A stretch of 64,000 nucleotides of DNA. Source: an uncultured Chlamydiales bacterium. GTDB lineage: Bacteria; Chlamydiota; Chlamydiia; Chlamydiales; Rhabdochlamydiaceae. The notes beneath the pieces are model-generated. The model did no database searches. It saw only the letters and a list, made by a program, of their open reading frames with translations, and was not told the DNA's origin. The stretch's first letter is position 1; every line of letters begins with the position of its first letter. This document shows positions 1-64,000 of the stretch, one piece after another. Location: NCBI GenBank assembly GCA_963700985.1, contig OY969554.1:256001-320000 (forward strand), given 5' to 3'. The translations under genes were made by a program, and so were the position numbers.

Positions 1-1893
1 TGGCGCCTGGCGTAGTGCAAGCAGCGCAAACTGATAGCCCGAGGTGCGATTTTGGGCACTGCTCTCATGCAGGCGGAAGGTGATCTCTTCGGTTAAAATT
101 GGTAGCAGTGGATGTCTGGGATATTTACGCAGGGCTAGCTCTAAGCATTTGATCTCATCTTCAAGCTCGTGCCAGGCTTTATAAACAAGAGATTTGCCTA
201 AATATTCTAAAGGCGCACCAGGCGTATTTCTGAGTTTTCCAAATTCTTCAAGCGCCAGAGAAAATAGCTGCGTTTGCCGCGTCTGTTTTTTTTCGGCTAG
301 AGCCTCTTCTAAAAGCGTAATGCCGGCACGAAAGAGCGCTTCTCTACCTTCGGCTCTTCCTGGAAAACAGTAGCTAATGCGGCGGTATTCACTTAATGCT
401 TTGGCGTACAGGCGATTGGCTAAGAAGGCATCTGGAACAGCTAAACAGTTGACTTGAGCGCTTAAACTGCCCACGAAAACTTTTAAGCTTTCCATTTGAA
501 AATCATCATCGCGAAAGAGCAGGCCGATATGCGTGCCGACAATCGGACGGTGGCTGAGATAATGCAGCTGCAGGCGGCCATCTAAGAAGAAGCGTACGTG
601 GTTGTCTAATTTTTCTATACTTAGCGTATGCCATATATTTGGTTTCAAACTGAGCTCTGTGGCATGCATCACTTCTACGCCCGAGCGAAACAGTTTTGTG
701 GCTGATTTTTGATCTGAACTAACCCAAAGAGAGTACCCATCGGTTAAGCCAGTTCGTTCAGAGTTTTCTGGAACGCACAGAAGAATGCCGATGCCTTTGC
801 CTTCAGGGCCTAAACAGATGCGTGTCTCGATGCGCGTATTGCCCGGAAATGAGGCTTTGGAGATCATTAAGTTGACCCACTCCATGACATCGGGCTGGCG
901 CGTGATGGCGAGGTGTTTAGCCATCAAGATATTCTCTTGAAACTCCCAGTCGCGCTTATCGCGGATATTAAGCTCAGCAGCTGGGATCCATTCTGGTCGA
1001 CCTTCGCTATAATTCTGCAGTTCATTGATTAAGTCTGAAACAGTTTGATAGCGCTGTTCTTTTTTAGGCGAAAGACACTTTTTAGCAATGGCTGCCAATT
1101 GTAAGGGTATGTCTCGATAGGGGGCAATTTCAATAGGATCTAAGATCTCTTCGCGAGACATGTGCTTGCGATATTCGGGCAATGTGGTGCGTTGAAAAGG
1201 CAGGCGCAAGGTGAGAAGTTGGTAAAGAATCACACCTAAAGCGTAGATGTCGGTGCGAAAGGAGGATTTTTCGCCTTGTGCTCTTTCTGGAGCCATGTAA
1301 GCCAATGTGCCGGGAGTTTGCCCGGGATTGGTGAGTTCAGGATGCGCATGTTCAAGAGAGGGAAGTGCTTCGTCTTTTCCGGCTAGATCTGCTAAACCCC
1401 AATCTAAAATCACCACCTCGCCATACTTTCCAATGATAATATTATCGGGCTTAAGGTCGCGATGGAGGACGCCTTTGGAGTGCACATAGGCAATCGCATG
1501 GCAAATGTCTAAAAAGATGCGTATAAGCGCGGGGACTGAGGCTCCGATAGGATGTAGAGTTTCGCCTTTTTTTTCTTGTCGACGCGTGGTGATTAAAATT
1601 TCTTTTAATGTTTCGCCTTCGACATAGGGCATGGTGTAATAAGCGCCACTCTTGTCGTCGCAGATGTTATAAATTGGAATGATGGAGGGGTGGGTGAGCT
1701 GTGCTGCGATTTTGGCTTCGCGTAAAAAACGCTCATGCATGATCTTGTGCTTCAGCATATCTGTGCGGATCTTTTTTAAGGCGATCTGCCTGCCGCAGCT
1801 TGGGTCTTTAGCTAGATAGACCTCTCCCATGCCCCCTTTGGCAAGGGTGCGGATGAGTTCGAAAGGTCCAATTTTTCCAAGTAGTTCGTCCAT
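1..1893 (-). CDS. pknD: Ser/Thr protein kinase, chlamydial PknD-like (3' end runs off the window)
   Basis: Not in the ORF track. Reverse translation from ATG at 1893 gives MDELLGKIGPFELIRTLAKGGMGEVYLAKD...IALKKIR...HRDLKPDNIIIGKYGEVVILDWG...GTLAYMAPE, i.e. Hanks kinase motifs with the DWG variant, followed by a long C-terminal region. Confidence 0.85.
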   Translation of the reverse strand, partial: MDELLGKIGPFELIRTLAKGGMGEVYLAKDPSCGRQIALKKIRTDMLKHKIMHERFLREAKIAAQLTHPSIIPIYNICDDKSGAYYTMPYVEGETLKEILITTRRQEKKGETLHPIGASVPALIRIFLDICHAIAYVHSKGVLHRDLKPDNIIIGKYGEVVILDWGLADLAGKDEALPSLEHAHPELTNPGQTPGTLAYMAPERAQGEKSSFRTDIYALGVILYQLLTLRLPFQRTTLPEYRKHMSREEILDPIEIAPYRDIPLQLAAIAKKCLSPKKEQRYQTVSDLINELQNYSEGRPEWIPAAELNIRDKRDWEFQENILMAKHLAITRQPDVMEWVNLMISKASFPGNTRIETRICLGPEGKGIGILLCVPENSERTGLTDGYSLWVSSDQKSATKLFRSGVEVMHATELSLKPNIWHTLSIEKLDNHVRFFLDGRLQLHYLSHRPIVGTHIGLLFRDDDFQMESLKVFVGSLSAQVNCLAVPDAFLANRLYAKALSEYRRISYCFPGRAEGREALFRAGITLLEEALAEKKQTRQTQLFSLALEEFGKLRNTPGAPLEYLGKSLVYKAWHELEDEIKCLELALRKYPRHPLLPILTEEITFRLHESSAQNRTSGYQFALLALRQAP

Positions 1894-1976
1894 AACGTCT
1901 ACAGAATTGCCTGAAATAGATGTAAATAAGCAAGCTGAAAGTCGAGTTATTTCCCAGAAAAGATCAAATACAGTTT

Positions 1977-2064
1977 TTCACCACAGAGACACAGAGAACA
2001 CAGAGTGAAGAAAAGAAAATCTTATTCCTTCTTCACTCTGTGTTCTCTGTGTCTCTGTGGTGAA
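1977..2064. repeat. Perfect 36-bp inverted repeat built from CACAGAG 9-mer units (family A, copy 1)
   Basis: Arm 1977-2012 TTCACCACAGAGACACAGAGAACACAGAGTGAAGAA and its exact reverse complement at 2029-2064; 16-nt loop. Confidence 0.95.
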
Positions 2065-2092
2065 TCCCTGATTTCTTACATTTGCGGTTTTG

Positions 2093-2485
2093 TTATTTTT
2101 TCTTCTTTTTTTCCAGGCTTAAGGGGCCGGTGCCAAAGTAGGCGATTAAAAGCGCGCCACCGAGCATAGAGATGTTCTTCATGAACATGATTTGCTGCAT
2201 GCTCGCTCGCATCGGATCGCTGTATACCCAAAATTTGTGGATCATAAGCGTAATTGGCACTAGGAAGATTACGATTAACCAACCTCCCAGGCGTGATTTA
2301 TAACCAAGCAAGATGCTCAACGCACCCAGAATGCCAATAAGGCCTGAAATAGGAACTAGGATTGAGGCAAAGGGTACTCCTTGGCTTGCTGCATAGTTAA
2401 TCACAGGCTGTGTAAAGTGGTGTGGACAAGCGATGAGAAAGATCGCCGAATAGAAAATTCTTCCAAGTAGAACAACGAATTTCAT
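2093..2485 (-). CDS. DoxX family membrane protein
   Basis: 130-aa hydrophobic protein with LLGR at the N-terminus, HKFW, FMKNISMLGG and G-x-G-x-LSL motifs. Confidence 0.85.
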   Translation of the reverse strand: MKFVVLLGRIFYSAIFLIACPHHFTQPVINYAASQGVPFASILVPISGLIGILGALSILLGYKSRLGGWLIVIFLVPITLMIHKFWVYSDPMRASMQQIMFMKNISMLGGALLIAYFGTGPLSLEKKKKK

Positions 2486-2550
2486 AATAAAACTCCAAAT
2501 TAACCTATTTTCTTCACCATGACCAGGTTAAGAATTTCTGTCAAAAGCCA

Positions 2551-2928
2551 TCAAAAGCCGTACTCTTTAGCGAACTGGTCGATGAGATCCCGGTCTGGCC
2601 ATTCGCTGGCAGTATGTGGCATAGCTTCACTAACGGTTGCTAAATTTGTGGATTTGCCGATTTCGCGCTTCAATTGACGTTCCATGGCTCGGTGGGTTCT
2701 ACCATAAATGCTGAGTGGAGGTGCATCCGTATGCCAGCGGCTTTTGCGAGTTTGTTTTCTATCTGTAACGTTGGGATACAAGTTCGGTTCTTCGAGGAGA
2801 TTAAAAACCCGTTCTTGAACGCTTTCGGACAGATCAGAGATATCGATGCTTTGTATGGTTGAATCAATCAGCGAAGCCGTTGTGCTTGAACTCATAGAGG
2901 GCGAGGTCATGGGACTAACGAGGTTCAT
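2551..2928 (-). CDS. Hypothetical protein with Ser/Thr-rich N-terminus (possible secreted effector)
   Basis: 125-aa ORF with a GGAGG RBS upstream on the minus strand; no family recognised. Confidence 0.6.
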   Translation of the reverse strand: MNLVSPMTSPSMSSSTTASLIDSTIQSIDISDLSESVQERVFNLLEEPNLYPNVTDRKQTRKSRWHTDAPPLSIYGRTHRAMERQLKREIGKSTNLATVSEAMPHTASEWPDRDLIDQFAKEYGF

Positions 2929-2986
2929 GAATTTTCCTCCTCTTTAACAGCTAGAATTTACGCTTATATTGAATTGCCTGAAATAG

Positions 2987-4012
<1,026 letters not shown>

Positions 4013-4027
4013 AAGTAAAAGAAGAAT

Positions 4028-4115
4028 TTCATCAGCGCAGAGAGGAGCAGAGTCGCAGAGAACGCTGAGAAGAAAGAGAGAAATATAGATCGTCTCTCTT
4101 CTCTGTGCTGATGAA
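4028..4115. repeat. Degenerate palindrome with CGCAGAG units (family A-related) at a convergent gene junction
   Basis: TTCATCAGCGCAGAGAGGAG pairs with CTCTTCTCTGTGCTGATGAA (two G-T pairs), with extra CAGAG units inside. Confidence 0.75.
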
Positions 4116-4135
4116 GTTTACTCTTTCTTCAGGGG

Positions 4136-4513
4136 CTATTTTTTCTTTTGTTGTTGATCTTCTTCGATCTCTTCATTTAGGTCTTCTTCATACTCTTCTT
4201 CGGAAGCTGTTGTGCTATCGAAGTATTCACGGAAGAAGAGGTAAATAGCACCCACTACAAAGATCACAGGCAGCAGCACCCGCTCAGACCAGCTGAGCTG
4301 GGCAATTACAAAGACGCCGATAAAAACGAAGAGTGTAACCGCCATATCATAGTAGCGCGAAAGAAAAAACTGACGTAGCGCAAGGGGAATGCCAATAACT
4401 AGCATGATGCCTGGCCACCAGAGGTTGATGTAGGAAAGGATGGCAAGCCCAACTATAAATAAGGCTGTACAATAGGCTTTAGCTTTCTTTTTGGAGACGA
4501 GTAGATCCTTCAT
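4136..4513 (-). CDS. Hypothetical 4-TM membrane protein with acidic C-terminal tail
   Basis: ATG at 4513 preceded by GGAGG; four hydrophobic segments, then EEEYEEDLNEEIEED. Confidence 0.75.
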   Translation of the reverse strand: MKDLLVSKKKAKAYCTALFIVGLAILSYINLWWPGIMLVIGIPLALRQFFLSRYYDMAVTLFVFIGVFVIAQLSWSERVLLPVIFVVGAIYLFFREYFDSTTASEEEYEEDLNEEIEEDQQQKKK

Positions 4514-4542
4514 CGAATCCTCCCTTTTTTTGCACCTTACCA

Positions 4543-7500
4543 CTAGGTGAGGCGGGAGGCAAGATATTTGCTGGTATGAGATTTTTTAACTTTTGAGACC
4601 TCTTCGGGAGTGCCAGTAGCTACGATCTGGCCACCTTTTTCTCCGGCATCGGGGCCGAGATCTACGATGTAGTCGGCATTCACCATAATATCTAAGTTAT
4701 GCTCGATGATGATGAGAGAATTGCCTTTGTCGACTAGCGCATGGAAGATAGTGAGCAACTTGAGAATGTCTTCGCTGTGCAAGCCAGTAGTGGGTTCATC
4801 GAAAAGATAGAGCGTTTTACCCGATGAGCGCTTAGCCAGTTCTCGGCTGAGTCTTAGACGCTGAGCTTCACCGCCGGAAAGCGTGGTGACTTCTTGATTG
4901 AGTTTGAGATAACCCAAGCCCACCGAGATTAAAGTGTCGAGCAGACGGTTGACTTTTACCAGAGGGATTTCCCATTTGCGCAGCTCATCGACGGTCATGC
5001 TTAAAATTTCGCCTAGATGCTTGTTTCGATAAGTGACTTGAAGGCTGACAGGGTTGAAACGGAAGCCGCCGCACGATTCGCACGGGACTTTGACCGGAGG
5101 AAGGAATTGCAGTTGGATGCTTTTGGTTCCCATGCCCCAGCAGGTTGTACACATCCCTTTGCGATGGTTAAAGCTGAAACATTTGGGGGCAAGGCCACGC
5201 GCTTTAGCAAGAGGGAGATCAGCAAAGAAAAAGCGCAAAGGCGTAAGTAGATCGCTATACGTGCTCACATCGGCGCGCGCAGTTTGCCCGAGCGGATTCT
5301 GATTGAGTACCACCAGTTTTTCGAAGTCGCCGAGACCACTAACATGTGCATGCGCTAGCTTTGTTTCATGGATGGGCTCTTTTTTTCTGAGCGCAAGCGC
5401 AGAGCTTACTGCCGGTTTTAAAAGATCGTTGATCAGGGTTGATTTACCTGAGCCTGAGACACCCGTTATACAGCAGAAAACACTAGCAGGGAGTTTTACA
5501 CTGACTTTTTTTAAGTTGTGCAGCGTAGCATTTTTGATTTCGATCCATTTTTTGGGTTTGCGCCGCTCTTTGGGAAAAGGAATGATTTTGCGTCCGCTTA
5601 AATAGGCGCCTGTAAGCGAGTGTGGATCTGCTTTAATCTCTTTGAGCGTACCTTTAGCGATAATCTTGCCACCTTCTTTTCCTGCGCCTGGACCAAAATC
5701 TAGAATTTCATCGGCAATGGCCATGGTCATCGGGTCGTGCTCAACTAGAAGAAGTGTATTTCCGAGATCGCGCAGCTGGATCAGCGCGCGATTGAGTTTT
5801 TCATTGTCATAGGGATGTAAGCCAACTGTAGGTTCATCCAGAACGTATAAACAGCCTGTAAGACCACTACCTAATTGCCGGCTGAGGCGGATGCGCTGCT
5901 CTTCCCCACCGCTTAAACTGGGTGCGGCGCGATCTAAGGAGAGATAACTTAAGCCTATAGCTTTTAAAAAATGCAGGCGCTTGCTGACTTGCTTTAAGGG
6001 CTCATCTAAAAAGCTCGTATCTTTATCGGTGAGTTTTAGCGAGGAGATGAACTCCAGCGCATGTTCTATCGGCAAGTGGCAGAGATCGGCAATCGAGAGA
6101 TTCTGGATGCGCACATTGCGCGCAAGTGGATTTAGACGGCTGCCTTTGCACGAGAAACAGGGCGCTTGATCTAATAGTGGTGCGATCTGTTCGCGCACAG
6201 CGCGTACGGCTGATTTAGCAGCCTTCGCAAAAACGGTGTTAATCCCACGCCAACGGAAGTAAGGTCCTCTTCTTCCCATAGGGACTTCTTTCTCAGAGCC
6301 GGCGAGAAGGATTTGCAACTTAGCAGGTGGGAGTTCGTCGAGACGTTTTGTGGCGTCAATCTTCTCTTCTCTTAAGAAGGTTTTAAATAACGAGAGAGCT
6401 TCGCTTGAGGCGTGTTCTTTCCACAGCAGATAGGCAAGGCCAAGTGGTGTGAGTTTAGCAAATTCTTTATAGCGCATCAGATCAGCGCCATATTGCACGC
6501 CGAGGCCCATACAATCTAAGCACATCCCTGCATCGGTATTGAACGAGAATGTATGCGGGGTGATGGGTGGATAGGATTTACCGGTGGAGACATCGGCGAA
6601 GGTGAGGTTGAAGAAGAGATCCTCTTCATCTAATGCTGCAACGATGATTCCGCCTGAAAGAGAGGCGGCTCGATCGACTGCTTCAAATAGGCGTGAGCGT
6701 ATGTTCTGATCGATTTTTAGACGATCGATGACTAAATCTAGCGTGTTTTTGCGCTGTTTATCGAAGGCGATGGTTTCGTCCAGTTCATAGTAAGTATTAT
6801 TCAATCGAATGCGCAGATAGCCAGAGGCAAGCAGACGCGCTTGCAGCGCTTCCCAGGTCTCGTTTTTACGCTGCTTAATCGGCGAGAGAACTCTAATGGG
6901 TGTACCAACTGGCAGCTGCAGCAATTTTTCAACCACATATTCTTTAGAGATCGAACGGATTTCTTCACCGGTCTCAGGGCTGTAAGGAATTCCTAAGTGT
7001 GCAAAAAGTAACCTTAAAAAGTCATAGACTTCGGTCATTGTGCCGACGGTGCTGCGCGGGTTTTTTGCATGGCTGGTTTGTTCAATGGCGATAGCAGGCG
7101 ATAAACCTTCGATGTTATCGACCTTCGGCTTAGGCATCTGATTCACGAATTGGCGCGAGAAAGTGGAGAGCGATTCGACATAGCGTCTCTGGCCTTCTGC
7201 ATAGAGTGTCTCAAAGGCGAATGAGCTTTTGCCCGAGCCAGATGGCCCTGTGCAAAGCACGATTTTATCGCGGGGAATTTTCGTGTCGACAGCCTTTAAA
7301 TTGTTTTGGCTTGCGCCTTCCACCAAAATATAGGGAAGCGCGGCGCCCATGCGTTCACGTTTCTTTTTTTGGGCAGCTTGCGGAGGGGAGAGCATCGCAT
7401 GCAACGCCCGGCCCGTAGGAGTTTTTAATTTGGCGATCTTTTCGGGTGTCCCGCAGGCGACAATTTCACCACCTTCTTTTCCCCCTTCGGGGCCGAGATC

Positions 7501-10203
7501 GATGATCCAATCTGCGCATTTGACCAGGTCCATATTGTGCTCGATTACCAAGAGCGAGCTTCCTCGATCTACCAGCGCTTGCAATACACCCATGAGTTTA
7601 TTTAGATCATGAAAGTGTAAGCCGGTAGTGGGTTCATCGAGAATATAGAGGGTGCGCTCATTCGAAGGACGCGCGAGCTCTTTGGCGAGTTTTATGCGCT
7701 GGGCTTCCCCTCCCGAAAGAGTAGGCGAGGGCTGGCCGATTTTGAGATAGTTAAGACCGACGGCCGCCAGCGTCTCAAGTTTCTTTTTAATGTAGGGAAT
7801 AGCTGAGAAGAACTCTAGCGCCTCGTTAACGGTCATTTCTAAAATGTCGTGGATGTTTTTGCCTCGTAAAAGCACCGAGAGCGTCTTTTCATCGAAGCGT
7901 TTGCCGTGACATTGTGCGCAGGTGACCCACTCATCTTCCATGAAGTCCATATCGATCCGCGTCATTCCCATGCCGCCGCAATGGGGGCATGAGCCTTCTT
8001 GAACGTTAAAACTAAAACGTCCGGGTTGATAGCCGTGCGCTTTACTTTCGGGAAGTTCTGCAAAGAGCTTTCGGATCTCATCGAAGAGTTTTACATAGGT
8101 GGCAGGATTAGAACGAGGTGTGCGGCCAATGGGCGACTGATCGATGGCGATCACTTTATCTAGCTCGTTTATCCCTGTAATTTTTTTATGTTTACCGATG
8201 GATAGTGTCGAACCCAGTAGAGCATTGGAGAGAGCTGGGTAGAGAAGGTCGGTGATTAATGAGGATTTTCCTGAACCGGAAACGCCGGTGACGGCTACGA
8301 AAATTCCCAAGGGGATTTCAACCGTGACATTCTTCAAGTTGTGATGCGTGGCTTTCTCGATCACTAAAGCTTTTTGCTTAGAGCTGCGGCGTTTTTTGGG
8401 GATGGCGATGGAAAGTCTGCCCGAAAGATATGCGCCCGTAAGTGACTTGGGGGATTTGATGATATCTGCGAGGCTGCCGCGCGCGACGATCTCTCCGCCA
8501 AACTGTCCGGCTTCTGGACCGACATCCACAATGAAATCAGCTTCGCGAATTGTCTCTTCGTCGTGTTCGACTACGATGACTGTATTGCCGTTATCGCGCA
8601 GGGCTTTTAAAGAGGCCAGCAGTTTTAGGTTGTCGCGGGGATGTAAGCCAATGGAGGGTTCATCGAGAATGTAGGTAGCACCCACCAATCCCGAGCCGAT
8701 TTGTGAGGCAAGACGCACGCGTTGGGCTTCTCCGCCAGAGAGCGTGGGAGCGGTGCGTTCCAAGGTTAAATAGTGCAGGCCCACACCCTGAAGAAATTGC
8801 AAGCGCCTGATGATCTCTTTGAGCAGCTCATTGCCGATCATCTGCTGTTCGGTTGAAAGAGTGAGTTTTTCAAAAAAGGCCAGAGCCTCTTCCACGGCCA
8901 TGGCAGAGACTTGGTAGACCGTCTTTTTGCCTAATGTGGTTGCGGCCGGGTAAGGTTTAATGCGCGCGCCATGACAATCTGGACAGACAGTCTCTTCCAT
9001 GAATTGTTCCATGTTGCGACGGTAGGTGTCGCTTTTAGCTTCTAAATAACGCATCTTGGCTTCATGCAGCACGCCGCGCCATTGTACATAGTCTGTCCAT
9101 GTGGAGTGTTTGGTGGGATGCACAAAATGCATGCGCACCCATTTCTGTTCTGTGCCATAGAGAAAGACGTGTTTGGCTTTTTCAGAGAGCTTTTTCCAAG
9201 GAGTTTTTACGCTGAATTTATAGAGCTTGGCTAAGTTGTCATAGATATTTCCAAAGCGCACTGTCTGATAAGAGCTGGCGATTAGGCAGCAGTCGTCGGC
9301 GATGCTTTTTTCTGGGTCGATGATCTGATCGAGTTTAAACTCGAGATGTGTTCCAAGGCCCATGCAGGTAGGGCACATGCCTGCCGGATGGTTAAAAGAG
9401 AAGTCTTGTGGGTTTAGCGGCCCATAAGAGAGGCCAGATTTAGGTGAAAAGGCGAATTCTGAAAAGAGAGTTTCTTCGCGCGTTTCGACATTTTCAACGC
9501 TCATCAAGCCTTTTCCCTTATCCAGCGCACTGGCAATGGCTTCCTCGAGACGTCCTTTATCTTCTTTATTAACCACTAAGCGATCGATCAAGATGTCCAC
9601 GTCGTGGGCTACTTTGCCGTCCAGGGCAACCTGTTCGTTGAGGTCGATGATTTTTCCATCAAGACGCACGCGCGTAAACCCCTGTCTTAAAAGCTCAGCA
9701 AAATCGTCTTTAAATTCGCCTTTTTTGCCCTTGGCATAAGGGCTAAAGATGTAGAGTTTTGTGCCATTAGGGAGGGCCAGAATTTCGCTGGCAATCTCTT
9801 TGGCGCTGCGTGGCTTTACTGGCTCTTTACTCACTGGGCAGTGAGCGATGCCTACGCGAGCAAAAAGCACACGTAAGTAGTCATAGATGCCCGTGATTGT
9901 CCCCACTGTAGAGCGTGGGTTTTTCCCCGCTGTTTTCTGTTCAATCGCGATGGTCGGTGAGATGCCTTCGATAAGTTCAGCTTCAGGCTTGGGGTAGTCG
10001 GTCAGATGACGGCGAGCATAGGTTGAGAGCGACTCGATGTAGCGTCTTTGTCCTTCGACGTAGATGGTATCAAATGCAAGCGAAGACTTGCCCGAGCCCG
10101 AAACACCCGTAAAGATGATGAGTTGCGAGGGGTCAAGCGTAAGATCCACACCTTTTAAGTTGTGAACACGCACTTTTTTTAGGATGATCTCGCGGTTTTC
10201 CAT
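4543..10203 (-). CDS. uvrA: Excinuclease ABC subunit A, double-length chlamydial type
   Basis: Four Walker A motifs (GVSGSGKSS x2, GPSGSGKSS, GVSGSGKST), four LSGGE signatures and CxxC Zn fingers; start taken at MENREII. Confidence 0.97.
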   Translation of the reverse strand: MENREIILKKVRVHNLKGVDLTLDPSQLIIFTGVSGSGKSSLAFDTIYVEGQRRYIESLSTYARRHLTDYPKPEAELIEGISPTIAIEQKTAGKNPRSTVGTITGIYDYLRVLFARVGIAHCPVSKEPVKPRSAKEIASEILALPNGTKLYIFSPYAKGKKGEFKDDFAELLRQGFTRVRLDGKIIDLNEQVALDGKVAHDVDILIDRLVVNKEDKGRLEEAIASALDKGKGLMSVENVETREETLFSEFAFSPKSGLSYGPLNPQDFSFNHPAGMCPTCMGLGTHLEFKLDQIIDPEKSIADDCCLIASSYQTVRFGNIYDNLAKLYKFSVKTPWKKLSEKAKHVFLYGTEQKWVRMHFVHPTKHSTWTDYVQWRGVLHEAKMRYLEAKSDTYRRNMEQFMEETVCPDCHGARIKPYPAATTLGKKTVYQVSAMAVEEALAFFEKLTLSTEQQMIGNELLKEIIRRLQFLQGVGLHYLTLERTAPTLSGGEAQRVRLASQIGSGLVGATYILDEPSIGLHPRDNLKLLASLKALRDNGNTVIVVEHDEETIREADFIVDVGPEAGQFGGEIVARGSLADIIKSPKSLTGAYLSGRLSIAIPKKRRSSKQKALVIEKATHHNLKNVTVEIPLGIFVAVTGVSGSGKSSLITDLLYPALSNALLGSTLSIGKHKKITGINELDKVIAIDQSPIGRTPRSNPATYVKLFDEIRKLFAELPESKAHGYQPGRFSFNVQEGSCPHCGGMGMTRIDMDFMEDEWVTCAQCHGKRFDEKTLSVLLRGKNIHDILEMTVNEALEFFSAIPYIKKKLETLAAVGLNYLKIGQPSPTLSGGEAQRIKLAKELARPSNERTLYILDEPTTGLHFHDLNKLMGVLQALVDRGSSLLVIEHNMDLVKCADWIIDLGPEGGKEGGEIVACGTPEKIAKLKTPTGRALHAMLSPPQAAQKKKRERMGAALPYILVEGASQNNLKAVDTKIPRDKIVLCTGPSGSGKSSFAFETLYAEGQRRYVESLSTFSRQFVNQMPKPKVDNIEGLSPAIAIEQTSHAKNPRSTVGTMTEVYDFLRLLFAHLGIPYSPETGEEIRSISKEYVVEKLLQLPVGTPIRVLSPIKQRKNETWEALQARLLASGYLRIRLNNTYYELDETIAFDKQRKNTLDLVIDRLKIDQNIRSRLFEAVDRAASLSGGIIVAALDEEDLFFNLTFADVSTGKSYPPITPHTFSFNTDAGMCLDCMGLGVQYGADLMRYKEFAKLTPLGLAYLLWKEHASSEALSLFKTFLREEKIDATKRLDELPPAKLQILLAGSEKEVPMGRRGPYFRWRGINTVFAKAAKSAVRAVREQIAPLLDQAPCFSCKGSRLNPLARNVRIQNLSIADLCHLPIEHALEFISSLKLTDKDTSFLDEPLKQVSKRLHFLKAIGLSYLSLDRAAPSLSGGEEQRIRLSRQLGSGLTGCLYVLDEPTVGLHPYDNEKLNRALIQLRDLGNTLLLVEHDPMTMAIADEILDFGPGAGKEGGKIIAKGTLKEIKADPHSLTGAYLSGRKIIPFPKERRKPKKWIEIKNATLHNLKKVSVKLPASVFCCITGVSGSGKSTLINDLLKPAVSSALALRKKEPIHETKLAHAHVSGLGDFEKLVVLNQNPLGQTARADVSTYSDLLTPLRFFFADLPLAKARGLAPKCFSFNHRKGMCTTCWGMGTKSIQLQFLPPVKVPCESCGGFRFNPVSLQVTYRNKHLGEILSMTVDELRKWEIPLVKVNRLLDTLISVGLGYLKLNQEVTTLSGGEAQRLRLSRELAKRSSGKTLYLFDEPTTGLHSEDILKLLTIFHALVDKGNSLIIIEHNLDIMVNADYIVDLGPDAGEKGGQIVATGTPEEVSKVKKSHTSKYLASRLT

Positions 10204-10301
10204 AGTGGTGCACATAATAGCCCGACCGCTCGATTCTTGCAATCTTGGCTGCGGGGCAGTAAGCTGAGGGGGTGACTCAAATTATTTGCACGAGGAGCGC
10301 T

Positions 10302-12095
10302 ATGCGGACTAGGACCAAAATTATTTGTACGATAGGACCGGCCGTAAACTCTTATGAGAAGATCCTGCAGATGATCGATGCCGGCATGAACGTGGCACGT
10401 CTTAACTTCAGCCATGGCACGCACGCCGAACACTTAAAAGTGATTCAAAACCTTAAAAAAGCACGCGAGCAGCTCCAAATTCCCTTAGCGATCATGTTGG
10501 ATACCAAGGGGCCAGAGATTCGCCTGGGCAAAATGAAAGGGGAGATTGCCGTCTCAGAAGGACAAAAAGTCCTCTTAGTTAAAGAAGAGATTGAAGGGGA
10601 CGATAAGTGCTGGCAGATCACCCCCTCGATTGTTATTGATACGCTTGAGCCTGGGACCACCGTGCTTTTTGACGATGGCTACATCTCTTCAACCGTAATC
10701 GAGCGTAAAAAGGATGGTCTGGTTGTTGAAATCCAAAATAGCGGCGTTTTAAAGAGCTTTAAAGGGGTTAACATTCCTGGTGTAGTTTTAGATATCCCCG
10801 CCATGACCGAACAGGATGTACTAGATATTATATTTGGTTGTAAACATGACGTAGACATTATTGCCGCTTCTTTTATCCGCTCGGCTGATCATGTTTTGGA
10901 GATCAAGCAGCTGCTGGCCGAACAAGGCAAAGGCGAGACTCTAGTCATTGCGAAAATTGAAAGCAGTCTCGGTGTGGAAAACTTCGATAGTATAATTCAA
11001 GTAGCCGATGGGATCATGGTCGCGCGAGGCGATCTCGGGGTGGAGATGCCACTTAAGCGCGTTCCCTCCTTGCAAAAGATGATGATTCGTAAATGCATTC
11101 AGGCCTGCAAGCCAGTAGTAACGGCCACGCAAATGCTCGAATCGATGATTAAAAATCCGAGACCCACGCGTGCGGAAGTCTCAGATGTGGCCAATGCGAT
11201 CTATGATAGCACTTCGGCTGTGATGTTATCGGGAGAAACAGCGGTGGGGCAGTATCCCATCGAGGCGATCTCACTTATGCGCAGCATAGTAGAAGAGGCT
11301 GAACAGAGCTTTGGTTATCGCGAGTTTTTTCAAATGTTGCCCAATACTGATTTTCACGATATCTCTGCCTCGGTTTCTCTGGCAGCGGTAAAAACGGCAT
11401 ACAGCGCACAAGCCAAGGCGATTTTTGCCTTTACAAACAGCGGCTCGACCGCGCGGCTTATCTCACGCTATCGGCCCGAGATCCCTATTATTGCACTTAC
11501 GCCTGACGCAAAAACCTACCATCAGATGGCCTTTAATTGGGGCATCTGCCCAGTAGACCCAGCAAAGGCCAAGAATGTTCAAGAGGCATTTTCTCTTTGC
11601 AGTTGCTTTGCGATGAAAAAGGGACTGGTTCAATATGGGGATTTAGTGATTGTTACCGCGGGTTCTCCCTTTGGGATTAGCGGTTCGACGAATACCATGC
11701 TGGTTGAGAGTATTGGGGATGTACTCGTGCGCGGCTACCCAGGCGTTGGCAAAAAGATCCATGGCATGGTTTCGATTCTTGTCTCTTCAGATGCGCATAA
11801 GCATCGCCCAGTTAAAGGGCGCATTGCCGTCTTATCGCGCTGCGATAGCCAGTATCTGCCACTGCTAAAACAAGCGACTGGCATTATCTTGCAAAACCTT
11901 CCTGAAGATATTCAATCTGAAAAAGAGGCGATTCATATAGCCAAATCCCTCAATATTCCACTTATTACCCGCGCCGAAGGGGCGTTGCAGCTCTTGCATG
12001 AAGGCCAGAAGGTCACCTTAGACGCCGAGAAAGGCATTGTCTACAAAGGCTCTGTGGGCAGCGACGAAGAGATGCTCCCTTCTATTTGCCAATAG
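10302..12095 (+). CDS. pyk: Pyruvate kinase with C-terminal PEP-utilizer (swiveling)-like domain
   Basis: TKIICTIGP, RLNFSHG, DTKGPEIR, MVARGDLG, ATQMLESM and MLSGETA motifs; GAGGAG RBS before ATG 10302. Confidence 0.97.
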   Translation: MRTRTKIICTIGPAVNSYEKILQMIDAGMNVARLNFSHGTHAEHLKVIQNLKKAREQLQIPLAIMLDTKGPEIRLGKMKGEIAVSEGQKVLLVKEEIEGDDKCWQITPSIVIDTLEPGTTVLFDDGYISSTVIERKKDGLVVEIQNSGVLKSFKGVNIPGVVLDIPAMTEQDVLDIIFGCKHDVDIIAASFIRSADHVLEIKQLLAEQGKGETLVIAKIESSLGVENFDSIIQVADGIMVARGDLGVEMPLKRVPSLQKMMIRKCIQACKPVVTATQMLESMIKNPRPTRAEVSDVANAIYDSTSAVMLSGETAVGQYPIEAISLMRSIVEEAEQSFGYREFFQMLPNTDFHDISASVSLAAVKTAYSAQAKAIFAFTNSGSTARLISRYRPEIPIIALTPDAKTYHQMAFNWGICPVDPAKAKNVQEAFSLCSCFAMKKGLVQYGDLVIVTAGSPFGISGSTNTMLVESIGDVLVRGYPGVGKKIHGMVSILVSSDAHKHRPVKGRIAVLSRCDSQYLPLLKQATGIILQNLPEDIQSEKEAIHIAKSLNIPLITRAEGALQLLHEGQKVTLDAEKGIVYKGSVGSDEEMLPSICQ

Positions 12096-12152
12096 AAGAA
12101 GGATGAATTCACAAGTTCTAGGTTCTTCCAAGCTTCAGTAATTAAAATCAAA

Positions 12153-12240
12153 ACAGGATGAGCAGGATCAGGCAGGATATGTAGGATAGGATGAAAAAAT
12201 ATCCTGCTTATCCTGTCGCTTGCGATCCTACATATCCTGT
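12153..12240. repeat. CAGGAT-unit palindromic element (family B)
   Basis: ACAGGATGAGCAGGATCAGGCAGGATATG...ATCCTGCTTATCCTGTCGCTTGCGATCCTACATATCCTGT; related to the copies at 23994, 26896 and 29971. Confidence 0.9.
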
Positions 12241-12251
12241 AAAAGCTGAAT

Positions 12252-12596
12252 TCAGTCTTGTTTTAGGAATGCGTCTAGGTTCTTTGAGGCTTCTTTGAGA
12301 GCAGTTTGAAAGGCTACGCGCTGCATTTTGGGATGCATAACAGGCACTTCTGTTAGGTCGATCACAGCTGCAATCAGCGTCTTCTGATTAGAAGCAATTT
12401 TTGGATGGTATTTTTGAACTAATTCTACGGCTCTGGCTGAGAAAGCGTCTAATTCGGCACGCTCAGGGGCATAATTGGCGTCTTTTTGCATCTTAGCTAC
12501 GATCTTATCGATTTCAGCTTTAATGCTTGAAAGGCCCTTGTTAAGAGGTGTTTCCTTCTTTTTGGGCTGCATTGGTGAAGGCTGGGGTTGGGCCAT
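12252..12596 (-). CDS. Hypothetical helical protein
   Basis: 114-aa ORF with an AGAGGAG RBS; no family recognised. Confidence 0.65.
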   Translation of the reverse strand: MAQPQPSPMQPKKKETPLNKGLSSIKAEIDKIVAKMQKDANYAPERAELDAFSARAVELVQKYHPKIASNQKTLIAAVIDLTEVPVMHPKMQRVAFQTALKEASKNLDAFLKQD

Positions 12597-12686
12597 GAGC
12601 GTAACTCCTCTTTAGTATCTATCTAAAGCTCATCCTATCCATTTAAAATATTATTTTAAAGATTTCTTTTTACAATCTGGATAAGA

Positions 12687-14000
12687 CTAAAGGACAATAT
12701 GCGCATGCACTGGAAAGCTGGGCGGAATCGATGTGGTGTTGTGTAAAATAAGCGCATTTGGAGGAAGTGCCCATTTCAAAGCTTTAATGCTTACATCTGT
12801 AACAGCTTCGCATCCGCGGATATCCAAAAGAAGAAGTGGTGGGCGAATTCTTTTAATTGCATTTAACGTTTCATGTCCTATCCCCGGTATTTGGCGAAGG
12901 GACAAAGAGGAAATTTTCTTGCATCTCTGAACAACTGTAATAACGCCGTCTATAGTGAGCTGTTCGCATCCACTGACATCCAACTCTGTCAATCGGGGAC
13001 AATGTGTAGATAGAGAATAGAGGTTGCGATTAGTCATGTGCGGCTGGTTAGTTAGGCTTAATGAAGTCAAAGAGGGGTTATTCTGGAAGAACGTCTCTAG
13101 TGTTGACCCACTAACATGACACTTTTCGGGAAGTAGTAGCTCTTTCATGGCAGTGGCCTGCATTAAAAAGCGAGAAAGAGCTGATCGATCTTGAAGAGGA
13201 ACACCTTCAATAGTAAGGCTTTTTAGCTGTGAAGAGAGAGGGATAAGCATCTCAAAAATTAGATTTATGTTTTTACAGTTTTTAATTTTTAAAGAGATGA
13301 GCTGCGGTGCTAGATTTCTAAGATTTGTGAAAGCATCGCCAGTAAGGGAGTCACAGTTTTCTAATGAAAGTGAGCGGACTTTTGATATGTAGCTAAATAA
13401 TGATCGAAATTGAGAATTATCTAATTCGTGAGATGGAGAGGCTAGTTCTTCGTTGAATTTCAGAGTAGCGAGGTTAGGAAGTTTTCTTAAAAGATTAGCA
13501 TAGAGACCTTCAAATTCACAAAGATAAGTAAAATCAAAGTATTCAATAAGCGGATAGTATTTTGAAGGCAGGCTTTGAAACCAAGCTAAAAAGCAATTGA
13601 TTTTTTCTAGTTGTTCGAAATCCAAAACACATGTCTTGCGGAAAACCCAACGCACAAGAGAACTTAAGGGCCACGAGGAGGGAGCTAGCTGAACCAAGTG
13701 TGTCTTAATTAAGCTTGTCCATGCGTGGCTTAAGGGAACTGCCGTAATTGGATCGATCTCTAAACGTCTTAAAACACTTTCCGAGACTTTTCCGCCTTGT
13801 AAAAGAAATGGAAAAATCAACTCTTTATCCTGAAGAGCCTTATTCCACCCTTTACAAACCCGCGAAAGCTCTCCTCGTCTTTTGCTGCGATTTGATTCAC
13901 AAAATAGGGCCTTTTGCAAAATTATATAATGGAGTTCGTTAGGCAGGCTTTGAATGAATGAAGTTATAGAAGACATAGTTTTACTAAGAGAAAAGCTCAT
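12687..14000 (-). CDS. F-box/LRR protein (eukaryote-like, probable secreted effector)
   Basis: F-box IQSLPNELHYIIL...LSRVCKGWNK followed by Cys-containing LRRs (LTELDVSGCEQLT, LDIRGCEAVTD). Alternative start at 13976. Confidence 0.85.
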   Translation of the reverse strand: MSFSLSKTMSSITSFIQSLPNELHYIILQKALFCESNRSKRRGELSRVCKGWNKALQDKELIFPFLLQGGKVSESVLRRLEIDPITAVPLSHAWTSLIKTHLVQLAPSSWPLSSLVRWVFRKTCVLDFEQLEKINCFLAWFQSLPSKYYPLIEYFDFTYLCEFEGLYANLLRKLPNLATLKFNEELASPSHELDNSQFRSLFSYISKVRSLSLENCDSLTGDAFTNLRNLAPQLISLKIKNCKNINLIFEMLIPLSSQLKSLTIEGVPLQDRSALSRFLMQATAMKELLLPEKCHVSGSTLETFFQNNPSLTSLSLTNQPHMTNRNLYSLSTHCPRLTELDVSGCEQLTIDGVITVVQRCKKISSLSLRQIPGIGHETLNAIKRIRPPLLLLDIRGCEAVTDVSIKALKWALPPNALILHNTTSIPPSFPVHAHIVL

Positions 14001-14700
14001 GCAAGAGAGTCACAGCCACAATTGCTGCAGTTTCGACGCGTAAGACATTCGTATGTAAGTGAACGCCGAGGGCTCCTTTTTCTTTTTCTAAAAATAAGAT
14101 CTCTTTTTCCGTGAATCCCTTTTCAGGTCCGATAAAAAATATCAGAGGTTCGTTAAATTTGGGCGTTTTTTTCCAGATATCGAGAAAAGAAGGTGCCTCA
14201 GTGCGCAGATCTCCAAAAAAGAGGGTGCCTTGAGTTACTGGGAGTTTGTCAATAGAGGGAAAGAGGTTTATTTCCGGAAGGTCGAGTCTTCCAGACTGTT
14301 TCATCGCCGAGATGAGGATATGTTTGAGCCTAGCAAATTGAGTAGGGGAAAGTGAATTTTTTTCGCTATGAGCTGAGGGAAATAACCAGAACTCAGAGAC
14401 ATTGAGTTCTACCGCTTTTTCTAGCAGCCATTCAAGGCGTGGTAGACGGGGAAGAGCTTGAGCTAAGATCAACTTGGTTTTTGTTTTTCCTTCTGAGAGA
14501 GCCGAGATTTTAAGGCTGGCTGAAGTTTTGGATAGTGTCTGAACTTGTGCCTCAGCGAGCTGATTGCGGCCATTGACAAGTTCGATGGTTTCTCCTGGGC
14601 TAATGCGCATCACATGCAAGTGACGTAGCTCTTCTTTTTCCAGTGATAAAGTCTGCTCAGGTGTAAATAATTGGTCTAAGAAGAATCGATCATGTGGCAT
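13984..14700 (-). CDS. rsmE: 16S rRNA m3U1498 methyltransferase
   Basis: HLHVMR, EKAVEL, AMKQSGR, IGPEKGF and VLRVETA SPOUT motifs. Confidence 0.93.
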   Translation of the reverse strand: MPHDRFFLDQLFTPEQTLSLEKEELRHLHVMRISPGETIELVNGRNQLAEAQVQTLSKTSASLKISALSEGKTKTKLILAQALPRLPRLEWLLEKAVELNVSEFWLFPSAHSEKNSLSPTQFARLKHILISAMKQSGRLDLPEINLFPSIDKLPVTQGTLFFGDLRTEAPSFLDIWKKTPKFNEPLIFFIGPEKGFTEKEILFLEKEKGALGVHLHTNVLRVETAAIVAVTLLHELFS

Positions 14701-15949
14701 GACAGAGTGCCTTTCTGAAAAGCTGCGCAAGGTCGGAGCTATTTTCTTGACCGCTCGCTTTTAGCGCTTCTAAATCTACCACTTCAAAGGCGCTTAGTGC
14801 ACGGAAGTGGGCATCAACATCGTGCGAGGAGAAGTTAAAGACTAACTTGAAGCGGAAATCGCGCACAAGAAGGTCGCTTTTAGAGTTGTAAAAGATGCTT
14901 TCAGCATCTTCAAGCAAAGGTTCCTCATGAAATTTTTGCGGAACAAACAGAGTGAGAAATTCAAATGGATAAAGCTCTCGCAAAAGTGGCAGCTGTTTGG
15001 CGATTTTGGCAAAGCTCAAAGCATCTTCGGGAAGGATGATGGCGATTGATTCATGTCGAAAACGGCGTTTAATTTTTTCCGGAGTCTGCTGTTTCCAGCG
15101 GTTATGCTGCCATAGCCATTCACCTGGGTTTGCTTTAATGCTCTCTTCAAATAGCGCTAGGCACTTTTCCATCATGCGGGGCACTTCTTTTTCAGCGGAT
15201 TGATTCGCATCAGGCCAAATTGGATCTGAATAGTGGATGAAATATTTTCCATCGATGCGACGCGTAGTGGCCACAATAATCGGTCTTTCGCTGCGGTGAG
15301 CCAAAATGGCTGGTAGAGGTGACGTCCATGCGCGCCTTCCCAAAAAGAGTGAGGAGAAACCGCTGTCGGGCATGCCTTGATCTCCCACAATGCCTAAAAA
15401 ACAGCCCTTTTTTAAACCACGCAAGCCTTCACGAGCTGCACTGCGAGGTGCAATGATCTTGCCGCCAAACTTCTGCCGGATCGAGAGCACCCAATCATAA
15501 AGCTTCTGATTTTTAATGGGCCGGCCGATAGCGACACCTGACATACGCGAGGTGCCTTCTAAAAATAAGACCTCCCAATTTGATTGGTGACCGCAGAAGA
15601 AAATAATCCCTTTTCCCTCATTTAGAATAGCTTGAGCCGCTTCGGGGTTTTCGCAGGTAACCACGTGCGATATCTCTTTTTCCCTGGCGAATTTGGCATA
15701 TTCAAGACAGGTGATCATCAGATTATGGAACGATTCTTTAGCTAAACGTTTAATTGCATTTTCGTCCAACGCAAGGGCTGTAGCTAGAGCTAAGTTACTT
15801 AGAGCGCGCTTTCGAAAGCGAGGTAAAATGTAATAAGCGAGCGTGCCCAAGGCGCGACCGAGTGCGTGGATTTGACGGTAGGATAGAAATCCAATGGGGA
15901 AAGTAACAGCGCGCAGGAAAAAGAAGGAGAGGTTGTTTATGATAGACAT
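14690..15949 (-). CDS. lpxL: Lipid A late acyltransferase (HtrB/LpxL family) with C-terminal extension
   Basis: GHQSNWE (HxxxxE), GDQ and PGEWLWQHNRWK motifs; neighbour of ybbR/dacA as in Chlamydia. Confidence 0.9.
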   Translation of the reverse strand: MSIINNLSFFFLRAVTFPIGFLSYRQIHALGRALGTLAYYILPRFRKRALSNLALATALALDENAIKRLAKESFHNLMITCLEYAKFAREKEISHVVTCENPEAAQAILNEGKGIIFFCGHQSNWEVLFLEGTSRMSGVAIGRPIKNQKLYDWVLSIRQKFGGKIIAPRSAAREGLRGLKKGCFLGIVGDQGMPDSGFSSLFLGRRAWTSPLPAILAHRSERPIIVATTRRIDGKYFIHYSDPIWPDANQSAEKEVPRMMEKCLALFEESIKANPGEWLWQHNRWKQQTPEKIKRRFRHESIAIILPEDALSFAKIAKQLPLLRELYPFEFLTLFVPQKFHEEPLLEDAESIFYNSKSDLLVRDFRFKLVFNFSSHDVDAHFRALSAFEVVDLEALKASGQENSSDLAQLFRKALCHAT

Positions 15950-17076
15950 CGCTGTGTGATCAAGTTGAGCTGATTCGAAAAGTCGAGGTGTTTGACGCTG
16001 GCGCGGATCTCTTCTGCGCGCAGGCGCATTTTAGGTTGTTTTAAAGCCTTTAAAAGAGCGGCTGCGAGCTCATCACGCGATAGAGAGTCTAACACAATAC
16101 CGCTTTCATGGGTGAGGATTTCGTGGCCACCATTCATCTTGGAAGAGATGACAAAGACACCCATAGCGAGAGCTTCCACGGTCACATTGGCAAAAGGATC
16201 ATAGAGTGAAGGAATGATTAATACATCTGCCAGCTGATAGAAACGACGGACGTCTTTGCGGCTGCCCAAAAAGCGCACTTTATGTTGGAGTTTAAGAGCG
16301 TGCACACGTGCCGCATAGTATTTAAGATTTTTGTCGTATCCAATGATGGAAAGATGGAAATTTTCATGGGGAAGAAGCGCAAGCGCTGCTAGGAGCTGAT
16401 CTAGACCTTTGCGGCGAAAATTATGTCCGACGAAGACAAAATGAAAGGTATATGGATCAATATTCAGTTCAGTTGCAAGTTTTTGCTTACCATCGTTCCA
16501 GTTTATAAAATCATTTTGCATCTCGTGCCACTCTACACCATTGTGAACCACGCAGATTTTTTCTGAATCGATGCGAAAATCGCGCAGGATCTCATCCTTT
16601 ACCATATGTGAGTTGGTAAAGAGGCATTGAAGAGAGGGATTTTCAAAAGCTTTTTTTTCTAAGTTTAATATCAGGCGATGGAGAGGATTGAGTGCAAATG
16701 AGAGGCGCTTGAGGGATCCTTCAAGTGCTGCGCGATGTCTTAGGTAAGAGGCATGCACACCATTGCCAGCACGAAGATGCGTTTGAAAACGATTTCTATC
16801 CAATCCAAAAACCAGATCGGCGTTGGTCTTTGAAAGAGCTTGAGAGCTAAGACGATCGAATTGCTGCACTTTTCGGAAGCTCAACTTGCTCGTTACAGGA
16901 AGTGAAACGGCGTTAAAATTAGATGGCAGCGCACTGATCTCGCCACTAGTTAAAAGTGTTACGTCACAGCCTTTATCGAGAAAAGCTTGCGCAAGTCTTA
17001 ATGTGTATTTTTCAAGGCCGCCGCTTTTTGCATGACAAGCGCCGCTTTTTAACAAGGTAACGCGACTAGTATGCAT
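15937..17076 (-). CDS. GT4 glycosyltransferase (WabG/RfaG-like)
   Basis: GGLEKY, RAGNGVH, RRKGL and PSLYDPFANVTVEALAMG motifs. Confidence 0.88.
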   Translation of the reverse strand: MHTSRVTLLKSGACHAKSGGLEKYTLRLAQAFLDKGCDVTLLTSGEISALPSNFNAVSLPVTSKLSFRKVQQFDRLSSQALSKTNADLVFGLDRNRFQTHLRAGNGVHASYLRHRAALEGSLKRLSFALNPLHRLILNLEKKAFENPSLQCLFTNSHMVKDEILRDFRIDSEKICVVHNGVEWHEMQNDFINWNDGKQKLATELNIDPYTFHFVFVGHNFRRKGLDQLLAALALLPHENFHLSIIGYDKNLKYYAARVHALKLQHKVRFLGSRKDVRRFYQLADVLIIPSLYDPFANVTVEALAMGVFVISSKMNGGHEILTHESGIVLDSLSRDELAAALLKALKQPKMRLRAEEIRASVKHLDFSNQLNLITQRCLS

Positions 17077-18331
17077 GGTGGACGGAAGGGCGCGTTTCTT
17101 TTAAAACAACATGGCTGCCTTCGAGCTCGATTTTAAACTCAAGACGGCTGTCATCAGACCAGCAGAGTTGCAGCCGATTCATGTAATTGCGAAAACGGTT
17201 TCGAAGATATTCTTCACGCAGCGCAGGCTCGAGATCTTGCAGATCATCTTCCGAGGCGTCAGACATCATCAGGGAAACATAACGATCTTCCAACACGCGT
17301 GGATTAACGAACTGTAGGCTCCAGTCTAATGTGCTTTTTTCGCTTTTAGGCACCACGATTACGGTGAGTTGTAGCATGTCTCTTACGACCTTTAAAAAGG
17401 GTAGACTGACGTTTTTTGCACACAACTGAGCTTTTAAAAAGTAGAGGCCATCGACTTTTTCGATCGCACTTGACGAACCCAAAGAGAGCGTATCAGGATT
17501 GATTAATGCCGCATATTTGGGCGGAATATAGAGATTAATTGGAATAGGCTTTTCAATTGGCAAGAGATTAGAGCGCACGAAGTCGATTCGCAGAGCCTTA
17601 GCTTGAGGATCATTGATCTCCAAAGGCTGATCAGAGAGAAGCGGCAATTGAACCTGCTTCCAGGCATCGGGCACATAATAGCTCACCACATCGCCATTAG
17701 CTGGACTCTGGGTTGAAGAAAGTCCATCTAGATGCGACTTAGAGATCTGGTGCAAATTGAATGTGAGCTTAATGCCCTTGGCTTTAAGTTGTTTGATCAA
17801 CTCCTCTGGACCTGCCACGGAAAGATTGAGCTGATAAGGCCAGATGTCGAGAAATTGATAATCGCGAGGAGCTTCACCTACTGGGCGAGTAATCAGCACG
17901 GGGATCTTCTCTGTCATCAGTTTAGTCAAACGGATGATAAAGCTCTGGTGTGAGACTTTTGAGATTCCCTTGCTAAGGTCAATATCCGGATTGAGGGGAA
18001 CAAGATTTTTTTTGGAAAGCGAGGCGATCCACTCTTCAGATTTATCTGCGGCATCGATGACCACTTCGAGATCGTTGGCGGTTAACTCTTCCAGCAGGTT
18101 TTTATTGCCCTGTAAGTTAAGTGTGATGCGTCTTGATAGATAGCCATTGCTCTGCAAGCCCTCGACGGTTTTATTCGTGGGGACATTAGAAATACGCACT
18201 GGAATGTTGCTCAATGTTTTGGATGAAGTCAGCGAGTGATGCACTGCAAACCAGATCATCACAGCCAGAAAACAGGAGATCGCTTTTCTCTGCCAATTTT
18301 GCAAAAGTAAGTTATACAAAAAGGATCTCAT
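17066..18331 (-). CDS. ybbR: YbbR/CdaR-like regulator of diadenylate cyclase
   Basis: N-terminal NWQRKAISCFLAVMIW membrane anchor and beta-rich body; ATGA overlap with the dacA stop. Confidence 0.8.
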   Translation of the reverse strand: MRSFLYNLLLQNWQRKAISCFLAVMIWFAVHHSLTSSKTLSNIPVRISNVPTNKTVEGLQSNGYLSRRITLNLQGNKNLLEELTANDLEVVIDAADKSEEWIASLSKKNLVPLNPDIDLSKGISKVSHQSFIIRLTKLMTEKIPVLITRPVGEAPRDYQFLDIWPYQLNLSVAGPEELIKQLKAKGIKLTFNLHQISKSHLDGLSSTQSPANGDVVSYYVPDAWKQVQLPLLSDQPLEINDPQAKALRIDFVRSNLLPIEKPIPINLYIPPKYAALINPDTLSLGSSSAIEKVDGLYFLKAQLCAKNVSLPFLKVVRDMLQLTVIVVPKSEKSTLDWSLQFVNPRVLEDRYVSLMMSDASEDDLQDLEPALREEYLRNRFRNYMNRLQLCWSDDSRLEFKIELEGSHVVLKETRPSVHHAY

Positions 18332-19131
18332 TCGCGTAGCCATTTAAGAAGTTTAAAGCGCTCTTTATAGTCTTCAGGTGGAGGCGGAGGCGTAAAGAGG
18401 CTGCGTATAATGCCTTTAAAGCGATCGACCTTGACCCCGCGGGTGATGACGCCTTCGCGTGCGATCGATACCTTGCCGGTTTCTTCAGAGACGACAATAA
18501 TCAAAGCATCTGTGATTTGGCTGACGCCAAGAGCGGCGCGGTGTCTTGTGCCCATCGAGCCTGTGACTTGTGAATTATCGTCCGTCAGCGGGAGAATCAC
18601 CGCAGCTGCCAAGATTGTCTGGTCGCGGATAACGACGGCGCCATCATGTAGCGGTGTGCTGGTAACGAAGATCGATTCGAGCAGCTCAGATGAGAAGTTC
18701 GCATTGAGAACTACGGCTTTATTAGAATACTCAGAAAGCGAGTTCTGGCTCTCTAAAACGATGAGCGCGCCTGTGCGCTTTTCAGCCAAGCGATAGATCG
18801 AGTTAGCCAGCTGATCTAAAAATTTATCGAACTCAGTTATTTCTCTGTAACGTTTGCCTTTTAAGCTCAATTTAGAGAGGGCTACGCGTAGCTCAGGCTG
18901 AAAGATAATCAATACAGCGATTACAGCCACGTTTACCACGAGATACATAATCTCGTGCAAGATGGGCAGATTAAACCATGAGGAGACTGCAAAGATTAAA
19001 AGAAACGCTCCTAGTCCCAAAACTAGATCCATCGAACGCGTATTCCAGAAAAACGAGAGCAAATAGTTGAGCATGATCGCAATGATGGAGATCTCAAAAA
19101 GGGGGGTAAGCGAATGAAAAAGAGAAATCAT
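18328..19131 (-). CDS. dacA: Diadenylate cyclase CdaA/DacA
   Basis: Three TM helices, then FQPELR, PLHDGA, GTRHRAA and VSEETG motifs. Confidence 0.96.
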   Translation of the reverse strand: MISLFHSLTPLFEISIIAIMLNYLLSFFWNTRSMDLVLGLGAFLLIFAVSSWFNLPILHEIMYLVVNVAVIAVLIIFQPELRVALSKLSLKGKRYREITEFDKFLDQLANSIYRLAEKRTGALIVLESQNSLSEYSNKAVVLNANFSSELLESIFVTSTPLHDGAVVIRDQTILAAAVILPLTDDNSQVTGSMGTRHRAALGVSQITDALIIVVSEETGKVSIAREGVITRGVKVDRFKGIIRSLFTPPPPPEDYKERFKLLKWLRE

Positions 19132-19216
19132 GTTGCGTTTTTATTTTTTAATCGAAGGTCATTCTCAAGAATTTTGAAAAAAAGTCAAAAACAAATTACA
19201 GTTTTTTAAAAAAAGC

Positions 19217-20047
19217 CTAGAGCATATGAGAAAGGAGATTCATGATGTCGCGATGCTCAGCGACGTCATGCACACGGATAATATCGGCCCCATTACAAAT
19301 CGCCATTGTATGGATTGCAAGTGTTGCAGGCAACAGTTCTGTGGCGGGTTTCATCAATAATTTACTTAAAAATGATTTGCGCGAGGCGCCGATTAGGAGG
19401 CGCAGGCCGAATTTTTTAAATTTTTTGAGATGATCGAAGATTTCCAGCGTATGTTCAACCGTAAGCCCAAATCCAATACCTGGATCGAGGATAATTCTTT
19501 CGGGGACGATGCCTGCACGTGTGAGCAGCTCGATCTGTTTTTCAAAGAAAGCCATGATCTCTGGGACGACGCCATTGGGGTAGGAGGGATTGATCTGCAT
19601 GGTTTCAGGCGTGCCCTGCATGTGCATGACGCAAAGATCGGCTTCGCACCCTGCCGCGACAGCTAACATCTCTGGATCGGAAAATCCTCGGATGCAATTG
19701 ATCAATGTCACGCCACTTTGCACAGCCTTGCGTGCAACCTTAGATTTGTCTGTATCAATTGAGAGGGGCGTAGATATTGTTTTTGCTAGGGCTTCAATTA
19801 CAGGAATTACGCGGTTTAACTCTTCTTCTTCGGATACAAAAGGTGCAAAAGGCCGTGATGATGCGCCTCCGATGTCGATAATGTCTGCTCCTTCTTGTGC
19901 CATTTTAAGGCCATGCTCAATCGCTTTTTCCAATGAATAATGCATGCCTCCATCATAGAAAGAATCAGGAGTGACATTCAGTACGCCCATCAATTGGAAA
20001 GTACGAAGTTCACTTTTGTAGTTGTCTTTATTTGAAAGAGGTTTCAT
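19217..20047 (-). CDS. folP: Dihydropteroate synthase
   Basis: MGVLNVTPDSFYDGG, DPGIGFG, SRKSF and IIRVHDV motifs. Confidence 0.96.
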   Translation of the reverse strand: MKPLSNKDNYKSELRTFQLMGVLNVTPDSFYDGGMHYSLEKAIEHGLKMAQEGADIIDIGGASSRPFAPFVSEEEELNRVIPVIEALAKTISTPLSIDTDKSKVARKAVQSGVTLINCIRGFSDPEMLAVAAGCEADLCVMHMQGTPETMQINPSYPNGVVPEIMAFFEKQIELLTRAGIVPERIILDPGIGFGLTVEHTLEIFDHLKKFKKFGLRLLIGASRKSFLSKLLMKPATELLPATLAIHTMAICNGADIIRVHDVAEHRDIMNLLSHML

Positions 20048-20201
20048 GATCCTATGCGCTCTTCTTTAGAATAGCTGATTTTCTTGAAGATCATAAAATC
20101 TGTCCAGAAGAACAGCATGAGGAAGAGCTCGAACAGCAGATGGCCGATACAGTTTCGGATCTACCCAAAGTTCGAAGTTTCATTGAGGTTTGGAGGTAAT
20201 T

Positions 20202-39852: not shown

Positions 39853-39961
39853 AAAGGAAGTATGAATTATCAAGGATGAAGGATGAAAAGAAGAAAGAAA
39901 GATTTGCCTGCCTCTTTTCTTTTTCTTCTTTTCATCCTTCCGAATTCATACTTCATCCTTT
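39853..39961. repeat. GGATGAA-unit palindromic element (family C)
   Basis: AAGGAAGTATGAATT...AAGGATGAAGGATGAAAAGAAGAAAG pairs with CTTCTTTTTCATCCTTCCGAATTCATACTTCATCCTTT. Confidence 0.8.
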
Positions 39962-40012
39962 CTTTCAAATTCTGTCTGTTGTACACTTATTCAAGTAATT
40001 TATTTTTTTAAT

Positions 40013-40086
40013 GGGGTATTAGCTCAGTTGGTTAGAGCGCCACGTTGACATCGTGGAGGTCAGCTGTTCGAGTCAGCTATATCCCA
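40013..40086 (+). tRNA. tRNA-Val(GAC)
   Basis: Acceptor stem GGGGTAT/ATATCCC, anticodon arm CCACG-TTGACAT-CGTGG, T arm AGCTG-TTCGAGT-CAGCT; CCA not encoded. Confidence 0.96.
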
Positions 40087-40099
40087 ACCCCGCCATATC

Positions 40100-41650
40100 A
40101 TGGAGACATTAAACTGTTCAGTAGAAGAGCTTCGGCAGATAGCATCTAAAGTGCTGGCTGCAGCTGTTCTTGAATTATTTCCTGAAACACTCATCGTCTC
40201 CTCTCATCTTACCTCTCAAGGTTTTTGTTGTGATTTTGTTTTCCCATTTCAATTTACCACTGAGCTGCTTAGCTTAGTTGAAGATCGCATGGGGCAGATT
40301 TTACGCGACAAACGCGAGGCTAGGGTTTTTGAAATGGTGCCCGTTTCGGCGGCTGCCTTTTTTGAACACCATGGCCAGCCTCTTCTTGCTGAAAAGGTGA
40401 GGAATCAGGGCGAGCCCCTTCTCACACTTTGCCAAATTGGCGAGTATGTCGACTTCTGCCCCAATGAACTCTCATTTGAACATAGCAATGAGATCAGAGC
40501 TTTAAAGCTTCTGACAGTCTCTCAGAAGCAGCGATATATGGGATATTCGGTCACACAAATCGGCGGTACAGCTTTTTTTGAAAAAGATGAACTCAAAGAG
40601 TTTTTAAAACGCCGTGAAGAATTTCCTCAAAAAGATCATCTACTTTTAGGCGCAGAACTCGAACTTTTCTCTTTAATCGAGGAGCGCTGCGTTTGGCATA
40701 AGCGAGGCGAAAAGCTCAGGCAGCTACTCGTCGAACGTTGGAAAGAGGAGCTGCTTCAGCAAAATTTTGAATCTATTTTGACCCGTGAGCTTGGCACAGA
40801 TCTCACCGCTAACCACAGCAAATATTTTCTTCTCAGACAAAAAAGTCATGCCCGATTTGTGGAATTTTCCAATGAGATGCCACCCCGTCGTGAAGAGTGG
40901 CAGCGGGGCTTGCTGACTCCAGAGCATCCAACTTGTGATCTAGCGCACGTCTTTTGCACTTCGGACGACCTTTTCAATATATGTATTTCTTCCTTGCAAA
41001 TCATCTGGAAGATGCTTAAAATTCTCGATTTTAAGTTTCGAGTTGTCATCTGCTTATCTCGTGGTACGCATAAACGCGAGCGAGATGCTAATCGTCTTCT
41101 TGAAGAAGCTCTACGTGTGCAAGGCATGCCTTATACTGTAGAAGAGCGCTCTCGAAGATACTCGGGTCCCACTGTAGAAGTGCGGATCCAAGATGGCATG
41201 GGGCAAGAATGGGCAGGTCCGTTTGTCGGCGTCGATTGCCGCCAACTCGTTCAAGAAGAGATTGTTGTTTTCTCGCTGTTTAATTCACTAGAGCGCTGTA
41301 TAGCTCTCTTGCTTGAACAAGGCGATGGAGAACTTCCCTTGTGGCTTGCACCTGAACAGGTGAGAGTCGTCGGGGTAAAAGAGAATGAATACGCCACGGA
41401 GATCAGCCAGCTTCTTCACGAGGCAGGCATAAGATCGACGCTTGACATAAGAGGCGATAAGTTAGCAAAAAGGCTGCATGAAGCCTTGAGTAGAAAGATT
41501 CCATGGCTCGTGGTTGTAGGAGAACGCGAGAGAAAAGATCAGCTCATTACCGTGCGATCTTTTTCCTCATCCGAACCAGAAGAGATGAATGTGGAAAGTT
41601 TTATTCAGAGAATATTGACAACAGAGGTAAGCAGCGTTGAGAATCAATAG
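40100..41650 (+). CDS. Threonyl-tRNA synthetase-like protein with degenerate active sites
   Basis: ThrRS landmarks ([42 protein letters not shown]) in thrS position before infC; catalytic motifs lost. Confidence 0.85.
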
Positions 41651-42158
41651 AGAAATTCGCGCTCCAAAAGTGCGTGTAATCGACAAAGATGGCGGCCAGT
41701 TGGGCGTGCTTTCGCTTTTGGAAGCCCTCATGAAAGCCGAAGAGGCGGGGCTCGATCTAGTTGAAATTTCTGCCTCGGCTGACCCTCCGGTTTGTAAGAT
41801 TATTGACTATGGTAAGCTGCGTTATCAGCAAACTAAGAAAGAGAAAGAGAGCAAAAAATCTCAGCACCAAGTCAAAGTTAAAGAAGTTAAGTTGAAGCCA
41901 AATACAGATGAACATGATGTTGGAGTAAAACTCAAACACGCCAGAGAGTTCATTGTAAAAGGCAACAAGGTGCGCCTCACTTGTGTCTTCCGCGGAAGAG
42001 AGATGATGCACCCTGAATTTGGTCAAAAAATTGTACACCGTATGTGTGAAGAGCTTTCAGACATCGCAACTCCTGAAGCTCCACCAAAGATGATGGGACG
42101 CAGCCTGTCTGTGGTTTTAGCACCTGGTGCGAAAAAGAAAGCAGCGAACACTGGTTGA
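41637..42158 (+). CDS. infC: Translation initiation factor IF-3
   Basis: [24 protein letters not shown] and FRGRE motifs; TTG start. Confidence 0.97.
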
Positions 42159-42183
42159 TAGAGTTTATTAAGGAGAGCAAACC

Positions 42184-42378
42184 GTGCCAAAGATGAAAAG
42201 CCGTAAGGCGTTTAAATCAAGATTCAAAGTCACTGGAACTGGCAAACTTTTACGTCAGCGTCCAGGACGCCGTCACAAATTGACGAAGAAATCAGCGAAG
42301 CGCAAGAGACATCTGAGAAAAGATGCTGTTGTGAGTGCAGGACAGACAAAAATGTACCGCCGCCTGATTAGTGTATAA
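42184..42378 (+). CDS. rpmI: 50S ribosomal protein L35
   Basis: MPKMKS...RFKVTGTGK; lies between infC and rplT; GTG start. Confidence 0.96.
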
Positions 42379-42401
42379 AAATTTAAAAGAGGAATGTTTC
42401 T

Positions 42402-42758
42402 ATGGCTAGAGTAACCAACGCCGTAGCTGCCCACAAAGCAAGAAAAAGACTGCTTAAGAGCGCTAAAGGATTTGTCGGAGATCGTAAAAATCACATTAGA
42501 CTTTCAGCAGATGCTGTATTGTCTGCAATGGCTTTCAACTACCTGCACCGTAAGCAGAAGAAGAGAGACTTCCGTAAACTTTGGATCATGCGCATTGGCG
42601 TAGGTGCAAAAATTAACGGCATCTCTTACAGTAAGCTAATCGGTGGTTTGAAATTAGCTGGTTGTGCTTTAGATCGAAAAATGCTTTCTGAGATGGCAAT
42701 CAAAGATCCAGAGAGTTTTGCTACTGTGGCAGCGCAAGCTAAAGCAGCACTCGCATAA
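42402..42758 (+). CDS. rplT: 50S ribosomal protein L20
   Basis: MARV...RKQKKRDFRKLWIMRI...DRKMLSEMA. Confidence 0.97.
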   Translation: MARVTNAVAAHKARKRLLKSAKGFVGDRKNHIRLSADAVLSAMAFNYLHRKQKKRDFRKLWIMRIGVGAKINGISYSKLIGGLKLAGCALDRKMLSEMAIKDPESFATVAAQAKAALA

Positions 42759-42770
42759 TATCATCTATTC

Positions 42771-42794
42771 AAGCGGCTTCTAGAAGCCGCTTTT
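42771..42794 (+). terminator. Putative intrinsic terminator after rplT
   Basis: Palindrome AAGCGGCTTCTAGAAGCCGCTT followed by Ts. Confidence 0.7.
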
Positions 42795-42827
42795 GCAATT
42801 TCTAATTAGAATCATGTAAGGTGTCTA

Positions 42828-43880
42828 ATGCACAAAGACGAGGCCGCTAGTTCAAAGACAGTCTCTGTCAAGCTATCGTCTCTTCGTCATGCCTTTCAGG
42901 CCGATCTGAATGGCGTTAAAGAGAGCAAAGATGTCGAACAGCTCAAAGTCAAATATCTGGGTAAAAAAGGCCCAATCCAAGAACTCCTCTTAGAACTGCG
43001 CAATTTTTCCAAAGAAGAGCGCCCAATCGCGGGCAAACTCATCAATGAAATCAAAGAAGAATTCGAAGCTCTTTGCAATCAAGCGGCGGCAGGCTTGCAT
43101 GAGATTCATCTCAAAGAGCGCCTTGAGCGCGAGAAAATCGATATTTCCCAGCCTGGGCGCCGTCAATTTTTAGGCCGCAAGCATCCTCTCACTTTGATGA
43201 TGGATGAACTGATTGAGATCTTTCAAGGTATGGGTTTTTCTGTGCAGATCGGCCCCGAGATCGATTCAGATTACTATAACTTCGAAGGCTTGAATTTTCC
43301 TAAGGATCACCCTGCGCGCGATATGCAGGATACGTTTTACATCACGCCAGATCTTCTGCTGCGTACACATACCAGCAACTCTCAATTACGCGTCATGGAA
43401 AGCCATGCGCCACCGTTGCGCATCATCTGTCCTGGCACTGTTTACCGCAAAGAGAACATCAGCGCTCGCTCGCATGTCTTCTTCCATCAGATTGAAGGTC
43501 TGTATGTAGACAAGGACGTTTCTTTTGCTGATCTTTTTGCCACCATGAACGAATTTTGCAATAAGCTGTTCAAAAAACATATTCCCACACGTTTTCGCCC
43601 TAGCTTTTTTCCTTTCGTCGAGCCCGGCTTAGAACTCGATATCCAGTGCACCTCTTGCGAGGGAAAAGGCTGCCGTCTCTGTAAGCAAACGGGTTGGCTT
43701 GAAGTTCTGGGTGCTGGCATGGTCCATCCGGAAGTGCTGCGCAATGGGGGAATCGATCCAGAAATCTACTCTGGCTTTGCTTGGGGAATGGGCATCGAGC
43801 GCCTCACCATGCTACGCTACGGCATCAAAGATATCCGTCAGTTTTTCGATAATGATATGCGCTTCCTTGCGCAATTCTAA
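42828..43880 (+). CDS. pheS: Phenylalanine--tRNA ligase alpha subunit
   Basis: HPARDMQDTFY, LLRTHTS, FHQIEG, FPFVEP and GMGIERL motifs. Confidence 0.97.
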   Translation: MHKDEAASSKTVSVKLSSLRHAFQADLNGVKESKDVEQLKVKYLGKKGPIQELLLELRNFSKEERPIAGKLINEIKEEFEALCNQAAAGLHEIHLKERLEREKIDISQPGRRQFLGRKHPLTLMMDELIEIFQGMGFSVQIGPEIDSDYYNFEGLNFPKDHPARDMQDTFYITPDLLLRTHTSNSQLRVMESHAPPLRIICPGTVYRKENISARSHVFFHQIEGLYVDKDVSFADLFATMNEFCNKLFKKHIPTRFRPSFFPFVEPGLELDIQCTSCEGKGCRLCKQTGWLEVLGAGMVHPEVLRNGGIDPEIYSGFAWGMGIERLTMLRYGIKDIRQFFDNDMRFLAQF

Positions 43881-43966
43881 TCCCTCTTAAAGCAGCACCC
43901 ACTTCCTATAAGCTTAATCAATCGTCCAATGCGCAAATTAAACTATTTAGTATGTATATTTTATTA

Positions 43967-43995
43967 TTGAAGTTATTCTTAAAAAGAACTAAAAT
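43967..43995 (+). promoter_or_regulatory. Putative sigma66/sigma70 promoter
   Basis: TTGAAG-N17-TAAAAT upstream of 44035. Confidence 0.55.
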
Positions 43996-44034
43996 ATTTG
44001 TAATTAATTATTAAAATGAGGATTTTGTTAAACT

Positions 44035-45756
44035 ATGGCAACAGCAAATAGTTCTATTTCATCCTTAACTCACTCGATTTCAAGCGCTTTGGTTATTAGT
44101 GATGAATCTAATTCACCAAGCGAGTTGAGAAGACGTCTTGATACAGGGCCGCTTTCGGCTAAGGTAGCAGGGCCATCTCAAAATGCGCATCTGGGACGCG
44201 TAGGCAGTGTGATCTGGGCAGAAGCTTTTTCCTATCTATCACTCCGAGAATTATGTTCTGGCGTTGTGCAAGCTTGCAAATATACACGCAAGTGTTCAAC
44301 TGAAGCATTAATGCTTATTTTTAAGTGCTCAGCATATGGAACCCATGGAATGGGTGGGCACCATTTTTGGCAATTTCCTGGCATGTTTGCAAAATTAAGA
44401 GGGGAAACTCTAAGCATCGATCAGCTTATTATGAAATATTGGAAGAATAAGAAAAGTCTCATTTTAGACTCATTTCATACTTCTGATAATAATCCTTTGG
44501 CTTTTAAAGCTATGAGTGCTTGCGGCTCTGAATTGGAAAATCTTATTGTTCATAACGTGCTGGAACTCCCACATGATGGTGAAATGGCTAAATTAGTTTC
44601 AGCCTTTCCTAATCTCAAAGAGTGCTCGCTCGTTCGCACAAAACCTACTGATAGTTTATTACGGGCGCTGGCTTCTTGTAGATCGCTTAAAAGCTTTAAA
44701 TTTAGCGCGCCTGGAGATTCTGATTACATGAGACATATAGATGCACGATCAAGGACTATTGCTACTTATGTACATAGTCGCCAAGATTCTATTCTCGAGC
44801 TTTTATCCTCTAACTCATTAGAGACATTTCATCACAATGGATGGCAGCTAACAGTTCCCGTTCTTAAGGCTATTGCTACTCATCAGCCGCAAATTAAAGA
44901 TCTTGCGCTAGGCCATAGCGGAGATTGTTTGGTAATCCCCGGTACTATATATCGTTTGCTTACCGTTTTTGATGGCCTAGATTTTGATCTTTTAGAGCGC
45001 GAGCTCATCACCACTCTTCAAACTACTCGCCAGTTGGAGACTCTTTTGCTTCGTCAAAATTTGGATTCTTTTTCTCCAATAGCTCCTCCTGGTGCTCGCA
45101 CACATTTTGTCACAGATGAAACGCTTCAGACGTTGGCTAAAAGTTGCAGTGATTTAAGACAACTTGAGCTTTTTGATTGTGCCCATATCACTAAGGCGGG
45201 TATCACATCTTTAGCCAAAGGTTGCCTTAACTTAGAAACGCTTTTTCTGAGCCAAGAACGTTATTATCCTATGGGTGAGATTGAACCGGCTGTTTATAAT
45301 GGAGTTGATGATGCGGCTCTGAAAGAGCTTTCTCTTGTCTCTTCTAATCTGAGAAATTTTGCTGTTTCTTCACTTAATGTTACAGATAAGGGTTTTGCAC
45401 ATCTAATGGCTTGCCAAAAGCTAGAGAGTCTAAATTTACGTAGGTGCAAAAGCATTACACCGCGCTGTCTGGAAGCTCTTCTATCTTCCATGCCGCCAAA
45501 TCTGGGATATATAAACCTTCAAAATACATTCGCTAACTCTAGGCCTGTTGTAGAGGGTATAGATATGCTACTCCAAAAAGTTTTGCCTCGACTTCCAAGT
45601 AGGTTTAAGCTCGAGCTAGATGTTGGCACGATATATATCGAAAAAGTAGAAGGGCAGAAAAGGTTAGCTTTTAAAGGTTTTCGGCAACGTCAAGAGAATG
45701 AGCATAGAATGTCTCATCTTGATGTGCTATGGAGCCAACGGCGTTCTACAGTTTAA
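44035..45756 (+). CDS. Divergent F-box/LRR protein, array paralog 1
   Basis: Ser-rich N-terminus, IWAEAFSYLSLRELCSGVVQACK, FHHNGWQLT and Cys-LRRs. Confidence 0.85.
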   Translation: MATANSSISSLTHSISSALVISDESNSPSELRRRLDTGPLSAKVAGPSQNAHLGRVGSVIWAEAFSYLSLRELCSGVVQACKYTRKCSTEALMLIFKCSAYGTHGMGGHHFWQFPGMFAKLRGETLSIDQLIMKYWKNKKSLILDSFHTSDNNPLAFKAMSACGSELENLIVHNVLELPHDGEMAKLVSAFPNLKECSLVRTKPTDSLLRALASCRSLKSFKFSAPGDSDYMRHIDARSRTIATYVHSRQDSILELLSSNSLETFHHNGWQLTVPVLKAIATHQPQIKDLALGHSGDCLVIPGTIYRLLTVFDGLDFDLLERELITTLQTTRQLETLLLRQNLDSFSPIAPPGARTHFVTDETLQTLAKSCSDLRQLELFDCAHITKAGITSLAKGCLNLETLFLSQERYYPMGEIEPAVYNGVDDAALKELSLVSSNLRNFAVSSLNVTDKGFAHLMACQKLESLNLRRCKSITPRCLEALLSSMPPNLGYINLQNTFANSRPVVEGIDMLLQKVLPRLPSRFKLELDVGTIYIEKVEGQKRLAFKGFRQRQENEHRMSHLDVLWSQRRSTV

Positions 45757-45765
45757 TCTTAAGCT

Positions 45766-47400
45766 ATGGCAACCCCTATAATTTCCAGCGCTTTAATTAG
45801 CGCAACTCAAGGCAGCGGGTCTGGTTCATCAAGTGTATCGAGAAGACGCGTTGATGCAGGGCCGTTTTCGGTTGAGATAGCGCCGCCATCTCATAATGCC
45901 CATCTCATGCGCATAAGCAATGTGGCTTGGGAAGAAGCTTTTTCCTACCTATCCTTCAAAGAGCTATATTTTGGTGTTGTGCAAGCATGCAAATACATGC
46001 GTCAGCGTTCAGCTGAAGCCTTGGTGCCTATTTTCAAGCGCTCAGCATATGGAAGTGCAAATTTTATCGGTCGAGGAGGAGAGCATCATTTTTGGCGCTT
46101 TCCTGCAGCATTCGCAGCGTTGAGAGGGGAATCTCTAAGCACCGATCAGCTCATTAAGAAGTATTGGGCAAATAAGAAGTGCCTCACTTTGGACTCATTT
46201 TCTCATACTAGTCTAGATTTTGGATGCGGGGATTTTAAAGCCATGCGCGCCCATAGCTCTTTATTGGAAAGTCTTACTGTTGAGAAAGCGCATGAAAACC
46301 CAGTCACTGGTGAAATAACCCGCTTGATTTTAGCATCTGCTAATCTCAAAGAGTGCTCGCTTTTTAACGCGCATCCTAGTGAAAGTTTGTTAATGGCGCT
46401 TGCTTCTCGCAGATCGCTTAGAAGCTTTAAATTTTTTGAGTCTGCAGATTCACGCTTCGTGCCATATTTTGAAACAAATATTGCGCGCAATACCGATTTT
46501 TTTTCTCGTTATGAAGCGGCTATTCTCAGCCTTTTGTGCTCTAATGAACTCGAATCATTTCATCATAATGGATGGCAGCTAACTACTGATGTGCTCCACG
46601 CCATAGCGCTTTGTCAGTCGCAAATTAAAGATCTTGCGCTTGGCTTTAGTGGTTATTCTGAGTCTAGTGAGGGGGGGTATGGGGCCCTGGCTGGTGTGGG
46701 TTTTGCTCTTTTAGAGCGTGAGCTCATTACCACTCTTAAAGCTACGCGGCAATTGAAGACCCTCATGCTTCGTCAAGATTGGACTTCTTGTGCGCATCCA
46801 GAAGAACCCAATGCGCGCAAATATTTTGTCACAGATAAAACGCTTGAAACGCTCGCTGAAAGCTGTAGTGATTTAACACGGCTTGAACTTTTCAATTGCA
46901 CCAATATAACTTCGGAAGGCATTACTTTTTTAGTGCTGGACTGCTTTAATAGTTTAGAACAGCTTTTTCTGGTTCAGGAGTGGTATGCTCCGCTACGTCA
47001 ACCAACTTCTTATGATGCAATTGATGATAAAGCTCTGAAAACGCTTTCTTACTGGTGTGACAAACTAAAAGATTTTGCTATTTCTTCTCGTAGCATTACA
47101 AATATAGGCGTTGCCCATCTATTGGCTTGCCCCAAGTTAGAGAGTCTGAATTTAGATGGATGTAGACTTCTAACACCAGACTGTCTGCAAACTCTTCGAA
47201 CATCTTTGCCGCCAAATCTGGATTATATAAACCTTCAACACACCTTCGTAAACTCTCCGACTGTAATTAAAGATATAGAGACTTTACTTCTCGAGCTTCT
47301 ACCGCGTCTTCTGGCGAAATTTAAGCTCGATCTAGATATCGGTACGTACTTCATCGAAAGAAAAAACGAGAAAAATAGTCTATTTTTTAAATGCTGTTGA
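45766..47400 (+). CDS. Divergent F-box/LRR protein, array paralog 2
   Basis: WEEAFSYLSFKEL..GVVQACK, FHHNGWQLT and LRRs. Confidence 0.85.
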   Translation: MATPIISSALISATQGSGSGSSSVSRRRVDAGPFSVEIAPPSHNAHLMRISNVAWEEAFSYLSFKELYFGVVQACKYMRQRSAEALVPIFKRSAYGSANFIGRGGEHHFWRFPAAFAALRGESLSTDQLIKKYWANKKCLTLDSFSHTSLDFGCGDFKAMRAHSSLLESLTVEKAHENPVTGEITRLILASANLKECSLFNAHPSESLLMALASRRSLRSFKFFESADSRFVPYFETNIARNTDFFSRYEAAILSLLCSNELESFHHNGWQLTTDVLHAIALCQSQIKDLALGFSGYSESSEGGYGALAGVGFALLERELITTLKATRQLKTLMLRQDWTSCAHPEEPNARKYFVTDKTLETLAESCSDLTRLELFNCTNITSEGITFLVLDCFNSLEQLFLVQEWYAPLRQPTSYDAIDDKALKTLSYWCDKLKDFAISSRSITNIGVAHLLACPKLESLNLDGCRLLTPDCLQTLRTSLPPNLDYINLQHTFVNSPTVIKDIETLLLELLPRLLAKFKLDLDIGTYFIERKNEKNSLFFKCC

Positions 47401-47472
47401 TCTCCAAGTAATTAACGTTGCTTCAATTATCCTCTTTTGTTTTTATAAAATAATTAATACATTTACTTGTTG

Positions 47473-47501
47473 TTGACAGTTAATTTAATAAATATTATAA
47501 T
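47473..47501 (+). promoter_or_regulatory. Perfect-consensus sigma70-type promoter
   Basis: TTGACA (47473-47478), 17-nt spacer, TATAAT (47496-47501), 29 nt before ATG 47531. Confidence 0.8.
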
Positions 47502-47530
47502 TTTGTATTAATTATTATAACATTTAAATT

Positions 47531-49096
47531 ATGACAATCTCATCAAGTGTAGCGAGAATACGTACCGAGGCAGATTCAAGGGTATTTACTCCACCTTCGC
47601 AAAATCCGCATCTAGCCAAGATGGCTACTAGTGTGATTTGGGCAGAGGCCTTTTCATATCTATCGCTAGAAGAATTATGTCTTGGTGTGGTGCATAGCTG
47701 CAAAGATTTGCGTAAGTATTCTGCTCAAGCTTTGCTGCTTATTTTCAGAAACTCTGTTTATGGCACAAGGAGTTTTCAAAGGAGTGCGCATGCATTCCAT
47801 GCTTTGAGAGGCGAGAATCTCACAACGGATCAGCTTATATCGAAATATTGGGCGAATAAAAAAACGATCGATTTAGACGGGTGTTCTCTCACACTAAATC
47901 CCGCAGGAGAATTAGATTTTCAAGCGATGTGTGCGCATGATTCAGCTATAACAAGCCTGAGGATCCGAAACGGGCTTGAATATGCTCTTATAGGAAGGTC
48001 GGCCCGCTTAGCTTTAGCTTCTCCTAATCTCACACAATGCGAACTTATTGGAGCATCTCCCTCGCTATCTTTTCTCGAAGCACTCGCTTCAAGATCAGCG
48101 CTTAATAGCTTTAAATTTTTTGAGCCTGCGATGAGTCCCTTTGTTGCATTGATGGAATATAATTTTCTGTTGGGGAATGTTGAGTTTTACCTCAAATATC
48201 AAACGGCTATTCTCAAGCTTTTAGACATGCGCACATTTGAATCATTTCATCACAATGGCTGGCAGCTGACAGCTTCCACTCTCCAATCTATTGCGGCTCG
48301 TCAGCCGCAAATTAAAGATCTTGCGCTTGGCTACAGTGGAAATAACATTTTTCCAGGGCAGCCCAATGGAATCTTTGCTGCATTAGATTACGCTGCTTTA
48401 GAACAAGAGTTAATTACCACCCTTAAAAATACTAAGCAGCTAAGATCCCTTTCTCTGCGCCAGAATTGGGCAACTTATTCTGCTTCACCGCATTCTCTTT
48501 CTTGCAAACATTTTGTTTCAGATCGAACGCTTGAAACACTTGCCCAGAGTTGTGATGATTTAAGAGAGCTTCGCCTTTTCAACTGTTCCAACATCACAGG
48601 CAAAGGCATTGCCAATTTGGCCAAGTGTTGCAAGCATTTAGAAACACTCTCGCTCGTTCAGGAGTGGTATAATATATGGCTTCCGCAATACATCTTTTAT
48701 GATGCGATTGACGATAAAGCTCTGCAAGCCCTGGCTATTCATGCGTCGCAGCTAAAAAAACTTACTATTCGTTCAAGAAGTATCACTGATAAGGGTGTTG
48801 CCTGTGTGGCGGCTTGTCAAAAACTAGAAATCTTGGATCTCAATAGCTGCATGCAAGTCACAGCGCGCTGTATGCAGGCATTTCAATCTTTTATCCCGCC
48901 TAACCTACAGTACATTGATCTTCGAAAGACCTCAGATTCTAATACTTATCTTGGGGCTGGGAATATGGCATCCTCACTTCTGGAGCTTTTGCCCCGTCTT
49001 CCTGCTGCATTCAAACTTTTAATGGACACGGGCACTTTCAGTATCGAGCGAGAAAAAAGGGAAAATCGCTTGGCTTTTACTTATGCGCTTTCTTAG
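47531..49096 (+). CDS. Divergent F-box/LRR protein, array paralog 3
   Basis: IWAEAFSYLSLEELCLGVVHSCK, FHHNGWQLT and LRRs. Confidence 0.85.
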   Translation: MTISSSVARIRTEADSRVFTPPSQNPHLAKMATSVIWAEAFSYLSLEELCLGVVHSCKDLRKYSAQALLLIFRNSVYGTRSFQRSAHAFHALRGENLTTDQLISKYWANKKTIDLDGCSLTLNPAGELDFQAMCAHDSAITSLRIRNGLEYALIGRSARLALASPNLTQCELIGASPSLSFLEALASRSALNSFKFFEPAMSPFVALMEYNFLLGNVEFYLKYQTAILKLLDMRTFESFHHNGWQLTASTLQSIAARQPQIKDLALGYSGNNIFPGQPNGIFAALDYAALEQELITTLKNTKQLRSLSLRQNWATYSASPHSLSCKHFVSDRTLETLAQSCDDLRELRLFNCSNITGKGIANLAKCCKHLETLSLVQEWYNIWLPQYIFYDAIDDKALQALAIHASQLKKLTIRSRSITDKGVACVAACQKLEILDLNSCMQVTARCMQAFQSFIPPNLQYIDLRKTSDSNTYLGAGNMASSLLELLPRLPAAFKLLMDTGTFSIEREKRENRLAFTYALS

Positions 49097-49115
49097 CTAA
49101 ACTTTAATATAATAG

Positions 49116-49144
49116 TTGAATAGATAGTTAAGTTTAGTGATAAT
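49116..49144 (+). promoter_or_regulatory. Putative sigma66/sigma70 promoter
   Basis: TTGAAT-N17-GATAAT upstream of 49184. Confidence 0.5.
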
Positions 49145-49183
49145 ATCTAAAATTAATTATTAAAATATTTGAGTTTTTAATTT

Positions 49184-50944
49184 ATGGCCGGCGCAATAAC
49201 TTCACTTCCTAGTTTAGAGAGAGCTCAGGTTGCATTAGATCAGGGCAGTGGATCCGGTTCGTCAAGCGTGGCGAGAAGACGCGTTGAGATAGCGCCTCCA
49301 TCTTGTAATGCACGCATTGGACGCGTTACTCCGCGGCTTCTGGTAGAGGCTTTTTCCTATCTATCTTTACGAGAGTTATGCCGCGGTGTTGTGCATGCAT
49401 GCAAATACACACGGCATCTTTCGGCCGATGCGTTGCTGCTTATTTTCAAAAACTCCGCTTACGGAGTGGATAATCATCAAAACAGCACGCACAATTTTTG
49501 GCGTTTTCCTGAAGTATTCATAGCATTGAGAAACGAGCAGCTGCCAGCTTTACCAGAGATATCAACTTTTGAAGAGATAATGGGGCTGCCAGATGAACAA
49601 CGAAGAGTAGCTTTTGATGAATTAGAAATTGCAAAGCAGGCAAGAACTGCACATCTTATTACGCAATATTGGGCTGGGAAGAAAAAACTCTGTCTAGATT
49701 CATTTCAACCTATGAACGGTAGGGATCAAGGCTTAGATTTAAAGGCCATGCAAACTCGAGGCGCATCCTTAGAAAGTCTTATTTTCCGTGACTCTGTTGT
49801 AAGATCTACAGACCGATTACTTACTAAGTGTGAATTTACCCACTTGGTATTGGCATCTTCTGGTTTAAAGCAGTGCGAGCTTATTGAATCGTTTCCCACC
49901 GTTCCTTTTTTTGAAGCGCTTGCTTCTTGTAAATCGCTTGAGAACTTTAGGTTTTTTGAGCCCATATGTTCCACAGCTCTTCTGACCTTAGAACAAAATA
50001 ATTCATATAATCCTGAATTTTTTTCTCGTCATGAAGTGGCTCTTCTCAAACTTTTGACTTCGGTCTCATTCGAATCATTCCATCACAATGGCTGGCAACT
50101 AACGATACCCACCCTAAAAGCCATTGCTACTCATCAGAAGCAAATTAAAGCCCTCTCGCTTGGGCACAGCGGAATTAGTCAGGTGCCAGGAAGGGAGAGG
50201 TACGGAATATTTGCTGGGATAAATTATGCTGATTTAGAAAAAGAGCTCATCGCTACTCTTCTCCTTACCAGCCAGTTGGAGTCGCTTTCTCTTCGCCAGG
50301 ATTGGACTTCTTGCGCAAACCCAGTACACCCAGATGTGCGCAAATACTACGTCACAGATCAAACGCTTAAGACGCTTGCTCTAAGTTGTGGTAACTTAAG
50401 AAAGCTTCATCTTTTCAATTGTTCCACTGTAACCACAGCTGGTATCGCATCTTTAGCAACAGGCTGTCCTCATCTAGAAGCACTTTCTCTGATTCAGGAA
50501 TGGCATGATACCGAGTATGATCTGCCGATACCCACCTGGGAGCATGGTATTTACGAAGCTGTTGATGATGGTGCCTTAGAGGCGCTTTCCCTTCATGCTT
50601 TGCAACTTAAAGATCTTACTATTTCCTCAAGTAGCATCACAGATAAGGGTGTTGCATATCTAAAGACTTGCAGGCAGTTAGAAACCTTGGATCTCCGCAA
50701 TAGCGAACGAGTTACAGCGCAGTCTATGCGGGATTTTCTGCCTTTTATTCCACCTAAGCTGCGTTTCATCGACCTTAGAGGCACATCTGTATTTGAAACT
50801 CTTCCAGGAGCCAGTCTTAAAGATTACCTAAGGAAGCGTCTGCCGCATCTTCCTGCTACATTCAAACTTCTAATGGATAAAGGCATCTATTACGTCACAA
50901 GAGAAAAAGAGGAAAATCGCTTGGTTTTCTTTCCAAAAGCTTGA
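49184..50944 (+). CDS. Divergent F-box/LRR protein, array paralog 4
   Basis: VEAFSYLSLRELCRGVVHACK, FHHNGWQLT and LRRs. Confidence 0.85.
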   Translation: MAGAITSLPSLERAQVALDQGSGSGSSSVARRRVEIAPPSCNARIGRVTPRLLVEAFSYLSLRELCRGVVHACKYTRHLSADALLLIFKNSAYGVDNHQNSTHNFWRFPEVFIALRNEQLPALPEISTFEEIMGLPDEQRRVAFDELEIAKQARTAHLITQYWAGKKKLCLDSFQPMNGRDQGLDLKAMQTRGASLESLIFRDSVVRSTDRLLTKCEFTHLVLASSGLKQCELIESFPTVPFFEALASCKSLENFRFFEPICSTALLTLEQNNSYNPEFFSRHEVALLKLLTSVSFESFHHNGWQLTIPTLKAIATHQKQIKALSLGHSGISQVPGRERYGIFAGINYADLEKELIATLLLTSQLESLSLRQDWTSCANPVHPDVRKYYVTDQTLKTLALSCGNLRKLHLFNCSTVTTAGIASLATGCPHLEALSLIQEWHDTEYDLPIPTWEHGIYEAVDDGALEALSLHALQLKDLTISSSSITDKGVAYLKTCRQLETLDLRNSERVTAQSMRDFLPFIPPKLRFIDLRGTSVFETLPGASLKDYLRKRLPHLPATFKLLMDKGIYYVTREKEENRLVFFPKA

Positions 50945-51083
50945 TAGAGGTGGTCTATTAATTAATTTATTTATAAGTTAATTAAACTATTTAAGGATGT
51001 GGTAATTTTTAGTTAGCATTGATAATCATAATCGGATTTTACATAGTTAATCTTATTTCGTTTATTAAATTAAAAGTTTAATC

Positions 51084-52706
51084 ATGGCATCGATCTCAGA
51101 TCTTCTTCCCGATTTTGCGGCTTTTAGCTCAAGCGCCGCACCAGAGGCGCATTCAAGTAAGCGACAAAGAGTAGTCTCCTCTGAGGTCGTGATTTCTCCA
51201 ATAGATGCGTCTATAAATCCACACCTTTACAGAATTGCCAACATAGGCTGGGAAGTGGCCTTATCTAACCTTAATGCGGGTGATCTATGTCGATTTGCTT
51301 CCACAAGCAAATTTGCCCATCTACAAGCACAAAAAAGTATTGAGCCGATGTTTAAAGCTGCGCCTTACATCGGCAATTCTGCAGTCGCATTTCAACGCGC
51401 CTTTTTTTCTCTTAGAAAAGAGAATCTAGTACATGTCAATCTTATTGAAAAATATTGGAAAGCCCGCACAGAACTGTGTTTATATAACTTTCAATATAAA
51501 ATGCCAGGCTCACCTCCAAATGAGGTTGAATTAAGGGCAATCGCCACGCACTGCACTTCTTTTAAAAAACTCTCTTTCCAACAAGCAACTAAGGGTGCTG
51601 AAACCCAAGATGAGGTGGCGCAAGTGATTAAAGCTGCTTCTGCAACACTTGAGCAATGCCATTTTACAGACGCTCAACCCTCAGAAACTACTCTTGTAGC
51701 ACTTCTTTTCTGCCCGAATCTAACGAGTTTAAGAATAGTTGAGCAAAACAAAAAGGAAGTTTCTCGCAATGACCTGCGATGCAATGAGCTAATTCTTCAA
51801 ATATTGACCTCGTCTGTGAGCCTAAATTCATTTCGTCAAACGGCTTGGGAGTTAACAGTTCCTGTTCTTACAGCCATCGCAGAACATCAGTCACAACTTT
51901 CCGATCTCGCCCTTGGTTATCGCAGCTTATCAGAGCTATCTTCACTTCCTGATAAATCCTATTATGACCATTTAGAAGGCACGTTAATCGCCACAATTCT
52001 TTGCTTATCTAACTTGAAAGTTTTTTCTCTAAATCAGGCTGCTTACCCAGCATGCATTTCAGATAATACCTACGTGACAAATAAAACGCTGAGAGCCATC
52101 GCAATTAGATGCACTGACTTGAAAGAGCTCAGCCTGTTCAATTGTTCAAAGGTGACAAGCACAGGTTTATCGCTTCTAGCCCAAAGGTGCCTTAGTTTAG
52201 AAACGCTTGTACTCATTCAAGAAGAAGCCCCTTCACGTTTTAACATACAGAGTCTAACTCAAGAGATTTTGAGTGATGAGGTTTTAAATGAGGGCATTGA
52301 TGATATTGCCTTAATGTCGATTGCGTCGTCAGCACCAAGTCTAAAAAATTTAACGATCCTCTCAAGAAAAATTACAGTTGCAGGAGTTTCGAGTTTGAGT
52401 GCTTGCAGCGCATTAGAAACCCTAAATCTACAAGGATGTAAAATGGTTGCATTAGGGGAGTTAAAAGCATTTCTACAAGCATTGCCACCCAAGCTCTGGT
52501 TTGTCGATCTTCGCAATATTGCAAAGAGTGAAACACCCTCTGGAAAGTTTGTGTTAGCACTGCATAGGGCTTTGCTTATGCGTTCGAATGGCTTTACTCT
52601 TGAGACTGACGCTGGGAAGTATGAAGTTGTCAAGAAAGTCAAGGCAGGGATGCTGCAATCTTATGTTTCGTTCACTCCGAGCCTTCCTCCTAATGAGTGG
52701 GACTGA
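51084..52706 (+). CDS. Divergent F-box/LRR protein, array paralog 5 (most diverged)
   Basis: WEVALSNLNAGDLCRFASTSK, FRQTAWELT (variant of FHHNGWQLT) and LRRs. Confidence 0.8.
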   Translation: MASISDLLPDFAAFSSSAAPEAHSSKRQRVVSSEVVISPIDASINPHLYRIANIGWEVALSNLNAGDLCRFASTSKFAHLQAQKSIEPMFKAAPYIGNSAVAFQRAFFSLRKENLVHVNLIEKYWKARTELCLYNFQYKMPGSPPNEVELRAIATHCTSFKKLSFQQATKGAETQDEVAQVIKAASATLEQCHFTDAQPSETTLVALLFCPNLTSLRIVEQNKKEVSRNDLRCNELILQILTSSVSLNSFRQTAWELTVPVLTAIAEHQSQLSDLALGYRSLSELSSLPDKSYYDHLEGTLIATILCLSNLKVFSLNQAAYPACISDNTYVTNKTLRAIAIRCTDLKELSLFNCSKVTSTGLSLLAQRCLSLETLVLIQEEAPSRFNIQSLTQEILSDEVLNEGIDDIALMSIASSAPSLKNLTILSRKITVAGVSSLSACSALETLNLQGCKMVALGELKAFLQALPPKLWFVDLRNIAKSETPSGKFVLALHRALLMRSNGFTLETDAGKYEVVKKVKAGMLQSYVSFTPSLPPNEWD

Positions 52707-52784
52707 TTTTTTTGGGGTAGAGAACGAATTTTGCAACTACCTCTTTTGATTTTTTATCGGTTTTGTTTATAATTTGCGGCCAAT

Positions 52785-52869
52785 GGAAGAGTGGCAGAGT
52801 GGCCTATCGCGGCTGTCTTGAAAACAGCAGTCGGGCAACCGACCGTGGGTTCGAATCCTACCTCTTCCG
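52785..52869 (+). tRNA. tRNA-Ser(TGA)
   Basis: Acceptor stem GGAAGAG/CTCTTCC with G discriminator, anticodon arm GCTGT-CTTGAAA-ACAGC, long variable arm GTCGG-GCAA-CCGAC. Confidence 0.96.
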
Positions 52870-52877
52870 TTTAAACT

Positions 52878-52907
52878 CAAAGGGAGACCCATTAGGGTCT
52901 CCCTTTG
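52878..52907 (+). terminator. Strong hairpin downstream of tRNA-Ser
   Basis: CAAAGGGAGACCC-ATTA-GGGTCTCCCTTTG, a perfect 13-bp stem. Confidence 0.65.
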
Positions 52908-52928
52908 CTATTTAAACGGAAGAAGTAA

Positions 52929-53126
52929 GCCAACAGTTTGGCTTACGGGTAGGTTCGAAGTGAAGTGGGCGCAGCCCACGAACCGGCCCGCAGGGGAATC
53001 CTACCTCTTCCGTTCCCTAAAAGACCTAGTTTGTAGACGCCCTCTGCCAAAAGTTTGGTTTACGGGTAGGTTCGAAGTGAAGTGGGCGCAGCCCACGAAC
53101 CGGCCCGCAGGGGAATCCTACCTCTT
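52929..53126 (+). repeat. tRNA-linked direct repeat, 2 x 81 bp (period 117), each ending in a copy of the tRNA-Ser 3' end
   Basis: 52929-53009 and 53046-53126 differ at two positions; both end GAATCCTACCTCTT. Confidence 0.92.
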
Positions 53127-53222
53127 TCTTTTCTTATGGAGCGATCGCTCCAGAGCTTTTTATCTTTCTGATTCTTAATTGATTAAGAGGAAACGATCTT
53201 TAAGTAATTGATCTTTAATGAC

Positions 53223-54623
53223 TTAAGATGTCTTGGGCTTTCTTTTCAGGAAGAAAAGGAAGGGGATTACGGCGAGAAAGAGCATGCCGCCAATCAAGAT
53301 CAGCTCATAGATGAAAACGTTGCCGATTTGGGCGTGTTCTGGCGGAATAAAGCCTATTCCTATAACCAAAAGACAGCTAAGCGCGCCTATTCCGGCGATG
53401 AGCCACATGCCGATTTTGCCACCTGGAACTTTATAGGAGCGGTGGATGTGCGGTTTTTTATGATGAAGAACGATTGCGCTAGCAAACATAAACACATAGA
53501 CGATCAGTGCGAGCTGAGCAGTAATTACGGAGAGCAGCCAAAATGATCCGCTCACCGTGGGCATAAGCACAAAAGCTAACGAGAGTAGTGTGACGATGAT
53601 GGCTTGCAAGACAAGAATGTTGATGGGCACTCCATGGCGATTTTCGCGCATGACAAAGGAGGGGAGTGAGCCATCTCTGCTGGCCACCATGAGTCCTTTG
53701 GTGGGTCCGATAATCCAGGCGGCGGCGCCACCTAGGCCTCCTAAGATGATAGATCCTGCTACAATCGGCAGCAGCCATCCAACATTAAGCGAACTGACGA
53801 ATGTTGCAAAAGCTTGCAGAGTTCCAACAACGAGATTTACATCATTACTTGGCACGACGATGGCGATTGCCAAAGAGGCGAGAACAGTTGTAGCTAAAAT
53901 GATGATCGCAGAGATGAGTAGCGCCCGTGGATAGTTGCGCTTTGGGTCTTTCATCTCCTCGGCATGCGAAGCTGACATCTCTAAACCGATTAGGCCAAAT
54001 AGAACGTTGGTTAAGTAGGCGGCATTAGGCACATCGAATGAAGTGGGAAAGAAGCTCTTCCAAGAAAAAGTGATCTGCATCGGTTCGCCTTTAATGATCC
54101 ACCAGCCAGCTAAAAAGATGATGATTAACATGGGAAGTATAGTGCCGACTGTGGCCGCAAGCGTGCTGAAGTGGCTGGAGATTTTCATGCCAAAGCAGTT
54201 GATCAGCGTAACTCCCCAAAAGAGAATTACGACGGTTGTGGTCATGAATAGCTTATTCGTAGCAAGTTCGGGGTTGAACATGTAGGTGATCGCGCCTGCG
54301 ATCAGCGCCATGATTGTGGGAAACCAGAAGAGGTTGTAAACCCAGTTTAGCCAGATAACCAGCAGGCTGATTTTCTTGCCGAAAGCTTCACGCACCCACA
54401 CATAGAGTCCACCTGTTGTCGGCCATCCTGTGCCCATTTCGGCTGCAACCATGGCAGCGGGCAGAAAAAATAAAAGCCCTGCAAAAATGTAATAAAAGAC
54501 GAGCGAAAAGCCATATGTGGCAGCAAATGGAAGATTGCGAATGCTATCCACTGCGATGACATTGATCATCACAACTTGGAAAAAGCTTAAAACCTTGCGG
54601 CGAGAAAGTGGGGTCTTTTCCAT
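53223..54623 (-). CDS. APC-family amino acid permease (GadC-like)
   Basis: About 12 TM segments; GGLYVWVREAFG, GLEMSASHAEEM and RENRHGVP motifs. Confidence 0.92.
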   Translation of the reverse strand: MEKTPLSRRKVLSFFQVVMINVIAVDSIRNLPFAATYGFSLVFYYIFAGLLFFLPAAMVAAEMGTGWPTTGGLYVWVREAFGKKISLLVIWLNWVYNLFWFPTIMALIAGAITYMFNPELATNKLFMTTTVVILFWGVTLINCFGMKISSHFSTLAATVGTILPMLIIIFLAGWWIIKGEPMQITFSWKSFFPTSFDVPNAAYLTNVLFGLIGLEMSASHAEEMKDPKRNYPRALLISAIIILATTVLASLAIAIVVPSNDVNLVVGTLQAFATFVSSLNVGWLLPIVAGSIILGGLGGAAAWIIGPTKGLMVASRDGSLPSFVMRENRHGVPINILVLQAIIVTLLSLAFVLMPTVSGSFWLLSVITAQLALIVYVFMFASAIVLHHKKPHIHRSYKVPGGKIGMWLIAGIGALSCLLVIGIGFIPPEHAQIGNVFIYELILIGGMLFLAVIPFLFFLKRKPKTS

Positions 54624-54673
54624 ATTTTAGATTTATTGTATCTTGTTGCGTTTTCTCTTTAAACGGCTTTCTT

Positions 54674-55246
54674 ATGCATAGAGTTCCTCTTTTGAGCGCC
54701 TTGGATGAGTACGAGCAGCTTAGCCGAAAGCATTTTGCGCACTTTACTGATGAAGAAGAGCGCTTGCAAAAGGTGCGCGCCTTCGTGAATACACATACAA
54801 ATTGTTTTGATAGAGAAAATCTGCAGGGGCATCTTACCGCTTCGGCTTTTATCCTTTCTCCAGATCTGCAAAAGGTGCTTTTGACATTTCATGCTAAGCA
54901 TAAGAAGTGGCTGCAATTAGGTGGACATGCCGATGGGCATCCGCTGCTGCATGAGGTGGCGATGCGCGAGGCTCAAGAAGAGTCGGGCACGGAAAAGCTC
55001 TGCTTTTTCAACAAGATTTTAGCTCCATTTGATTTAGACATCCATCTTATTCCTCCTCACAAAGGCATATGCGAGCATTACCATTATGATTTGCGTTATT
55101 TACTGCTCTGTGAAAATGAGACTGCGATTTCAATTTCCCATGAGTCATTAGACCTGCGCTGGATCCGTTTGAATCAGGTAGCAACATATACACAAGAGAG
55201 TTCAGTGTTGCGACAGGTCGATAAGGTTTTATCCATCATAAAATAA
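54674..55246 (+). CDS. NUDIX hydrolase
   Basis: GHLTASA, WLQLGGHADG...AMREAQEESG (Nudix box) and HYHYDLRY motifs. Confidence 0.92.
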   Translation: MHRVPLLSALDEYEQLSRKHFAHFTDEEERLQKVRAFVNTHTNCFDRENLQGHLTASAFILSPDLQKVLLTFHAKHKKWLQLGGHADGHPLLHEVAMREAQEESGTEKLCFFNKILAPFDLDIHLIPPHKGICEHYHYDLRYLLLCENETAISISHESLDLRWIRLNQVATYTQESSVLRQVDKVLSIIK

Positions 55247-55440
55247 ACGCAGTAGGTTTTCTCTCTTAGTTCTTTGTCTTTAAAATCCTCCTTCTTTCTT
55301 CTAAAAGTTTTATTGAGAATATAATAAATAATTGTTGGTGTACTATTAAATAATTTTATCTTAAATAAACAATAATTAAGTTAAAGTTAACTGGGTTTTT
55401 TATTAGGATCATTACTCAAAATTTACTAAGGAAAAAGGGT

Positions 55441-57690
55441 ATGGCAAAACCAGCAGGTAGTGATAGTTCTCAGAGATATTTAGGATTAGGAAGTATCCCT
55501 GTTGCTCCAGGAGCCAGAATGGGTAGTTTCTTTGATGCTTTACCACCAGCGGCCGTTTCTGCAAGTGCTGCAGCTCCGATTAGAGCCCTAGATGATTCTG
55601 ATGATGATAATGACGAAAGTTTTGATGCTGCTTCTTGGCTAATGAGCTCAACTCCTTCTTTAGCTGCCACAAGTGAAAGAACTGAAGGCGCTTTCTTAAA
55701 CAGAAGAGCGGGATTGGAGCGTAAAAGAAACGCAGGATCTGATCGATCAGCGTCTATGCCATCTGGATTAGCATCTAAACCACGCAGCCGCATCCCGAGT
55801 ATTGAAGAGGGCAGTGAAGAGAGCTCAGAATCAAGAATCATCAGTGGAGATTTTTCTGAGTTTGTTCCTAAAGGTGGCAAAGTGAAGCAAGGTCTTCCTC
55901 TTGCAACTCCGATGCACAGCCCGACAACCTCGCCTCACAAAGCAGCCCCACGCGAATCAGTAAATGCCTCATCGGTTGGTGAAGGTGTATTTTCTCCAGA
56001 AAGCACTCTTTCTTATTCAGATTCTCTTTCGATCAAAGGATCTCGCGTTAAAAATTGGTCAATTAAAACTCCGACAAACTCACCGCAGCTCGCATCTCTG
56101 CAAGCCTCTCAAAGTCCGCCTTCTGCACACCTTTCGCCGGTTTCTTCACCATTGTCTTTGCATCAACCTAGAAGTCCTGTAAGGCCAGCCAATTTAGCGA
56201 CTGTATCTCCTGTGAAGGTGCATCCGGGTGTTGGAAGCATGGCTATGCCTTCCTTACCTAAAAAGCCTTCTCTACGACCGCGCCAACTGGTTTTTTCTTC
56301 TACACCACCTCGTCATCCTGCATCAGCGCTTTCTGAGGTCTCTCCAGTTCGAGCAGCCAAAAGTGCTGCGCTGCCAACGTCTTCTGATTCACCGGAAGAT
56401 AGCCCTTTTTCTTCGCCTGAGGCATCTCCTGTAAAAACGGTTCCTGCACAAAAACAGCACTCGAAATTTTTTGCAACACCACCTGATTCAAAGGAATCGA
56501 GTCCTTTTTCTTCATCTGAAGCATCACCAGCCAAAAAGGTTCCTGCACAAAAACAGCACTCGAAATTTTTTGCAACACCGCCTGATTCAAAGGAATCGAG
56601 TCCTTTTTCTTCACAAGAGGGCACTCCGAATAAAACTCCTAGTGCTCCTTTGGGAGTGCAGACTCCGCTGCAGGTACGTGAGGCTATAGATCTAATAAAT
56701 GAAACAAGTCCAAGTGCTTCGCTTAATCATGTAGAGACACAAACCATCAGAACTGCCATGAAAGCGCTTGCAGACATGCAAAAAAAGAGCCCTTCAAGTC
56801 AAGAAAAAGCCAAGCAAGTAGCTGGGCGAGCTCAAGCTATTGTACATGATAAACTGACTCGGGGTGAACGATCTGGTTCTTTAGCCTATCATAGTGAAGG
56901 TGTTTCTCGTTTAACAGGGGCGGCTAGCTGGATTAAAAAAGATGTTCTTCCTTCTCTAAAAGATGCGGGTATCTCTCCTTTGTGTTTTTATAATGCACCG
57001 CACGTACTCGCTTCTGGAAAAAGAGGGAAAGATGGAGGTTCACTGGTTGGCTTACATTTTATGAGTAAGACAGATTTCGATAAGGAGCATATTTGCTTAG
57101 CAGAATCTGTGAGTTCCTCCAATGGAGTGATAGGGCGCCATTTCTCACAAAAAGCCGATGCCGGCAAGAAAGCTCCTCCTTCTAAATTTTCTAGTTTTTT
57201 TCCTGAGAGCTGTTTTGATTCTTTCGAGCAGTTGATGAAGTTGGCCGATGCGTCGCCATATATTGCGCGATGTGAGAATCGCGGATTGATAAAGCTTCAG
57301 CTGAAAGATCGTTCACTTTATGCCGAGACCTACCTACGTGAAGGTGGCATGATTATTCATGATATTTTTCCGCTTTTTGCCTATTTAGAATTTGGCAAAG
57401 AGAAAAGCTATCAAATCACGAAGGATCTTACTCTTACTGAAGCGCAAATATTGACATTGATCACTGCTGCTTTAGATGATGTCGATCCTTACACTACAAC
57501 TAAAGATTGTCCTGTGCGCTATGTTGTTAAAAATGGCAAGCAAGCGGAGTTGTTAATTGATCTAGCTCCGCAACTGGAGGATCAAACTCACATTCCACAT
57601 GGAATTATGGTGCAGATCTCCAGCGAGGTTTTTGGGAATGTATCTCCGCTGGCGCAACATATCGCTGAGATCGTTAAATACTGGGCTTAA
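55441..57690 (+). CDS. Ser/Pro-rich protein with C-terminal EndoU-like domain (candidate secreted RNase effector)
   Basis: About 410 aa of low-complexity N-terminus; then H521, GLH539, K582-FSSFFP and IIHDIFP. Confidence 0.7.
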   Translation: MAKPAGSDSSQRYLGLGSIPVAPGARMGSFFDALPPAAVSASAAAPIRALDDSDDDNDESFDAASWLMSSTPSLAATSERTEGAFLNRRAGLERKRNAGSDRSASMPSGLASKPRSRIPSIEEGSEESSESRIISGDFSEFVPKGGKVKQGLPLATPMHSPTTSPHKAAPRESVNASSVGEGVFSPESTLSYSDSLSIKGSRVKNWSIKTPTNSPQLASLQASQSPPSAHLSPVSSPLSLHQPRSPVRPANLATVSPVKVHPGVGSMAMPSLPKKPSLRPRQLVFSSTPPRHPASALSEVSPVRAAKSAALPTSSDSPEDSPFSSPEASPVKTVPAQKQHSKFFATPPDSKESSPFSSSEASPAKKVPAQKQHSKFFATPPDSKESSPFSSQEGTPNKTPSAPLGVQTPLQVREAIDLINETSPSASLNHVETQTIRTAMKALADMQKKSPSSQEKAKQVAGRAQAIVHDKLTRGERSGSLAYHSEGVSRLTGAASWIKKDVLPSLKDAGISPLCFYNAPHVLASGKRGKDGGSLVGLHFMSKTDFDKEHICLAESVSSSNGVIGRHFSQKADAGKKAPPSKFSSFFPESCFDSFEQLMKLADASPYIARCENRGLIKLQLKDRSLYAETYLREGGMIIHDIFPLFAYLEFGKEKSYQITKDLTLTEAQILTLITAALDDVDPYTTTKDCPVRYVVKNGKQAELLIDLAPQLEDQTHIPHGIMVQISSEVFGNVSPLAQHIAEIVKYWA
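56401..56613 (+). repeat. In-frame 99-bp (33-aa) tandem repeat, just over two copies
   Basis: SPFSS.EASP.K.VPAQKQHSKFFATPPDSKES units start at 56401, 56500 and 56599 (partial). Confidence 0.93.
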
Positions 57691-58694
57691 GCTGCTTTTT
57701 TATCGCGCAGTGGTGGGCCAAAGTAAGTAGAGACATCTTGAGGGTGCTTGATGGTTTTTTTAAGAATACCATCGATCTCCCTTTTTGTGTTTTCGTCGAT
57801 ATGCCAGCCGAAGAAATTATTCAATGGGGCCAGCTGCGAGGGTTTACGTGCGCCCCAAATTGCAATTTCCACATTCTGATCAAGCACCCAACGCTCTGCA
57901 AACTCGAGCAGTGTTTTACCATATTTTTGCTGAGCGATCTCGCCTATTTCATCGGCTGCTTTGAGGTATTCTTCAAATGAAGGGGAGAGAAATTTTTTAT
58001 CTAATCCATTTCTAAGGTCATCGCCCTTAAAGGCTCTTCCCTTACTCATCTGCCCACTGAGCAGCCCACGGCAGAGCACGCTATAGCTCATCGTTAGGAT
58101 CTTCTCATTTTTGCAAAAGGGAAGTATGGCTTTTTCGATATCTCGCTCAAAGAGGTTATAAGGCGGCTGATAAAAATGAATTGGGGCAACTTGGCGAAAG
58201 AGCGCCAATTGTTTCGCATCGAAGTTGCTTAGGCCGATGGCGCGGATTTTGCCCTCTTTAAACAACTTATTCATCATATTGGCGATATCTTCGATTGGGA
58301 CAAGAGGATCCGGCCAATGCATAAAGTAAATATCGATATGATCTGTTTCTAATCTTTGCAGGGAATTATGTAGATCCTTGCGGATGAATTCTTCGGTTAG
58401 GTTACGCACGACACTTCCATCTGCGCGAAATTCAATACCGCCTTTAGTTGAAATAATTGTTTTATTGCGCTTTTTACTTTCGCGAAGCGCCTTGGCTACA
58501 AATTTTTCAGCTGTGCCCTGCCCGTAGGCGGGAGCCGTGTCGAGAACATTAATTCCACGCTCTAGCGCAGAGAGAATCGTTGCAATGGATTCTTTTTCAC
58601 TTGTGCCTCCCCAGAGAGATCCGCCAATGGCCCACGTGCCTAATGCGATGCGCGAGAGTTTTTCCGAGAAGAGCGGCGAGGTGATATACTCCAT
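57687..58694 (-). CDS. Aldo/keto reductase (YhdN/GSP69-like)
   Basis: LGTWAIGG, DTAPAYG, STKGG, HWPD, IGLSNF and QPPYNLFER motifs. Confidence 0.93.
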   Translation of the reverse strand: MEYITSPLFSEKLSRIALGTWAIGGSLWGGTSEKESIATILSALERGINVLDTAPAYGQGTAEKFVAKALRESKKRNKTIISTKGGIEFRADGSVVRNLTEEFIRKDLHNSLQRLETDHIDIYFMHWPDPLVPIEDIANMMNKLFKEGKIRAIGLSNFDAKQLALFRQVAPIHFYQPPYNLFERDIEKAILPFCKNEKILTMSYSVLCRGLLSGQMSKGRAFKGDDLRNGLDKKFLSPSFEEYLKAADEIGEIAQQKYGKTLLEFAERWVLDQNVEIAIWGARKPSQLAPLNNFFGWHIDENTKREIDGILKKTIKHPQDVSTYFGPPLRDKKAA

Positions 58695-58850
58695 AAAATT
58701 TCTCCTAATTTTTTACTTATTTTTTTATTTTTACTGTTCACATTTTTTGAATTTGTTTCTAGAAAATTATTTAAAAAAGAAATGTTTGATTTGTTCTTAT
58801 TGTTAGTCAACTAGATGTAACAAAAGTATAAAATTAAAACTTTAATTAAA

Positions 58851-58879
58851 TTGACTTATATGATTATTGTCGTTACACT
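58851..58879 (+). promoter_or_regulatory. Putative sigma70-type promoter
   Basis: TTGACT-N17-TACACT upstream of 58914. Confidence 0.55.
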
Positions 58880-58913
58880 AAAACCCTTTATGAAGTAAAC
58901 AGTAGGATCTTAT

Positions 58914-59834
58914 ATGCGTACTCGTTCCTCAGAACTTAAAAAGCCTTCGTTCTTTACTCGTATCTTAGCACGAGGAGTCGACTATTGCCTCCTGTATGCC
59001 TTAGGCATTCTTGTCTCTCTCGTATTGCCGGTTGAGGTGAGCAATTTATTTTACATAGTTTATGCCCTCACTGTGCCTGCACTTTTTGTGTCGATAGAAG
59101 CTCTGCTTTTAAGTACGTGGGGAAGCACACCTGGTAAAGCTCTTTTAGGCATTACAGTCCTACATAAAGATGGCAAGAAGCTTTCGATTCATGAAGCCAT
59201 GAGACGAGCTGCCTTTATCGGCAAACGTCCTGGTAGCCTTTTACAAGGTGATCCTGGTTTTTTACGTCGCTTTGCCGCTTATGCTCTTGCCGTGAGCTTG
59301 ATCGTATTCTCAGCACTTAGCAAAAATATTACTGATTCATCGATTGGGGGAGAGAAAGCTCAGAAGGTTTCAGGATGGGTTCAATACTCATCTACAGAGG
59401 CTGGATTTCGCGTCGACTTTCCTAAAGATCCTGTAATTGAATCTAAAGAGGTAGCAAGTACCGAGGGATCTGTTAACTATAATGAATACACCAGTGAAGG
59501 TAAGTCAAAAGTTACTTATGCAGTAAGTTACATCGATATTCCTAAAAAATGGGGATTTGTTAGTTCGAAGAGGATTTTAAAGGGCGTACTCGATGTCTTG
59601 CTAAAGTTAGATCCAGAAACTGTACTTCTTAACAAAGCTTTCGCTTCTCATGCAGAGCACTCAGCTCTGAACTTCCATTCAAAAAAGGGAGATGAAGAGG
59701 TGAGCGGCAGATTGATTCGAGTAGGTCAGAGGCTGTTTAAGCTAACCATTACCTATCCAACAGCTACGCCAGAACATCTTGTTACACATACCTTCCTCGA
59801 CTCTTTCGAGTTAGTAAAAACTGCTAAGCAGTAA
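58914..59834 (+). CDS. RDD family membrane protein with C-terminal soluble domain
   Basis: RILARGVD and GSTPGKALLGI RDD motifs; C-terminal GFRVDFP domain. Confidence 0.8.
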   Translation: MRTRSSELKKPSFFTRILARGVDYCLLYALGILVSLVLPVEVSNLFYIVYALTVPALFVSIEALLLSTWGSTPGKALLGITVLHKDGKKLSIHEAMRRAAFIGKRPGSLLQGDPGFLRRFAAYALAVSLIVFSALSKNITDSSIGGEKAQKVSGWVQYSSTEAGFRVDFPKDPVIESKEVASTEGSVNYNEYTSEGKSKVTYAVSYIDIPKKWGFVSSKRILKGVLDVLLKLDPETVLLNKAFASHAEHSALNFHSKKGDEEVSGRLIRVGQRLFKLTITYPTATPEHLVTHTFLDSFELVKTAKQ

Positions 59835-59840
59835 ACCATC

Positions 59841-59877
59841 AATCCAGCTAAACCCTTAGCTGGATTTTCTTTTTTTT
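59841..59877 (+). terminator. Intrinsic terminator
   Basis: AATCCAGCTAA-ACCC-TTAGCTGGATT followed by a long T run. Confidence 0.8.
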
Positions 59878-59901
59878 AGATCTCATAGCACAGAAGAATT
59901 A

Positions 59902-59980
59902 AACCACAGAGTCACAGAGAGCACAGAGTTAAGAAAAGAAAATCCTTTCTTAACTCTGTGCTCTCTGTGACTCTGTGGTT
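59902..59980. repeat. Perfect 35-bp inverted repeat of CACAGAG units (family A, copy 2)
   Basis: Arms 59902-59936 and 59946-59980 are exact reverse complements. Confidence 0.95.
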
Positions 59981-60001
59981 AATCTTAAGACCCCCTCAAC
60001 A

Positions 60002-62089
60002 CTAAAGTTGATTTGCAGCTTGGATGCGTTCGAGGTAAATTCGGGTAGGGGCGTCGGCAGGATAGCGTTGTTGGATTTGTAGAAAGAGCTTTTTGGCCTC
60101 TTCCATTTTTCCGGCATAGAAAGCATTGTAAGCTTCTGTAAATGCCCGGCATAGTTCGATTTCAGCAGGAGTCGGTGCAACTTCAACTTCTTTTTGCATG
60201 CCTACTAATTCATAAATTTCAAGTTTCTGCTTTTTACCCTTCACGGCAACGATATCAAGTGGGCGAGTTACAAAACTCGCATCTAGGCTCTCTTTTACGG
60301 TTTGACTAATAGTGATTGAAGTTTGATAGGCTTTGTTGATTCCTTCAAGACGTGAAGCGATGTTGACGCTATCGCCAATCGCTGTATAGTTCATGCGTTC
60401 GGCAGTACCAATATTTCCCACAATCACTTCTCCTGCATGAATGCCAAAGCGGGTATACCATTTTTCTTCACCATTTTCTTTTAAGAGCTGTCGGCAAGCT
60501 TTGCGGCAGCGCAATGCCGCCAGACATGCTTTATTTGCCTGTTCATCGACTATTTTTGGAGCACCCCAAAAGGCCATGATGCTGTCACCGATAAATTTAT
60601 CAATCGTACCCTCTGTTTCTAAGATAATCTTAGAGAGAAGATCGAAATATTCAGCTAGGGAAGACATCAATGTTTCTACCGGCATCGCTTCTGAGCTGCT
60701 GGTGAAATCCTTAATATCGGTGAACATAATGGTAATCGTACGTTTTTCTCCGCCTAGGACGATTTCACGACCCTGCTCCACCAATGATCTGACAATCTCT
60801 TTTGGCACATACCGCCCAAAGGAATGTAATGCGGCGCGCATGGCTGTAATGGAAGAGTCTAAAGTCATGATTTCTTGAATGTGTGTCTTAATTTTAATAG
60901 GATTCTCAAAATCAAAATGCCGAATTTTATCAACCTCATGGGCGAGTTCAACGATCGGTTTGGAGATGTGTTTAGAGGAGTAAAATACAAAGATTGCAAA
61001 CAAGACCAAAATGGCTAAGCAGATGAGGATTGTTTGATGTTGGGTTTTGATCGTTTGTCCAAAAAAATCCTCGAAAGGTACGGCAACTGCAATTGACCAT
61101 TTCTGAGCAAGTGAGATTGGGAAGTTAGAGATATAGACGATATATCTAACCTTCTCGTATTCCATCAAAAAATGGGTCTGGCGTGAGAGAGTAAATTGTT
61201 GAAAAGCTGGGGCAATAATATTTTGGGCAATGCCCTTTGAAGCTGAATCCAAATTATTGGGGGCTGGCACTAGGAGGCTTCCTTGGGAATCAAGCACAAA
61301 AGCCTTTCCAGTGACTCCGATCCTTTGATGTGTGATGAAATTAGAGAGGAATTTAAGAGAGAGATTGATTCCTATCACCGCCTTGAATTTTCCCTCGCTG
61401 TCTGTGACAGGTGCAGACACTGTAATTCCAGGTTCGCCACCTGTAATCTGTTTAGCCAACCCTCTAGGTAAATAGGTGTTACTCCACTGAATGGATGGCC
61501 ACTTCTGCATGTCAGTAAACCAAGAGTCGGTTTTTGGATCGTAGCTGATTGGTGAAACAGTTTCCGACGCTAAAACGCTCATATCCGTGCCCAAATATTG
61601 CCAAGTCTCGCTAGGTGGGGTCTGCTGCTGGTCGATGATGCGCACAGCGTATTTCGAGCCTTGTGGGAGTGACTGTTCAGGCTTGGAATAGTAAGTTGTT
61701 ATGTTAGCTAGGCTTAAATTGATCGTTGAAATGAAGCTTGAATTTTCGAGCGCGACGTTAATGCTATAGACCATCTGGTCGTTTTTAAGCGCATTGATGA
61801 GAAAAGAGACTAAGTTATTGTGAAGCGCGGTATTTGGATCGGTGTTGCTTAGAGCGCCTTTTGTCAGTTCAGATAGAAGCTTGGCTTGATCCGTAATGTT
61901 GTCGATCTTTAAGACGAGGTCATCGCTTGTCTCATGGATCATGGCATCAGAGAGATCTACAATTCCCCTATAGTTTCTACTGTATGTAAAAAAAATAGTG
62001 AAAAGGCAGGCGGTGCTGATTAATAGAAGAAAAACAGTGACAATGTCGACTCTAATTTTTCTTACTTTAAAAGGATTTGGCACGGCCAT
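60002..62089 (-). CDS. Class III adenylate cyclase with periplasmic Cache-like sensor and HAMP domain
   Basis: TM, periplasmic domain, TM, HAMP; FTDIKDFT, IDKFIGD and YTAIGDSVNIASRLE motifs (Lys/Thr suggest ATP specificity). Confidence 0.92.
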   Translation of the reverse strand: MAVPNPFKVRKIRVDIVTVFLLLISTACLFTIFFTYSRNYRGIVDLSDAMIHETSDDLVLKIDNITDQAKLLSELTKGALSNTDPNTALHNNLVSFLINALKNDQMVYSINVALENSSFISTINLSLANITTYYSKPEQSLPQGSKYAVRIIDQQQTPPSETWQYLGTDMSVLASETVSPISYDPKTDSWFTDMQKWPSIQWSNTYLPRGLAKQITGGEPGITVSAPVTDSEGKFKAVIGINLSLKFLSNFITHQRIGVTGKAFVLDSQGSLLVPAPNNLDSASKGIAQNIIAPAFQQFTLSRQTHFLMEYEKVRYIVYISNFPISLAQKWSIAVAVPFEDFFGQTIKTQHQTILICLAILVLFAIFVFYSSKHISKPIVELAHEVDKIRHFDFENPIKIKTHIQEIMTLDSSITAMRAALHSFGRYVPKEIVRSLVEQGREIVLGGEKRTITIMFTDIKDFTSSSEAMPVETLMSSLAEYFDLLSKIILETEGTIDKFIGDSIMAFWGAPKIVDEQANKACLAALRCRKACRQLLKENGEEKWYTRFGIHAGEVIVGNIGTAERMNYTAIGDSVNIASRLEGINKAYQTSITISQTVKESLDASFVTRPLDIVAVKGKKQKLEIYELVGMQKEVEVAPTPAEIELCRAFTEAYNAFYAGKMEEAKKLFLQIQQRYPADAPTRIYLERIQAANQL

Positions 62090-62104
62090 GTCGATTCCTA
62101 GCTG

Positions 62105-62695
62105 TTACTTTTTGGCGCTCTGTTTTGTTGTAGGGGGAGTGCCATTCTCTTTGGAGTTTTCAGAGATCTTAATGATCGAAAATAGGAAGCTGGTTATGGC
62201 GGGCTCATTGTCAGGCTGAATGAAGATAAATCCCAATGAGGGACCACTAGATGAATAGCCTGCACTAATCGTATCTCCCGCTTTGAGCGTTAGCGCGGCT
62301 TGTGAGACCACTACTCCAATTTGCGTAGAATCGCTAATTGACATGCGGCATCCAGAGTTAGGAATTGACTTGCCGTTTTTGATAAACCAGAGATCCATAT
62401 ATCCAGAAGCTTCAGAAGTAATCGCACCCACTTGGCCAGAGGCGATGATGAGATAAACGCCATCTTCTTTGATGATTACTTTATCTTTTTTGGGGCCAAC
62501 TTCAAGGTTTAGGATTTCATCAATCATTTCCATTTTGACTAAATTCGTGCCCGCCGAAGTAGGCGCTTGCGTAGTCAAACTAGAGAGTTGCCCATAAGAA
62601 GTGGCATTTAAAGCTTCTAATTTAAATAGAAAGACTATTGGCAGAACTATTCGGAAAATATGACTGCGCAAGATGTTGGTAATTAATTTAAGCAT
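62105..62695 (-). CDS. Exported protein with probable C1q/TNF-like beta-sandwich
   Basis: Signal peptide; pattern IKEDGVYLIIASGQ...LWFIKNG...LTLKAGDTIS. Confidence 0.6.
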   Translation of the reverse strand: MLKLITNILRSHIFRIVLPIVFLFKLEALNATSYGQLSSLTTQAPTSAGTNLVKMEMIDEILNLEVGPKKDKVIIKEDGVYLIIASGQVGAITSEASGYMDLWFIKNGKSIPNSGCRMSISDSTQIGVVVSQAALTLKAGDTISAGYSSSGPSLGFIFIQPDNEPAITSFLFSIIKISENSKENGTPPTTKQSAKK

Positions 62696-62752
62696 AAGCT
62701 TTTCCTTCTGGAGATGATCTATTCTTCAATAAATATTTCCCGAAGGAATTTG

Positions 62753-63370
62753 TCAAGGCTTCTTCGATGAATGAAGATCTTTCAGCCAGAAGACTAGGGA
62801 TTTAACAGAAACTTGCTCTTCACCTAAGTCTGGCCAGGCGACATCACACGTCAGTTCTGGATGTTTGACATAACCGCGCTTTTTCCAAAAGTCTGCAAGA
62901 GGGACATAATCATCAGGTTTGCGCGGATCGTCGTCTGTGCGGATCGTACTGCAGAAGCAGGTATGCGTATAGGTGCGCAGTTTTTGCGCATGTGCCTCAC
63001 GCTCATCAAAAAAGTGGTGGCCAAGACCCCGACCCCGGTATTTTTTTAAGAGCATGGATTCGCTAAAGTAGTAATAGGAAGAAAGCTCGAGCTTGCTCTC
63101 GATGAAGGGTTTTTTTACTTCTTCGATCTCATTTTCAAGCGGAATCCCTGTGGAAACACCGACGATTTCGGAGCCATCAAAGACAACCACTAATACCGCA
63201 TCTTTGCAATCAGCATATTTTTTTAAATACTCTACCTCATCTTGCATGTTACCTTCATACAGATAGGGATAGTCGCGAAAGACCTCAATGCGCAGCCGGG
63301 CAATAGCGGGAAGGTAGGTTTTCATTGCAGTGCCAGTGAATTTGCAGATCTTGATATTCGATTGTGACAT
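62753..63370 (-). CDS. GNAT family N-acetyltransferase
   Basis: LRIEVFRDYPYLY, ESMLLKKYRGRGLG and FWKKRGY motifs; GGAGG RBS before ATG 63370. Confidence 0.9.
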   Translation of the reverse strand: MSQSNIKICKFTGTAMKTYLPAIARLRIEVFRDYPYLYEGNMQDEVEYLKKYADCKDAVLVVVFDGSEIVGVSTGIPLENEIEEVKKPFIESKLELSSYYYFSESMLLKKYRGRGLGHHFFDEREAHAQKLRTYTHTCFCSTIRTDDDPRKPDDYVPLADFWKKRGYVKHPELTCDVAWPDLGEEQVSVKSLVFWLKDLHSSKKP

Positions 63371-63498
63371 GAATCCAAACCTCCTAAAGAAGTTGCAAAT
63401 GTCTGATGGCTTGTTAAAATCTAGATTTTTCAAACCGCGAGATTTTTGCTATCTTCTCCTTTTTTTAATAATTTCTTAACTTATCCAGAGGAAAAATT

Positions 63499-64000
63499 AT
63501 GGCCAAGCTTTATTTTAGACACGGTACGGTTGGAAGTGCCAAGACGCTTAATCTTCTAGCTGTTGCGCATAACTATCGCAACCAAGGTAAAAACGTCCTG
63601 CTGCTCAAGCCGGAAATGGAAGAGCGCTTTGGCCGAGAAAGGATCCGTTCCCGAGCTGGCCTCGAAATGGATGCGGATATCCTGGTTAATTCCGAAACAG
63701 ATCTTTTAAGCTACAACCTCGAGACAGTCAGCTGTATTTTAGTTGACGAAGCGCAGTTTCTGGGCAGCGTCATCATCGATCAGCTGCGCGAGATCACTCT
63801 TAGCAAAAACATACCCGTCATCTGTTATGGACTCAGGACAGATTTTCGCACTAAGCTGTTCGAAGGTTCGCTTAGATTGATGGAGCTTGCCGATTCTATC
63901 GAAGAGGTCAAAGCGACCTGCCATTTCTGCGAGCGCAAATCGATCATGAATCTCAAGCACGTAAACGGCATTGCCACCCTCGACGGGCCCACCGTCCAAC
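63499..64000 (+). CDS. tdk: Thymidine kinase (3' end runs off the window)
   Basis: Not in the ORF track. Translates as MAKLYFRHGTVGSAKTLNLL...IRSRAG...ILVDEAQF...PVICYGLRTDF...LFEGS...CHFC. Confidence 0.93.
   Translation, partial: MAKLYFRHGTVGSAKTLNLLAVAHNYRNQGKNVLLLKPEMEERFGRERIRSRAGLEMDADILVNSETDLLSYNLETVSCILVDEAQFLGSVIIDQLREITLSKNIPVICYGLRTDFRTKLFEGSLRLMELADSIEEVKATCHFCERKSIMNLKHVNGIATLDGPTVQ

Follow-up and report, generated by a model that had tools for sequence, protein, structure and literature searches.

The gene between tRNA-Val and infC

The window, a stretch of 64,000 nucleotides from a chlamydial genome (G000), carries a gene for a protein resembling threonyl-tRNA synthetase (ThrRS), here called pseudo-ThrRS (protein P0001), together with the features collected in Table 1. 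The uninterrupted 516-aa ORF described in the earlier note was recovered, and because this many open codons coincide with full-length ThrRS homology (BLASTP 1e-30), it is no chance feature. With the end of tRNA-Val placed by ARAGORN or by Rfam (66.8 bits, 40013-40086), the gap to the ATG is 10-13 nt, in agreement with the 13 nt reported before. The overlap with the infC start was also found again; the TTG start codon is preceded by AGAGG, a Shine-Dalgarno-like site, and this site, together with a start inside the upstream ORF, suggests that the two genes are translationally coupled. At the other end, tRNA-Val is probably the 5′ end of the pseudo-ThrRS transcript. A promoter/terminator scan of 39800-42900 gave 5 promoter-like sites against 3.7 expected, and an Rfam scan that covered this region as well as that of the real thrS returned nothing above threshold except the tRNA. 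Positions 39900-42200 matched six DNA sequencing runs, one of them over more than half of the sequence words, and no RNA run.

The gene occupies the thrS slot of the thrS-infC-rpmI-rplT-pheS cluster, as expected from its description as lying at the canonical thrS locus. tRNA-Val(GAC) was directly 5′ on the same strand in 20/20 scanned loci with a ThrRS-like gene, and infC was directly 3′ in all examined loci having that gene. ThrRS sampling was pattern-driven, using a contig search pattern that is common to real ThrRS and returned mostly real ThrRS; infC lay beside the ThrRS match in 55 of 80 fetched loci, 4 of the 80 being chlamydial family members.

Table 1. Features of the locus and parts of the encoded protein (window coordinates)
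Feature	Position	Strand	Description
Putative rRNA methylase (PF06962)	39256..39873	-	Divergent upstream neighbour; E 7.2e-39; syntenic in many relatives
tRNA-Val (anticodon GAC)	40012..40089	+	ARAGORN; directly 5′ of pseudo-ThrRS gene, same strand
Pseudo-ThrRS gene	40100..41650	+	516 aa; begins with ATG; frame free of stops
N2 (editing-domain-like) part	40100..40624	+	Residues 1-175; editing His lost (Q13, K17, L124)
Linker helix (K166, K170) and class II core remnant	40625..41329	+	Residues 176-410
Family-specific helix motif I-S-S-L-Q-x-I-x-K	40985..41011	+	Residues 296-304
Anticodon-binding domain	41330..41647	+	Residues 411-516
infC (IF3)	41637..42158	+	TTG start 14 nt inside 3′ end of pseudo-ThrRS ORF
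rpmI, rplT, pheS	42184..43880	+	Remainder of conserved cluster

Active-site residues, fold and the complete thrS

Motifs were read by aligning the protein with the complete ThrRS of the same genome, and the catalytic-site set was defined as the 12 columns whose conservation among 97 real ThrRS is 95% or more; P0001 retains 1 of the 12. The Zn triad Cys/His/His and the Thr-binding Asp, Tyr, Lys and Gln are taken here to have the roles assigned to them in E. coli ThrRS structures. Of the two editing motifs, HxxxH reads QIASK (Q13...K17) and DxCRGPH reads D118-F-C-P-N-E-L124, with D118 and C120 kept and the His replaced by L124. The KPMNCP segment has no Cys, T standing for the Zn ligand; in motif 2, R356 is replaced by P261, E358 by R263 and R368 by T273, and the loop of motif 2 is missing. 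The His preceding motif 3, the second Zn-ligand His, is replaced by V390, the Asp matching E. coli D383 by L281, and Y454, K457, Q471, T474 and Q476 are all altered. The motif 3 Glu-Arg pair (E398, R399) and H283, the sole Zn ligand left, are retained. These alignments reproduce the changes that the earlier note had read in both editing motifs, at the Zn-ligand Cys, in motif 2 and at the motif 3 His, and its description of a pseudo-enzyme, as far as lack of catalysis is concerned, agrees with them.

The NCBIfam thrS model TIGR00418 (EC 6.1.1.3) gave 189.9 bits, below its cut-off of 383.65, and pseudo-ThrRS cannot be classed as ThrRS. The model for free-standing editing proteins of the ThrRS-ed type (Ser-tRNA(Thr) hydrolase, NF011500) gave 53 bits against a cut-off of 362, from the anticodon-binding domain only, and the hisS model matched residues 397-496 only (35 bits); thrS was the best family. 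With these residues, neither ThrRS activity nor editing is plausible for the protein.

The TGS domain is missing, and the class II core remnant is shortened by two deletions, of which one affects the Zn-Cys loop and the other the loop of motif 2. Pfam HGTP_anticodon (PF03129) matched residues 420-506 (E 5.7e-17), which, with the motif 3 pair, bears out the earlier statement that scaffold motifs and the anticodon-binding domain remain. The structure model that had been proposed as a check was made with AlphaFold2 (mean pLDDT 91.6, pTM 0.86) and has a predicted beta-sheet core; its best Foldseek matches were the ThrRS structures 1qf6_A (TMq 0.72, E ~1e-40) and 1nyq_A (TMq 0.75, E ~1e-36), and the protein as modelled has the ThrRS fold. 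One prediction of a complex between residues 236-640 of the real ThrRS (core and anticodon-binding domain) and residues 176-516 of pseudo-ThrRS gave an ipSAE of 0.02.

A second, canonical thrS, which had been expected elsewhere in the genome, was found at G000:C1:1542149-1543801, ~1.25 Mb from the pseudo-ThrRS gene, as a complete 640-aa ORF scoring 655.1 bits, above the TIGR00418 cut-off. The region 5′ of this gene gave no support for a tRNAThr-like operator (single-sequence fold z = -0.92) and contained no conserved leader structure in a five-genome comparison, the consensus fold being -2.06 kcal/mol and the upstream regions not alignable.

Family, selection and origin

Syntenic orthologues were found in most chlamydial families sampled. 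The ORF was intact between tRNA-Val and infC in 32/40 related genomes, with 20-63% identity to P0001, and persisted even in a 0.8-Mb genome; of the other 8 relatives, 3 had the gene broken or split in their assemblies, 3 had lost it and 2 gave no call. Clean losses, after which tRNA-Val directly precedes infC, were seen in G009, G026, G028 and 5/5 genomes checked of family f20, and the gene is therefore dispensable in some lineages. The 12 stops of the G003 copy were not taken to show a pseudogene, since the G003 assembly breaks up infC, rplT and pheS as well. Members of the family are 336 to 610 aa long and have lost domains repeatedly; about 10% of members are without the anticodon-binding domain, so a role common to the whole family cannot depend on that domain, and in the most reduced relative (G040) the N2 part alone is still detectable (hhalign 99%).

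All members, even the longest (579-610 aa), are already without catalytic residues. Among the first 64 members, the Zn-ligand Cys is retained in 1, the His before motif 3 in 2, the motif 2 Arg in 4, the Asp matching E. coli D383 in 0, and the editing His residues in 4 and 6; among 142 further cluster representatives (50% identity), 141 retain at most 5/12 and 138 at most 3/12 of the catalytic residues. This distribution corrects the earlier picture of an eroded copy, being that of an old family and not of a lineage-specific erosion.

Family-specific residues, including M79, H90 and A97 in the N2 part, are 80-99% conserved over 205 sequences. Each position of the helix motif is 71-97% conserved in these 205 sequences, while positions other than L299 reach at most 35% in 98 real ThrRS, where the site varies; a regular expression for the motif matched 105/142 of the new cluster representatives. 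P0001 carries the full signature (M79, K166, K170, I296-S-S-L-Q300, K304, A402), scores 675 bits against the family profile, compared with 312-364 bits for chlamydial real ThrRS, and belongs to the family under both definitions used, namely the position from tRNA-Val(GAC) to infC and the signature combined with loss of the catalytic set. Several family-conserved residues are altered in this genus (R153Q, P201K, P229R, R369Q).

Of 9 columns without variation among real ThrRS, the anticodon-binding domain of P0001 keeps 8, E477 and R486 among them. R486 is present in 50/51 members having that column in the 64-sequence set, and over 205 sequences R486 is 95% and E477 97% conserved. Anticodon-loop contacts were mapped by alignment to 1qf6 and the available part of PMC4756836; on this mapping E477 and R486 align to the ThrRS residues reading G35 and U36, and the E. 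coli residues reading positions 32-34, 37 and 38 are not kept (N575 is replaced by G452, R583 by H460 and R589 by K466, and D549 is deleted). Conservation of E477 and R486 may also have structural reasons common in this domain class.

The dN/dS calculation that had been proposed gave 0.13 for G000-G001 (bootstrap 95% interval 0.08-0.18) and 0.18 for G004-G005 (interval 0.13-0.23). Domain-wise values for G004-G005 were 0.13, 0.19 and 0.22, with upper limits of at most 0.42, the 0.13 being that of the N2 part; the core remnant gave 0.19-0.20, and genus-level values over all three domains were 0.13-0.25. The dN of pseudo-ThrRS (0.280) is close to that of two ordinary upstream genes (0.302 and 0.293) and ~3x higher than that of the real thrS (0.093). 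All three domains are under purifying selection, and the neutral decay named beforehand as the outcome that would speak against a pseudo-enzyme is not observed.

Other PVC phyla have a real thrS, likewise TGS-less, at the same position before infC, and pseudo-ThrRS is therefore probably the resident thrS, functionally replaced. The tree gathers the pseudo family in one long-branched split (SH-aLRT 100) but does not fix its point of attachment. Holding the family with chlamydial real ThrRS cost 33.9 lnL (p-AU 0.071), and holding it with the TGS-less PVC clade, a constraint chosen after the tree had been viewed, gave a delta lnL of 10.6 (p-AU 0.237); neither was rejected. The gene is more likely the resident thrS, ancestral by its position, than a paralog of recent making, a preference that comes from PVC synteny and not from the tree. 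The overall interpretation of the earlier note is kept for loss of catalysis, a working thrS elsewhere, the locus and selection; it is corrected as to the erosion, which is that of an old family, and as to the paralog, which is more likely the resident gene.

Possible roles and comparison with known systems

E. coli ThrRS binds its own operator, and motif 1 with the start of the core forms the dimer interface in class II synthetases. The explanation preferred here is that a pseudo-synthetase derived from the infC-linked PVC thrS has lost aminoacylation and editing and has been kept for a non-catalytic, RNA-binding role, a proposal that could equally turn out right or wrong. The second, complete thrS would charge tRNAThr, and pseudo-ThrRS would be transcribed with tRNA-Val, be translationally coupled to infC and bind RNA, probably as a dimer. 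The anticodon-binding domain would read an anticodon loop of the G35-U36 (tRNAThr-like) type, in tRNAThr or in an mRNA mimic, much as E. coli ThrRS reads its operator, but without catalysis. A more specific version, clearly speculative and rather improbable, is that the jobs of ThrRS are split in chlamydiae: the complete thrS, possibly from outside PVC, would charge tRNA, and the original thrS would have become a catalysis-free reader of tRNAThr-type anticodon loops with a regulatory part in translation, such as in how much ThrRS, IF3, L35 and L20 is supplied or in how tRNAThr is handled.

The protein might instead work in the manner of HisZ, as a subunit or scaffold whose dead core and N2-like domain attach to a second protein (such as the real ThrRS in a heterodimer, or some other enzyme in a complex), with the anticodon-binding domain as an accessory. 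The N2-like domain and core are common to the whole family, including the members without an anticodon-binding domain; the amphipathic helix 296-304 and the G402A and L403 changes resemble a remodelled surface, motif 1 and the core start (W199, G203) stay conserved, and precedents exist in HisZ and, according to the available part of PMC4787780, in heteromers of duplicated ThrRS in Anabaena. Such a role is nonetheless unlikely, if worth keeping in view, as the locus offers no linked partner-gene candidate besides the ancestral infC cluster and ~90% of members, unlike HisZ, keep a canonical anticodon-binding domain under selection. That the gene is a functionless relic is improbable. On this account the frame would stay open only for passage of ribosomes to infC from the tRNA-Val promoter, or because selection acts against a product that is highly expressed and liable to misfold, and the tight position between tRNA-Val and infC, the overlap of the ORF with the infC start in this genome, the fast evolution and domain losses of the family and its clean losses in several lineages would all be accommodated. 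Coupling, however, keeps a frame and not amino acids, whereas the dN/dS values are low, dN equals that of ordinary neighbours, family-specific residues are conserved and the AlphaFold model is highly confident. Dead DNA, moreover, is usually deleted from small intracellular genomes, but most relatives, the 0.8-Mb genome included, still have the gene. It is hardly credible that the protein is still an enzyme, either a divergent second ThrRS (e.g., one that needs no zinc) or a ligase acting on some new substrate, even though it retains the fold as a whole, the Glu-Arg of motif 3 and a single Zn-ligand His, and some sources name relatives threonine--tRNA ligase. The motif 2 Arg, which class II synthetases need to form the adenylate, is gone with the motif 2 loop, 11/12 active-site residues are replaced with no new conserved polar cluster in their place, and the thrS model score is under its cut-off.

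A literature search, supplementary files aside, found no paper describing a chlamydial ThrRS-like pseudo-enzyme, and the available parts of PMC9437257 and PMC5388404 mention none. Annotations of relatives, which vary from hypothetical protein and tRNA-ligase C-terminal-domain protein to threonine--tRNA ligase, are corrected by the family defined here. Pseudo-enzymes that derive from synthetases, HisZ for one, are rare and instructive; pseudo-ThrRS would be a ThrRS-derived case that keeps all three domains, a canonical anticodon-binding domain among them, and is conserved over most of an obligate intracellular phylum whose small genomes seldom retain useless genes. It is a candidate that can be tested for a new RNA-binding or regulatory function in the control of translation in chlamydiae, and the natural series from 610-aa forms through 340-aa remnants to clean losses lends itself to study of the replacement and repurposing of an essential enzyme. 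If the jobs of ThrRS are indeed split, bacteria would here have their first family of pseudo-synthetases derived from ThrRS, one in which the operator binding that E. coli ThrRS performs as a moonlighting activity has become the work of a separate protein.

With the ThrRS of E. coli (1qf6) and S. aureus (1nyq), pseudo-ThrRS shares the N2, class II core and anticodon-binding fold (TMq 0.72-0.75), and with bacterial ThrRS in general the slot 5′ of infC-rpmI-rplT-pheS and the motif 3 and anticodon-binding invariants; it differs from them in having no TGS domain, in the loss of 11/12 active-site residues and the editing His, and in two loop deletions. The TGS-less ThrRS of Verrucomicrobiota, Lentisphaerota and Kiritimatiellota (573-614 aa) have the same start point, likewise have no TGS and also precede infC, but keep all catalytic residues and are among the 97 real sequences. 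HisZ is a class II synthetase homologue that does not aminoacylate and has a non-catalytic role in ATP phosphoribosyltransferase; it derives from HisRS, has no anticodon-binding domain and has HisG as its partner. Pseudo-ThrRS is likewise a class II synthetase homologue without catalytic residues, but it has a ThrRS ancestor, usually keeps the anticodon-binding domain and has no linked partner gene. The accessory subunit of mitochondrial DNA polymerase gamma is a reused class II synthetase fold, and SLIMP is listed as a synthetase-derived pseudo-enzyme in Table 1 of PMC9437257, as far as that source was available. Both resemble pseudo-ThrRS in having the fold without catalysis, but they are eukaryotic, have SerRS or GlyRS/ProRS-like ancestors and have known partners or roles. 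Anabaena T1/T2 and eukaryotic ThrRS-L are second ThrRS-type genes that, according to the same part of PMC9437257, still encode active synthetases; pseudo-ThrRS is also a second ThrRS-type gene, but its residues indicate that its product would not be an active synthetase.

Locus and active site

The earlier note had described an uninterrupted ORF close behind tRNA-Val and overlapping the infC start. This was borne out: the distance from the end of tRNA-Val(GAC) to the ATG of the pseudo-ThrRS (P0001) was 10 nt (ARAGORN) or 13 nt (Rfam), and the overlap with infC was 14 nt. The Shine-Dalgarno-like site of infC lies inside the 3′ end of P0001, and infC is followed by rpmI, then rplT and pheS. The infC ORFs of G009, G026 and G028 also appear to start with TTG. 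A same-strand tRNA-Val(GAC) preceded the ThrRS-like gene in 20/20 loci scanned. The divergent gap between the start of the rRNA-methylase gene and tRNA-Val is filled by an imperfect inverted repeat with weak microRNA-precursor-like Rfam matches, a candidate terminator, promoter element or mobile remnant. The 304-aa ORF adjoining the methylase gene matched no significant Pfam family and is syntenic in several relatives (52–63% identity within the genus).

Positions of the features discussed (window coordinates unless a locus is named)
Feature	Position	Strand	Remarks
304-aa ORF	38168-39082	-	
Inverted repeat	39853-39965		44-nt arms, 82% complementary, 25 nt apart
Pseudo-ThrRS ORF (P0001)	40100-41650	+	516 codons, ATG start, no interruption
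infC	start 41637	+	TTG start within end of P0001 ORF; AGAGG site ahead
Diverged copy in G037	L145 1439-3025		528 aa, overlaps infC
ThrRS-like gene region in G003	L013, G003:C2:1124214-1128491		many frame breaks

Catalytic columns were those conserved in ≥95% of 97 real ThrRS (21 chlamydial, 76 from other phyla) aligned with 64 relatives of P0001. P0001 retained 1 of 12 active-site columns. Roles were assigned to residues of P0002, the complete ThrRS of the same genome, from E. coli ThrRS structures. Of the Zn ligands C327, H378 and H503, the second was kept (H283) and the others were replaced by T and V390. R356/E358 (motif 2) read P261/R263, R368 (the second motif 2 Arg) T273, and D376 (matching E. 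coli D383) L281; Y454, K457, Q471, T474 and Q476 were all altered. Two ~17-residue deletions removed the loops with the Zn Cys and of motif 2, and the editing histidine positions were Q13, K17 and L124. The losses claimed earlier, of the editing motifs, Zn-ligand Cys segment, motif 2 and motif 3 His (V390), were therefore all recovered in the alignment.

The scaffold and anticodon-binding domain, said to remain, were likewise present: the motif 3 Glu-Arg was retained (E398, R399), as were 8/9 invariant columns of the anticodon-binding domain. An AlphaFold2 model from a 48-sequence family alignment (mean pLDDT 91.6, pTM 0.86) contained the class II beta-sheet, N2-like domain and anticodon-binding domain, and its top Foldseek matches were the ThrRS structures 1qf6_A (TMq 0.72, E ~1e-40) and 1nyq_A (TMq 0.75, E ~1e-36). 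Pfam recognized the HGTP anticodon-binding domain only (residues 420–506), and the NCBIfam thrS model gave 189.9 bits (cut-off 383.65). Of the features that define a ThrRS, P0001 has the fold and the anticodon-binding domain only; its score falls short, and its motif 2, zinc site and editing site do not conform. The working thrS expected elsewhere was located ~1.25 Mb away in the 2.07-Mb, single-contig genome (L001, G000:C1:1542149-1543801), as a complete 640-aa ORF scoring 655 bits with the same model and 22% identical to P0001 (BLASTP 1e-30). Each genome examined has a complete thrS elsewhere (599–665 aa).

Distribution, age and selection

A single intact ORF (336–610 aa) directly upstream of infC-rpmI-rplT-pheS was found in 32/40 related genomes and an interrupted frame in 3/40, and the gene was absent from 3/40; this count leaves G011 (no infC match) and G036 unassigned. 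Four intact ORFs were weak matches of 42–54 bits (G025, G033, G038, G040), the G040 copy being confirmed by profile comparison (99% probability). The extremely diverged copy in the 0.8-Mb genome G037, counted as intact, was seen by profile comparison only (98.5% probability) and had no Pfam match. Among interrupted frames, the G034 copy has one TAG and the G016 copy is two ORFs at a contig end. The G003 copy was rejected as a decayed gene because infC, rplT and pheS are fragmented as well, indicating an assembly problem; such breaks are typical of uncorrected long-read errors and make gene-decay calls from this genome unreliable. Among 121 genomes sampled more widely, copies found in larger-genome families were long forms, and none was found near infC in 5/5 genomes checked of family f20 (1.0–1.3 Mb). 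In the gene-less loci (L142 in G009, L143 in G028, L144 in G026), tRNA-Val(GAC) lies directly before infC, 50–245 nt upstream on the same strand, so the tRNA-Val/infC linkage outlasts the intervening gene. An arrangement of this kind points to the tRNA promoter as the driver of infC-rpmI-rplT.

The longest members (579–610 aa), which Pfam tRNA-synt_2b still recognizes, are likewise without the editing histidines, the Zn Cys, the Arg and Glu of motif 2, and the His preceding motif 3. Catalysis was therefore lost early, with further trimming in later lineages. The catalytic erosion described in the earlier note stands, as a trait of the family and not a local event. About 10% of members lack the anticodon-binding domain. 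Against 1.84 billion cluster representatives, the family profile gave 150 listed matches (445–655 bits; real chlamydial ThrRS, 312–364 bits). Among the matches listed, 142 were new, with ≤5/12 catalytic residues in 141 and ≤3/12 in 138; the sole exception was a normal 642-aa ThrRS. The closest ESM Atlas cluster has 127 members, mostly Chlamydiota, annotated "hypothetical protein". Comparison of 205 family sequences with 98 real ThrRS gave family-specific residues, not shared by the real enzymes, in the N2-like domain (M79, 99%; H90, 81%; A97, 87%) and linker helix (K166, 94%; K170, 96%), a helix motif at 296–304, and E360, S392, A402 and L403; the anticodon-binding domain had none and stays canonical.

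Within the genus, where dS is large or saturated throughout, dN/dS was 0.18 for the closest pair, G004-G005 (YN00 0.25; bootstrap 95% 0.13–0.23; dN 0.244, dS 1.35), and 0.13 for G000-G001 (bootstrap 95% 0.08–0.18; dN 0.280, dS 2.19). By domain, G004-G005 gave 0.13 (N2-like), 0.19 (core) and 0.22 (anticodon-binding), with upper limits ≤0.42. Between G000 and G001, dN of the pseudo-ThrRS (0.280) was close to that of the rRNA methylase gene (0.302) and the 304-aa neighbor (0.293); infC gave 0.093, rplT 0.139 and the real thrS 0.093. The gene is thus constrained like ordinary genes of these genomes and evolves ~3x faster than the working enzyme. The ortholog comparison proposed earlier (dN/dS 0.13–0.25) and the dN values exclude neutral decay within the genus.

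Origin

In 55/80 loci fetched from other genomes, infC lay immediately downstream of the ThrRS match; of the 80, all carried real ThrRS genes except four chlamydial family members (L062, L063, L064, L109). The ThrRS of Verrucomicrobiota, Lentisphaerota and Kiritimatiellota (573–614 aa) lack the TGS domain and have the same start point as the pseudo family. In a 68-row tree whose sampling was pattern-driven and biased, the pseudo family formed one long-branched split without a firm point of attachment, and complete, TGS-bearing chlamydial ThrRS (L001, L026-L045) grouped with four Bacillota and one Brocadiia sequence (SH-aLRT 99), apart from the TGS-less PVC clade. AU tests rejected neither grouping of the pseudo family, with chlamydial real ThrRS (p 0.071) or with the PVC clade (p 0.237). 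Position and architecture, rather than the tree, point to a resident thrS whose function was taken over by another copy. As a lead from the same biased tree, the working chlamydial thrS may have been acquired horizontally.

Function and known systems

A selected, non-catalytic and probably RNA-binding role is a reading that we hold with about as much confidence as doubt. The catalysis-free ThrRS body is under selection and folded in the AlphaFold2 model, and its anticodon-binding domain is canonical. That it retains or has gained enzymatic activity is very improbable. RNA would be bound through residues reading G35 and U36: with E. coli numbering transferred through the 1qf6 alignment, E477 and R486 of P0001 (present in 97% and 95% of family sequences) align with the residues that read these two nucleotides. 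In PMC4756836, G35 and U36 are read by MST1 residues and by E. coli ThrRS "in a similar manner". Against RNA binding, the residues that PMC4756836 assigns to positions 32–34, 37 and 38 of the loop are not retained in P0001, some lineages dropped the anticodon-binding domain, and several lost the whole gene. That the ORF is a relic without function, kept where it is by the layout of the operon, appears doubtful: a frame kept open merely for infC coupling would not yield the observed dN/dS and dN pattern. Somewhat less doubtful, though still unlikely, is a protein-partner role of the HisZ kind.

No description of a chlamydial pseudo-ThrRS family was found in the literature, main texts being the scope, and the ThrRS entries in Table 1 and text of the review PMC9437257 are the active duplicates T2 and ThrRS-L only. 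The likeness to HisZ is one of principle and does not extend to ancestry, architecture or partner. The pseudo-ThrRS would be an addition to the known synthetase-derived pseudo-enzymes.
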